The translations under genes were made by a program, and so were the position numbers. A stretch of DNA of 63,878 nucleotides, filler included, from Octopus bimaculoides (Eukaryota), in NCBI RefSeq assembly GCF_001194135.2. It is 6 parts of 6 records of this genome, joined end to end, with 100 filler letters (N's around TTAATTAATTAA, not from the genome) between each part and the next. Parts side by side here need not be neighbours in the genome. Positions count along the whole stretch, not along the records: positions 52,109 to 62,703 come from NC_068986.1; 5 more parts are not named here. One strand, 5' to 3'. How positions within the stretch are numbered: position 1 is the first letter of the stretch; each line of letters starts with the position of its first letter. The notes below the pieces were generated by a model. The model did not search any database, was not told the DNA's origin, and saw only the letters and a list, made by a program, of their open reading frames with translations. Below are positions 1 through 63,878 of this stretch, piece by piece.

Positions 1-45
1 TGAGATAATAGTTTACACATGTGTGTGAGTATTAGGGAATATGTG

Positions 46-116
<71 letters not shown>

Positions 117-142
117 GTGTTTGTGTGTGTGTTTGTGTTTGT

Positions 143-173
<31 letters not shown>

Positions 174-966
174 CTTTTACATTTGTCTTGACTGAGTCGG
201 AGTGATATTGACCTCAGGATGGTATCATAATAGTATCCTGAAATGTTGTTTATTAGAGACATTCCAACCATGATCATCCTGTTTATCCAGGGACATCTTT
301 TAACGCGTTCTTCCCATATCTTTGTAAATAGACATGATTTGAGAAGTTTTGGCTGCTATTTTTGGTAGAGCATATAACCATATAGCTATGTCCTTGTTGG
401 TTTATAGTTTTTGGGATGTCGTTGTTGTTCTTTAACCCTAGGTTAGTTCTGCTTGAGCAGTCCTATGATCAACTGATTGAGCAGACTTATGGTCACATGA
501 TCTACAAAAAATAGTAGCCCAAGATTCCTCAAATCACACCATACTATTTAAAAAATATGACTTCCAAGTATGACCATCATGTTTTTTTTTATTCTATTCT
601 GTTTTACAATTTGTAAAGGAACTTAGGGTCTTATTTATTATGTCCCTTCCTAAGATGATGAGGATGACTTGGGGAGGTAGTTTGGTTGCTATTTCTTTTA
701 AACCAAATGACGATGTAGAAGTTCTTCATTAGCTCATTTCAAGGATGTTGTAAGTGGCGAGGGAGTCTATGTGGTAGCAGTAAGAGACTAGACCTCTTAT
801 GACGATGACGACAATGACGGTGGCGGTAGTGGCAGCGATGATGACGACAACGACGACGTCAGTGGTGATGGCGACGATGACGATGACAACGATGATGATG
901 ATTGTGGTGATAACATGCTCTGCATGCGGTCTATGATGTTAAGGGGAGCTTTATTAAAGAGTCTGT

Positions 967-1352
967 GTGGAGGCGCAATGGCCCAGTGGTTAGGGCAGCG
1001 GACTCGCGGTCATAGGATCGCGGTTTCGATTCCCAGACTGGGCGTTGTGAGTGTTTATTGAGTGAAAACACCTAAAGCTCCACTAGGCTCCGGCAGGGGA
1101 TGGTGGTGAACCCTGCTGTACTCTTTCACCACAACTTTCTCTCACTCTTACTTCCTGTTTCTGTTGTGCCTGTATTCCAAAGTGTCAGCCTTGTCACACT
1201 GTCACGCTGAATATCCCAGAGAACTACGTTAAGGGTACACGTGTCTGTGGAGTGCTCAGCCACTTGCACGTTAATTTCACGAGCTGGCTGTTCCATTGAT
1301 CGGATCAACTGGAACCCTCGACGTCGTAAGCGACGGAGTGCCAACAGCAACA
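967..1352 (+). mobile_element. tRNA-derived SINE family A, full length with 14-bp TSD
   Basis: Pol III A box TGGCCCAGTGG and B box GGTTTCGATTCC; TSD ATTAAAGAGTCTGT at 953-966 and 1353-1366; homologous to 12066-12436 and 55203-55576. Confidence 0.9.
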
Positions 1353-1611
1353 ATTAAAGAGTCTGTACTCAGTTACTCATCATACACAAACCTCTCTGCA
1401 TCTGTCTTTAAAATGAACCCCTTCCCAACTACTCCAGAGTGTCCCTTTTTTTTTTTAAACTCTTTTGATGCCAACCCACCTGTAACCAATCTTGGTTCTA
1501 CAGTACAAACTTCTCATATTAAAGTAATCTAATTTAAAGCTTGTCATTAATATTCTATGTTAATTAAAGAATTTTTCATAAAAATTCCATGTCAATTCAT
1601 TTCAGACTCAT

Positions 1612-1930
1612 AATCATCATTTAGCATCTGTTTTCCGTGCTGGCATGGATTGGACAGTTTGACAAGGGGCTGGTAGGGTCAGGAGCTGCACCAGGCTCCA
1701 TTGTCTGTTTTGGCATGGTTTCTACAGCTGGGATGGCCTTCCTAGCACCAACCACTTTACAGAGTGTACTGGCTGCTTTTTACGTGGCACCAGCAACAAT
1801 GCATTTTATGTGGCACCATCACCGGTGCTTTTTCTGTGGCACCATCACCAGTGGCACCAGTGCCTGTGCTTTTTATGCGGCACAAGCCCAGTTCTTTTTA
1901 CACGGCACCATCACCAGTGCTTTTTATAAG
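1612..1930 (-). mobile_element. Family D element (RTE-type (GAT)n tail) with internal ~25-bp tandem repeats
   Basis: GGATGGCCTTCCTAGCACCAACCAC motif; about five TTTTAYGTGGCACCATCACCRGTGC units at 1780-1930. Confidence 0.7.
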
Positions 1931-2689
1931 GGATGAAATGAGGGTCGGGAGGAAGAAGGTTGATGGGGGCAGAGCCCCTAATAGACAAAGATCGAATCGG
2001 GTAAATAACAACAAATTTACTTTACTGTATTCTCATTATGTTTGCATCTAATCGAAATAAAGCACATGTATTTCAAGAAAAATATGATAACTAGGGGATT
2101 AAGACCATCAGGTATCATTCTAAGATTTGGCTGCTATTTTTAGTAGGGTCAGACTTCAGATAGAGCCTCCCTCGTTGGGTTGTTGGTGAAGCAGTAATGT
2201 CAGAGGAATTGGTGATGATACATGAGTTGTTGTTGGTGGGACGGTGGTGGTGGTGAGTTTAGTCTTTGCATCATTCTGCTCGTCGTCTCCGAGTGTATCG
2301 ATGCTATTATTGTCAATTATTTTTGACCTTACTTTACCATACAGGAAGAGGAAATGGTGACATCATGTGACAGGGTGGATGCATGTATGATGAGGGTAAT
2401 GGTGGTGGTGGTGGTGGTGGCAGTGGTAACGATGAGATCAGTGATGAGATCATGTTGATGGTTATGGCAGTGATGCCAATGAGGAGTCAACAACCATTAT
2501 GTATATATGTATATAGGCACATACAAGCGTAATTGCATACATACATTCATGTGACTGTGTGTGTGTGTTTATGTGTGTATGTGTGTGTGTGTGTGTGTTT
2601 TCTATACATTTTATTTGCATGTGTGCCATAATGTCAACCTGGACATGTTAACAAAGGAATAATGAATTTTGCTCCCTTCCCTCTGACAG

Positions 2690-3060
2690 CAGAATCACAC
2701 ATACACACATACACACCCATGTACGCACATGTACACACGCATACATACATGCACACACACACACACATGCATGCACACACACTCANNNNNNNNNNCACAC
2801 GCATACATACATGCACACACACACACACATGCATGCACACACACTCACACACATACATAAACTCTCACACACACTTACTTACATACAAACTCTCACACAC
2901 ACATCCACATGCATGCTCACATACACATACACATGCATGCACACACACACACACATTCTCTCAGATACACACTCACACACATTCTCTCAGACACGCACTC
3001 ACACATACACACGCACACACACACTCTCTCTCTCACACACACACACACACACATGCACAT
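2690..3060. repeat. Compound (CA)n/(CT)n microsatellite
   Basis: Directly visible. Confidence 0.95.
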
Positions 3061-3359
3061 AAAGATGAAGGAAGCTGAATTTGTTGATTTCAATGTTGAT
3101 AAGCCATTTTGGTAAAGATGCAAATGTCTCTGATGCATTTGGTGAAATGGAAGCATTTACAGGCTGAGCAATGTCTAAAAGGATTCTTTGATTTTCTTCT
3201 GGTAATCTTTGGAGGCATTGCTGTTGCTGTATGGCCCCAAGCCAACCCTGGTTGAATAGAGGCAGGTAAATACTCTTTCTTCCCTATTAGTGGTGGTGGT
3301 CAATGAAATTCTTCATGAACTGTAAGAAGTGTTCTTTGCCAATATTACTGTTGTGCAAA

Positions 3360-3800
3360 GTGGCGAGCTGGCAGATATGTTAGCACACCAGGCAAAATCC
3401 TTAGTGGTATTTCGTCTGCCATTACGTTCTCAGTTCAAATTCCACCGAGGTCGACTTTGCCTTTCATCCTTTCAGGGTCAATAAAGTACCAGTTATGCAC
3501 TGGGGTTGATGTAATTGACTTAATCCCTTTGTATGTCCTTGTTTGTCCCCCTCTATGTCTAGCCCCTTGTGGGCAATAAAGAAAAAAGAAATGTTAGCAC
3601 GCTGGGCAAAATGCTTAGCGGTACTTCGTCTGTCTTTATGTTCTGAGTTCAAATTCCACCAAGGTCAAGTTTGTCTTTCATCCTTTCNNNNNNNNNNAGC
3701 GGTACTTCGTCTGTCTTTATGTTCTGAGTTCAAATTCCACCAAGGTCAAGTTTGTCTTTCATCCTTTCAGGGCCTAGAAATTAAGTACCAGTTGCGTACT
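3360..3800 (+). mobile_element. Two tandem copies of SINE family B (head GGCGAGCTGGCAGAA..GTTAGCAC)
   Basis: Shared motifs CTGAGTTCAAATTCC and GTCGACTTTGCCTTTCATCCTTTCGGGGTCGATAAA..AAGTACCAG; several CpGs decayed. Confidence 0.8.
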
Positions 3801-3904
3801 GGGGCCTCATGGAGGAGAGGTGGCTGAGTTCCTATTGAGCATTGGGCCCCATGGAGGCAATGACCGAGACCTTTGGCATTATGTCATACTTGAAAAGAAG
3901 GCCC

Positions 3905-4170
3905 ATCAAGCTGATCACAGCTGCCCATCACTGTTGTGGCAGATACCAGTGACATGCAAATGGCACCCATGCCAGTGGCACGTAAAAGCACCCATTACAC
4001 TCTCATTACACTTGGTGTTAGGAAGGGCATCTAGCTGTAGAAAACCATGCCAAATCAGACTGGAGCCTGGTACAGCCTTCCAGCATCCCAGCCCAGTCAA
4101 ACCGTCCAACCCATGCCAGCATGAACAACAGATGTTAAATGATGATGACAATGATGACGACGATGATGAT
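3905..4170 (+). mobile_element. Family D element, diverged
   Basis: GTTAGGAAGGGCATCTAGCTGTAGAAAA..AACCCATGCCAGCATG..GTTAAATGATGATG. Confidence 0.8.
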
Positions 4171-4399
4171 GATATATGTACATGCACAAACACACTTGAT
4201 TGCTCTAAGTATGTTGGAACATTGTTTTACTTCCTCTATATCATCTATGTTTGTTGTGAATATTTTAGGGGAGTCGTATGTAATAAATAATTATTCTTAG
4301 TATTTTCATCTTCTGTGAACGCGACACATTTATGTTGTAGGGTGTATTTACTGTTCCTGGTGTTGCTGGTAAGAAAGGAGCCAGTAAGATTTGACGGAT

Positions 4400-4800
4400 G
4401 CTAATTGAAGCCTGTTGTGGAGTGGAGTCAGGTTTCATCTATGTGATTCAAATAAAACTGGGGACAGTTGGCGGTGGGAGGATAGTTGTGCAGCGGTGTG
4501 TGTAGAGAAAGGCAAAGAAGATACGAATGTGATGTCATTTGCTGGTTGTATGTTTTGGTGAGATGTATGAATATTACATAAGCAAATGTTACAAAGAGTT
4601 GGCTTGAAGAAGGATACCTGTTGTGATACATTTGGTAAATTCTAAGCCACCCTTCTTCTCCCAGAAGTGTTGTTGTTGTACGGTGGAGCACTTTATGATA
4701 TTTCTTAAGATGGTGTTGAGTATTTTCTGTGTGAATAAACAGTGAAGGATAGATTCTTAAAACTTTGTTTTCATTGATATGGTGGGAGAGAGAGAGGAGG
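4400..4800 (-). mobile_element. Possible highly decayed Penelope-like GIY-YIG remnant
   Basis: Weak C..C and CP..Y..ET-like patterns only. Confidence 0.3.
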
Positions 4801-5829
4801 AGGAGGAGGTCTTGTTTTTGAGGAAGTTACAAGGTTTGTTTTGCTTGGTTAAATAGTAGTTGTCAGGTGACCTGGATATATTTTGTTTTATAGTTTTTTC
4901 ATTTTATTGGTTTCAGTCTTTGCACTGCGGCCATGCTGGGGCATCACCATGAACAGTAGTTTTAGGCACCATCTTGAAGGATGGTCGCTGTATATGTTTC
5001 TATATTTTTCTTTGTGTATGTGTGTGAATCTACTTGGGTCTGTATAAATGAATACATATGTGTGTATGCATATTTGAGCATGTTTATATGTTTATGTGTA
5101 TGTGTGTATGTGTGTGTGTGTGTGTGTATTTGCAGGTATACGTAATGTAGTTAGCCTTTGTGGACAGGTGAGCTTTGTGTGTTTGTGTGTGGATATATGT
5201 GGGTGTGCGTGGGTGTATAAGGATGTATTATAATCTTTATAGGCAGGCTATATTGTGTGTATGTAGTCTTTAGTGATTGATTAATCTGTGTGTATGTCTT
5301 TGTGTATGTGTGTGTGTGTGTGTGTGTTTGCATGTGTTGATTTGTTGTATGTTGACTAAACATGTCAGTGTGTGTCAATTAAGCTAGGAAGTCAAAGTTT
5401 TTTAAATGCGTCAATCAGCTTTGTGTGTGTGTGTGTCTGCATGTATGCATCTGTATGTGTGGGTGTATAAGTGTGTGTGCGTGTAAATGGCAGTATAATA
5501 TTTGCTGACACACACAAAACAAATTTGTGTGTGTGTATGTGTGTATATGTGTAGGAGTATGTGATTGTTTATCCACATGTTAAACATGTGTGTGTGTGAG
5601 TGTATATGCATATTCATTGATGACATAAATCATTGTGTAAGTATGTATGTGTTTGTGTTAACATGTCAAACCACTGTGTGCGTATGTGATGTGGATTTGT
5701 GTAAGAATATAGCAGACATGGCCGAATGGTTAATAAGTCTGCTTCAGAATCAGGAGATCACAGGTTCAATCCCACTACCTTTCTTCTTGTACTTCTTTCA
5801 GTCGTGAGACTGGGGCTATTCTGGGGCAC

Positions 5830-6589
5830 TATTACTCTTTACTCGCTTTTACTTGTTTCAGTCATTTGACTGTGGCCATGCTGGAGCACCGCCTTTAGTT
5901 GAGCAAATTGACCCCAGGACTTATTCTTTGTAAGCCTAGTACTTATTCTATCGGTCTCTTTTGCCGAACCGCTAAGTTACGGGGACATAAACACACCAGC
6001 ATCGGTTGTCAAGCGATGTTGGGGGGACAAACACAGACACAAACACACACACACACACACACACACACANNNNNNNNNNNNNNNNNNNNNNNNNNNNNNN
6101 NNNNNNNNNNNNNNNNNNNNNNNNNNNNNNNNNNNNNNNNNNNNNNNNNNNNNNNNNNNNNNNNNNNNNNNNNNNNNNNNNNNNNNNNNNNNNNNNNNNN
6201 NNNNNNNNNNNNNNNNNNNNNNNNNNNNNNNNNNNNNNNNNNNNNNNNNNNNNNNNNNNNNNNNNNNNNNNNNNNNNNNNNNNNNNNNNNNNNNNNNNNN
6301 NNNNNNNNNNNNNNNNNNNNNNNNNNNNNNNNNNNNNNNNNNNNNNNNNNNNNNNNNNNNNNNNNNNNNNNNNNNNNNNNNNNNNNNNNNNNNNNNNNNN
6401 NNNNNNNNNNNNNNNNNNNNNNNNNNNNNNNNNNNNNNNNNNNNNNNNNNNNNNNNNNNNNNNNNNNNNNNNNNNNNNNNNNNNNNNNNNNNNNNNNNNN
6501 NNNNNNNNNNNNNNNNNNNNNNNNNNNNNNNNNNNNNNNNNNNNNNNNNNNCACACACACACACTCTCACACACAGACACACAGAGACA

Positions 6590-6632
<43 letters not shown>

Positions 6633-6775
6633 ACATACACACACAATAAGCTTCTTTCGGTTTCCGTCTACCAAATCCACTCAGATAGCTTTGATTGGTC
6701 TGAGGCTATAGTAGAAGACACTTGCCCAAGGTGCTATGCAGTGGGACCGAACATGGAACCACAGCTGTGTCTATG
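5830..6775 (-). mobile_element. SINE family C (tRNA head + CORE-like CCTTGGGCAAG block) with internal (CA)n and N gap
   Basis: Both halves match 58912-59295 in reverse; internal microsatellite spans the gap. Confidence 0.75.
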
Positions 6776-7516
6776 TTTGTATTATTTACTCAGTTTACCC
6801 AATTTCAAATAATTTCTGTAATTTGAGGACTAAATTGCGTGAATACCATCACCAAGGACATTACCTCTCAATGCTTTAATGATTTAAATATCCTATTTAC
6901 TAATATTAGCTCAGATCAAATTACCAATCCTTCCACCGTCAAACTTAAAACATTCATTTGCTGACCGTTAATAACAATATTAATAAATGCATGAGACAAA
7001 GGACGCTTCAAGAAAAGTTTAGGAAATTAAATCCATTGGTAATTAATAATCACATGATTTGCTTAAAGAAAAAACAAAAATGGTCTTTTCTCTTACTCTT
7101 CTAGTGTATGGCATCAATTACTGGACATGACTGTATTCATGTCAACCTCTTCCATAGAAAGAGATAGAAAAATCCATTTTGGAGAATCAGTTACTTAAAT
7201 AACTTCCTGTTTTGTGTCCTCTTTTGTAACAATAGCCGTAGTATTTGTGAAGATATCATGGCTACAATTGCATGTATTCATGCAATCTAACTCTGGTTTG
7301 TAATACAACTGTTACCATTTCCTGTGTTTAAATTTTTGAGTAATTGTAACCTTATAGAGTTAACATCCATTGACAAGGTTGCAAAAGCAATGAAAAAATT
7401 GAAATAAAAAATATAGATAATAAATGAGTGAAAATCAAACCAGTGAGTGTGTTAGATAATAAGGCATTAAGACATTATGACTCTCCCCGGACACAACCAA
7501 ATATAACCTTGTATTT

Positions 7517-7720
7517 CATCATCATCATCATTTAACGTCCGTTATCCATGCTGGCATGGGTTGGATGGTTTCACTGGGCTGGTACATTGGAAGGCTGCAC
7601 CAGACTCCAGTCTGATTTGGTATGGTTTTCTATAACTGGATGCCCTTCCTAATGCCAACCAGTCCCAGAGTGTAATGGGTGTTTTTAAGTGCCACCGGCA
7701 TGAGTGTCATTTGTGATGAT
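7517..7720 (-). mobile_element. Family D element
   Basis: (CAT)n TTTAACGTCCG..CATGCTGGCATGGGTTGGA..GGATGCCCTTCCTAATGCCAACC. Confidence 0.8.
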
Positions 7721-8295
7721 GACAATGACAAAGATAATTATTATGATGATATTCCATCAATACTGTTTAGTGATTAACATTGTTGGAAATAGATGGAATT
7801 CAGCAAAAAACAAAAAACAAACAAAACAAAACAAAACAAGAAAGACAACAATATGAAATAGAATAAAAAGTACATAAATCACAATAGAACAAATTTGAAC
7901 GAATGTAATGCGATCTGAGAGAGAGGATCTTTAAGAATGTTCTAATTTTCACTTAATATAGGGAGAACAGGATAATTTCAGTTGAGAATTACAAATTAGT
8001 CCGTCATAAGAGACATTTGGTAACAATTAAGTCTATCACTCCCGCTTGTTTTTCTTTCTGACCTCACCCATCTCTCTCTCTCTCTCTCTCTTTCTCTCTT
8101 GCCCTCTTCTTCTCTGCGTGACCAACTGTTTGTCTGATTGTCTGTCTCTGATCTTGCTATATAATCATATGATGACTAGATCTTTGGTGATCCACAAAGC
8201 CTGACTGTCAAAGACCAAGGCAAAAATAATCTTTGAACTCCCTAGCAGTAACCAGTCCCTTTCACTTTCTTTTTTTCTTTCTTTCTTTCTTTCTT

Positions 8296-8340
<45 letters not shown>

Positions 8341-8387
8341 CACACACACACACATATATACATACACACTTGCATACATACAAACAT

Positions 8388-8420
<33 letters not shown>

Positions 8421-8755
8421 AAGTTTTAAATTTAAATGTTGACATAGGAATAAATTTCAATAATAATGGATATTAGCATCAAAACTATNNNNNNNNNNNN
8501 NNNNNNNNNNNNNNNNNNNNNNNNNNNNNNNNNNNNNNNNNNNNNNNNNNNNNNNNNNNNNNNNNNNNNNNNNNNNNNNNNNNNNNNNNNNNNNNNNNNN
8601 NNNNNNNNNNNNNNNNNNNNNNNNNNNNNNNNNNNNNNNNNNNNNNNNNNNNNNNACAATATATATATGTATATGTATGTATATGCATACATACATACAT
8701 ACATACGCACACATAATACGTATATGTATATATATATATATATAATACGTATATG

Positions 8756-8795
<40 letters not shown>

Positions 8796-9076
8796 ATATA
8801 TCTCCTCCATATTTTAAAGAGGTCTTGGGCCAACAGGTTTTTGGGATCTGACAATACGCCATAAAGCTAAACACTTTATGGATGGGAAACCTAAGGTAAT
8901 TCCATAAACTGGCCTTCCCCATTTTTAATAGATATATCTATAAATAATAAATGGCATATAATATATATATATATATATATGTATATAGGGAGAATTTACA
9001 AAAAAACAAAAGACGAAGACTGGTGGTGTAGAAAACAAACAGATGTATTAGTATAACGCTTGGGAATTGAGAAAGT

Positions 9077-9112
9077 CTTTAACGTTTCGAGCCTACGCTC
9101 TTTTACAGAAAG
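9077..9112 (-). ncRNA. Degenerate minimal hammerhead ribozyme
   Basis: CUUU CUGUAAA A GAGC-guag-GCUC GAAA C GUU AAAG: stems intact, CUGANGA box mutated. Confidence 0.45.
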
Positions 9113-9411
9113 GAACACGAAAAGAAAGAAGGAGAGAAACAAAGAGAGAAAAAAATGTGTGTAGTGGTTAGCGATCTATCGTGCATATATGGGTATAGGA
9201 CGTCACCAATGGTGCAAATAACATGAAATACATCAACAAACAAGTTAAATACATAAACAAGAAAAAATGGAAAACAAGACAAGAAAATACAGAGAAAGGA
9301 TCCTTCATCAGTTGTTGGCTGTCTGTCTGCTCCTCATTTCGAGCATTCAACAACAATATGAGTCTATATACATACACACACACACACACACTCACACACA
9401 CACACACACAC

Positions 9412-9446
<35 letters not shown>

Positions 9447-9930
9447 AGTATGTATGTATTGAATACATATGCACACTCTCACACATATTCAAATACACAT
9501 TTATACATAAACACATGAATCTGCTCACACTTGACTTGCGTACGTAATTACACACACACACACACATGGTTGTTGTCAGTGGTGGTGGTGGTAGTAGTAG
9601 TAGTAGCAGTGGTAGTAGTAGTAGTATTAGTGGTGGTGGTGGTGGTGGTGGTAGTCACCAGGTTTCTGATCCTAAGCACTTCTTAGCCACAGCTAAGAGT
9701 CATTAGCGAACCACCTCACTTACGCCAGCGTTGTGGGAGTGCTGGCTTAGGCACCACATACAACGAATCCCAGTCTATAACAGGTTGTCCTGGATTACAT
9801 CTTAAGTGGGGGTACTCAGATCAACATGACATCATCCACACACACACACACATACACAAATCTGTGCGTATGCACACACACACACACACACACACACATA
9901 CATATATATAAAGAATAGTGAAAACACGAA

Positions 9931-9965
<35 letters not shown>

Positions 9966-10009
9966 CACACATACACACACACACACATATGCACAGATCT
10001 TTTTTTTTT

Positions 10010-10400
10010 ATCTTTTACTTTTACTTCTTCGACTGTGGCCATGCTGGAGCACAGCTTTGAAAAACTTTAGTTGAATAAATCAGCCCCAGGATTTATTATT
10101 TGCTTGGTATTTATTCTATCAGTTTTTTTTTTTGCTGAACCACTAAGTTATGGGGATATAAACACACTAACACCGGTTGTCAAGCGGTGTGTGAGGGTAC
10201 AAACACAGATACAAAGATAGAAAGATGCATGCACGCATGCACACATACACTGACACACACATAAACACATAGATAATTGGCTTCTTCGGGGTTTGTCTAC
10301 CAAATCCAGTCACAAGACTCTGGTCAGGTCAGTCAAACAGTGGGACTGAACCCAGAAGTTTGTGCTCGGGAATCAAACTTCTTACCACACAGACACACCA
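10010..10400 (-). mobile_element. SINE family C
   Basis: Reverse match to both halves of family C. Confidence 0.7.
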
Positions 10401-10421
10401 GTGCCTACACACACACGCACA

Positions 10422-10423
10422 TG

Positions 10424-10457
<34 letters not shown>

Positions 10458-10605
10458 GTTTAACGTCCGCTTTCCATGCTAGCATGGGTTGGACGATTTG
10501 ACTGAGGACTGGTGAAACCGGATGGCAACACCAGGCTCCAATCTAATTTGGCAGAGTTTCTACAGCTGGATGCCCTTCCTAACGCCAACCACTCAGGGAG
10601 TGTAG
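10422..10605 (-). mobile_element. Family D element, young 3' fragment
   Basis: Nearly identical to 62405-62590. Confidence 0.88.
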
Positions 10606-11229
10606 AAAAAGTATTATGACGCCGACGTGATATATATATATATATATATTTTTATATAAGGGCATTACTATACAATAATGCCTCACGCTATGAGGGACTC
10701 TAAGGTCAGACTACCATAAAAAACACATTTTTACCGAACGCGAGGAAATGCAACTCTCAAAGCCAACCCCTTAAAATATTATATACTCTATTAGAAAATC
10801 AATATAAAGAATAGTGATAACGAGAAACCATCATAAACACAAATTATGCAAAATGTCCTGACTTAATGACTCAGGTGTTGTGAAATAAAGGAGTGTTTCA
10901 TTAACCGACATTGTTTTCAATACACCTCCATCTTCTCTCCCCACCTCTTTCTCTCTCTTTGTGAGTGTGTGTGTGTGTGTGCTTGGTTGCATGTGTGTGT
11001 ATGTGTGTGTATGTTTATGAAAGGTTGTACCTTTACGGCAATAAGTAGTGTACCAACTTCTTTCTCTTTTTTAACAGAAAAGAACCAATAAAAAACACAT
11101 ACAAAACAAAAAATAAACCAAACATCATTGTCATCGTCATCATCATCATATCATATATATATATATATAAACATACATAAATATATATAAAAAAAAGAGT
11201 ACGTGCATGGTTTGGTTTTGATTTTGTCA

Positions 11230-12016
11230 ACTACACAGTATAGTAGGGTCAGTTGGGCATTGTCTGTGAGAAAAATAGCTCCATGACACATTTCACTTTG
11301 CCAAAAATTTGAAAACGACATGCTGAAAGCTTCAATACGAACAGATAGTAATCACACAGAACAACCATTGTCTTGCCATGTCCCCAAAACATGTACCGAG
11401 AGTGATAAAAATCAAACATCCAGTCAACATCATGGTGTTTGGAGTGACCACTAGTGATGGCGATGTTATGCCTCCATTCATCTTCCCACACGGCCTCAGA
11501 CTCAACACAGAGGCCAACATCAAATGCCTGAAGGCGGTAGTGCTGCTCCGAGTCAAGAGGGTGGCTGCTGGAAGATCCTATGTCTGGCAACAGGACTCTT
11601 CATGCCACACAAGCAGGAGAACCCAGTCATTGCTGTCAGACAATTTCTGTGACCACATCACCCCTAACATCTGGCCACCTAACTACCCAGACTGCAATGC
11701 TTTGATTATTATGTGTGGGGTGCAGTTGAGCGAGAGACCAACAAATCTCCTTGTAACACCAAGCATGAACTAAAGGCAAGAGTTATGGCAGCATTCACCA
11801 GCTTAAACAAGGAGACTGTCCAGTAGAGTTGCAGGAGATTCTGAAGTTGTCTGGAAGACACGATTGAAGCCAATAGCGATTTTATTGAATAAATTGACCT
11901 TTTTAGTATTTCAAGATAGTTTCATGAAATTTTGGTAAATTTATCTGTTAAAATGAGATGTCAGTGTTATTTCTATTTTTGCATGATTTAGATGACAATA
12001 TATTCACAGCATCATG
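11230..12016 (+). mobile_element. Defective Tc1/mariner-superfamily (maT/DD37D-like) transposon, 3' part
   Basis: IMVFGVTTSDG, YVWQQDS.CHTS, WPPN.PDCN motifs; frameshifted; 5' end not seen. Confidence 0.8.
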
Positions 12017-12065
12017 TATATATGTATTATACATACATACATATGTACGTACATACATACATACC

Positions 12066-12432
12066 TCGTAGCACTCTGTTGGTTACGACAATGTGGGTTC
12101 CAGTTGATCCAATCAACGGAACAGCTTGCTCGTGAAATTAATGTGCAAGTGGCTGAGCACTCCACAGACACGTGTACCCTTAACGTAGTCCTCGGAGAGA
12201 TTCAGCCTGAGAAGGCTGGCCTTTTGAAATACAGGTACAAAAGAAACAGGAAGAAAGAGTGAAGGAATGTTGTGGTGAAAGAGTACAGCAGGGTTTGCCA
12301 TCCCCCCTGCCAGAGCCTCGTGGAGCTTTAGGTGTTTTCGCTCAATAAACACTCACAACGCCTGGTCTGGGAATCGAAGCTGCGATCCTATGACCACGAG
12401 TCCATTGCTCTAACCACTGGGTCACTGTGCCT

Positions 12433-12436
<4 letters not shown>
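12066..12436 (-). mobile_element. tRNA-derived SINE family A
   Basis: Reverse-complement homologue of 967-1352 along its length. Confidence 0.88.
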
Positions 12437-12480
<44 letters not shown>

Positions 12481-13264
12481 GCACACACATATATATGTAT
12501 GCACATGTGTGTATATGTGTGCGTGTTCTTGTTCCCCACCACTGCTTGACAATCTGTGTTGGTTTGTTTATATCCCTGTAACTTAATGGTTTGGCGAAAA
12601 GGATCGGTAGAATAAGTATCACACTACAAAAAAAAAAGCATTCGAGTTAATTTGTCCCCCACACACACACACATACAGAACATGCACACACACACACACA
12701 CATACACACACATGCAACACACATACACACACAAGCGTAACATTTGATAAGCTTTTTCATATACTTAGCAAAGGAGAACTCATCAAACAGCAACACGAAA
12801 AAACTAGAAAAAAAAAGCAAAAATAACAGAAAAAAAAATTATAAAGTGGGTAAAATAAAAGACTACATGAGAAACACTTGGCCTTTTTTTTTTTTTTTTA
12901 GAATACTTCAGCTTTGAGCAGCTGTTAGCACTCTGCAACTGTTCAGTATTCCTCCAACCCTCCCTTGTAATCACCTGCATCGTAGTACGACAACACTAAG
13001 AAATACTTTATATGTCAAATAGCTCACAACCTCCTTTCTGAAGCTGGTCTCTTATGTAACGTTAATATTCTTGCACCCCTTGTCTCTCGAAAAATCATGA
13101 CGAAAAATAAGATGAATTGTATCATTGCTCAGCTGACAATATTCTGTTTTTTTTTTAACTGTGATTCATCACAAGTGGTTGGGGTAGACCCACTGATGTT
13201 GGTGCCTCTGGTAATATATGTAAAAAAAAACATAATAAGGAGGTGAAGTGCCAGAATTGTTAGC

Positions 13265-13425
13265 ACAGGCGTGGCTGTGTGGTAAGAAGCTTGCTTCCCA
13301 ACCACAAGGCTCCAGGTTCAGTTCCACTGCATGATGCCTTGGGCAAGTGTCTTCTACTGTAGCCTCGAGCTGACCAAAGCCTTGTGAGTGGATTTGGCAG
13401 GTTGAAACTGAAAGAAGCCTGTCAT
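13265..13425 (+). mobile_element. SINE family C, 5' half
   Basis: GGCGTGGCTGTGTGGTAAGAAGCTTGCTTCC head, GGTTCAGTTCC B box, CCTTGGGCAAGTGTC. Confidence 0.8.
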
Positions 13426-13552
13426 ATGTGTATATATATATACCCCTCTTGTTCTTCCTCTGTTACTACTACGTATCTCTTTTTTCCCCCTCGTATTTCC
13501 TCTTTTTCTTTTTTCCTCTCGTTGCTCACCATTCTTCTACTTCCTCCCTCTC

Positions 13553-13652
13553 NNNNNNNNNNNNNNNNNNNNNNNNNNNNNNNNNNNNNNNNNNNNTTAA
13601 TTAATTAANNNNNNNNNNNNNNNNNNNNNNNNNNNNNNNNNNNNNNNNNNNN
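13553..13652. other. Artificial contig-join spacer (44N-TTAATTAATTAA-44N)
   Basis: Identical 100-bp design at five sites; the 12-mer puts stops in all six frames. Confidence 0.95.
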
Positions 13653-13687
<35 letters not shown>

Positions 13688-13911
13688 TATATGTAGGTAT
13701 GTATGTTTGTATGTATATAAGCAAAATGAGTTAAGAGAAATAATTTAGAGTGCCCAGCGGCAAGTATCTTAATTACATATACAAATACAGATATATCAAA
13801 TATCGCTGTACAGAAATTAATTTGCATAATTTAAACAAAAACGAGATAGATATAACTCCGAGTGGTCAAGACAAGCACAAGCAAATCAAATAGCATGTAA
13901 CATAAATTCCT

Positions 13912-14013
13912 GATTTATTAAAGTTATCTCCCTCTCTAGAGAACGTATCTTAATCCCCAAATGGCAGTTAATTATGGTGTATCCTATAGGAGAGGGGGTA
14001 ATTGTAATAAATC
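13912..14013. repeat. Small MITE-like element with imperfect ~24-bp terminal inverted repeats
   Basis: GATTTATTAAAGTTATCTCCCTCT versus AGAGGGGGTAATTGTAATAAATC. Confidence 0.45.
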
Positions 14014-14654
14014 AAGGCTTAGATCTCGTTTATAGAATTACAAGAAACGGGTGCACAACTCGTGGGCCTTGCCACAGGGTAAAAGGGTGGGAAAAAAAAG
14101 TCGTCTGAGGTTCTATGTGGTCACTAGACTGGTTAGAGATAGTAACCAAATTTCTCCTCAAATTGCACCAAATCTTCTTTAATTCTTAGGAAAGGGTTGA
14201 ATGAATTGTGTGCCGAGCAGGCAAAAAACAAAAATATCTCTGTTTTTGTTTTTAAGGATAATTTTTATACTTAAGTAAGTATAAATAAGTACAAAAACAA
14301 CTGTAATTGCTAATCTCTCCTGCAATAAGATTTATAATCTTATTATCGAAAAGTGCCGTAAAATATTCACTTTCCTTTGCACCGGTCGTGAGATTCCCGT
14401 TTGCTGATGTCAAACGAATGGACAGTTTAATTCTTTCAGTCGTTGGATAGTGGCCATGTTGGGGTACCTTCAACGTGGTGCCCCAGTCGAACCCATCGTG
14501 TCCAGCACTTTTTTTTTCATTATTAAATCTGATATAAAACTGTCCGACGAATGGGAACATGAAACTCTGAGTAACAGTTTTTGTGATATTTTTGCTGCTT
14601 TTTAATCTTGTAAAAGATCTTATCCTATTATTGAATTATATATATATATATATA

Positions 14655-14812
14655 TATATGACAGGCTTCATTCAGTTTCTGCCTACCAAATCCACTCACA
14701 AGGCTTTGGTCGGCCCAGGACTATACCAGAAGACACTTGCCCAAGGTGCCACGCAGTGGGACTGAACCTGAAACAATATGGATGGAAAGCAAGCTTCTTA
14801 CCACACAGCCCC
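14655..14812 (-). mobile_element. SINE family C, 5' half
   Basis: Reverse match to the family C head. Confidence 0.78.
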
Positions 14813-15683
14813 GCCATGGCTGCAAAATGATCTTTTTAACCACACACCAATCCCCACGTGTGGATGATCATAAGTTTCGTTTCTTTCTCTCACCAATCAC
14901 CCATTGATGGATGGATACTGTTATTGGAAAGTAGTCAAGTAGCAAATATAGACGTAATTTTTCTCTTGTTATTTTATTTGTTATCTCATAAAATATTTGA
15001 TTAGATTTATGTTACATATAAATTAGACACACACAGTCATAACATTCTGCCGAGCTTTACATAACTAATCTCTCACACTGTCTCCTCTCTCTCTCTCTCT
15101 CTCTATGTATCTGTCTATGTATTTCTCTCTTTCCGATGATATACCCTCCTACTTTCACCGCCGTCTCTCTCTCTATCTTTCCTCCATCTCACCATTTTGT
15201 TTTTATCTTTCTGTCTATCTAACGATATCGTTCTCATTGCGTCTGTCTCTCCATTCCACAATTATCTTCATACACAACACGCGCGTATTCCCCTATCATC
15301 CTATTTCTCTCAATTTCTTTTTCTGTTTCTATCTACTTATCCCTGCATCTATCGTCTGCTCTCTCCCTCTCTCCCTCTCTCCCTCACTCACTCTCTCATT
15401 CGCTTCTTCTCCCGCCTTCCCTCACTCTCTCCCTAAATCACTCGTCACTCTCGCACTCACTCACTCCCTCTCTCTCTCCATCATTCTTTTAGCCTCCCCC
15501 ATTCTACGCAGTTCTCAAAAGTCTGCAGTTTCAGAGAACGTTCACTTCATATTAGATTGGCAAGTTTCCAAAATGAAGAAAAAATATAAATATATATTTA
15601 AAAATTTATTTGACTTTCATTCTCTGTCAGAACATCTTCAGTTAAGGTGAGATATTCAGCTATGTGGCAACACCTGTCGCAGA

Positions 15684-15684
<1 letters not shown>

Positions 15685-15731
<47 letters not shown>

Positions 15732-15925
15732 GGTGGTGGTGGTGGCAGAGGCGGGTGGTAGGTGTGATTGTAGTGCTAATGGTGGTGGCGCTGACTGTGT
15801 TGGTGGCGATGATGGAGAAGGCTGTCGTTGTGGCGGTGATGGTGGTAGCGGTGTTTATGATGATGGTGCTGGTGGTGTTTATGGAGGTGGGGCTGCTACT
15901 GCTGCTGCTACTACTACTATTAGAG
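15685..15925. repeat. Compound trinucleotide tract (GAT)(GGT)(GCT)(ACT)
   Basis: Directly visible. Confidence 0.9.
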
Positions 15926-16529
15926 GTGGTAAAATTTAGATGTTGTGGCGATGCTCTTCAGCAGAGATGTTCAGACATTAATATCGAAATACAGATGTTG
16001 TTTATTGTATGAGTAAACATGACATGTAGACTATTACAGCTGTATCACGTGACGAAGATGTCTTCTATGCACAAGATAAGACAAGAGTGCTTCGTCGCCA
16101 TATTGTTACTGTTGTTCAGTTGTTGTTCAACCCCACCACTCCCACCTTGCCTCTCCTCACCTTTCACCCGTGCCCGAAGAGTCTTGGTTGAAGAATCCTA
16201 TGGTCAGAGGTATTCTAGTCATAATCATACCATACTTTAGATAAAGCAAGGGCAGCAGCGTAGCTGGTCGGTGATCGAAGGGGCCAGGGAGACAGGAAGA
16301 TCTGGTTGCTATTTCTAGCATATCGAGTGAGCACGTAGAGGCACCTGATGAATATATTTATTGAAAATGCTTGTAATCACCTGATTAGCTTATTGTATGA
16401 TACAAATATAAGCGCTCTAGCCCTTAACTCTTTACACTCGAAAGTCGGGTGGTCCACATCCTGATCATGGCTTCTGGATAGCCATTTGCTGCCACATTCT
16501 GTAAGTATGTTATTGTCATTATCGTTGTC

Positions 16530-16975
16530 TAGCTGGCAGAATCGTTAGCGCGCCGGACAAAACGCTTAGCAGCTTTTCGTCCGTCTTCACGTGCTGAGTT
16601 CAAATTCCGCGGCAGTCGACTTTGCCTTTCATCTTTTCAGGAATGATAAAATAAGAACCAGTCGAGTGCTGGGGGTCGATGAAATCGACTAGGCCCCTTC
16701 CTCCGCCTAAAATCTCAGGGCTTGTGACGGTAGTAGAAAGGATTATTAGAGAGAACGCAAGGCGACGAACTGGCTGAATCGTTAGCACGCCGGGCAAAAT
16801 GCTTCACGGCATTTCGTCCTTCTTTACATCCTGAGTTCAAATTCCACCGAAGTCGACTTTTCTCTTCATCCTGTCAGAGGTCGATAAAGTAAGTACCAGT
16901 TGAGTACTGGGGTCGATGTAATCGAAATACGCCCCTCCTCTTAAACTCCAGACCTTGTGTTTATGGTTAATTTGC
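16530..16975 (+). mobile_element. Two tandem copies of SINE family B
   Basis: Same head, B box and central motif; CpGs retained. Confidence 0.82.
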
Positions 16976-17189
16976 TTTATGCGATGTATCTGCATTAAAT
17001 ACGATATACAGATGGCTAAATTTGTTGGCTACGTACTGGCTATATTATATAATGTCATCGACTGACATGTTTAGACTTAGGTCTCATGCCCAACTATCAC
17101 GTTTTATCGATGCAACTATATAACATTTCCGAAATTCTAAACACTTTCATCTCCAAGCATTTCAGATAAAAATAAAAATAAACGAAACT

Positions 17190-17470
17190 GGTGCTCCGTA
17201 GATTCAACGATGAGCGTTCCAGTTGACGCGATCAATGAAACAGCCTGCATTCGTAACCTTAACGTAGTTTTCAGACATATTCAGTGTGACACAAAATGTG
17301 ACAAGGACAAGTCCTCATTTAAATACAGGTAAAACTCATTCTTTCCAGCTTAGCGAAATGGAGCCACGTGTAACAAAGTGTCATGCACAAGGACACAACA
17401 CCAGACAGGAGCCGAACTCACGTCCTTACGATCGTGAGCCAAGTTCTGTAACAGTCAAGCCACGCGCCTT
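17190..17470 (-). mobile_element. SINE family E (different tRNA head/body, 3' tail shared with family A), diverged
   Basis: GTGTCCTTG..CATGACAC block plus ACTACGTTAAGG..ATTGATCG tail. Confidence 0.6.
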
Positions 17471-17841
17471 CCCCTGAATTTTCAGATGAAGAAGTAACAA
17501 ATGTATTCTTTTTGCTAAAGTTTCTTTGTGTGGAAAAAGTCAAGGTACTCGATTCTGCGCATTTCAGCTTTTTAACTGCTTGCTTGAAATAAATACTTAA
17601 TAGATTTAGCGGTTCTGAGGGAGTCGGAGAATTGAGGGTGGGAGTTGATTTTTAAAAGCAACACTGAATTATGCAATAAATTCCTACATTAATACGGTTG
17701 GTTTACAAACTGGAGATTTTCAAACACCACTTTATCTATAAACAAACAAGTTGCTTAAGAAGCATAAATATCTTATTTAGTTTTATCTATTTCGTTTTTT
17801 CCGCTGTCAGACTTTCGGGTGGCGCACAATTAATCCACACA

Positions 17842-17895
<54 letters not shown>

Positions 17896-17949
17896 AATAC
17901 ACACATACATATATATGTCTATGTGTATATGCGTTTATGGGCGTGTATG

Positions 17950-18001
<52 letters not shown>

Positions 18002-18072
18002 TATGTATACATATATACATGTGCGTGTATATACGTGTGTGAGTGTTTATATTTTTATGCATATATGCATAA

Positions 18073-18137
<65 letters not shown>

Positions 18138-18954
18138 NNNNNNNNNNNNNNNNNNNNNNNNNNNNNNNNNNNNNNNNNNNNNNNNNNNNNNNNNNNNNNN
18201 NNNNNNNNNNNNNNNNNNNNNNNNNNNNNNNNNNNNNNNNNNNNNNNNNNNNNNNNNNNNNNNNNNNNNNNNNNNNNNNNNNNNNNNNNNNNNNNNNNNN
18301 NNNNNNNNNNNNNNNNNNNNNNNNNNNNNNNNNNNNNNNNNNNNNNNNNNNNNNNNNNNNNNNNNNNNNNNNNNNNNNNNNNNNNNNNNNNNNNNNNNNN
18401 NNNNNNNNNNNNNNNNNNNNNNNNNNNNNNNNNNNNNNNNNNNNNNNNNNNNNNNNNNNNNNNNNNNNNNNNNNNNNNNNNNNNNNNNNNNNNNNNNNNN
18501 NNNNNNNNNNNNNNNNNNNNNNNNNNNNNNNNNNNNNNNNNNNNNNNNNNNNNNNNNNNNNNNNNNNNNNNNNNNNNNNNNNNNNNNNNNNNNNNNNNNN
18601 NNNNNNNNNNNNNNNNNNNNNNNNNNNNNNNNNNNNNNNNNNNNNNNNNNNNNNNNNNNNNNNNNNNNNNNNNNNNNNNNNNNNNNNNNNNNNNNNNNNN
18701 NNNNNNNNNNNNNNNNNNNNNNNNNNNNNNNNNNNNNNNNNNNNNNNNNNNNNNNNNNNNNNNNNTGTGAGGAGACGAGGGATATACTTTAATTACGACT
18801 GGAAAGAAACCTGTTCCGAAAGGTTTGCGCAATCGTCTTTGTCTTGTCGGCCATTTTTATCAGTACATTGAAAGGGATAACGAAAATGCACACAGACATA
18901 CACACACACACACATGGTCATATCCTTCCATCCACTCACGCATACATACATATA

Positions 18955-19347
18955 TAATTGTGGCTGTGTGGTAAGAAGCTTGCTTCCCAACCACATGGTT
19001 CCGGTTTCGGTCCCACTGCGTGGACCCTTGGGCAAATATCTTCTACTATAGCCTCGGACCGTCCAAAGCCTTGTGAGTGGATTTGGTTGATGGAAACTGA
19101 AAGAAGCCTATCGTATATAATAGTATATATATATCTGTGTGCGTGTGTGTGTGTGTGTGTGTGTATGTGTGTGTGTATGTATGTGTGTGTGTGTGTACGT
19201 GTGTGTGTGCGTGTGTGTGTATCCACCACCCTTTGACAACCGGTGTTGGTGTATTTATTTTCCTCGTAACTTAACGGTTCGGCGAAAGAGCCCGATAGAA
19301 TAAGTACCAGGCTTACAAAGAAAAAGTCCCGGGGTCAATTTGTTCGA
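18955..19347 (+). mobile_element. SINE family C with internal (TA)/(TG) tract, cut by a gap
   Basis: Head, microsatellite, then 3' half. Confidence 0.85.
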
Positions 19348-20077
19348 NNNNNNNNNNNNNNNNNNNNNNNNNNNNNNNNNNNNNNNNNNNNNNNNNNNNN
19401 NNNNNNNNNNNNNNNNNNNNNNNNNNNNNNNNNNNNNNNNNNNNNNNNNNNNNNNNNNNNNNNNNNNNNNNNNNNNNNNNNNNNNNNNNNNNNNNNNNNN
19501 NNNNNNNNNNNNNNNNNNNNNNNNNNNNNNNNNNNNNNNNNNNNNNNNNNNNNNNNNNNNNNNNNNNNNNNNNNNNNNNNNNNNNNNNNNNNNNNNNNNN
19601 NNNNNNNNNNNNNNNNNNNNNNNNNNNNNNNNNNNNNNNNNNNNNNNNNNNNNNNNNNNNNNNNNNNNNNNNNNNNNNNNNNNNNNNNNNNNNNNNNNNN
19701 NNNNNNNNNNNNNNNNNNNNNNNNNNNNNNNNNNNNNNNNNNNNNNNNNNNNNNNNNNNNNNNNNNNNNNNNNNNNNNNNNNNNNNNNNNNNNNNNNNNN
19801 NNNNNNNNNNNNNNNNNNNNNNNNNNNNNNNNNNNNNNNNNNNNNNNNNNNNNNNNNNNNNNNNNNNNNNNNNNNNNNNNNNNNNNNNNNNNNNNNNNNN
19901 NNNNNNNNNNNNNNNNNNNNNNNNNNNNNNNNNNNNNNNNNNNNNNNNNNNNNNNNNNNNNNNNNNNNNNNNNNNNNNNNNNNNNNNNNNNNNNNNNNNN
20001 NNNNNNNNNNNNNNNNNNNNNNNNNNNNNNNNNNNNNNNNNNNNNNNNNNNNNNNNNNAGTAGTTAATCTCAATTAA

Positions 20078-20156
20078 TGGTCGGCATGACGACGACGACG
20101 ATGATGACGATGATGATGATGATGATGATGATGATGGTGATGATGATAATGATGAC

Positions 20157-20205
<49 letters not shown>

Positions 20206-20297
20206 GTGATGACGACGACGACGATGATGATGATGATGATGATGACGATGGTGATGATGATGACGACGATGATGATGATGGTGATGATGATGACGAC

Positions 20298-20337
<40 letters not shown>

Positions 20338-20503
20338 GTGATGATGATCTCACACATTGCAACTTCTTCACTTCTTTTTCTGCTTCTTATTTTTCTTCTT
20401 CCTCACTTCTTCATCATCATCATTTTCTTCTTCATATTCTTCTTCTTCTTCTTCATATTCTTCTTCTTCTTCTTCATATTCTTCTTCTTCTTCTTCTTCT
20501 TAG

Positions 20504-20539
<36 letters not shown>

Positions 20540-20725
20540 CCTTCTTCTTCGTCATCGTCGTCGTCGTCGACATCATCATTATCTGCAACAACAGCAGCAG
20601 CAACATACTTCTCCGTGTTTTCACTTTGTCGCTCTCCTCCTCCTTTTCCTCCTCCACCTTGTATTCTACTACTACTACCACTACTACTACTACTACTATT
20701 ACTACTACTACTACTACTACTACCG
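20078..20725. repeat. Large compound trinucleotide array (GAT/GAC)n-(TTC)n-(CAT)n-(TAC)n
   Basis: Directly visible; source of the homopolymer ORFs. Confidence 0.95.
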
Positions 20726-20980
20726 TTTTCTTTGTATTCATTGCCATTTACGCAAGAAACGAAAAAGAAAAAGATAAGCGAATCGAATTATCATGCCGCG
20801 TTCTTGAGATCACGTGACCCGCGGCCAGTTTCAGTGGCTGTGAATTAATCTACATTCACGTGTTGTATATGACGTCAGTCTCGCCTAGAAAGTTCGAGAA
20901 ACCGGGAGCCTAATGGAGAGATTCTAATTGCGTTTAACGGAGCTAAAAATATTATAGACGGATCTTATCTCATTGTTTTC

Positions 20981-21045
<65 letters not shown>

Positions 21046-22679
21046 CGACCATTATTACTATTGTGTGTATTTCTTTTTCAAGCATGTTACTCCATTCCCG
21101 TTCTCTGGACTCAAGAAGAATGAAAGAACCTTCTGTTTGTTTCGCCGACGAGTGTCCCGATGTTATTTGATCAACAGAAAACATTTTTTGCTCTATGAGT
21201 TTATTGTGTAAGTGGCTGAGTATTCCAGATACAACTTTAACGTCATTCCTGAAATAATCACGTGATACAGCGTGTCACAAAATCGGTTGTTTGAATACTA
21301 GAGATACTTTTTTCTTCATCAACTTTTGCATCCAAGGTTTGAACAGATTGGCGACTATTTTAAAAGACATGTTCAAAGCGTCACGCAGCCGACACTTGTC
21401 CAAGAATACGTGATTGCGAAACCATGTCTGTAATACTTCCTTTGGGTCGTAACTAATTTCTGTTCTTCTTTCTTTGTAGTAGTCCATTTGCATATAAGAG
21501 TATAAGTAGGACAGCAACAACAACAACAAAAAAATGGCACTCCGTCGGTTACGACGACGAGGGTTCCAGTTGATCCGATTAACGTAATAGCCTGCTCGTG
21601 AAATCAACATTTGATCGTTCATCGCTGATCAGGGATAAAACGGTATGCTCAGTTGTGAACCGTGTTACGCTTATCACGGATTGATCTTTTGTAACATGGG
21701 TCGGTGATTAATCAAAAATCCTGCTTGGACTCCAAAAACTGTGCCCCAGTGACCACTCACAGTGTTCAACTACCCAGAATGTACTGACTGTCGCTTGTGT
21801 TTACATGGCCGTGTTGCAAGGCTGCGTACTTTTTTGTACAGGTTTATGTACTCGTACTCGTCAAGCTGAGAACAATCAGCGGAGGAAATACAGAGATACC
21901 TGACTCTGAGAAGCGACACAGATAAGAATAATCTGCACAGGAAAAGAGAGAAACGATCAAGAAAATATGTGGCGGTGGAAACGTCGCTTTTGGTGTCAGT
22001 GAATCTAGTAGTTGTTCTACTCATTAAGTTCGTGAGGGTGATTCATTTATCACGGAAGCATTTATCTCGGTGTTTTTTTTTTAAACCAAACCTCCGTGGC
22101 AAACGAGGGTAGTTGTGTTACCGAACTTACAGCTTTGTACTCAGAAGACATTCTCGTTAAGACATATAGTCATCGCTCTATGAAGAGATGGTACGAATAC
22201 TCACAAACACAACACGGCATCTGGGAATATAAATGAGAATATAATAAAAGCGAATTCGGTGATATGCTGAAGGTCCAATGTCCAGCCTATCAACGAAGAC
22301 ATGTAAACTATTTCATATGTAATCTCAATTTTAATTCTTTGAGGATTTACAAGCGCACATCTGTTGCATGCTGTAACATGACACAATATGTAATAAACAA
22401 ATGCAGACTTCGATAATCTCCTGTTATGAATTGTTCCGACTCTTAATCCGTTGTTAAGATATCATCTTAGGAAATGGATATTTTTGGAAATTAATCACCA
22501 TAGTTTAGGAGTGGTGAGAAATAGAAGTTGTTTGTTTATAATTCTCCGTTCAGTGACACAAGTTAAGTGAAGTGAAAGTGATTGTTCGATTAGTGTACAG
22601 GCCTTGATATGTAATCGATAACTAAAGGAATACAGGCTTCTTATTGATTGCGCATATATATTATATCAACGGATTAAAC

Positions 22680-22913
22680 GCGGCGGCGAGCCGGCAGAAT
22701 CGTTAGCACGGTGGGCGAAATGCTTACCGGTATTTCGTCTTCCTTTACGTTTCATCTGCCTTTACGTTCTGAGTTCAAATTCCGCCGAGGTTGACTTTAC
22801 CTTTCATCTTTTTGGAATCGATAAATTAAGTACCAGTTGCGTACTGGGGTCGATCTAATCGACTGGCCATTCCTCCCCAAATATTTCAGGCCTTGTGCCT
22901 AGAGTAGAAAAGA
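22680..22913 (+). mobile_element. SINE family B
   Basis: Full copy, colinear with 37426-37645. Confidence 0.85.
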
Positions 22914-23596
22914 ATATTTTTATCTAATTCCAAGATTCCGGAAAACTGTTTGTCTCTGATATGAACGGCATCTTTGCATTATCTTCACCGGTAACAAGAA
23001 AACGAGGCTAGAACAAAAACAGGCTGACATTATTCCAAAGTCAACTTGAAGCACCGTTTCGATGTAGCAGAAAGATGTATGCCGCTTATGTAATAACAAG
23101 CATTTTATATATAGTATTGCACCGGTGCTACTCGATCTGAAATGACAAAATGCAACGATGTCTATGGATTCACATTCCTATCACTGTCACATCACGAATA
23201 TATTACGAAATATTTTCTACAAAGTTACAAGAACCAACCAGTTAAACGTAGAAAAATATGCGTTTAGCTGCTGGCAGCTCGATGTATAATCCAGTTTCTC
23301 TATTTCAATCTTATTCTCAAATAAACAATGCTAATAATTCGTTCACAAACGCTGTTGATTAGTAAAAGTCAAGAATTTAGTTTTTCACATTGTGCTTGAA
23401 TGTAAAACAACTCATTTTTAACTACTAGTCATGTACCATTAATGTACTTGTAATGTAGTATTGAAATTCAATCTTATTTATCACTCGATCACAAATTTTT
23501 AAGATGCAGAGAACAACTTAATTTGATTTAGTGGCGACACGAGAATCGAAACCATAAGTTTATCTACAGTTCTATATTTAAGAGACGAGGACTTAC

Positions 23597-23715
23597 GTAC
23601 ATTAGTTTTGACGGATATTTGTCCTCATCTTGTTTGTTGTTAACACAACGTTTCGGCTGATATACCCTCCAGCCTTCATCAGGTGTCTTGAGGAAATTTT
23701 ATTTTTCGATGTTGG

Positions 23716-23789
<74 letters not shown>

Positions 23790-23850
23790 TCACTGCCTGG
23801 AATCGAACTCGGAATCTTGGGGTTAGTAGCCCGCGCTCTTAACCATATGG
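23597..23850 (-). mobile_element. tRNA-headed, (TAA)n-containing retroelement with a 3' hammerhead ribozyme
   Basis: B box GAGTTCGATTCC (23810-23799), anticodon-like arm GGGCTACTAACCC, (TAA)n, hammerhead, tail; inverted copy of the tail at 23858-23895. Confidence 0.7.
23643..23686 (-). ncRNA. Minimal type I hammerhead ribozyme, core intact
   Basis: ACAC CUGAUGA A GGCUG-gagggUAUAU-CAGCC GAAA C GUU GUGU: stem I 4 bp, stem II 5 bp, loopless stem III of the Penelope type. Confidence 0.8.
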
Positions 23851-24081
23851 CATAGTAGTTAACAACAAACAAGATGAGGACAAATATCCGTCAAATGTAA
23901 ATAATGTAAATAATGTACATAAGTTTATCTGTATTGCACGGCTATCATTATTTTCCTTACTATTAGAATATATGTGATTTCTGGTCTTGTTCTGTTCTGT
24001 GTGATTAAGCTAGGCTGACATAATGGAGAAGCTAAATTCTTCGTTGCTTCGAGGTGTGAAAACAATAAGATATAAATGGAA

Positions 24082-24127
<46 letters not shown>

Positions 24128-24430
24128 CCGCTGAACAAAAAATTTGACCCAAATATCTTGACTGCAGAATATGAATTTTCAAAGCCAGTTCGTACAATAA
24201 ACATAGAAACAGTTGTCGAAACTTTACAAGAGGTTCGTTAATCTACTGTAAACCTAAAATAACAGAATGGAATTTCTAAAAAAGCTTCTTTCTGACGTAA
24301 GCTGTTCTTTCATATCTTATCTCGGTTCTCAGACAGGTTTTAATTCTTATTTTGACTCTTGTCTCTCTCTCCTCTTCTTAAAATCATTTCAAAGGAGACA
24401 AGGATTCGTATATTCCGAGAACACTTCCTT

Positions 24431-24466
<36 letters not shown>

Positions 24467-24779
24467 TTGCTTTATATTTCATTCATTCGTAGGATGACTG
24501 TGTATGACTGTGTATGTAAGACTATGTCTGCGTTTCTGCTTTACGATGCCATTCCAAACCAATTTAATCTTTGCCGTTTAGATTAACGAACAATCTATTT
24601 GCATTACTACTATTGTTATGTTGATGTTGTTGCTGCTGTTGCTGCTGCTACCGCTGCTATATTTGCTTGGTCACCAAGCTCTACTTCGTCCCTTGCAGTG
24701 CATGTTTAACTAGATTATCATTGAGCTTTTCACTTTATCCATACAACTGGCAAGTCTGTCCTTTGTTTAATCATTATCG

Positions 24780-24828
24780 AATGTATGCATGTATATATGC
24801 GTATATATATATGCGTATATATATATGC

Positions 24829-24897
<69 letters not shown>

Positions 24898-25255
24898 CAT
24901 ATATATGTATATGTACATGCATTTATATATATACATACATCCATATATATATGTACATACATACATATATGTATATATACATACATATATGTATACATAC
25001 ATATGTATATATATGTACATACATATACATATGTAGATATATATATATATATACACACATATATATACATATATATATATGTGAACATATATATATATAT
25101 ATATATGTACTTACATATATATATGTACTTACATATATATATGCACATATATATATATATATACATATATATGTACATACATTTATGTACATATATATAT
25201 ACACACACACATACACACATGTATATATAGGTATATATATACGAATGTATGTAAG

Positions 25256-25289
<34 letters not shown>

Positions 25290-25292
25290 TGT
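24780..25292. repeat. Compound (TA)n/(TACA)n/(TATG)n microsatellite
   Basis: Directly visible. Confidence 0.95.
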
Positions 25293-25390
25293 AGGCAAAT
25301 CAAAAATAAGAGCCAAAATAGCAAAAGTCAAACGGACGCACACATTGAATGTATTAGGCAGACCTCGGTTTAAGATGGAAGAAAGAGAAG

Positions 25391-25425
25391 GTGTAACGTT
25401 TCGAGCATGGCTCTTCATCAGAAAC
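25391..25425 (-). ncRNA. Minimal hammerhead ribozyme, core intact, one stem I mismatch
   Basis: GUUU CUGAUGA A GAGC-cau-GCUC GAAA C GUU ACAC. Confidence 0.6.
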
Positions 25426-26340
25426 AGCAAAAAAAGTAAGGTCCGGAGAGAATGAAAAGAATAGTCCTAGAAAAGCACGTGTGTGTGGTGATTATATGGT
25501 TGAAGTGACCGGAAATGGGGAGAGATAGAAAAAGTAGTTTTTGAAGGCAAGAGAGTGCGAAAATGACCAATGTGTGTGTGTGTGTGTGTGTGGTATCTAA
25601 GGGAGTGAACAGCTTTACAAAGAACTAACGAAATAAAAACTAAACTCAAAGCTTGAAAAAAAAAAAGCAAAAAAGAAAGCATGAGCAATTCGTTAGATAC
25701 TCAACCGCTTTTGCCATCCACCGCCTTTGAGGCGGTAATAAAAATAATTTATTTCATTGGTCTAACGTCACAAATTTGTTGAGAAGTAAAGAAAAGACTT
25801 AACTGAATCAACGCCACCGTAACTTGCTTATACTCCAGAAGAGTGGAAAGTAATATTGACCTTAGATTAACCACACCCACTCTCTGCTGGAGGAGAAATT
25901 ATAATAATTTATTACCTACTTTCAAGGTCAGGAATAAATTAGAGACAGGAAAGAGATTTTTGCAACATTCATTCATAATCCACGTGATGCGTGGATATCG
26001 ATTTGAAATCAGTTCGATCTAGAATCGAAATCAAATCATGAAATCTGATCGCCGAAAGCTAATCCCTGTTAGATGCAGACCGGAACCCACAATAATAATG
26101 GTGAGAGTTCGAGTAGGTAAATCTAAATTAAATTAAGTTAATAGAAAGTTGATGTTTTAGTAAGGAGAGGTGGAGTCGAGTTATGACCCCTTTTTTTTTA
26201 TGAATGATTTACAGGAAACTGCAGGTGTTCGTGTTTTCATTTACTTCGTTGATGTATGGAGATTTTGATACGACTTTTGCTGGTAAGCATCAGGTCAGAG
26301 ATATGATGCGATATAAGCTGGCAGCAATGATGATGATCGT

Positions 26341-26342
26341 GA

Positions 26343-26431
<89 letters not shown>
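26341..26431. repeat. (GAC)n microsatellite
   Basis: Directly visible. Confidence 0.95.
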
Positions 26432-26432
<1 letters not shown>

Positions 26433-26660
26433 AGGTGATGATATTTATAATGAGGAAGTATGCTTCAGTATGGCGCTGTATTCTTATACATGCATACACA
26501 TATATGTAACCTATATAGTAGATATGTATATACATATATACATATATATGTGTGTGTATATATATATATATATGTAAGTAGGTATGTATTATATACATGT
26601 ACGCATGTATGTAAATGTATATGTACATATGTATTTATTGTCCATGTATGTGTATATGAA

Positions 26661-26716
<56 letters not shown>

Positions 26717-27459
26717 CATATACGCACACATACATACGCATGCGCACACATATATATATATACACACGTGTATGTATAGGTATATTTAATAGTAAACCTT
26801 ACCGTTGCATGAAACGCCGCCATGTAATGCAACAATATACACTCGATCATGTCGTCTGCTTCCTTTGTTGTCTCCTCTTCCTCTTCCTCTCTCCTACCTC
26901 TCCAATGGCGGGGGTTAACCGTAGACAGGATGTAGAGGTGACATCGCAGGTGAAACTCGTACTTGTACAGAATTACTTCTTTTTTTACTGCCTTTCGTTA
27001 AAAGAGAGGTTTTATTTAACTGTTTTTCTGTTTATGTTTGCTTCTAGTTCTGTTCTTTTTTGTCTCCAATCAGGAAAAGTGAATGCGGACAACATATTTC
27101 TAATAGCCAACTGCATATTTGCACTGTATCATCAACATCATCATCATCATCATCGTTGTCGATGTTGTCACTTAACGTCCGCTTTTCTCTATCGACATGA
27201 GTCCGACAGAATTTCGTTGGAGCAGATTTGTCTACAGCCAGATGCTCTTCCTGTCGTCAACCCTCACCTATTTCCTTCCAATTAAGGTGATGTTTCTTAA
27301 TGGCCAAATATCTTTTACTGGAAACGAGAAGCCTTGGTTGTATGACGGTGATGCTCATTTACGACCATCACGTGATGTTTGAACAAGTGTACTCACACAC
27401 ACACACATACATAGACACTTAAATTTACATATATTCAGAAAGATAAACACATGCGTACA

Positions 27460-27580
<121 letters not shown>

Positions 27581-28019
27581 AGAACATATATGTATATATA
27601 GAACATTAAAAAATACAGAAAACTACGAAGAGAATGCCTAATTTATTAACTCGGCAGCTGTTTCAGGAAATTCGGAGTTACGTAATAATCGTAATATTCA
27701 CGATTTGCATATGGAATATACAAAACGTCTTGGGTATGCTACGAGTAAACGGTCACGAGGAAATATTACAATGCGTTCGGCTCTCCTCGTCAAGAGAAAG
27801 CTGGCAAAAACGGCTCACATAGTAATGCCAGGGATTTAAACAGTTGGAGGAAACGAGAAGGAAAAATAATAACAGCAGTCAGCAAGAAGAAGGAGAATAG
27901 ATGTAATGCAAGGAGGAGGAACAGAGGCAGAAAAGATGGCGTAAAAGGCAGGAAGGGAGATATATGGTATACCGTGGGTGTACATTTAGATCTACGATTG
28001 CAACTGTTGAATTCAAGGC

Positions 28020-28295
28020 TCCACATAAATTATCGTCTTCCAATCTGCTTCCAATTCAGTGGTTTGGTTACTACAACAGCTTGAATTTCAAGGACTTACA
28101 GCTCTTCAATATCCTCCAAACAAGCCTGGGAGACCTAGATGGGGTGGATGTAGGTATCTTCATTGCAAAATTAGATTGCCACCTGTCAAGAGTTCCGGAT
28201 GAAACTACCTCACAGCAGGAAATGCAGATGAGGGCAGCAACATCAAATTCCTTAATTTACCACGTGCTACATATCGGAGCAAGGTTAAAGAGTCA
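28020..28295 (+). mobile_element. CR1/L2-like LINE 3' end
   Basis: NSLNFKDLQLFNIL..GVDV..FIAKLD..LSRVPDE..RAATSNSL, typical of ORF2 C-termini. Confidence 0.65.
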
Positions 28296-28914
28296 TAATT
28301 CTTCACCGTTTTATACAAACAAACATGTATATAACATCAGCCATCTGATTCTATGAGTGACGTCATCGACACACCTCCACAGATGGCAGTGTTTCAACAA
28401 TATAGATAGTAGTTCTTAAAGTCTTTGTTCATGAAAGCTGTGAAATATCATTTTAAAAAATGGCTTGAAGACAGTAATACACAGAGGTTAATGTAGAGTC
28501 TGATGCATAAATAACTGGCCCCCCGTCAGTTACGACGACGAGAGTTCCAGCTGATCCGATCGACGGAACAACGTGCTCGTGAAATTAACGTGAAAATGGC
28601 TGAGTACTCCACAGACACGCGTGCCCTTAACGTAGTTCTCAGGGAGATTCAGCGTGTCACAGAATGTGCGTTAGGCAACGTACTCTGCGGAGGGAAAGAG
28701 ACGGATGGTCACTGTTTGAATGCTATGAATATCTTTAACCCTAGGTTTACTCGATTTGAACTCACCTGTGGGATTTGAAACTCAACAACAATTTGCTGCC
28801 TTCCAAGCCATGTCTGCGACTTTTGGCGAAAAGGAGAGCGAGGAATTGCAACAACTTGGAAAGATTTTGTGTCTAGTATGTGCAGTGTGTTATTGACAAT
28901 ATCGTACCACAGTA

Positions 28915-29185
28915 CAACCATCATCACCATCATCATTAACATCATCATCATCGTCATCGTCGTCGTCATCGTCATTACCATTCTCGTCACCATCTTTCGT
29001 CGTCATCATCACCACCACCACCCAGCATCACTATCATCACCACCACTACAACCATCATCGTCATCTTTCATCATCATCATCATCATCATCTTTCATCTTC
29101 TTTCAGAATCATCCTAATCATTATCATCATCATCCTAATCGTCATCGTCAGCATCATCATCAGCATCATCATCACCATCATCCTT
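28915..29185. repeat. Degenerate (CAT/CAC/CGT)n tract
   Basis: Directly visible. Confidence 0.9.
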
Positions 29186-29659
29186 ACCATCATAATTTTC
29201 ATTTTCTGTGTACGCAGTCGCTCGATCTGCTCAATTTAGCAGCTAAAAATTTTCTTGCCATCTGAATATTGTGGGATGTTCACACCCGCCTCTCGTTTTT
29301 TTCAAGAACATTTCTGAAAGGGAAAATTTACAACCAAGAAACAAACACACCCACCCCATCTCCCCCACTGCTATCCCTTACTTACCTGCGATTCCTCACT
29401 CTACGATGTTTGGCATAGAAATATAATAACCAGATTATCTCAAGTAAGTGAAGCATTTAGCAGCAAATTGCACTGAAAGTAAAGAGAGCAAAGTAGCGTC
29501 TTCCACATAATAGCAAAACAATTTTTGCACTGAGACATTTGCTAGAAATTGTGGGGTTTTGAGTGGAAGAGAATCAAAATCAAGTGAAAGAGAATCAGAA
29601 AGTTATGGATAACAGAAATAATGAAACTCAACGTTCGTTCGTAAGTACCTGGTAGTGCA

Positions 29660-29706
29660 CGGTTTGAAATGGTGTCAAGCAGGGTGACATCCTTGCCCCA
29701 ACTCTC
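29660..29706 (+). mobile_element. RTE-like RT fragment
   Basis: GVKQGDILAPTL motif. Confidence 0.6.
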
Positions 29707-29761
29707 ATACATACATACATACATATAAAGAGAGAGAGAGAGAGAGGGGGGAAGAAAGAGG

Positions 29762-30215
<454 letters not shown>

Positions 30216-30335
30216 AGGAAAAGATAAAATATATACATACATGCACACATACATTTATACATACATACACATATATATATATATATATATATAGATGTAT
30301 GTACATATATAGATGTATGTATATATATGAATGTA

Positions 30336-30368
<33 letters not shown>

Positions 30369-31149
30369 GCATACATACCTGTATGTGTTTTATGCAGGTG
30401 GATATCAATGTATGTGTGTGTGTGTGTGTGTGTGTATCAGTGTATATACGTACGTACGTTTGTATGTATGACCGTATATTTAACTGCTACCGTCTGCTGT
30501 ATAGAGTTGGTGTGGTGTCGCCATTATAAATAAAATTCCGATCTTTCTCCCAGTAATATATCAAAATATTTAAGCATGTCCTTCTAACTTGTCAAAAGAA
30601 AACATCGGAAAATACAAACAGAGAATAATGGCTTTGAAAAGTGTTGAAGCAATAACATCTGCTCGAATTTAACCGTGTGACTCACATCGACATAACTGCT
30701 GAGTGTCAACGGAATGGCGAGAGGGGTGGTGATGCATTGTGGGTATAGTATTGTGTCAGAAATGGGCAGTGCGGAAGGGAATGCCAGTGTTGAGGAGAGA
30801 AAACTGAAGGAGAATGACAAGGAATATGAGGAAGAGAGAGAGAGAGAGAGAGGGAGGTTGGGAGAATGAAAAAGAGATGTTGAGATTTGTCTTAAGGCAG
30901 CAAACGAAATATTAAGAGAAGCGTTTCAAGAGAAACGGGCAGAGAGAGACTATAAGAATAGATGAAAAGAAAGAGACAGTAAGATATTGAGAGCTCACAC
31001 ACACATACATACAAACATGCATACCTAGATATATGTTAGATGTATGTATATATGCACACACACACGCACACACGCACACACATATGCACCCGTACACAGA
31101 CACACAAATGAAGGTTTATCAAATACCATACAACATAAATTCATGATTT

Positions 31150-31392
31150 ATTCAAATCATCTCCGCCTCTTTTGCGGGACAGGTGTTCAGAAGAAAGGAC
31201 AATAGATGGAATAGCAATCTGAGAGAGTCGACAGAAAGAAGAGGGAGGAGAAAATCATGCAGAAGTAGAAATGAGGAGTCTGTTAAATTCTTCGGCACCC
31301 AAAACATGGATGAGGAAAACATCAGACCGTGGTTGGTGGAGAGAACATGAAGCTTTTGTCCAGCAATAGACTGAACGTGTGCAATGATGATG
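31150..31392 (+). mobile_element. RTE-clade LINE 3' end
   Basis: WMRKTSDRGWWREHEAFVQQ followed by a (TGA)n tail. Confidence 0.7.
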
Positions 31393-31852
31393 TTTATATA
31401 TATATATATATATATATATATNNNNNNNNNNNNNNNNNNNNNNNNNNNNNNNNNNNNNNNNNNNNNNNNNNNNNNNNNNNNNNNNNNNNNNNNNNNNNNN
31501 NNNNNNNNNNNNNNNNNNNNNNNNNNNNNNNNNNNNNNNNNNNNNNNNNNNNNNNNNNNNNNNNNNNNNNNNNNNNNNNNNNNNNNNNNNNNNNNNNNNN
31601 NNNNNNNNNNNNNNNNNNNNNNNNNNNNNNNNNNNNNNNNNNNNNNNNNNNNNNNNNNNNNNNNNNNNNNNNNNNNNNNNNNNNNNNNNNNNNNNNNNNN
31701 NNNNNNNNNNNNNNNNNNNNNNNNNNNNNNNNNNNNNNNNNNNNNNNNNNNNNNNNNNNNNNNNNNNNNNNNNNNNNNNNNNNNNNNNNNNNNNNNNNNN
31801 NCCCAATGTATATATGTATGTGATATGTGTGTATATATACATATATATAACA

Positions 31853-31908
<56 letters not shown>

Positions 31909-32354
31909 CATAGTCATACTTCTGTTTCATTGTGGTCTAAATTTCTGATCTGAATACAGCCATAAATTTTTAATGAACCAAATAATCAAAGAGTTTCGTC
32001 GTCAAAAAACCATTGAAACATTATCAAGATATTCTGACCTGAATGAATAATGCAGGTCGCCGCCGCCGGCCGAGTCATATTAGAAGAAGAAGGACTTAAT
32101 TCAACCGGCGGCAACCTGTATAATCCTGCATAAAATTTCACATTTTACACATTGTTTTGCAGCTGATTCAGACATGCTTAATTTAATTAGACTGAAACCG
32201 GTTTTAAACGTAGATGACAGCAAAAGTCTTGGACAGGATACGGACATAATCTAAACACACTACAGCTTAAAGGACTTCTCAGATTTGGGGAATATTTCTA
32301 ATTTTGTTCCTTTTTCTTTAATTAATTAGCTTAATGGACGATGCGTGCTAATTA

Positions 32355-32748
32355 TCTTTCTTTTATCTCTTATCTTTCGCTTGTTTCAGTCATTTGACTG
32401 CGGCCATGCTGGGGCACCGCCTTCAAGAATTTTTAATCGAATGAATTGACCCCACACACACACACCTTTTTTTAAAGCCTGGTACTCATTCTAGCGGTCT
32501 TTCGCCGAACCGCTAAGTTACGAGGACGTAAACACACCAACACTGGTTAGTAAGCAGTGGTAGATACGCGCGCGTGCGCGCGCGTATATATACCACAGGC
32601 TTCTTTCAGTTTCAGTCAACCAAATCCACTCACAAGACTTTCCGAGGCTAGAGTAGAAGACACTTCCCCAAGGTGCCACGCTGTGGGACTGAACTCGGAA
32701 CCATGTGGTTGAGAAGCAAACTTCTTACCACACAGCCACACCTGCACC
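32355..32748 (-). mobile_element. SINE family C, full length with short internal tract
   Basis: Reverse match; internal tract only about 30 bp of (GC)/(TA). Confidence 0.85.
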
Positions 32749-33573
32749 TATTATACTGATTTTTTCCATTTATTTATAATGACTTATTTCNNNNNNNNNN
32801 NNNNNNNNNNNNNNNNNNNNNNNNNNNNNNNNNNNNNNNNNNNNNNNNNNNNNNNNNNNNNNNNNNNNNNNNNNNNNNNNNNNNNNNNNNNNNNNNNNNN
32901 NNNNNNNNNNNNNNNNNNNNNNNNNNNNNNNNNNNNNNNNNNNNNNNNNNNNNNNNNNNNNNNNNGAAAAAAAATGTTTCCCATTGAATTCTTGGCAAAT
33001 GAAGTCACACAATCCAAATATATCACAAAGTACATGTTTCTGTCTTCTCGCTTCGAACCGTTTTAAACTAGCAAAAAACATGTTCTCCATTCGTTTTGCT
33101 TTTTAGAAAGTTCTTTCCAAGAGTCGGGATCAAATATAAAGTTATCCTTAAGCTATCCTCGTAACGTAAGAGGGGACATCCTTAAGGGCGTTTGCTGGCC
33201 ATAAAGTTAACCACAGAACTACTGATTGGGGAACCTATTAACTTTCATTCAAACCAAGTAATGTTGCATCGCAGCAAAATTTCACTGTTTCTCACTTTTT
33301 CTTGCCATTTAACACTGCAATTTGTACGCAGACATTACATGTGAAACGAGTCGAGTAGGTTTACATGCTAGCGGTGTAGTGTTGACTGACACGAAAATGA
33401 GTATTTAGTACTATAGCAGAGATTAATATTATCTTTATTTTGGTCGAGTCAGTCTCTTGGTACCCTGAAGTTCGCCTATGGGTGCACAAGTTACGTCGTA
33501 ACGTTCTTAAGGAACCTGGGCACCCACAGACGAAACTCAAAGTAGCAAGAAACTCTCAGCCAACATACACACA

Positions 33574-33669
<96 letters not shown>

Positions 33670-33672
<3 letters not shown>

Positions 33673-34945
33673 TATATAAGATCTGTAGGAAATATAACAT
33701 TTTGCTGACAGATACTGACAGGAGCGAGCCGGACATGTTTGGCATATTTCCATAAAACTGGTAGGGCAAACATCCAAACCAGACGATTTTTCCCTTCAAA
33801 CAACCACTCACCATCAACCGTATCTCAATTACCGTTACAAGTTTTCCGTCGTCACCCCCACCACCTCAAGCAACAGCCGCAGCATGCTATCGAGGTAAGC
33901 ACTGAAGTCTACCGTCTGCTCCCTCCAAATAAGTGGGTAATGAACTGCTGGAAAACCTCTTACATTTGCTTCGAATTGAACTATAGGCAGACGTTTCGGT
34001 CTGTCAAAGATTGAATTATGGTTTATGGTCACTTCTCACCTCTACCATTCGAAGGCTTTCATTCCTGCGTGTTCAAGAACACACGCCTCAGCTCTAGCAA
34101 TGTAATTTTTGTATTTAGCCTCGAAGAAATGTTCGACCACCATTTTCACCGCAGCTATGTCGGTTGAGATGCCCTTTCTACTCGCTTTTTCTGATATGCT
34201 ATTTGCCTTCTCTACTAAACATCTCCTTTCTTTACTATATTCAATCACTTCTACTCTAATTACTTCCTTTAGCTGGATCCACCAACAAGTGTTAACGATC
34301 GCTATTTCAACGCACTATTAATGGGTTTTCAATAATCCGGTTACTGTAGGCTTTTTGTGCTGAGAACAAGGTCAACTTCCAGACTCCTGTGAACGCGTCC
34401 AAACTATGTTGACCGCACGAGATTAAAACAATTGGCTTGTGATCACATATCACAAACTGTAGTCTGAAAAGCCGACTAACAGCATTTGTGAACTCTCTGC
34501 ATTATCGTCATGCACTAACCAAGTAAATACTTTATCTAGATATATATAATGTGATTGTCCCAATCCATATTGGCACATTTGAGAAATCCAGTTGTTACCT
34601 ATCAGATAGAACTTTCTGGGCAGGTTTGTCGAACTTAAACCCAGCTGTCTCATCGAATATTCCTACGCAGTTACTGCCATTCCAATCGCCCAGTATCACT
34701 AACGAGCGGAATGCTCACAAGAATGTTTCTAGATGCATAAAAAAAAATTGGACAGCTCTTCCTCAGTTGAAATACAATCAGCACAAATTTTCGATACTGG
34801 TCACGTCCATGATTTTCATCCCAGCCCTGACACACCATCCGAATCTAAGAAAATTGTCTGTTTTTCTTAATACAGATCTTTCTTACGTAACACTGCAATT
34901 CCGCTGTTCAGATGGTAAAATCATTGGAACTTTCAAAGGTTAATT
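33670..34945 (-). mobile_element. Degenerate Tx1/L1-like LINE ORF2 (APE endonuclease to RT linker)
   Basis: SGIAVL, LVILGDWN, CDHK, GVWKL and GCLPYQFY motifs across frameshifts; colinear with 46064-46730. Confidence 0.75.
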
Positions 34946-35515
34946 ACCTGAAGAAAGAAAATGGTGACATAAAAGACGCTTAATTGAGTCATTTTATGTT
35001 TCGGACAGACTGTAGTCGCCGCTATACACTTCCATTGCATGGATGCCTCGAAGACACTAAAACTTTATCCAAAAAGCTTCCGGTGGTAAGGATTTGTTTC
35101 CGTTCGTTAAGTTTCTTGTTCATTTCCAAACGATGATAATAAATACTTAAATATTTAATAACTATTTAAGATGTCGTTGAACGCAACAATGCTGATACTA
35201 AGAATAAATACAGACACAACATTGATTTACCGGAATTCTTGGATCCAAAGCCTTTCCGGGGAACTGATTATTGCGAACCAGGGATTGTCACCTTATATGG
35301 TCATGTGTTTCAGTCTCCTTTTGCGTATGTGTGCATGTCTGTTCATATAACCTATGTACCTATCCGTCTGTATGTTGATCTGTTTATCTTCATATTCATA
35401 TGCTTGCAGGAAAATAAAAATAAGAAATAAGTGGAAATTTTATCGGTGAGTGTGTTAAATTATAAGGCACAAAAAGAAAATGACTCTCTCCAGACACAAC
35501 AGATTATATATATAT

Positions 35516-35615
35516 NNNNNNNNNNNNNNNNNNNNNNNNNNNNNNNNNNNNNNNNNNNNTTAATTAATTAANNNNNNNNNNNNNNNNNNNNNNNNNNNNN
35601 NNNNNNNNNNNNNNN
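35516..35615. other. Artificial contig-join spacer
   Basis: TTAATTAATTAA at 35560-35571. Confidence 0.95.
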
Positions 35616-35679
<64 letters not shown>

Positions 35680-37425
35680 AAATTAAACAAAAATGCAATA
35701 GAGGACAATAAAACATTCGGCGTTATAGACGATGCAAAGACGGATAAGAGAAACAATAATTAGGACAGGGAAAAAAGACGAGTCATTCGTGGCCTTCTTT
35801 CGTCAGTCAAGTTACCAGAAGTCCTTACTGTTTCGGGCAGTTACACTTGAGACAGTTGGATCTGGTTGCCCCCAAAAAAGGTCTAAGTTAAGAGCATTAA
35901 ATTTTTTGTAAGAAAGCTAGCGAATGTGTACGGCAACAGAGACAAAAAATGGAGAACATGATACACAGTTACAATACACACACACACACACGTACACACA
36001 CACATGCACATGCACATATATGTGTTGATGGTGTTGCCACTGGTATTTGATGACTTCGACAGAATTTGGAGAAGTATCATGGTCAACTGGTAATTTTTAA
36101 AAGTTAATGAATTTATTGATCTGTAATATCAAAAATCTTCAACTCTTTGACAATGTGTCTTTGGTAACATCATTAAATGATCTCTTGTTTGTTTTCAATC
36201 GTTCCTAGATTTATGCGTATTTAAACAGAACGATTGATTAGCTTATGACGAATTTTAGCTTAAAACATCTCAAGATATCTCAAAGTGAAAATTGTTATAT
36301 CATGAATTAAGGAGAAATGAGATTTAACATATCTGTTCATGAAATATGTCACTATATTATTGCGTGAAGAACCGCAAATACTTTGTAAGTTTAAATTTAT
36401 TTAGTAAACGAAAGGAATGAAGATTTTACGTTACATTTTCTCGATTTATTCGAAGGTTGTTAAATATAGTGTGATCAGCTTTTATACTAGTTGTGTACAA
36501 TTGGAAATCTAAATAGAAAACCGATGATGGAAATACGACAGTTAGTCCGTAACCAGCATCGGAAGATGTCGAATACTAAGCCATTCCTTAAGGAGACTTT
36601 CAGGTAGAAAGAGTATTTTCAGAGTCGCCTGAAATAGAAAAAAAAAACAAAACAGAAAACACATAATCAATAATTAAAATACTTATCTGTAACAATTGTA
36701 CTCTATTCATATGATAGAGTATGTTTAGACGAAGATGGCGATTCACGAAGACACTACAGAAAATTTCTTACCTGATGCAGTATTTCAGACAACAATCTAC
36801 ATGGATGGCGGATTTATTAGTGCCAGAAGTCAAGCACGATGGAACACACATTATTTCCGCATTAGGTCATGCTGTTTTCTCGAATACTTAAATGCATAGT
36901 TCATGGGAAGTAACTATATTTTGAATGTGGAAGTAATTCCTGGTGGTCCAGGCTCACATATATGCACGCATTCTCTTGAAAACTCAGCAGACAATACAAG
37001 CACAAGAATATCAAATTTATCACCTGACATGAAAATATTCAACAACGTCGCCTTTTAATACAACAGAGTCTCAGTAACGATTGGCTTCGTTGAAAAACTA
37101 TAGTAGATTGCACAAACTATACAAAAAGGGATTTGTGATCCTGGACAATCTCCTATTCAGCAAGTAATGTAAGTAAAAATACAGCGAGAGACTTCCTTGC
37201 CCTCATAACCATGAAGTTATCAGTTATACAAGGTATTTAACTGAGATGGCGTATAAGCCAGGTATTCACTGCATAAGAAGCCTCATATCGTCAATGACAG
37301 AATCAATACTACGTCGTTGTTCCACTATGACTAATTCTAGGAGATAAGAGAAATAAACATCGTTTCCATAAAATGGTGTAGTGCTAAACTAGTTAGCCTA
37401 CAAACGGTGCTAATATATGTAACTT

Positions 37426-37645
37426 ATGGCGGCGAGCTGGCAGAAACGTTAGCACGCCGGGTGAAATGCTTAGCGGTATTTCGGCTGTCTTTACGTTCTG
37501 AGTTCAAACTCGCGAGGTCAACTTTGCCTTTCATCCTTTCGGAGGTCGATAAATTAAGTACCAGTTGCGTACTGGGGTCGATCTGATCGACTGGACTCCG
37601 ACTCCCCAAAAATGTCGGGCTTTGTGCCTAGAGTAGAAAAGAATA
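37426..37645 (+). mobile_element. SINE family B
   Basis: Full copy, colinear with 22680-22913. Confidence 0.85.
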
Positions 37646-38104
37646 TATGTAACCTATGCAACGCAGAGAAATAAAATATATTAATATCAACAGATACTGA
37701 ATATTAAGAAGGAAATATTTTCAAATTGTCTTCACAAAAGGAAATCGCTTCTAAATTCTTTTGATATACAATCGAAATGAGTTATCTTACGAAAACGCCT
37801 CTGACAACATAGCGAGCCAATTGGATGAGTACCAAGAATTATTCCCTTCTATGAACATGGCATTTATAGGTAACACTCAGTAATTGGACAAATAAATACG
37901 ATCTTCCGTGACGAGTGAACTTAATGCTTGATCTATCATAATTAACAGCAAAATCTTCCCTTCATGTCCGCACACTGATCAGTTTATATAGTCCGATAAA
38001 AAGGGAAGCTGCCTTAATCATGAATAAGGAAACAAATTACAGAAACATCGGGTGTATAACTGTAGATAAATATGTACATATTTTATTTATTATGCAACTT
38101 TATC

Positions 38105-38350
38105 TTTTATTTCTTACTTGTTTTAGACTGCGCCCATACTGGAACACCACCTTGGAGAATTTCAGTCGAATGAATCAACCCCAGAACTTATATTTTCTAA
38201 GCCTGGTACATAACCTATCGGTTTCTTTTTGCCGAACCGTTAAATTACGGGGACATAAATGCACCAACATCGGTTGTCAAGCGATAGTAGGGAGGACGAA
38301 CACAAATACAAAAACTCGCACGCACACAGACACACACACACATACATGTA

Positions 38351-38381
<31 letters not shown>

Positions 38382-39055
38382 NNNNNNNNNNNNNNNNNNN
38401 NNNNNNNNNNNNNNNNNNNNNNNNNNNNNNNNNNNNNNNNNNNNNNNNNNNNNNNNNNNNNNNNNNNNNNNNNNNNNNNNNNNNNNNNNNNNNNNNNNNN
38501 NNNNNNNNNNNNNNNNNNNNNNNNNNNNNNNNNNNNNNNNNNNNNNNNNNNNNNNNNNNNNNNNNNNNNNNNNNNNNNNNNNNNNNNNNNNNNNNNNNNN
38601 NNNNNNNNNNNNNNNNNNNNNNNNNNNNNNNNNNNNNNNNNNNNNNNNNNNNNNNNNNNNNNNNNNNNNNNNNNNNNNNNNNNNNNNNNNNNNNNNNNNN
38701 NNNNNNNNNNNNNNNNNNNNNNNNNNNNNNNNNNNNNNNNNNNNNNNNNNNNNNNNNNNNNNNNNNNNNNNNNNNNNNNNNNNNNNNNNNNNNNNNNNNN
38801 NNNNNNNNNNNNNNNNNNNNNNNNNNNNNNNNNNNNNNNNNNNNNNNNNNNNNNNNNNNNNNNNNNNNNNNNNNNNNATATATATATATATATATAAGAC
38901 GGACTTCTTTCAGTTTCCGTCTACCACAAGGCTTGATCGGGATGAGGTTACAGCAAAAGGCACTTGGACACGTGCCAAAGGTGTCACGTAGTCGGACTGA
39001 ACCCGAAACCATGTAGCTGGGAAGTAAGCTTCTTAGCACACAGTCAGGCCTGCGC
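38105..39055 (-). mobile_element. SINE family C spanning a (TA)n-flanked gap
   Basis: 3' half at 38105-38330 and head at 38895-39055. Confidence 0.75.
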
Positions 39056-39283
39056 CTTAAATTCAAATTGGACTACCTTGACCAGGATGTATATTAATAA
39101 ATATTCAATATACGTTTATATTATTGACATGGGTATTGATCATATGACTGTCTTAAATGGCCAATAGACCTCTTATGGGGAAAATACTTCGTTTAGATCA
39201 ATTAAGGTATGATACATGTATATCTCGATAGCTTCTAAAATATGCATAGAGATATATGTGAATATATATGTGGGGGGTGCGAA

Positions 39284-39352
<69 letters not shown>

Positions 39353-39503
39353 CGTTTGGGGATTTGGTTTGAAAGATTCTTTATGTGATTTCGTATGTTG
39401 AAGCATATTTTGCTATGTCTGGGGAGAGTCATTCTTTTTTAGTGCCTTTTTATTTAACACACTCACCGGTTAAGTTTCCACTCTGTCCGTTATCCGAGCT
39501 GCG

Positions 39504-39603
39504 NNNNNNNNNNNNNNNNNNNNNNNNNNNNNNNNNNNNNNNNNNNNTTAATTAATTAANNNNNNNNNNNNNNNNNNNNNNNNNNNNNNNNNNNNNNNNN
39601 NNN
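39504..39603. other. Artificial contig-join spacer
   Basis: TTAATTAATTAA at 39548-39559. Confidence 0.95.
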
Positions 39604-40444
39604 GTCTTGTAAATTTTGCGGTGTCTGTTCTTTCTTTTTTTTCCTGTGGGGAGAGGGAGTGGGTGGGTTTGGTGTCTGTATAGGGAGGGTGGGTCTGGGT
39701 GGTCTTGGGTATGATGGAGTTGGTCTGGGGTCCAACATCACACTGACTGTTCTTCCTCTTCTTTCTCTTCTTTCTCTTTTTCCTTTTATTCTTTGTCACT
39801 GTCCATTCATCCTCCTTGTTCCTTCCATCTATCTGTACTTCTTTCCTTTTCTCCTCCGTCTCCACCACCGCTTCTTCTGTCGTTTTCCTCTGCAGAGGGC
39901 AGTGCGCTCTAATATGACCCTTTTGGCCACATCTAAAACATCGTCGGATTCTGCCTTCCATCCACACTCTTAACACAATCTCTCCCAATGTTACCATCTC
40001 CGCCAAACTCTCCAATTGCCTCTCCTCTGCTTGTATAATGAGGTCCAGTGTTTTTCCTCTCCATCTTCCGCCCTCCGTTTCCGTGGCTTGGAGGACAGCC
40101 ACCTCCTCCTCACTTTCAACGAGGACGGCTGCCGCAACCCAAACCACTTCTATATCGGGTGGAATTCCTTCTACCCTCACCTTAGAAGTCTTTTTTCCAA
40201 GGTACATGGGTAGAAGTACCACTTCCTCCGTTTTTACAGTTGCACTCGCCAGCCTCTTTGCTTCCTCCGCTGTCCTAAACTGGACAACCACCGTCCCATA
40301 TCCATTTCCTTTCGTTATGTATGTCACTTCCTTCGAAATCCCCTTCAATGCTTTTTCTACTTTTTCCATCTCCATCCGCTCCACCTCCCTATTCTCCACT
40401 GAGTACACCTTGTAGGTAATGGTCTTCTTTTCCATATTTTCCAT
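39604..40444 (-). mobile_element. LINE ORF1 (gag-like) with a CCHC zinc knuckle, open frame into a gap
   Basis: CFRCGQKGHIRAHC; GYGTVVVQF..EEA motif shared with 50750-51860 and 63374-63799. Confidence 0.85.
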
Positions 40445-42477
40445 AACCCTTTTCGGGGATAATAATTTACGTCACCGCCCACCTTCTGTGTCATCTTACT
40501 CAGCTCCTTCAGTCCTGCTAGGCCCATCTCCCTTTTCTTCACCTCTGTATGTATGTATGTATGTATGTATGTATGTATGTATGTATGTATGTTTGTATGT
40601 ATGTTTGTATGTATGTATGTATGTATGTATTTTATGTATGTATGTATGTATGTATGGAACTGTACTAGCATTTTTTTCTTAATTCTTAGATTTCTGAAAC
40701 TGTAAATATTTACTATTCCCGTCAATAGATCCGTATTTGTGTATGTTAAACGTTCTCTTCCATTGCCTAAAATATAAACATTCGCTTGTGATAATTTACT
40801 AAGAATGCTAAGTGTAGTAATAACCATTGGTATAAATGTGAATTTATAATCAGGGTTGAGATTCTGCTGGTCTCGAAGCATTTGTCCCTCAATACTCTCG
40901 CTGATTATGGGGGTCACGAGACAAATTTTCAGATTCGGTTTTAACTTAAAAGAAATGCATATATATTTGGAGGGGGTAGTTACGTGCATGTATGTATGTT
41001 AGTGTGTGTATGTATGTGTGTGTGTGTGAGAGAGTGTGGCTGTGTCTGTCTGTGTCTGTCTGTCTGTCTGTCTGTTTGTTTAAGTTAGCAATAAGCCTAT
41101 ATCTCCTGCAAAGAAGGTTTCATTCTTGGCTACAAGAATGCAATGTTAAATTGACATTGTTCTTTGAAATAAATGTGCAAAGTTATGTTTCTATCGAATG
41201 TCGACCATCATCAGTACAGTCAACATTGATGTACATGTAAGTTTCTTCTCATCGTACAATTTGCCCACACCAAAAGTAATGGAATGTTTATTTTTAATGT
41301 CCTATCCTGGTTGCATTCAGTAGTAATGCTATACTGTTGAAATTTTTACCTTAATTCCAGATCTTAGACCAAAACAATCCAGAGTTACTGAATGGATAGT
41401 ATTTCATTTTCTTGTAAACGATTTGTGGGTCAAGAGAAAACTTGTACTGAATGAGATTTCATGTTGCTTTTACTATTGTTGTTTAAACCCAGGTGATGGA
41501 TCTATCGAGCGACCTGTGACCATGGACGTTCCAACCGTAATCACCACATCTTTTTGTATAAAAACATGCATGGTAGTTATGCAATCATGTCAAAAGTATA
41601 CCTATTTCTCTGTAAAACGATGAGCATGATTAATGGTCGAAATTTTCGACCAAGTTGAGTCTCATAGGATGTGTCCACATAACTTGACTAAATATAACAG
41701 AAACTAGCAGCCGATATATTTATATACATGTCAAATCTAGTAATTCCAGACAACTGGAGCATCTAATTTGCATACTGTAAGTGTTTAACATTTCATTTAA
41801 TATCAGACGGTTATATCTAGGACAACATTCTCCACGTTTCGTTATCGTTTTAACATGGTAGAGTATAACTTGAGTCAGATTTAGTGACAAATCTTCTTTC
41901 GTAAACTCGACGAGCAACAAACAGGAAGACAACTTTAAAAGAAAATGAAACATGATTCAAAGTCATCAATGACGAGATAGCTATTTTGATATTACGTTTT
42001 ATATTGTTTGCTTTTTATTATTGCGCGATTTCTATTTACCTATATTCGTCCTAAACTCGTTTATCCGGATATTTCGGTGATGAATAAAAGAAAAACGTCC
42101 TCAGATAACTAAACATATTTCCAGCTTGCAAAATATTCAAAAGTTTCTATTGACTGTTTGGGTGTATGTTATTTTTCTTTTTAAATGTTTAAAAGGTTTT
42201 TTTTTTTTTAAGTGCAACCTGAAGTGTTATGAATATTTTAGCAAGTAAAACATAATTGATGAAATAAATACATGAAGTTAGTGTTAAAAACCAGTTGGGG
42301 CGGGTGTAGCATGTAGACACAAACTAAAAATATAACAATAAATCGGATATTAGGCTATCAGTGAAATGTAGTGAATCCCGTTAACAAAACTCTCAAATTG
42401 TTGCTGATTCAGAAAACCAAAGTAATCACAAGATACGTATAAATATATTTATAAATAAATCATATACACATACTGAC

Positions 42478-42782
42478 ACTGCGTCAGTTACGACGAGGAG
42501 AATTCCTGTTGATCCGATCAATGGAACAGCCTTCTTGTAAAATTATCCTGCAAGTGGCTGAGCACTCCACAGAAAAGCGTACCCTTAACGTAGTTCTCAG
42601 GGAGATTTAGCGTGACACAGAATGTAATTAGGCTGTCCCTTTGAAATACAGGCACTACTCATTTTTGCCAGCTGAGCGGACTGAAGCAACGTGAAATGAA
42701 GTGTCTTGTTTAAGGACACAACGCGTTGCCGGGTATTGAACTTATGACCTTATGATCGCCTGACCACTAAGCCACGCACCTT
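42478..42782 (-). mobile_element. SINE family E
   Basis: Head GCGTGGCTTAGTGGTC..AGTTCAATACCC, block GTGTCCTTAAACAAGACAC, family-A tail GAGAACTACGTTAAGGGTAC..GATCGGATCAAC..CGTCGTAAC. Confidence 0.75.
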
Positions 42783-42804
42783 CACTATATATACATAATT
42801 TTAG

Positions 42805-42978
42805 CTCTAAGTCAGCAATTTCGTGGGTGAAGGTAATATCGACCCCAGTGCTCAACTGGTGCTTATTTTATCGACACCGAAAGGATTAAAAGTAGGTGAC
42901 CTCCGCAGAATTTCAACTCAGAAAATAAAGACGGAAAAAATGCCGCTAAGGAGTTTGCTCAGCGTGCTAACGATTCTG
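42805..42978 (-). mobile_element. SINE family B
   Basis: Reverse-complement match to the family B head and central motif. Confidence 0.75.
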
Positions 42979-43217
42979 TAATTATTACAATCTATATATC
43001 ATTGTGCTATCTCTCAAAGCCCAACCCCTCGTCCTCGTCGTGAGAGGTTCCAAATGGACCCTACTATACTGTGTANNNNNNNNNNATATATAATTAACAC
43101 AATAGGGTAAAATTTTGATATTAATTAATATCAATTTAATACCAGGAAACCACCACATTAAAAGAATCAGAAGGTTCATAAAAAAATTTTCTGAGATCCT
43201 AAAAGGATTATAGTACA

Positions 43218-43342
43218 TGTGTATATAAAAGAGACCACTAAAGTGGACCGTTAATGTGCTACAATCTTTCTTTGAGAATTTTTTAAATGATCTTTTTCTA
43301 GCACATTAACAGTCCACTTTAGTGGTTTCTTTTATATACACA
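43218..43342. repeat. 44-bp inverted repeat (42/44) with a 37-bp spacer
   Basis: 43218-43261 versus the reverse complement of 43299-43342. Confidence 0.95.
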
Positions 43343-43934
43343 GGAAGGAATTTCAACCATGTTTCGTGGTCTGCTACCACAACAGCTACTTTATAGGATC
43401 CAGTTAGCTCAAGACATCATCAGGAGGAACCACGTCCGGTTTCGGCCCCTACTCCTCTACTGTTTTGATTGTTGCTTCAAAACCTTTTACGTAATCCGTA
43501 TGAAAATCCACAAAAAGATGTCTAAGAGGTCAGCGATTTTGAGGGGAAGGGGTTTACATAAACCCACAGTGTGGGTTTACATAAGAAAAACCTGCAAATA
43601 AGAACAACAGAAGCAACAAAAAAAAAGAACAAAACCTCCGAGAGCTACTGTTTATGACGTTTCAGGCTTTTCCTCGGCGAGTTTATTTCTCCCAAATGGA
43701 CTAGAATACATAGGCACTAATAATGGTAGGCAGAGGCTGTTTAGAGACAAAGGTGATCGGGGGTTTGAGTTCGCCTTCTCAGTAATTTCTATGACTTGTG
43801 CTTGTTATTGTTGCTTTTTACTTTCCTTCTTATAAATTATCGCTTCGTCAAGATATATTTGAAATTAATTTGCCCTTTAAGCATCCTACTTTATCGGTGG
43901 GGGAAAGAGGAGAGGGACATAAAGATTCGTTCAA

Positions 43935-44300
43935 AATTCATTTCAAATTTTTGCACAAGGCCAGCAATTTGGGGGAAGGCGGTAAGTTGTTTATATTGAC
44001 TCCAGTGGTGAACTAGTACTGATTTTATCCACCCTGAAAAGATAAAAGGCAAACTTGATCTCGGCGGAACTTGAACTCAGGACGTAAAGAAGGACGAGAC
44101 GCCGCTAAGCATTTTGCCCGGTATGTTAACGATTCTGTCAGTTTACCATCTTAGGAGGACTAAATACTGATTTCAAATTTTGGCACAAGGCCAGCAATTT
44201 CGGTGCTGGAGTTTGCCGATTACACCGACCCCAGAGTTCAATTGGCATTTATTTTATCGTCCCTGAAATGATGAAAGGCAAAGTCGACCTCGGCGAGATG
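43935..44300 (-). mobile_element. Two tandem reverse copies of SINE family B
   Basis: Both carry CAAATTTT(G)GCACAAGGCCAGCAATTT and the central motif in reverse orientation. Confidence 0.78.
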
Positions 44301-46063
44301 GGAGGACTAAATATTGAGAACTATTATTATCAGGTTACAAACTCAGATAACTTGAACAGTGAAGAGGTATTTTAATGTTGGCCCATGTCATGGTCCACGA
44401 GTTATTTGGAGAATGACGCATTCACCAGAGCAGCGAACATACTGTTTTGTACTAAATAGTTAATTAGTTAATCAACTTGATGATCTGAATTGAAATCCTG
44501 CCCATTGTAGATAAAATAAGAACAACAGTGAAGAGGGGAGGATCAATCAAACTGACAATAATCCTCTTTTAAAATGTGTCAATGTTAGAACTCACTTTGA
44601 GACAGCCAGGGATGGTCGGAGTGGTTATTTGATTTGCAGATCATATAGCTGTATGATCTAATTTCACATTACTCCAAAAACAGGGTGGGACTCGTTACAA
44701 TTTCCATTTAGGAAGAAAAGAATGGTCATGCTTGAATGATACAGAAAGCAAATTTGCTCATTTAGGACTGACCATGGGTTAAACAAAGCCACATCATATT
44801 TTTAAAACATGACTTGATATTTATTAAACGTTCAGTATTTGTTTACATATTTATGTTTGTCACAGAAGGATCTGGTAAGACGTGACTTCACGCCAATTCT
44901 CCTAATTTCCTCTGCATCAATTCATATCTTAATCACATAAAGAATTAAAGGAATTTGTACATTCCTCGAGTCATACAAGTAATACATAAATACATACATA
45001 CATAATACATACATACATACATGCATGCATGCATACATATAGACACACTGCGCGGGAAAGTCGGGGATTTGGATGTGTATACTTCACATACATATATACG
45101 TATACACATTATATATATATATATATATATATNNNNNNNNNNNNNNNNNNNNNNNNNNNNNNNNNNNNNNNNNNNNNNNNNNNNNNNNNNNNNNNNNNNN
45201 NNNNNNNNNNNNNNNNNNNNNNNNNNNNNNNNNNNNNNNNNNNNNNNNNNNNNNNNNNNNNNNNNNNNNNNNNNNNNNNNNNNNNNNNNNNNNNNNNNNN
45301 NNNNNNNNNNNNNNNNNNNNNNNNNNNNNNNNNNNNNNNNNNNNNNNNNNNNNNNNNNNNNNNNNNNNNNNNNNNNNNNNNNNNNNNNNNNNNNNNNNNN
45401 NNNNNNNNNNNNNNNNNNNNNNNNNNNNNNNNNNNNNNNNNNNNNNNNNNNNNNNNNNNNNNNNNNNNNNNNNNNNNNNNNNNNNNNNNNNNNNNNNNNN
45501 NNNNNNNNNNNNNNNNNNNNNNNNNNNNNNNNNNNNNNNNNNNNNNNNNNNNNNNNNNNNNNNNNNNNNNNNNNNNNNNNNNNNNNNNNNNNNNNNNNNN
45601 NNNNNNNNNNNNNNNNNNNNNNNNNNNNNNNNNNNNNNNNNNNNNNNNNNNNNNNNNNNNNNNNNNNNNNNNNNNNNNNNNNNNNNNNNNNNNNNNNNNN
45701 NNNNNNNNNNNNNNNNNNNNNNNNNNNNNNNNNNNNNNNNNNNNNNNNNNNNNNNNNNNNNNNNNNNNNNNNNNNNNNNNNNNNNNNNNNNNNNNNNNNN
45801 NNNNNNNNNNNNNNNNNNNNNNNNNNNNNNNNNNNNNNNNNNNNNNNNNNNNNNNNNNNNNNNNNNNNNNNNNNNNNNNNNNNNNNNNNNNNNNNNNNNN
45901 NNNNNNNNNNNNNNNNNNNNNNNNNNNNNNNNNNNNNNNNNNNNNNNNNNNNNNNNNNNNNNNNNNNNNNNNNNNNNNNNNNNNNNNNNNNNNNNNNNNN
46001 NNNNNNNNNNNNNNNNNNNNNNNNNNNNNNNNNNNNNNNNNNNNNNNNNNNNNNNNNNNNNNA

Positions 46064-46730
46064 ATTCATAGGGCAGACCATCGAGACCCGGCGACTTCTC
46101 CCCGGGGCATTCACCTAGCACCTCAATAACCTCCTCAGCCGTGATTGGCCCTTCACAGCACTCAGCCTCTCGTGCCGATAGACGCGGGCCACCAGACAGG
46201 GAATCCCTAAGGGCCTTACCATGATCCAGCGTCCCGCCCCTCCCGAACAACTCGGCAAAGTGCTTGTAAAGTGCCTCACACATCTCATCCTGTCCCTCGA
46301 CCGAACTCCCATTGTCATCAATAAGAGACCTTATTGTGGCATCATTGCCACGCTGGGTTTCTACTGTACGGGCCCATCCGGTAACATTAATTTCCTGACG
46401 GCCTAATGCGTGCACTTTAGCCCGAACTCTACACCCCTCGTGTTTGATTTTGAGGTGACGATCGAGGGCCGTTATCGCTGCCAAAATGTGGGATGCAGAG
46501 TCCAAACTCAACGCCTCCTCTAGGTCCTTAACTAGTTGCCCTTCTATTCTAGCCTTATATAGTCTTAACTGGTGGCTAAACTTAACAGAATCGAAAGGAA
46601 TGGCTCTCTTGAGGGCGAACCACCACTGGTTATTAACCATAGCGCCGGTTAACACACTCTGTGTTAGTTTATATGATTTACTTGACTTTCCGGTATCCTT
46701 TATTTCATTTTTTTTTAAATAAATCAAACG
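46064..46730 (-). mobile_element. Tx1/L1-like LINE ORF2 internal fragment
   Basis: Open frame with WWFALK..., CEGPITAEEV..., KSPGLDGLPYE preceding the RT domain. Confidence 0.85.
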
Positions 46731-46931
46731 AGTTCAAACTATATACCCAGCAGCCTGTAAGGCCCAGCAGCTATATTTTCTTTCCTTCATTGGAAAAATC
46801 TAATATTTTCTTTCCTTCATTGATGATTAAGCTGGGTTACTGACACCCACTTTTCTCATCACATCCTTCCAGCGTTTCTCATAATCTCTCTGCTGCAGTG
46901 TCTTCCTCTCCAACCCCGTTTTGCTCTTCAG

Positions 46932-48570
46932 ATGGTACATGGAGTAGGTTATCAAACCCGAGCCACACATTCACAGACATCAAAAAGGTTTGACAAAGTA
47001 TGTGACTACCTAACCTATTTTGATTGGAAGACTAGCTACTTCTACGGTCTCCCAAAAATCCATAAGAATCGAAATATTAAGAATGCATGTAAAGGACCAA
47101 CTTCAAGTTGCATAAACATACAGTATCCCACCGAACTTAAATTTATACCAATCATAGCAAGCCCGAACTGTGAAGCACACAGACGCAGCAACTTTTTAGA
47201 TATATTACTGAAACCTATTTTAAAATACATACCTTGTAGGGACGACCTGGACCTGTTAAACCACCTCCCAAAAATCCATAAACAATGATACCTCTATTGT
47301 AGTGTTTGCTGTAGCAAACATCTATACCACAGTCACACACCAATATGGACTAGAAGCAATAAATTTCTGGCTTGAGAAAATCCCTCATGAAATTTTATCC
47401 TCAGAAACAACTGTTTTTTTTACTTCGATGGGAATATTTACAAACAAATAACTGGGACTGCAATGGGGACAAATGCTGCTCTAACTTACGTCTGTCTAGT
47501 CATGGCATGCATGGAGGTCCAGATTTATGAACAATCTAAATTAATATATGGCTTGATCTTCCACAAATATCTACTAAAATATCTACGTTACTTAAATGAC
47601 TGCCTAATCCTATGGACGCACACATTTGAACAGCTTATAGATTTCAAAAATCTAATCAGCAACATAAACAGTAATATTAACTTTACCATGGAATTAATTA
47701 AAATTCATCTACCATTTCTGGATATACTAAACATCAAAAAAGATAAAAACATTGAAACAGATGTTCACCACAAACAAACAGATTCTAAACAATACTTACT
47801 ATTCTCCTCATGCCATCCCAAAGACACAAAGAATAATATCCCCTTTAATCTTGCAAGAAGAATCTGCACAATTGTCTCAAACCCTGAAAGTCGCAATAAA
47901 ATGCTCCAGGAATTAAAACAAGTACTACTTAAAAGACAATATCCGTTAATGCTAATAGACAACGGAATAGAATGTGCCAAAGCAATGAATATTGAAGAAC
48001 TACGAAAAACGCTCCAGGTACATCCAGTACTCTGCCCTTTATTACAACACACAACTCAAGAAACATAGAGGTTTACAATATCATCCACCATAACATTCCA
48101 CTACTAAAACAAAACCCAAGAATGAAACAAGCATTCGAAATACACAAAATAATCAAAAGTAAATGACAATCAAAGCCCATCAAAAATCCTTCACAGGAAA
48201 AATCTTTCACAATTCCTACACTAACAGTCAAAAAGTGTGGCCGCTCCAATTGCGAGACATGCATCAACCTTGTTGAAGACACAAAATTCAAATCAGGACA
48301 GACTTTTACCGTAAAAAAATCACTTTATATGTTCTTCAAGAAATTTGACATATGCTATCAAATGTCAAGGATGTAATGAAAATTAGGTCAAACAAAGCTT
48401 ATTCTAAGAAATAGATTGACCATTCACCGACAACAAATACAAAACCTCTGTACTAGACAGATTCCATTTAGTGGACATATAAACATATGTCCAAAAAATA
48501 AGTCTCCCAAATTCCAAATCCTCCCATTTTACCTATGTTCAGCGAAAAGCACAGATGAAGCACGGATAAA
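46932..48570 (+). mobile_element. Defective Penelope-like retroelement (RT + GIY-YIG endonuclease)
   Basis: YGLPKIHK, PIIASPN, GTAMGT, RYLND (RYIDD-like), FTME..LPFLD, SCHP, then C..C.TC and C..C..GQT..LRNR..IHRQ; several stops and frameshifts. Confidence 0.9.
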
Positions 48571-48672
48571 CAAAAGTACAAATCAAGACTTAACAAAAGT
48601 ACAAACCAAGACTTAACAAAAGTACAAACCAAGACTTAACAAAAGTACAAACGAAGACTTAACAAACAGTAC
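48570..48672. repeat. 23-bp tandem repeat, 4+ copies (ACAAAAGTACAAACCAAGACTTA)
   Basis: Units start at 48570, 48593, 48616 and 48639. Confidence 0.95.
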
Positions 48673-49099
48673 ATACACAAATAGCTATTCACACACAAAA
48701 TTCATTCTGCCACTTATCATGAGGAGCTACACAGCTGACAATATAATCTTTAGCCACTGGACTACATACAAATGACACCTGTCCACTCTCCCACCAGACA
48801 GATTAAGTTTGGAGTGCCTTGATTATAACTAAACATGTTCACTCAACTGTGTCAGTATTTTTAGGCACAAAATATACTGTCACGTGACACTAACACACGA
48901 ACGTAGCAGGGAACATACAAAAGGTTATAAATTTAATTGTGTTCATTCTCTACAAACGTTTGACAGAAAACATTCAGAGCCTTGATTGTTTGGATATGTT
49001 CAGTCAACCGTGACAGCCTTAACTTACGATGCCAAACATTGTCACTTGATACTAACACACTAACATCCTCTACCAATCAAATCTTATTCGAAACATATA

Positions 49100-49936
49100 T
49101 TAGGTTGTCCTGAAAGTTCGTACCGATTTATAGTAGCTTACCTTTCGACTTATTTTAGAACATGGTTGAGTCCCATAAAATAAGATTTGATTACACCTCA
49201 ATTCAGAGCACAGTTTTAGCTATCTTTACGTGGAAGCAGGTTTATGTTCTTATAACCTGTGTTAGTTCTGTAACCCTTTAAAATGGAAGATAAGAAAGTT
49301 CATTTTCGGCACTTGGTGCTTTTCTTTTTCCGTAAAGGGGAAAATGCCTCCCAAGTAACCAAAGAAATATACGTAGTTTACGGTGATGTTTCTTTATCCG
49401 AAAGAACTGTACGGAAGTGGTTTGCAAGGTTCCGAGCTGGAGATTGTAGCCTTGTTGATAAAGAGTGATCAGGCAGACCATCCACTACAGATGATGACCA
49501 AATCAAGTCATTAATTGAGAATAACCCACATTGCACAACCCGAGAATTGGCAGAAAGCCTCAGCCTATCAAAATCCGTCGTTGATGAGCACCTGGTAAAG
49601 CTTGGGTACGCAAATCGCTACAATGTTTGGGTACCACATGAGTTGAGTGACAAGAACCTTTTGGATCGCATTTCCATCTGTGATTCGCTTTATAAACGGA
49701 GTGAAAACGCTCCTTTTTTAAAGCAAATTGTGACAGGTGATGAGAAATGGATTATCTACCGAAATGTTCAGAGAAAGCGATCCTGGAGTAAGCGACATGA
49801 GCCACCCTTAGCCACCCCAAAAGCGGGTCTTCACTTTGTGTCTGGTAGGATTGGAAAGGAATTCTGTACTATCAGTTTCTCCCAAGTAACCAGACATTTA
49901 ATTCTGAGAAATACTGCACACAACTGGACGAGTTAN
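49100..49936 (+). pseudogene. Defective mariner transposon: left TIR and transposase (ATG 49283) running into a gap
   Basis: TA then TTAGGTTGTCC TIR start; HTH region, WVPHEL and TGDEKW motifs; in-frame TGA at 49466-49468; deletion/frameshift near 49826. Confidence 0.92.
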
Positions 49937-50749
49937 NNNNNNNNNNNNNNNNNNNNNNNNNNNNNNNNNNNNNNNNNNNNNNNNNNNNNNNNNNNNNNNN
50001 NNNNNNNNNNNNNNNNNNNNNNNNNNNNNNNNNNNNNNNNNNNNNNNNNNNNNNNNNNNNNNNNNNNNNNNNNNNNNNNNNNNNNNNNNNNNNNNNNNNN
50101 NNNNNNNNNNNNNNNNNNNNNNNNNNNNNNNNNNNNNNNNNNNNNNNNNNNNNNNNNNNNNNNNNNNNNNNNNNNNNNNNNNNNNNNNNNNNNNNNNNNN
50201 NNNNNNNNNNNNNNNNNNNNNNNNNNNNNNNNNNNNNNNNNNNNNNNNNNNNNNNNNNNNNNNNNNNNNNNNNNNNNNNNNNNNNNNNNNNNNNNNNNNN
50301 NNNNNNNNNNNNNNNNNNNNNNNNNNNNNNNNNNNNNNNNNNNNNNNNNNNNNNNNNNNNNNNNNNNNNNNNNNNNNNNNNNNNNNNNNNNNNNNNNNNN
50401 NNNNNNNNNNNNNNNNNNNNNNNNNNNNNNNNNNNNNNNNNNNNNNNNNNNNNNNNNNNNNNNNNNNNNNNNNNNNNNNNNNNNNNNNNNNNNNNNNNNN
50501 NNNNNNNNNNNNNNNNNNNNNNNNNNNNNNNNNNNNNNNNNNNNNNNGGGTGTTGGTGTTGATTTCGTTAGAACGTGAGTTAAATTGTTATATACTGCTA
50601 TCATATATTGTTGTAAGTTTCCCCGTGCGAGTGAACCAGGATCAGTTAAATTGTTAAATTGTTGAATTGTTAAATTGCTGAATTTCTGTCGCTGTGTGTG
50701 CCTGTTTTGGAAAATTGTTTCTTCCCCATTATGGGTGAAGTGGGAAAAG

Positions 50750-51860
50750 GACGAGAAATGGAACGTGTCGCAAGTTATGCATCCGCAACTACAAAAGGTA
50801 TTACGACCAACACCCTTGAAGTTCGCGAGATAAAAATAGACACAAAGGAATAGAAAAAGGAAACAAATTGTTACAAAAGGAAGGGGGCAGCTTAAAGCTG
50901 ACCCCACCAGAAGAAGTGACGAAGAATATAGCAAGGAAAACGGTTGTGTACAGGACGTTATCAACCGTCATCAAAAAAATAGAGATTGCCCCAAATAGAG
51001 GCAATTGAGGAATGTCTACGTGACGTGAAAGGATTAAGCACCTTCTATACACGTGGGAGAAAATACAGAACAGTGGAGGTTAGGTTCTCCAGCGAGGAGG
51101 ACGCTTTTAACCTTTCCACTGAACCGATAAGGACACAAGAGTGGGTGCTGCTGCTGATGTACTATGGCAAAGTGTTGCCAGAGTGAGAGTCGGCAGAGTG
51201 TCCCCCGAGATCGAAGAGGCATGACTGGTAGCAGCAGTCATGCACAGAATGGAGGAAGATGCAAGGATTCTAAGCATAACCAGAACGAAGGAAGTCAATT
51301 GGTTGGGCTACGTCCTAGAAATCACAATTCAAGTTGGGTTAAAAGACCTACATGGAATTATAGAAGAGATTCTTCAACCGGAAGACATTACGCTAAGAGT
51401 GGTGGTGGAGGGAACACCTCCAACATATTTTCTATGCAAATAAAAAGGACACACGAAAGAATAGTGCCCTCAGCAAGAAAGTGAAATAGAGGAACAACAA
51501 GAGCAGCCCACCGAAGAGGAAGGGTCGGAAATAGAGGAAAATAAATAGGAGACATTTATTGCTGTAAATAAGCGAAAGAGAAAGGAGTGAGGGAGCTCTC
51601 CGACAGAGAACTAAAAACGAAAGAAGGGAGTAGAGGAGAAAATAGTGGAGGTACAGAGGAACTGGGCAGATATACCAGCAGTAGTGTCACAACATAGAGT
51701 GGAGGATATAATGGTGGACGATGGTGGTTATGTACAGACGGAGGAACCAAAGGAAATGACTAGCGCGTACAGTACAAGTTTGGGGAATAAACAAGCAAAT
51801 ATCAATAAGAAAAGGTTGCATGTAGTAACATATTTAAAAAGTACCGCCACAGAGCGGAAA
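50750..51860 (+). pseudogene. Degenerate LINE ORF1 of the same family
   Basis: KYRTVEVRFSSEEDA..VLLLMYYGK, LRVVVEG..YFLCK*KGHTKE*CP; stops and frameshifts. Confidence 0.8.
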
Positions 51861-52008
51861 TAACGTGGTTTAAAGGTGCCATGAGGATTAAATTACCAGC
51901 TGAACGTTTATGTAATTTATGTAAGCTGGTTTTTGTATATAATATACATGTTAGCATATATTATAATGGATGTAGGGATGATTATGGAATGTTTATTATT
52001 TTGATATT

Positions 52009-52108
52009 NNNNNNNNNNNNNNNNNNNNNNNNNNNNNNNNNNNNNNNNNNNNTTAATTAATTAANNNNNNNNNNNNNNNNNNNNNNNNNNNNNNNNNNNN
52101 NNNNNNNN
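52009..52108. other. Artificial contig-join spacer
   Basis: TTAATTAATTAA at 52053-52064. Confidence 0.95.
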
Positions 52109-52346
52109 CGGGTGGCACATAAAAGACACCATTTCGAGCGTGGCCGTTTTCGTGCGGGTGACACGTAAAAGCACCCACTACACTCTCTGAGTGGTTGGCG
52201 TTAGGAAGGGCATCCAGCTGTAGAAACTCTGCCAAATCAGACTGGAGCCTGGTGTTGCCATCCGGTTTCACCAGTCCTCAGTCAAATCGTCCAACCCATG
52301 CTAGCATGGAAAGCGGACGTTAAACGATGATGATGATGATGATGAC
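52109..52346 (+). mobile_element. Family D element, young, ending 20 nt before a GTPBP4 acceptor
   Basis: Near-identical to the reverse complement of 62420-62685 apart from a ~22-bp indel; (GAT)6 tail. Confidence 0.9.
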
Positions 52347-52366
52347 TATTTTGTTTTCTTTTTTAG

Positions 52367-52511
52367 AATACATGAAAAGAGACAACTGATGATCTTAGAG
52401 TCACGAGAAAGGCGAAAGGCATCAAAAATACCAAGATCTAAATTAGTTGTTGGAACTGTTGGTGATTTGGAGCAACAAATGGATGACTTGGGCTTACAGT
52501 TAGAACGTGCA
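52367..52511 (+). CDS. GTPBP4: GTPBP4/NOG1 antepenultimate coding exon (IHEKRQLMILESRERRKASKIPRSKLVVGTVGDLEQQMDDLGLQLERA)
   Basis: Acceptor ttttgttttcttttttAG (52365-52366), donor GTAAGT at 52512; 145 nt, splices in frame to the next exon. Peptide is colinear with the recalled GTPBP4 segment IREKKKLKILESKEK...PRMPR...LEKEMRSLG. Confidence 0.93.
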
Positions 52512-53176
52512 GTAAGTTTTTTGCTGAATACATTTTGATTGATTTAACTTCAGTTTTAAACATTTTATTATACAGAATCAGTGTAAGTTAGTTTGAATGA
52601 TAAGTCCACTCTGCTGGGTGGTTGGTGATACAAAGGGCATAGAAAGAAGTTTATTTAATGTGTATAAATAATTTTTTGTTCAAATTATGAAGTGAACTTA
52701 AAATTTTCAATTTAGTTGAAATTTATATGACAATATAGAACACGCTGTTCAGAAATTTTACTCAAAATTAGTTGGACATAGTTATTAATTAATAGTAGTT
52801 AGTTTATTCTCAAAAATTTAACAGCCATTTATATACTGATAATATATGTAAAAGTGGCTACAGAATAGCATGTTTTAATGTGTCGTCATAGTGAGCAAAT
52901 TACAGAGTGAACAAAAAAAATATTTCGTAAAAATGAATAACAAACCAGTTCGGAAGAAGGCTGACTGTCTTGCAGTAGGTGTGGGATAAATAGAAATTAG
53001 AATGTGGCTGAGCAATAACAAATCCCACATACTCAGTTTCAACACATAATGAAGTGTTTTTTTTTAACACCTATGAAAAATTAAAGCCTAATGTATATTT
53101 TGATTTCATTTCAGTTTCTCCTTTGATTAATTCATGTTGTTTGAAGCCATTCATTATATGAATATTTCTGTTTCAG

Positions 53177-53311
53177 GAGAAAAACTACTCAACACAAAGA
53201 TCCCGTAGTACAACACGCAGGCCTTTGAAACGAAAGAGAGAAGATTCTCAAGCAGCCATGCGTAGCTCTTCCAGGACTCCTCGAGATCGATCTGGTTTAC
53301 GAGATGAAACG
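53177..53311 (+). CDS. GTPBP4: GTPBP4/NOG1 penultimate coding exon (EKNYSTQRSRSTTRRPLKRKREDSQAAMRSSSRTPRDRSGLRDET)
   Basis: Acceptor tttctgtttcAG, donor GTACAT at 53312; 135 nt, phase 0/0. RSRS-KRKREDS-SRTPRD-SGLRD motifs typical of the NOG1 C-terminus. Confidence 0.95.
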
Positions 53312-54514
53312 GTACATAAAATATATTTTTTCACCTTAATAGATATGCCATGTTTGTTGGTGGATGTATTAGATACACCTTAACTTCAACAGCATATATT
53401 AAGGGGAAAACATTCTTAGTGCATTATATAGGCCTAACTTCACATATAGGACTTGGGGGGGATTTTTTTTTTGAGACTTTTGTCTTCTGTGAAAAGTGTC
53501 GTATATGTCATCAAATATAGCAGCTATTTTCTTTCTCCTTACTTGGAATTGCTTTGTTCCTTATTGTTAATCATATAGTGTGATACACTATATGATATGA
53601 CCATTGTTATTATTGTCGATGCTGCTATATAGTTTTGTGGTTTATTTTGAATACTAATATTTACCAGTTTTGTTTTTCTAGATTATTTTCTTGAGTGGCG
53701 AAAGGTTTTTTTTTTATTATTTTGGTTGTGTGTAGTTTTGAATGTTTTGTGGGGTTTTTTGTAAGGTTAGCCATTTCTGATGTGTAATTTAGGTTGTAAT
53801 TTTTACATTGTTTTGTGGGATACGTTTTTCCTTTTAGCTATGTCTATAATTATTTTACTGCAATGTCTCTGCTGTTGGTGATTGTGGGAACTCTTAGTTT
53901 CACTTTTTTCATACGTTTTTATGTGTGATAAGACCATTCCATCATAAAGACACGTCTTTCTAGTCTGAGTGAGTGAATTTTGGAATGCAGTATCTTGCTA
54001 GTAAGAATGTTTTCTGGATTACAGCTGCATGAATTTGCATGTTGATAAAATTTTGTAGTTCTAGAATGATGTCATTAGTGTTGTATTGCAAAATGTTAAG
54101 ATTTTTCTTGGGTGGAACGTTTATTTTTTAATTTATAGTGTGCAGGCCTGTGATATTACGAAGGGAGGCTATCGATATAGCCTCCGTTTTTATAGTTGTT
54201 GCTGTTAATATTGGTAGTCATGTAAAATAGTGTATTTTCCTGGATTACTTGTAAATGTTTGATTGAGTTTATGTGACTATTTTGAAAATTTTGTAAAACA
54301 CTTCTTGTAGAAAGTGGTAAAATAACTTCTAGTATATTGTCAGGTCACTTTGTCTTGAGCAGGGTTTGGTTTTACATTTCTTTCATTCTTCAGGAGATGG
54401 AAGGTCAATTAAAAATAGTACCACTAATATACTGAAGTTAATTAGTTCCTTAGAGACTTCTCCCAACCAAAATGTCCCAAATTTAGAAGTTAATGTATTT
54501 TAATATATCTAAAG

Positions 54515-54715
54515 TGACAATTTGGCAAAACTCTTCACACGCCAGACGAAGTTGTTAGTGATATTTTTCTCAGCTTTTTAAATTCTGAATTCAAATTTTG
54601 CCAAGGTTGACTTAGCCTTTCATCTATTCATAAGTACTGGTTGAGTACTGGGATTAATGTAATCGACTTACTCACTCCCCTCAAAATTGCTGCCCTTGTT
54701 TCTCAGTTAGAAATT
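54515..54715 (+). mobile_element. Diverged SINE family B in the last GTPBP4 intron
   Basis: TTCTGAATTCAAATT..GTTGACTTAGCCTTTCATC..AAGTACTGG motif. Confidence 0.65.
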
Positions 54716-54938
54716 ATATTTTAATATATCTGTAATTATTAATTAACCATTTCAACTCTAGGATAAATAAATGCCTTTTAAAAATTAATAAAAATCATTT
54801 CATATGATTTTTATGAAGATTTCCAAAGCCGCTGGAACTTAAATTATTCTTGTAAAGAAATGAAACAAAACAAAAATTGTATGTATTGCATATATTATTT
54901 TTCACATGTTCATTAAAATCTAATTTTAAATATTTCAG

Positions 54939-55091
54939 ATGGTCAATAAAGTAAGAAAGATGACACGCAAGGCTATGAAGTCCTTCACAATGGACGGACG
55001 TAAAGGAGAATCTGATCGACACATTCATGATTTGAAACCAAAACATATTTTCAGTGGTAAACGTGGTATTGGAAAGACACAGAGACGATAA
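54939..55091 (+). CDS. GTPBP4: GTPBP4/NOG1 terminal coding exon ([50 protein letters not shown])
   Basis: Acceptor tatttcAG, 153 nt ending TAA. Ends in the hallmark NOG1 motif GE.DRH..D.KPKH..SGKR..GK..RR. Confidence 0.97.
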
Positions 55092-55139
55092 TTTTTATGA
55101 GATAAATGCTTGTTGGATGATTTCATTGAGATTTTCTGA

Positions 55140-55145
55140 ATTAAA
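55140..55145 (+). promoter_or_regulatory. Probable GTPBP4 polyadenylation signal ATTAAA
   Basis: ATTAAA 49 nt after the stop, followed by a T/GT-rich tract at about 55168-55195. Confidence 0.5.
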
Positions 55146-55202
55146 AAGAAATTCTAATAATACGCTGGTTTTTCTGTATTTTAATTTGTGTGTGTATGAG
55201 GA

Positions 55203-55576
55203 GTGGAGGCGCAATGGCCCAGTGGTTAAGGCAGCGGACTCGTGGTCATAGGATCGCGGTTTTGATTCCCAGACCGGGTGTTGTGAGTGTTTATTGAGCA
55301 AAAACACCTAAAGCTCCACGAGGCTCCGGCAGGGGATGGTGGCGAACCCTGGTGTACTCGTTCACCACAGCTTTCACTCACTCTTACTTCCTGTTTCTGT
55401 TGTACCTGTAATTCAAAGGGCCAGCCTTGTCAAACTGTGTCATGCTGAATATCCCCCGAGAACTACATTAAGGATATACGTGTCTGTGGAGTGCTCAGCC
55501 ACTTGCACGTTAATTTCACGAGCAGGCTGTTCCGTTGATCGGATCAACTGGAACCCTCGACGTCGTAAGCGATGGA
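55203..55576 (+). mobile_element. tRNA-derived SINE family A, full length with 13-bp TSD
   Basis: Near-identical to 967-1352; TSD GTGTGTATGAGGA at 55190-55202 and 55577-55589. Confidence 0.92.
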
Positions 55577-56565
55577 GTGTGTATGAGGAAGATTGGCTTG
55601 AAGTTGACTCCTGACAGGGCTTGTGATTGCTGATTGGAGAGCTTTTGTTGTCTGATACCCCATGACATGTGGGATGGTCTGCAACTGAGTAAGAGAGGTT
55701 GGTTGGTTATTTATTGCCACCTTCCTTTTAATGTGTATTTATTTAAATGGCATGCAGAAGTTTTTCGGGCTGCTTTTGGCAACTTTTGAAATATTTACTA
55801 TGCTTTTAACATAAAGGCAAGTAAATAATTTATTTAGAGATTCCAATCCAGTTTACCCATGGTATTGAAAGAATACAATAAAATTGAATATTACATAAAG
55901 TTTAATAATTACAGAAACTGGTGTTCTGCATCAGCCAAAATCATTTAATAAATTAACAAAGTAAGAAAAATTTGTATGTTTAAGATAACACTGCAAATCA
56001 AATACATTTATAGAATACTATCCTAAACATGAAAAAAATTTATTTCTTTGAAGAAAGGTTTTATTTGAAACATCAATTCTTGCGTATCTTCACAACATAC
56101 AAATTTATCCAAATCTCATAATTTTTATAAAATGTTTTTAGCTTTTGTGGACGGAAAACAAAAACGTGATTTATTAATTTTTAAAAAATTACTCTATTTT
56201 TTAGCTTGGGTCAATATTTTAATATGTCTTACCATATAGGTAACGGTTAAGACAATTCAGCACTACAGAATCTCTTCATCCAATCCTAAATCTTCCTCAC
56301 TCTGACTCTTGTGTCACCTAGTATCAGTTTCAAGCAAGCATCATCCAGTGATCTGTCTACATTTTTCAAAGCATTTTATACCCTAGATTTGATTCTCTTC
56401 TTGGCAACCATTCTTGGAATATACTCAACTCTGACCTTTCAGACTACAACATTCCCATGTTGTTATACATATGCTTTTCAAATGGAGATTAGCTGTCTGT
56501 TGTTAATTGAGTAAAGAGATTCTTTACTTGTCTTTGTTCCTTTCAAGCATCATATTAGTAAGCTA

Positions 56566-56790
56566 AAAGGTAGTGAGCTGGCAAAATCATTAGTGTGTTG
56601 GACAAAATGCTTAGTAGCATTTCTTCTGACTGTTTACATTCTAAGTTCAAATACCAATGAGATTAACTTTGTCTCATCCTTTCAAAGTTGATATAATTAG
56701 CACCACTTTAAGCCCTGGTGTCAATGTAATCAACTCCCCACCACCACTACCACCAAAAAAAAAAAATTGTCCTTTTGTCAAAGTTTATGA
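56566..56790 (+). mobile_element. Diverged, CpG-depleted SINE family B
   Basis: Colinear with family B, with consensus CpGs as TG/CA. Confidence 0.7.
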
Positions 56791-57049
56791 CCATACATAT
56801 AGACTAAACTGAAACACTAACTACCACTCTACACAGAAACTCAAATGTAAAAACAATATTGAACCAAAGGAACTTGTGTGGATGTTCAATCTACTAGAAA
56901 TAGCAACCATATCTCATTCAGATCACACCCTACTGTTATAAAAAGGGCTAATGTGATTATAGCTGAAATACTTTTGATTATAAGTCTGCTCAACCAGGGC
57001 TAACATGTGTACTAACATAACATCATATAGCAACAGTTGTCAATGCAAA

Positions 57050-57270
57050 GCTTCACAATCTTTCTTGATATCCTCACATCTATAGCATTACCAAAACATT
57101 ATAAAAAAACTGGAATTCCTCTTAAGAGTCAGGAAGTACTTCAGCTCAGCTGCATGCTGTTTACACAACTTAAGGCCCTCCACTACTGTACTGCTCATAT
57201 TTATGGGATGGTGTGCTGCTACATATGCTAGCATCTACTAGAAGACCATTTAACTGATTGGCAAAAATCC
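57050..57270 (+). mobile_element. CR1/L2-like RT fragment
   Basis: KLEFLLRVRKYFSS..RP..YCSYLWDG across frameshifts. Confidence 0.55.
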
Positions 57271-57497
57271 AGCTACTGACTCACAAACGTTCTACTTTTT
57301 TTTTTTCTATGTCTCTGCTCTTGCTATTACAATGATTTCCCTACTCTTGAATAAAATGCATGTGTGTACTCTCAACCAATATGTATCTCTTTATATTTGA
57401 CTAATAACAACTGCTGTTGAGGTAAATAAAGCATTCTATCATCATATCATTTGACAGTAACATAAGCTGAGCATTTTTCCTATTCATAAATGTTATA

Positions 57498-57600
57498 ACT
57501 TGGAGAGGCATATGACAAGATCCCACACATACTCTGTAATGTGGTGGGTGCTGAGAAAGCAGAGAATAGTCAAAGACATGAGGACAGTTATGATTTAGAG
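57498..57600 (+). mobile_element. RTE-like RT fragment
   Basis: LE.AYDKIPH..SVMWWVLRK after frameshift correction. Confidence 0.55.
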
Positions 57601-57844
57601 TTTCTTGGAGGTTTCTATGCTCTGATGGCCTCGTTCTTATTTCAAAATATGTTAAGTAGCACATTAACCCTTTTGATACCAAGTTGCTTGAGGACACCTC
57701 TGGTTCTCTGATACAAAAAATGTCCTTTACAGATCTAAACAATTATCACAGATATTCCAAAATCTATATATCCAGATGATTTATGTTCAATATATAAAAT
57801 GTGATATTTTTCTTGATCAACTTAAAATTAGGTGCATCAGTTTT

Positions 57845-57990
57845 GGAGTTAAGAAGCTTGCTTCCCAATCACATGGTTTTGGGTTCAGTCCCACTGCACG
57901 AAACTTTGCCAAGTGTTTTTCGACTAGATCTCTGGGCTGACCAAAGCCTTGTTAGTGGATTTCATTGATAAATACTGAAAGAAGCCCATT
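57845..57990 (+). mobile_element. SINE family C, 5' half, diverged
   Basis: GTTAAGAAGCTTGCTTCCCAATCACATGG..GGTTCAGTCCC. Confidence 0.7.
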
Positions 57991-58859
57991 GTATACACAT
58001 ATATATATGTTTTGTGTATGTGTTGGTCTCTTCTTTTCTCCACATAGATGCAAACAAGCATCACTGTCTTGGAAGCAGTGTCCTTCACTAACAGTCTTCT
58101 GTGAAAATAGATACAGCTATGGTGAAATACTACCCTACTTGGAAACAGGTAAGGGTTGGTGATAGTAAAAGCATCTAGCCACAGAAAATCTGCCTCAACA
58201 AATTCCACCTGACCTATGAGAGCATGGAAAAGTGGACACTGAAGTATTAATGACAATATATATATATATATATCTTTATGTGAGTGCATGCATAAATGAT
58301 ATTCCACATTGATCAGTTGAATAAAAAAATTTTAAAAACCTGGTTAAGAGTTAGCAACAGTAAAGGCATCTGACTGCAAAATGCTGCCTCAAATACTCAT
58401 ATGTCTCCATCTAACCCATGCTAACTTGGAATAACAAATATTTAACAAATGAACGATGTGAACCAAGAGCGAAATCCTGTCTTTTGTATCTTTGCCTACG
58501 TAAGAAAGTGTGTGACTGTCGTGGATATTCTTATTTAAACGAAGTTCCTTAATTCTAACAAGCAGTAGGAGTTATCTATCCTTGAAAAATCAGAAAAGGA
58601 ATTTTTAACTCCTATTTCTAAATTCGGTATGTGGTGAAGCAATTAGCTGACCCCTAATTATAATTATGTTTATAATCATAGAATATTCTTTATTTAAGGC
58701 NNNNNNNNNNNNNNNNNNNNNNNNNNNNNNNNNNNNNNNNNNNNNNNNNNNNNNNNNNNNNNNNNNNNNNNNNNNNNNNNNNNNNNNNNNNNNNNNNNNN
58801 NNNNNNNNNNNNNNNNNNNNNNNNNNNNNNNNNNNNNNNNNNNNNNNNNNNNNNNNNNN

Positions 58860-58892
<33 letters not shown>

Positions 58893-58911
58893 CTCCCTTA
58901 AACCACATATA

Positions 58912-59056
58912 TATGCGTAGGAGTGGCTGTGTGGTAAGTAGCTAGCTTACCAACCACATGGTCCCGGGTTCAGTCCCACTGCGCGGCATCTTGGCCTCGG
59001 GCCGACCAAAGCCTTGTGAGTGGATTTGGTAGACGGAAACTGAAAGAAACCCGTTG

Positions 59057-59091
<35 letters not shown>

Positions 59092-59295
59092 ATGTTTGTA
59101 TGTGTGTGTTTGTCCCCCAACATCGCTTGATAACCGATGCTAGTGTGTTTATGTCCCCGTAACTTAGCGTTTCAGCAAAACAGATCGATAGAATAAGTAC
59201 TAGGCTTCTAAAGAATAAGTCCTGGGGTCGATTTGCTCGACTAAAAGGCGGTGCTCCAGCATGGCCACAGTCAAAAGACTGAAACAAGTAAAAGA
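58912..59295 (+). mobile_element. SINE family C, full length
   Basis: Head, (TA)(TG) tract at about 59056-59110, 3' half. Confidence 0.87.
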
Positions 59296-59691
59296 GTAAT
59301 ATATATAAATAAAAAATTCCACTTTGACTCAACCTTTTTACTGCAGACATCAGATATATATATATATATATATATATATCACCTCAAAATTTCATTACCC
59401 TTAACAGCAGAAAGCAGTTTTCTACATCAATCTATCTTTTGTTTGGGAATGTCATGTTTGAAATTATTTTTTGTTGAAATACATCAAGTTTACTGAGGTA
59501 ATGTGACTTGCGCGAAAATCCCCTTTTATTTTTTGGTTGATATTTAAAATCATTACTGGAATAATCACAAAATTAGATATCACAGTTAGAGACTTAAAGT
59601 AATTAATTTTAATTATCTTGTAAATGATGAAAATACTTATTTTTTTGGTCTCAATTGAAATAAGACAATATTTAATAAAAATATATTTTTT

Positions 59692-59702
59692 TTTATTTTA
59701 TT
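59692..59702 (-). promoter_or_regulatory. Two overlapping AATAAA polyadenylation signals of the ASDURF-like gene
   Basis: Plus-strand TTTATT at 59692-59697 and 59697-59702, about 42-47 nt past the stop on the minus strand. Confidence 0.6.
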
Positions 59703-59743
59703 TACATTTTACAGAAACAAACAAATTTCTTAGAGAAATATTT

Positions 59744-59808
59744 TCAGCTTGTTTTGGGTGTCATTTGTTCCAAATTTTTCATCTCTTCTTTCAGTTTTGC
59801 TATGGAAT
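59744..59808 (-). CDS. ASDURF: ASDURF-like microprotein, terminal exon (DSIAKLKEEMKNLEQMTPKTS*)
   Basis: Acceptor aaatttatttttcAG at 59810-59809. Phase-compatible with the 61168 donor (G+AT = Asp). Coiled-coil-like, aligns with ASDURF SKNILDELKKEYQEIE; TGA at 59746-59744. Confidence 0.78.
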
Positions 59809-60171
59809 CTGAAAAATAAATTTGTATCACAAATTTAAGGATTATTTGAAACCTTATGTATTCAGTTTATTTGCAGAATAAACTGCAGCTAAAAATCTCT
59901 CACCCATTTACTCTTTGTAATTAAAGATATAACAAATATAACCCTTTTTAGACATTTTTCTTATGTTGTTAATGTTTTAAAGTCTTCTGGGTCAGGCTAT
60001 CCTTTCTTACAAATCTCCTCATTTATGCATCTCTATTTCTCTATAGTCAGGAGATAATATGAGTAGTAAATTATCTCTTAGCTAAAGACAAAAACTACGT
60101 CAGTATTGAATAAACAAATTTAAAATAGTGCAATAGTGATAATGAAGAAATTTCTCACACTGTCAACTCAT

Positions 60172-60390
60172 AATGGTTTCAAATTTTGGCACAGGGTCAA
60201 CAGATTTTGAGGGGAGGAGGAAGTTAGATTACATTGACCCCAGTACTTAACTGGTATTTATTTTATTGACTCTGAAAAGATGAAAAGCAAAGCTGACCTC
60301 AGCAGAATTTGAGCTCAGAATGTAAAGGCAGACAAATTGCTGCTAAGCATTTTGTCTGGCATGCTAATAATTCTGCCAACTTGCTGTCTT
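60172..60390 (-). mobile_element. Diverged, CpG-depleted SINE family B in the ASDURF-like intron
   Basis: Reverse-complement match to family B. Confidence 0.75.
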
Positions 60391-61167
60391 ACTGAAAACT
60401 CATAACAAAAAAACCGAAAGCTTTAATAATCTGAATCCAGAGAGAAAAACTTTGGAGAAGTGGCAACATCAATATATTCTTTGTTCATTCATTTAACATC
60501 GGTTTTTCTATCATTTGTTTGAAAAGAGACTTGAGTCAGTATTTTTATGGCTAGATGCATTTGCTGTTGCCAACCATTATAATTTTTCAAGTAAGTGATT
60601 GATCTTCAAAATTGTAGAACAACTAACTGGTCAGAATGTCAACAAAGAATGTAAACATTATATAGCTCTTTTGCTGAAATAGTGACAAACAAAATTGTAG
60701 AATATCATCATTTATGTACACACATACACACAACAGGCTTCCATACAGTTTCTGCCAACCAATATGATTTGCAAGGCATTGGTCAGCCTGGAGCTATAGT
60801 AGAAGACATTTGCTCAAGGTATGTGCTGTCTAATAGAGCTAAACATGAAACCATGTGGTTGTGGAGCAAAATTTCATTCTTTCATTATTTCCTCTATAAA
60901 ACCTAACTTTCTAAGTTCTACTAAAATACATGAAGCCATAGAGATTAGCTTATTATCAAAAGACAAGTTTATTCTGCAGCATAAGAAACTCTTCAGCAGA
61001 ATGACTCAATAAAAATGGATTCATGTGAACAGCATAAAAAGATATCAAATTGAAAGATGTTAGCAAAAGGTAATCTAAGATTACCATTTAACTTATGAGA
61101 TAAAATTATTTTAAACATTGATGAATAAGATATTACAAATGAAGAGAGAGAAAAAAAAACAGAATAC

Positions 61168-61246
61168 CTTGACACTGAAGTGACACTTTGTCTTTATTGT
61201 CTACCTTAAAGAATATGTTACTGTTTGGTTGTTGATTATAAAAATT
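61168..61246 (-). CDS. ASDURF: ASDURF-like prefoldin-type microprotein, penultimate exon (NFYNQQPNSNIFFKVDNKDKVSLQCQ)
   Basis: Minus-strand acceptor ttgcttatctttcAG, donor GTATTC at 61167; 79 nt. FYNQQPNSNIFF matches recalled human ASDURF VYRQQQNSNIFF at 9 of 12 positions. Confidence 0.8.
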
Positions 61247-62404
61247 CTGAAAGATAAGCAATTAAAATATTTGAAGCTTACTGCACACAAATATTCAATA
61301 ATGTTTTGTAATATAAAGAAGTGAAGATGACTGGACTAAACACTATATTTAAGTTTGTTTCTCTTGGTTTTGAACTCAAATCATGCTAGAGTTTAAATTT
61401 GCATTTATCAACTCTAATATGTGTTAAATAAATATCTGTAATGTGCTCAGATCAATTCAAATGTCTATAAAAATTGACATTGTGCTTATTTAAAAGAACT
61501 TGTGAAGATTACGTGATGGAATTTGGCAATAATTTATAAATTTGTTACAAAAATTGCATTAGCTTTTTGGTTAAGATACATTATTAATAAGTTAATAAAC
61601 CAAGGCTTAAAAAAAAACAACAATTCTATTCTGTATTTGCTGATTCTAATAAATACATTTTAACGAAGTACAATAACTGTGATGTTCTCTGCTCATGAGC
61701 AAAGTATAAAGCTATTTAGATGAATGTGCCAAACAGAAAACACATTCCACTTTTAGACTATGTGGATTACTTGTAAAAAAAAAAATTATCACCATAACCA
61801 TTACCGCCATCATCATTGTCATTTTGAGTCTGCTTTTCCATGCTTGCATGCATGGAATAGGTTATCAATGGTAATGTTTTATGGCTGGCTGCTTTTCTTG
61901 TTGCCAGTTCTTTTAGTCACTTCTTGCAACAAACAATAATGTAGTGTAGCTATTTACTTATTCTAAAATGGGAATACAAACAATAACTTGTAGGAAAAGC
62001 AGCGCTGGTACCACACAAAAAATGCATCCAATACACAGTATAAAGAATCTGGTGTTAGGAAGAGCATCCAGCTGTGAAAACCGTTCCAAAATGAGAAGAG
62101 ACTGCTCTCCAGAGTGTGGTCTCTTAGCCACATCCAGAAGGGCAAACGAACTGACTGAATTGTGATGATTTCTCCAACCCATAATAACATGGAAAGCAGA
62201 CATAAGATGAGGTTGATTAAACAATATTTAATTTGCTGACACATGTCATATGTCCTCTCTCTACCTTTAAAACTGCCACAGAGGTTTTGTGATAAACTCA
62301 ATGATTATGTCATTTCCACTTTTGTCAATACCAGTCCTGCAACTAAATGCCATGCTAAAGACTGAGTAATCTTATCTACAGAGCTGTACATTTCATTGAA
62401 ACAT

Positions 62405-62703
62405 GCAGCATTTCCATAGATCATCATCATCATCATCATCATCGTTTAACGTCCGCTTTCCATGCTAGCATGGGTTGGACGATTTGACTGAGGACTGGTG
62501 AAACTGGATGGCAACACCAGGCTCCAATCTAAATTTGGCAGAGTTTCTACAGCTGGATGCCCTTCCTAACGCCAACCACTCAGAGAGTGTAGTAGGTGCT
62601 TTTACGTGTCACCTGCACGAAGGCCAGTCAGGCGATACTGGCAACGGCCACGCTTGAAATGGTGTCTTTTATGTGCCACCCGCACAAGCCAGTCCAGGGG
62701 CAC
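62405..62703 (-). mobile_element. Family D element, young, cut by the block end
   Basis: (CAT)n CGTTTAACGTCCGCTTTCCATGCTAGCATGGGTTGG... Confidence 0.9.
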
Positions 62704-62803
62704 NNNNNNNNNNNNNNNNNNNNNNNNNNNNNNNNNNNNNNNNNNNNTTAATTAATTAANNNNNNNNNNNNNNNNNNNNNNNNNNNNNNNNNNNNNNNNN
62801 NNN
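62704..62803. other. Artificial contig-join spacer
   Basis: TTAATTAATTAA at 62748-62759. Confidence 0.95.
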
Positions 62804-63006
62804 GCCGTTTTCACGTGAAAAGCGATTACACACACACCTCTGTTTTATATATACTATAGATTAGAAAGTAATCATATTGTCGTAGAGAATTACGACTTAA
62901 AATTTATACTAACTAATCTTTCATTCTAGCTACAAGAGTTCACAACAATTCAATATTGTTGAAATTGAGTATTGAACATGGCATAAATATTAGCCGATAC
63001 TCAAGA

Positions 63007-63172
63007 GGGTGAGTGTCGTGGATTTGAATGGCAACCCAACGATCGCTTGAGTGAGTGTCGTGGATTCGAGTGACAACCTAGCGATCACTTGAGCGAGTGT
63101 CGTGGATTTGAGTGTCAGTCCAACGATCACTTGAGTGAGTGTCGTGGATTTGAGTGACAGTCCAACGATCAC
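63007..63172. repeat. 42-bp tandem repeat, 4 copies
   Basis: GAGTGAGTGTCGTGGATTTGAGTGACAGTCCAACGATCACTT units at 63007, 63049, 63091 and 63133. Confidence 0.95.
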
Positions 63173-63199
63173 TGAAGAGTTTCCCGAAAATCAGGGGTT

Positions 63200-63799
63200 T
63201 TATAACTGCTCATACACGAATTCTAGAACCGTACCTCGTGAAATATTTCTTTAATGAAAGTTCCGAATTCGTATATGGGCAGTAATTTTCAACCAATGAG
63301 AAATCAATAATTTCTCCTGTTCAGGCAAACGAACCTGCGTTCTCTCTCCGCCTCTTATGAGTTTGCTACAGAACTAACAAATATCCTCACTTTTCAGAAG
63401 TTTTAGAGAATGATATTTTGCTTCTTCATCCATTTCAAATCTCACCTCCACTGTTCCATAACCCTTTTCTCTTTGTATATATTCTTTTAAGCTCCAAACG
63501 GAAACTAATGACTTTTGGACTTGAGCTTCAGTCGATCTTTCCGCTTTTGTTGACTTTAGTCCAATTGTACGGAACGTCACTGCGCGACGTACGGATGTCT
63601 GAATGGTGTCGACGGGGGTGTTGAGTTTGACAGTTAATCCGTTTCGCTCTACCAATAGTCTGACTTCATCAGAGAATTTTACTCTATGAAAAGAGGACTT
63701 AGTGGCACTAACGAAAGACAAGCTGTTATTTGTAATTGCCGTTGTACTCGCTTGTTGGCCTCTTCTATCGTCGTTGCTACTTTTGTTGTTATTTTCCAT
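63200..63799 (-). pseudogene. Degenerate LINE ORF1, N-terminal part
   Basis: SFVSATK, AVTFRT, REKGYGTVEVRFEMDEEAK, matching the other two ORF1 copies. Confidence 0.65.
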
Positions 63800-63878
63800 G
63801 CATGGAAAAAACGAAAATTTTCACGAAACGAACAAATTTGAATCGAGATGTACCAGTTATGCACTGGGATGGATTTAA

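What the first reader, a model, noticed from the sequence alone, without database searches (positions are those of the whole stretch)
59692..61246. Hidden ASDURF-like microprotein gene that appears stand-alone, not an ASNSD1 uORF
Seen: two small minus-strand exons (61246-61168, 59808-59744) with canonical, phase-compatible GT-AG sites. They join to NFYNQQPNSNIFFKVDNKDKVSLQCQDSIAKLKEEMKNLEQMTPKTS*, followed ~45 nt later by two AATAAA. Known: human ASDURF is a 96-aa prefoldin-like PAQosome subunit encoded by an upstream ORF of the ASNSD1 mRNA; its recalled motif VYRQQQNSNIFF plus a C-terminal coiled coil matches. Inference: there is no ASNSD1 ORF in the ~4.6 kb before the convergent GTPBP4 stop, and the single 159-N gap there is too small to hide one. 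So the microprotein seems to be its own transcription unit here, and the bicistronic arrangement is not shared. Its 5' exon(s) were not found in this block.
Basis: partly seen in the sequence, partly recalled or inferred. Interest (0 to 1): 0.8.

Follow-up and report, generated by a model that had tools for sequence, protein, structure and literature searches.

The report
Octopus stand-alone ASDURF prefoldin-like gene
These are the last two exons of an ordinary four-exon octopus gene for an 87-residue ASDURF-type prefoldin-like chaperone subunit. The gene stands alone between NAA35 and GTPBP4 rather than upstream of ASNSD1, and it is already in the public protein databases.

Summary
They end at TGA 59746-59744, with AATAAA 42 nt downstream.

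The peptide is identical to the C-terminal 47 residues of an 87-aa Octopus bimaculoides protein in UniProt (A0A0L8HPQ0, 'Uncharacterized protein'). That protein already carries Pfam PF21975 (ASNSD1-SEP). Octopus vulgaris has an orthologue, CAI9724162.1. The full protein passes the Pfam cut-off (34.7 bits against 27) and aligns with human ASDURF (E=4e-10). So the gene is ASDURF-like, but it is not hidden.

In O. vulgaris it is a four-exon gene lying NAA35(-) | ASDURF(+) | GTPBP4(-). I found no ASNSD1 homology in the 4.65 kb downstream in the window, nor anywhere in the 25-kb gap-free O. vulgaris locus. The stand-alone reading is therefore supported, but transcripts were not examined and ASNSD1 was not located in the genome.

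A stand-alone ASDURF orthologue is already published for Arabidopsis (At1g49245). Exons 1 and 2 lie beyond the end of the piece. This is a correct but ordinary finding.

The parts
61168..61246 (-). Coding exon 3 of 4 of the ASDURF-like gene. It encodes residues 41-66 (NFYNQQPNSNIFFKVDNKDKVSLQCQ) plus the first base of codon 67. This is the predicted beta-hairpin/loop region that carries the family motif.
   Evidence: Sequence and splice sites are. Pfam PF21975 gives 15.3 bits for this exon alone. It matches residues 41-66 of P0009 at 100%. It differs from O. vulgaris at 1 of 79 nt.
59809..61167 (-). Intron 3 (1359 nt, GT...AG, phase 1). It contains an interspersed-repeat copy at about 60191-60383.
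   Evidence: It is about 94-95% identical to the O. vulgaris intron, which carries an extra 246 nt.
59744..59808 (-). Coding part of terminal exon 4. It encodes residues 67-87 (DSIAKLKEEMKNLEQMTPKTS), the C-terminal helix, and the stop codon TGA at 59746-59744.
   Evidence: It is 65/65 nt identical to O. vulgaris. Joining it to exon 3 raises the Pfam score from 15.3 to 20.8 bits.
59671..59743 (-). Probable short 3' UTR with poly(A) signals: AATAAA at 59702-59697 and 59697-59692, and ATTAAA at 59676-59671. The cleavage site is inferred to lie near 59650-59680.
   Evidence: The first AATAAA and the ATTAAA are conserved in O. vulgaris; the second AATAAA is not. Collinear alignment with O. vulgaris breaks at about 59654-59672, where O. 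vulgaris carries a 1.3-kb retroelement insertion. The 3' end is inferred; no transcript data were examined.
55092..59743 (.). A 4652-nt interval between the ASDURF-like stop and the convergent GTPBP4 stop. It holds repeats, microsatellites and a 159-N gap (58701-58859), and no ASNSD1 coding sequence was detectable.
   Evidence: Pfam on the minus-strand frames found no Asn_synthase or GATase. tblastn with ASNSD1 gave a best E of 4.4. A MCGIL start-like motif at 57530 reads MCRML in O. vulgaris. The N run is shown.
54939..55091 (+). Last coding stretch of the convergent neighbour GTPBP4/NOG1 (…[29 protein letters not shown]). Earlier 3' exons lie near 52389-52500 and 53225-53310.
   Evidence: The ORFs are. 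Homologues named GTP-binding protein 4 / nucleolar GTP-binding protein 1 carry PF08155. The O. vulgaris neighbour is a 628-aa product with NOG1_N, NOG1 and NOGCT.
62424..62682 (.). An interspersed (SINE-like) repeat inside intron 2. It is absent at this spot in O. vulgaris and fills the last ~280 nt of the piece, so exon 2 (and exon 1) fall beyond 62703.
   Evidence: It is 89% identical over 259 nt, inverted, to 52109-52345. Collinear alignment to O. vulgaris starts only at 62421, which corresponds to L001 12326, 159 nt downstream of O. vulgaris exon 2.

Best explanation
The two exons are coding exons 3 and 4 of a monocistronic, four-exon octopus gene. The window is most likely Octopus bimaculoides.

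The gene encodes an 87-residue orthologue of ASDURF, the beta-type prefoldin-like subunit of the prefoldin-like module of the PAQosome (R2TP/PFDL co-chaperone). By inference from the human and Arabidopsis proteins, the product is a helix / beta-hairpin / helix protein. It would assemble through its hairpin and coiled coils with URI1, UXT, PDRG1, PFDN2 and PFDN6 into a hetero-hexamer.

In octopus the gene lies between NAA35 (divergent) and GTPBP4 (convergent). It ends at its own poly(A) signal about 45 nt after the stop codon. It is not an upstream ORF of an ASNSD1 mRNA.

What is shown: exon structure, homology, conservation, synteny, and the absence of ASNSD1 downstream. What is inferred: the transcript ends, monocistronic expression, and the role in the complex.
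For: - Splice sites and translation are.
- phmmer against 1.84 billion representative proteins finds an 87-aa protein, P0009, whose residues 41-87 are 100% identical to the peptide (E=6e-23).
- P0009 is UniProt A0A0L8HPQ0 from O. bimaculoides. Its cluster mate P0013 is O. vulgaris CAI9724162.1.
- P0009 scores E=2e-8 and 34.7 bits on PF21975 ASNSD1-SEP, above the 27-bit cut-off. The next-best relevant family is Prefoldin_2, at E=0.017.
- BLASTP against human ASDURF gives 28% identity and 59% positives over 81 residues, E=4e-10. The human sequence was recalled from memory and checked: it scores 213.7 bits over the whole PF21975 profile.
- The AlphaFold2 single-sequence model has helices at 9-44 and 61-81 with a loop between them.
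- The O. vulgaris locus reads NAA35(-), a four-exon ASDURF-like gene with canonical GT-AG introns and a good Kozak context (aaaATGG), then GTPBP4(-).
- Exons are 143/144 nt identical between the species, against 94.6% for introns.
- No ASNSD1 was found.
- A conserved AATAAA follows the stop codon.
- The human ASDURF coding sequence also spans four exons (PMC10187264).
- The stand-alone precedent is At1g49245, a PFDL-complex member by AP-MS (bioRxiv 10.1101/2023.12.13.571423; PMC10893143).
Against: - No RNA-seq, long-read or 3'-end data could be examined, so the transcript boundaries are inferred.
- ASNSD1 could not be located elsewhere in the octopus genome, so 'unlinked' cannot be told apart from 'lost'.
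- The window-encoded 47-mer alone is below the Pfam cut-off (20.8 against 27 bits).
- The beta-hairpin was not resolved in the single-sequence model (pLDDT below 50 at residues 49-57). Foldseek against the PDB returned nothing, and no ASDURF structure exists in the PDB for comparison.
- The two octopus species are only about 5% diverged, so conservation is a modest test.
Confidence: 0.85

Rival explanations
1. The microprotein ORF is still the upstream cistron of a longer ASNSD1 transcript, as in vertebrates. On this reading the ASNSD1 exons were missed because they are small or diverged, hidden in the assembly gap, or reached by alternative splicing past the terminal exon.
For: The bicistronic ASDURF-ASNSD1 mRNA is the described arrangement in human and is under purifying selection across vertebrates (PMC13303939; PMC10187264). 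Short exons are hard to detect: the ASDURF exons themselves were not picked up in the six-frame Pfam scan. There is a 159-N gap at 58701-58859.
Against: - Only 4.65 kb separate the stop codon from the convergent GTPBP4 stop.
- The gap-free O. vulgaris interval (8.36 kb) shows no ASNSD1 similarity (best tblastn E=15). Its extra DNA is an antisense reverse-transcriptase fragment plus repeats.
- The gap corresponds to about 460 bp in O. vulgaris.
- The only start-like motif, MCGIL at 57530, is followed by a stop after 16 codons and is not conserved (MCRML).
- Two independent annotations call the gene as an 87-aa stand-alone product.
Confidence: 0.04
2. The ORF is a chance or decaying sequence (a pseudogene or spurious gene model) that merely resembles ASDURF.
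For: The region is AT-rich (about 25-33% GC), where K/N/E-rich coiled-coil-like ORFs and AATAAA motifs arise easily (AATAAA occurs 2.1 times per kb). The 47-mer alone is below the Pfam gathering score. There are no hits in the PDB.
Against: - The full-length product passes the Pfam threshold and aligns end to end with human ASDURF.
- All four exons keep an intact ORF and canonical splice sites in O. vulgaris.
- The exons are significantly more conserved than the introns.
- The four amino-acid differences between the two species are conservative: L/H, A/V, V/I and F/Y.
Confidence: 0.03
3. It is a diverged canonical beta-prefoldin (for example a PFDN1-like paralogue) that works in the classical prefoldin complex, rather than the ASDURF orthologue.
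For: There is a weak Prefoldin_2 match at E=0.017. ASDURF is itself beta-prefoldin-like and has been proposed to be able to replace PFDN1 (bioRxiv 10.1101/2023.12.13.571423).
Against: PF21975 scores 34.7 bits against 15.6 for Prefoldin_2. Human ASDURF shows the same weak Prefoldin_2 signal, 18.6 bits. The hairpin motif NSNIFF is shared with human ASDURF.
Confidence: 0.05

Closest known systems
Human ASDURF (ASNSD1 upstream open reading frame protein, UniProt L0R819; Pfam PF21975)
   Same: It is a small protein (87 against 96 aa) with the same helix / hairpin / helix layout. It shares the Y.QQ.NSNIFF hairpin motif. It is 28% identical and 59% similar over 81 residues. Its coding sequence is split over four exons in both species (PMC10187264). 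Its presumed role is as the beta-type subunit of the prefoldin-like module of the PAQosome.
   Different: The human protein is translated from a uORF in the 5' leader of the ASNSD1 mRNA. The octopus gene has no ASNSD1 downstream and lies between NAA35 and GTPBP4. Octopus lacks the roughly 10-20 residue disordered N-terminal extension. Whether the intron positions are the same was not tested.
Arabidopsis ASDURF orthologue At1g49245 ('Prefoldin chaperone subunit family protein')
   Same: It is a stand-alone locus that encodes an ASDURF orthologue. It was shown by AP-MS to sit in the prefoldin-like complex with URI, UXT, PDRG1, PFD2 and PFD6 (bioRxiv 10.1101/2023.12.13.571423; PMC10893143). The gene organisation is the same in principle as in octopus.
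   Different: It is a plant protein. I did not have its sequence and made no direct comparison here.
Octopus vulgaris CAI9724162.1 ('Hypothetical predicted protein', chromosome OX597819.1)
   Same: It is the direct orthologue: 87 aa with 4 substitutions, the same four-exon structure and the same neighbours.
   Different: Its intergenic spacer to GTPBP4 is 8.4 kb rather than 4.65 kb, because of a retroelement fragment and repeats. It lacks the SINE-like insertion in intron 2.
Canonical beta-prefoldins (PFDN1/2/4/6; Pfam PF01920 Prefoldin_2)
   Same: They share the overall coiled-coil / hairpin / coiled-coil architecture, and there is a weak profile similarity (E=0.017).
   Different: The score is below the family threshold (15.6 against 27.6 bits). 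The protein is also shorter than typical beta-prefoldins.

Membership tests
ASDURF / Pfam PF21975 (ASNSD1-SEP) | Match to the family profile above the curated gathering score (27 bits) | tested here: met
   Full-length P0009, whose last 47 residues are encoded in the window, scores 34.7 bits at E=2e-8 over profile positions 21-89 of 96. The window-encoded 47-mer alone scores 20.8 bits at E=4e-4.
ASDURF / Pfam PF21975 (ASNSD1-SEP) | Conserved hairpin motif (human VYRQQQNSNIFF) placed between two helices in a protein of about 90-100 aa | tested here: met
   The octopus sequence is NFYNQQPNSNIFF at residues 41-53 of 87. It aligns with human residues 49-62. The human sequence was recalled from memory and validated at 213.7 bits on PF21975.
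ASDURF / Pfam PF21975 (ASNSD1-SEP) | Beta-prefoldin fold (N-terminal helix, beta-hairpin, C-terminal helix) | tested here: inconclusive
   The AlphaFold2 single-sequence model has H9-44, a loop at 45-60 with pLDDT below 50, and H61-81, with mean pLDDT 75.9. The helices fit the fold but the hairpin is not resolved. Foldseek against the PDB gave no matches.
ASDURF / Pfam PF21975 (ASNSD1-SEP) | Encoded as an upstream ORF of the ASNSD1 mRNA (the name-giving arrangement in vertebrates) | tested here: not met
   No Asn_synthase or GATase domain and no ASNSD1 similarity were found downstream in the window or anywhere in the 25-kb O. vulgaris locus. The next gene is the convergent GTPBP4. This feature describes gene organisation, not the protein family, and Arabidopsis At1g49245 also lacks it.
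ASDURF / Pfam PF21975 (ASNSD1-SEP) | Physical membership of the prefoldin-like module (URI1, UXT, PDRG1, PFDN2, PFDN6) of the PAQosome | not testable with these tools
   This is known for human (Cloutier et al. 2020, as cited in PMC8567396; Hofman et al., PMC10187264) and for Arabidopsis (bioRxiv 10.1101/2023.12.13.571423). For octopus it needs AP-MS or complex modelling.
ASDURF / Pfam PF21975 (ASNSD1-SEP) | Coding sequence split over four exons, with shared intron positions | tested here: inconclusive
   The number matches: four coding exons in O. vulgaris and 'spans four exons' in human (PMC10187264).
Canonical beta-prefoldin (Pfam PF01920 Prefoldin_2) | Match above the gathering score (27.6 bits) | tested here: not met
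   The score is 15.6 bits at E=0.017. Human ASDURF behaves the same way, at 18.6 bits.

The most novel reading that the evidence does not exclude
The stand-alone, four-exon gene seen in octopus, and as a separate locus in Arabidopsis, is the ancestral state of ASDURF. On this reading the vertebrate ASDURF-ASNSD1 bicistronic mRNA is a derived fusion, in which an independent prefoldin-like gene was captured into the 5' leader of a neighbouring ASNSD1 gene. Octopus would then be an outgroup for dating how a functional two-protein mRNA arose in animals.
Probability: 0.55. Interest if true: 0.35.

Novelty: already known. Interest (0 to 1): 0.15.

Why it matters
ASDURF is a textbook case of a functional protein encoded by a uORF. 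Knowing in which lineages it is a separate gene says when and how a bicistronic animal mRNA arose.

The octopus locus adds one data point: the gene is stand-alone, has four exons, and sits between NAA35 and GTPBP4. That fits the reading that the vertebrate arrangement is derived.

The protein is already in UniProt with the Pfam assignment, the O. vulgaris annotation calls it as its own gene, and a stand-alone plant orthologue is published. The practical gain is therefore mainly a better name for two 'uncharacterized' or 'hypothetical' cephalopod proteins.

Tried and rejected
1. A word-indexed homologue search with the 47-mer found no candidates. Only the exhaustive phmmer search found the 87-aa protein. 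Its other three hits (P0010-P0012) are repetitive or low-complexity proteins and were dismissed.

2. I looked for exons 1 and 2 in 61247-62703 by reading the frames and by tblastn. They are absent, because the piece ends inside a repeat in intron 2.

3. I tried to recover the organism's own GTPBP4, so as to fetch flanking DNA. Only distant homologues came back, 44% identity at best.

4. A six-frame Pfam scan for ASNSD1 domains found none. Its sensitivity to short exons is low.

5. The MCGIL motif at 57530, which is a typical start for a class-II amidotransferase or ASNSD1, was pursued and rejected. The ORF stops after 16 codons and reads MCRML in O. vulgaris.

6. PDB sequence searches with the 47-mer, with P0009 and with human ASDURF gave no hits. 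Foldseek with the model gave none either.

7. A look-up of contigs for P0009 found nothing on record.

8. The supplements of the Drosophila conserved-smORF catalogue do not mention ASDURF or ASNSD1. Cloutier et al. 2020 is not held.

9. Rfam and tRNA scans of the piece found nothing. The bacterial promoter/terminator scan does not apply to a eukaryote.

Full report
**1. The observation**

Reading the minus strand confirms both exons.
- Exon 61246-61168 is 79 nt. It is preceded by ttatctttcag and followed by gtattc.
- Exon 59808-59744 is preceded by ttatttttcag and ends in TGA at 59746-59744.

AATAAA begins at 59702 and 59697, and ATTAAA at 59676. AATAAA is common here, at 2.1 per kb on this strand, so it is weak evidence by itself. 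The first AATAAA and the ATTAAA are conserved in Octopus vulgaris.

**2. Is it ASDURF-like?**

The 47-mer hits Pfam PF21975 (ASNSD1-SEP) at E=4e-4 and 20.8 bits, on profile positions 50-89 of 96. The first exon alone gives 15.3 bits, so the second adds to the score.

The word-indexed protein search found nothing. An exhaustive phmmer search of 1.84 billion representative proteins found P0009. This is an 87-aa protein whose residues 41-87 are identical to the peptide (E=6e-23). Its sequence is METALMFSDEYLAERKTEASRKLQEFIVLQEELKTIKKDA followed by the 47-mer.

P0009 is UniProt A0A0L8HPQ0, 'Uncharacterized protein', from Octopus bimaculoides, and PF21975 is already precomputed for it. Its 90%-identity cluster also holds O. 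vulgaris CAI9724162.1, 'Hypothetical predicted protein'. The window is therefore almost certainly O. bimaculoides, and the gene is not hidden.

The full-length protein passes the Pfam cut-off, at 34.7 bits against 27 and E=2e-8. It also gives a weak Prefoldin_2 signal at E=0.017.

Human ASDURF was written from memory and then checked: it scores 213.7 bits over the whole PF21975 profile. It aligns with P0009 over 81 residues at 28% identity and 59% positives, E=4e-10, including Y.QQ.NSNIFF.

A single-sequence AlphaFold2 model gives helices at 9-44 and 61-81, separated by a low-confidence loop. This is compatible with a beta-prefoldin layout but does not prove it. Foldseek and sequence searches of the PDB returned nothing, and no ASDURF chain is deposited.

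**3. Gene structure and neighbours**

The O. vulgaris gene was fetched with 10-kb flanks as L001 (OX597819.1:47886425-47911720, no Ns). The called genes are:
- NAA35 (Mak10/TPR_NAA35) on the opposite strand upstream;
- the 87-aa PF21975 gene at 10001-15296;
- a 628-aa NOG1/GTPBP4 gene on the opposite strand, starting at 23655.

tblastn and inspection give four coding exons in L001: 10001-10066, 12114-12167, 13504-13582 and 15232-15296. All have canonical GT-AG introns, and the start context is aaaATGG.

The window aligns collinearly with L001 from 12326 onward, which corresponds to window 62421. Upstream of that point the window carries a SINE-like repeat at 62424-62682. This repeat is 89% identical, inverted, to 52109-52345.

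The human uORF is reported to span four exons of the ASNSD1 5' UTR (PMC10187264). The exon number is thus the same, but intron positions could not be compared.

**4. Conservation**

The two window exons are 143/144 nt identical to O. vulgaris. The single change is TTC to TAC, giving F to Y. Aligned intron and flanking sequence is 94.6% identical (2387/2523). The binomial P is 0.003, and only 2 of 2380 sliding 144-nt intron windows are equally conserved. The four amino-acid differences over 87 residues are conservative.

**5. Is ASNSD1 downstream?**

The interval from the stop codon (59744) to the convergent GTPBP4 stop (55091) is 4652 nt, including 159 Ns.
- A Pfam scan of the three minus-strand frames of 55000-62703 found no Asn_synthase or GATase domain.
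- A human ASNSD1 probe was recalled from memory and validated: Asn_synthase 65.8 bits and GATase_7 24 bits. It gave no tblastn hit better than E=4.4 in the piece, or E=15 in the whole 25-kb O. vulgaris locus.
- The O. vulgaris spacer is longer (8358 nt). The extra DNA is an antisense reverse-transcriptase fragment (RVT_1, E=3e-9) plus interspersed repeats.
- The stretch corresponding to the N gap is about 460 bp in O. vulgaris.
- One lead was followed and rejected. MCGIL at 57530 looks like the N-terminus of a class-II amidotransferase, but the ORF stops after 16 codons and reads MCRML in O. vulgaris.

So in two octopus species the gene is not followed by ASNSD1.

**6. Mechanism**

The following is inferred from the family. 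The protein is the beta-type prefoldin-like subunit that joins URI1, UXT, PDRG1, PFDN2 and PFDN6 in the prefoldin-like module of the PAQosome. This role is shown for human (Cloutier 2020, as cited in PMC8567396; PMC10187264) and for Arabidopsis (bioRxiv 10.1101/2023.12.13.571423).

In octopus the protein would be made from its own short mRNA. Its synthesis would then not be coupled to ASNSD1 translation by leaky scanning or re-initiation.

**7. Comparison and novelty**

The ASDURF-ASNSD1 bicistronic mRNA is the described arrangement in human and is conserved in vertebrates (PMC13303939). A stand-alone ASDURF orthologue is already published for Arabidopsis, At1g49245 (PMC10893143).

The octopus protein and its Pfam assignment are already in the public databases, and the O. 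vulgaris annotation calls it as its own gene. The finding is correct but ordinary. Its residual value is a better name for two cephalopod 'uncharacterized' proteins. It also adds one data point for the idea that the vertebrate arrangement is a derived fusion.

**8. Verdict**

- Observation: confirmed.
- Interpretation: partly supported. ASDURF-like is supported. Stand-alone is supported at the DNA level. 'Hidden' is not supported, and the surprise is overstated.
- Interest: 0.15.

Noticed in passing
window 52109-52345 (+) and 62424-62682 (inverted): Two copies of an interspersed, SINE-like repeat sit at the two ends of the piece, 89% identical over 259 nt. A third copy, about 78% identical, lies in O. 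vulgaris at L001 6042-6260. The copy in intron 2 is absent at the orthologous spot in O. vulgaris, so it is a lineage-specific insertion.
   Followed up: partly
window 54518-54699, 56576-56738, 60191-60383; L001 7579-7815, 10735-10904, 14018-14181, 20253-20638 and others: A second short interspersed repeat family (about 70-80% identity, roughly 170 nt) is scattered through the GTPBP4 intron, the intergenic spacer and ASDURF intron 3. It has many copies in the O. vulgaris locus.
   Followed up: no
L001 15786-16691 (minus strand of the locus), within the O. vulgaris insertion L001 ~15387-16678: A 302-codon open frame with a reverse-transcriptase domain (RVT_1, E=3e-9; YADD motif) is inserted antisense about 90 nt after the ASDURF-like stop codon in O. 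vulgaris. It is absent from the window. The insertion point coincides with the inferred poly(A) region.
   Followed up: partly
window 60900-60999 and 61400-61499 (intron 3 and intron 2 of the ASDURF-like gene): Two 100-nt intronic bins are 100% and 99% identical to O. vulgaris, against a 94.6% background. This could be chance among 28 bins or a small conserved intronic element. Rfam found nothing here.
   Followed up: no
window 57483-57530 (-): A short ORF, MCGILSYASPSYNIYE*, mimics the N-terminus of a class-II glutamine amidotransferase or ASNSD1. It is not conserved in O. vulgaris (MCRML) and is judged a chance match.
   Followed up: yes
window 58860-58894, 59057-59094, 59351-59380, flanking the N gap at 58701-58859: (TA/TG)n-type microsatellites, which read as YIYIYI in translation, flank the 159-N assembly gap and recur nearby. 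The same microsatellite is at L001 18347-18386. They are the likely cause of the assembly gap.
   Followed up: no
window 52389-52500, 53225-53310, 54939-55091 (+): These are the three 3'-terminal coding exons of GTPBP4/NOG1, convergent with the ASDURF-like gene. The NAA35 | ASDURF | GTPBP4 neighbourhood is shared by O. bimaculoides and O. vulgaris. From general knowledge, and not tested here, it differs from the human locations of these genes.
   Followed up: partly
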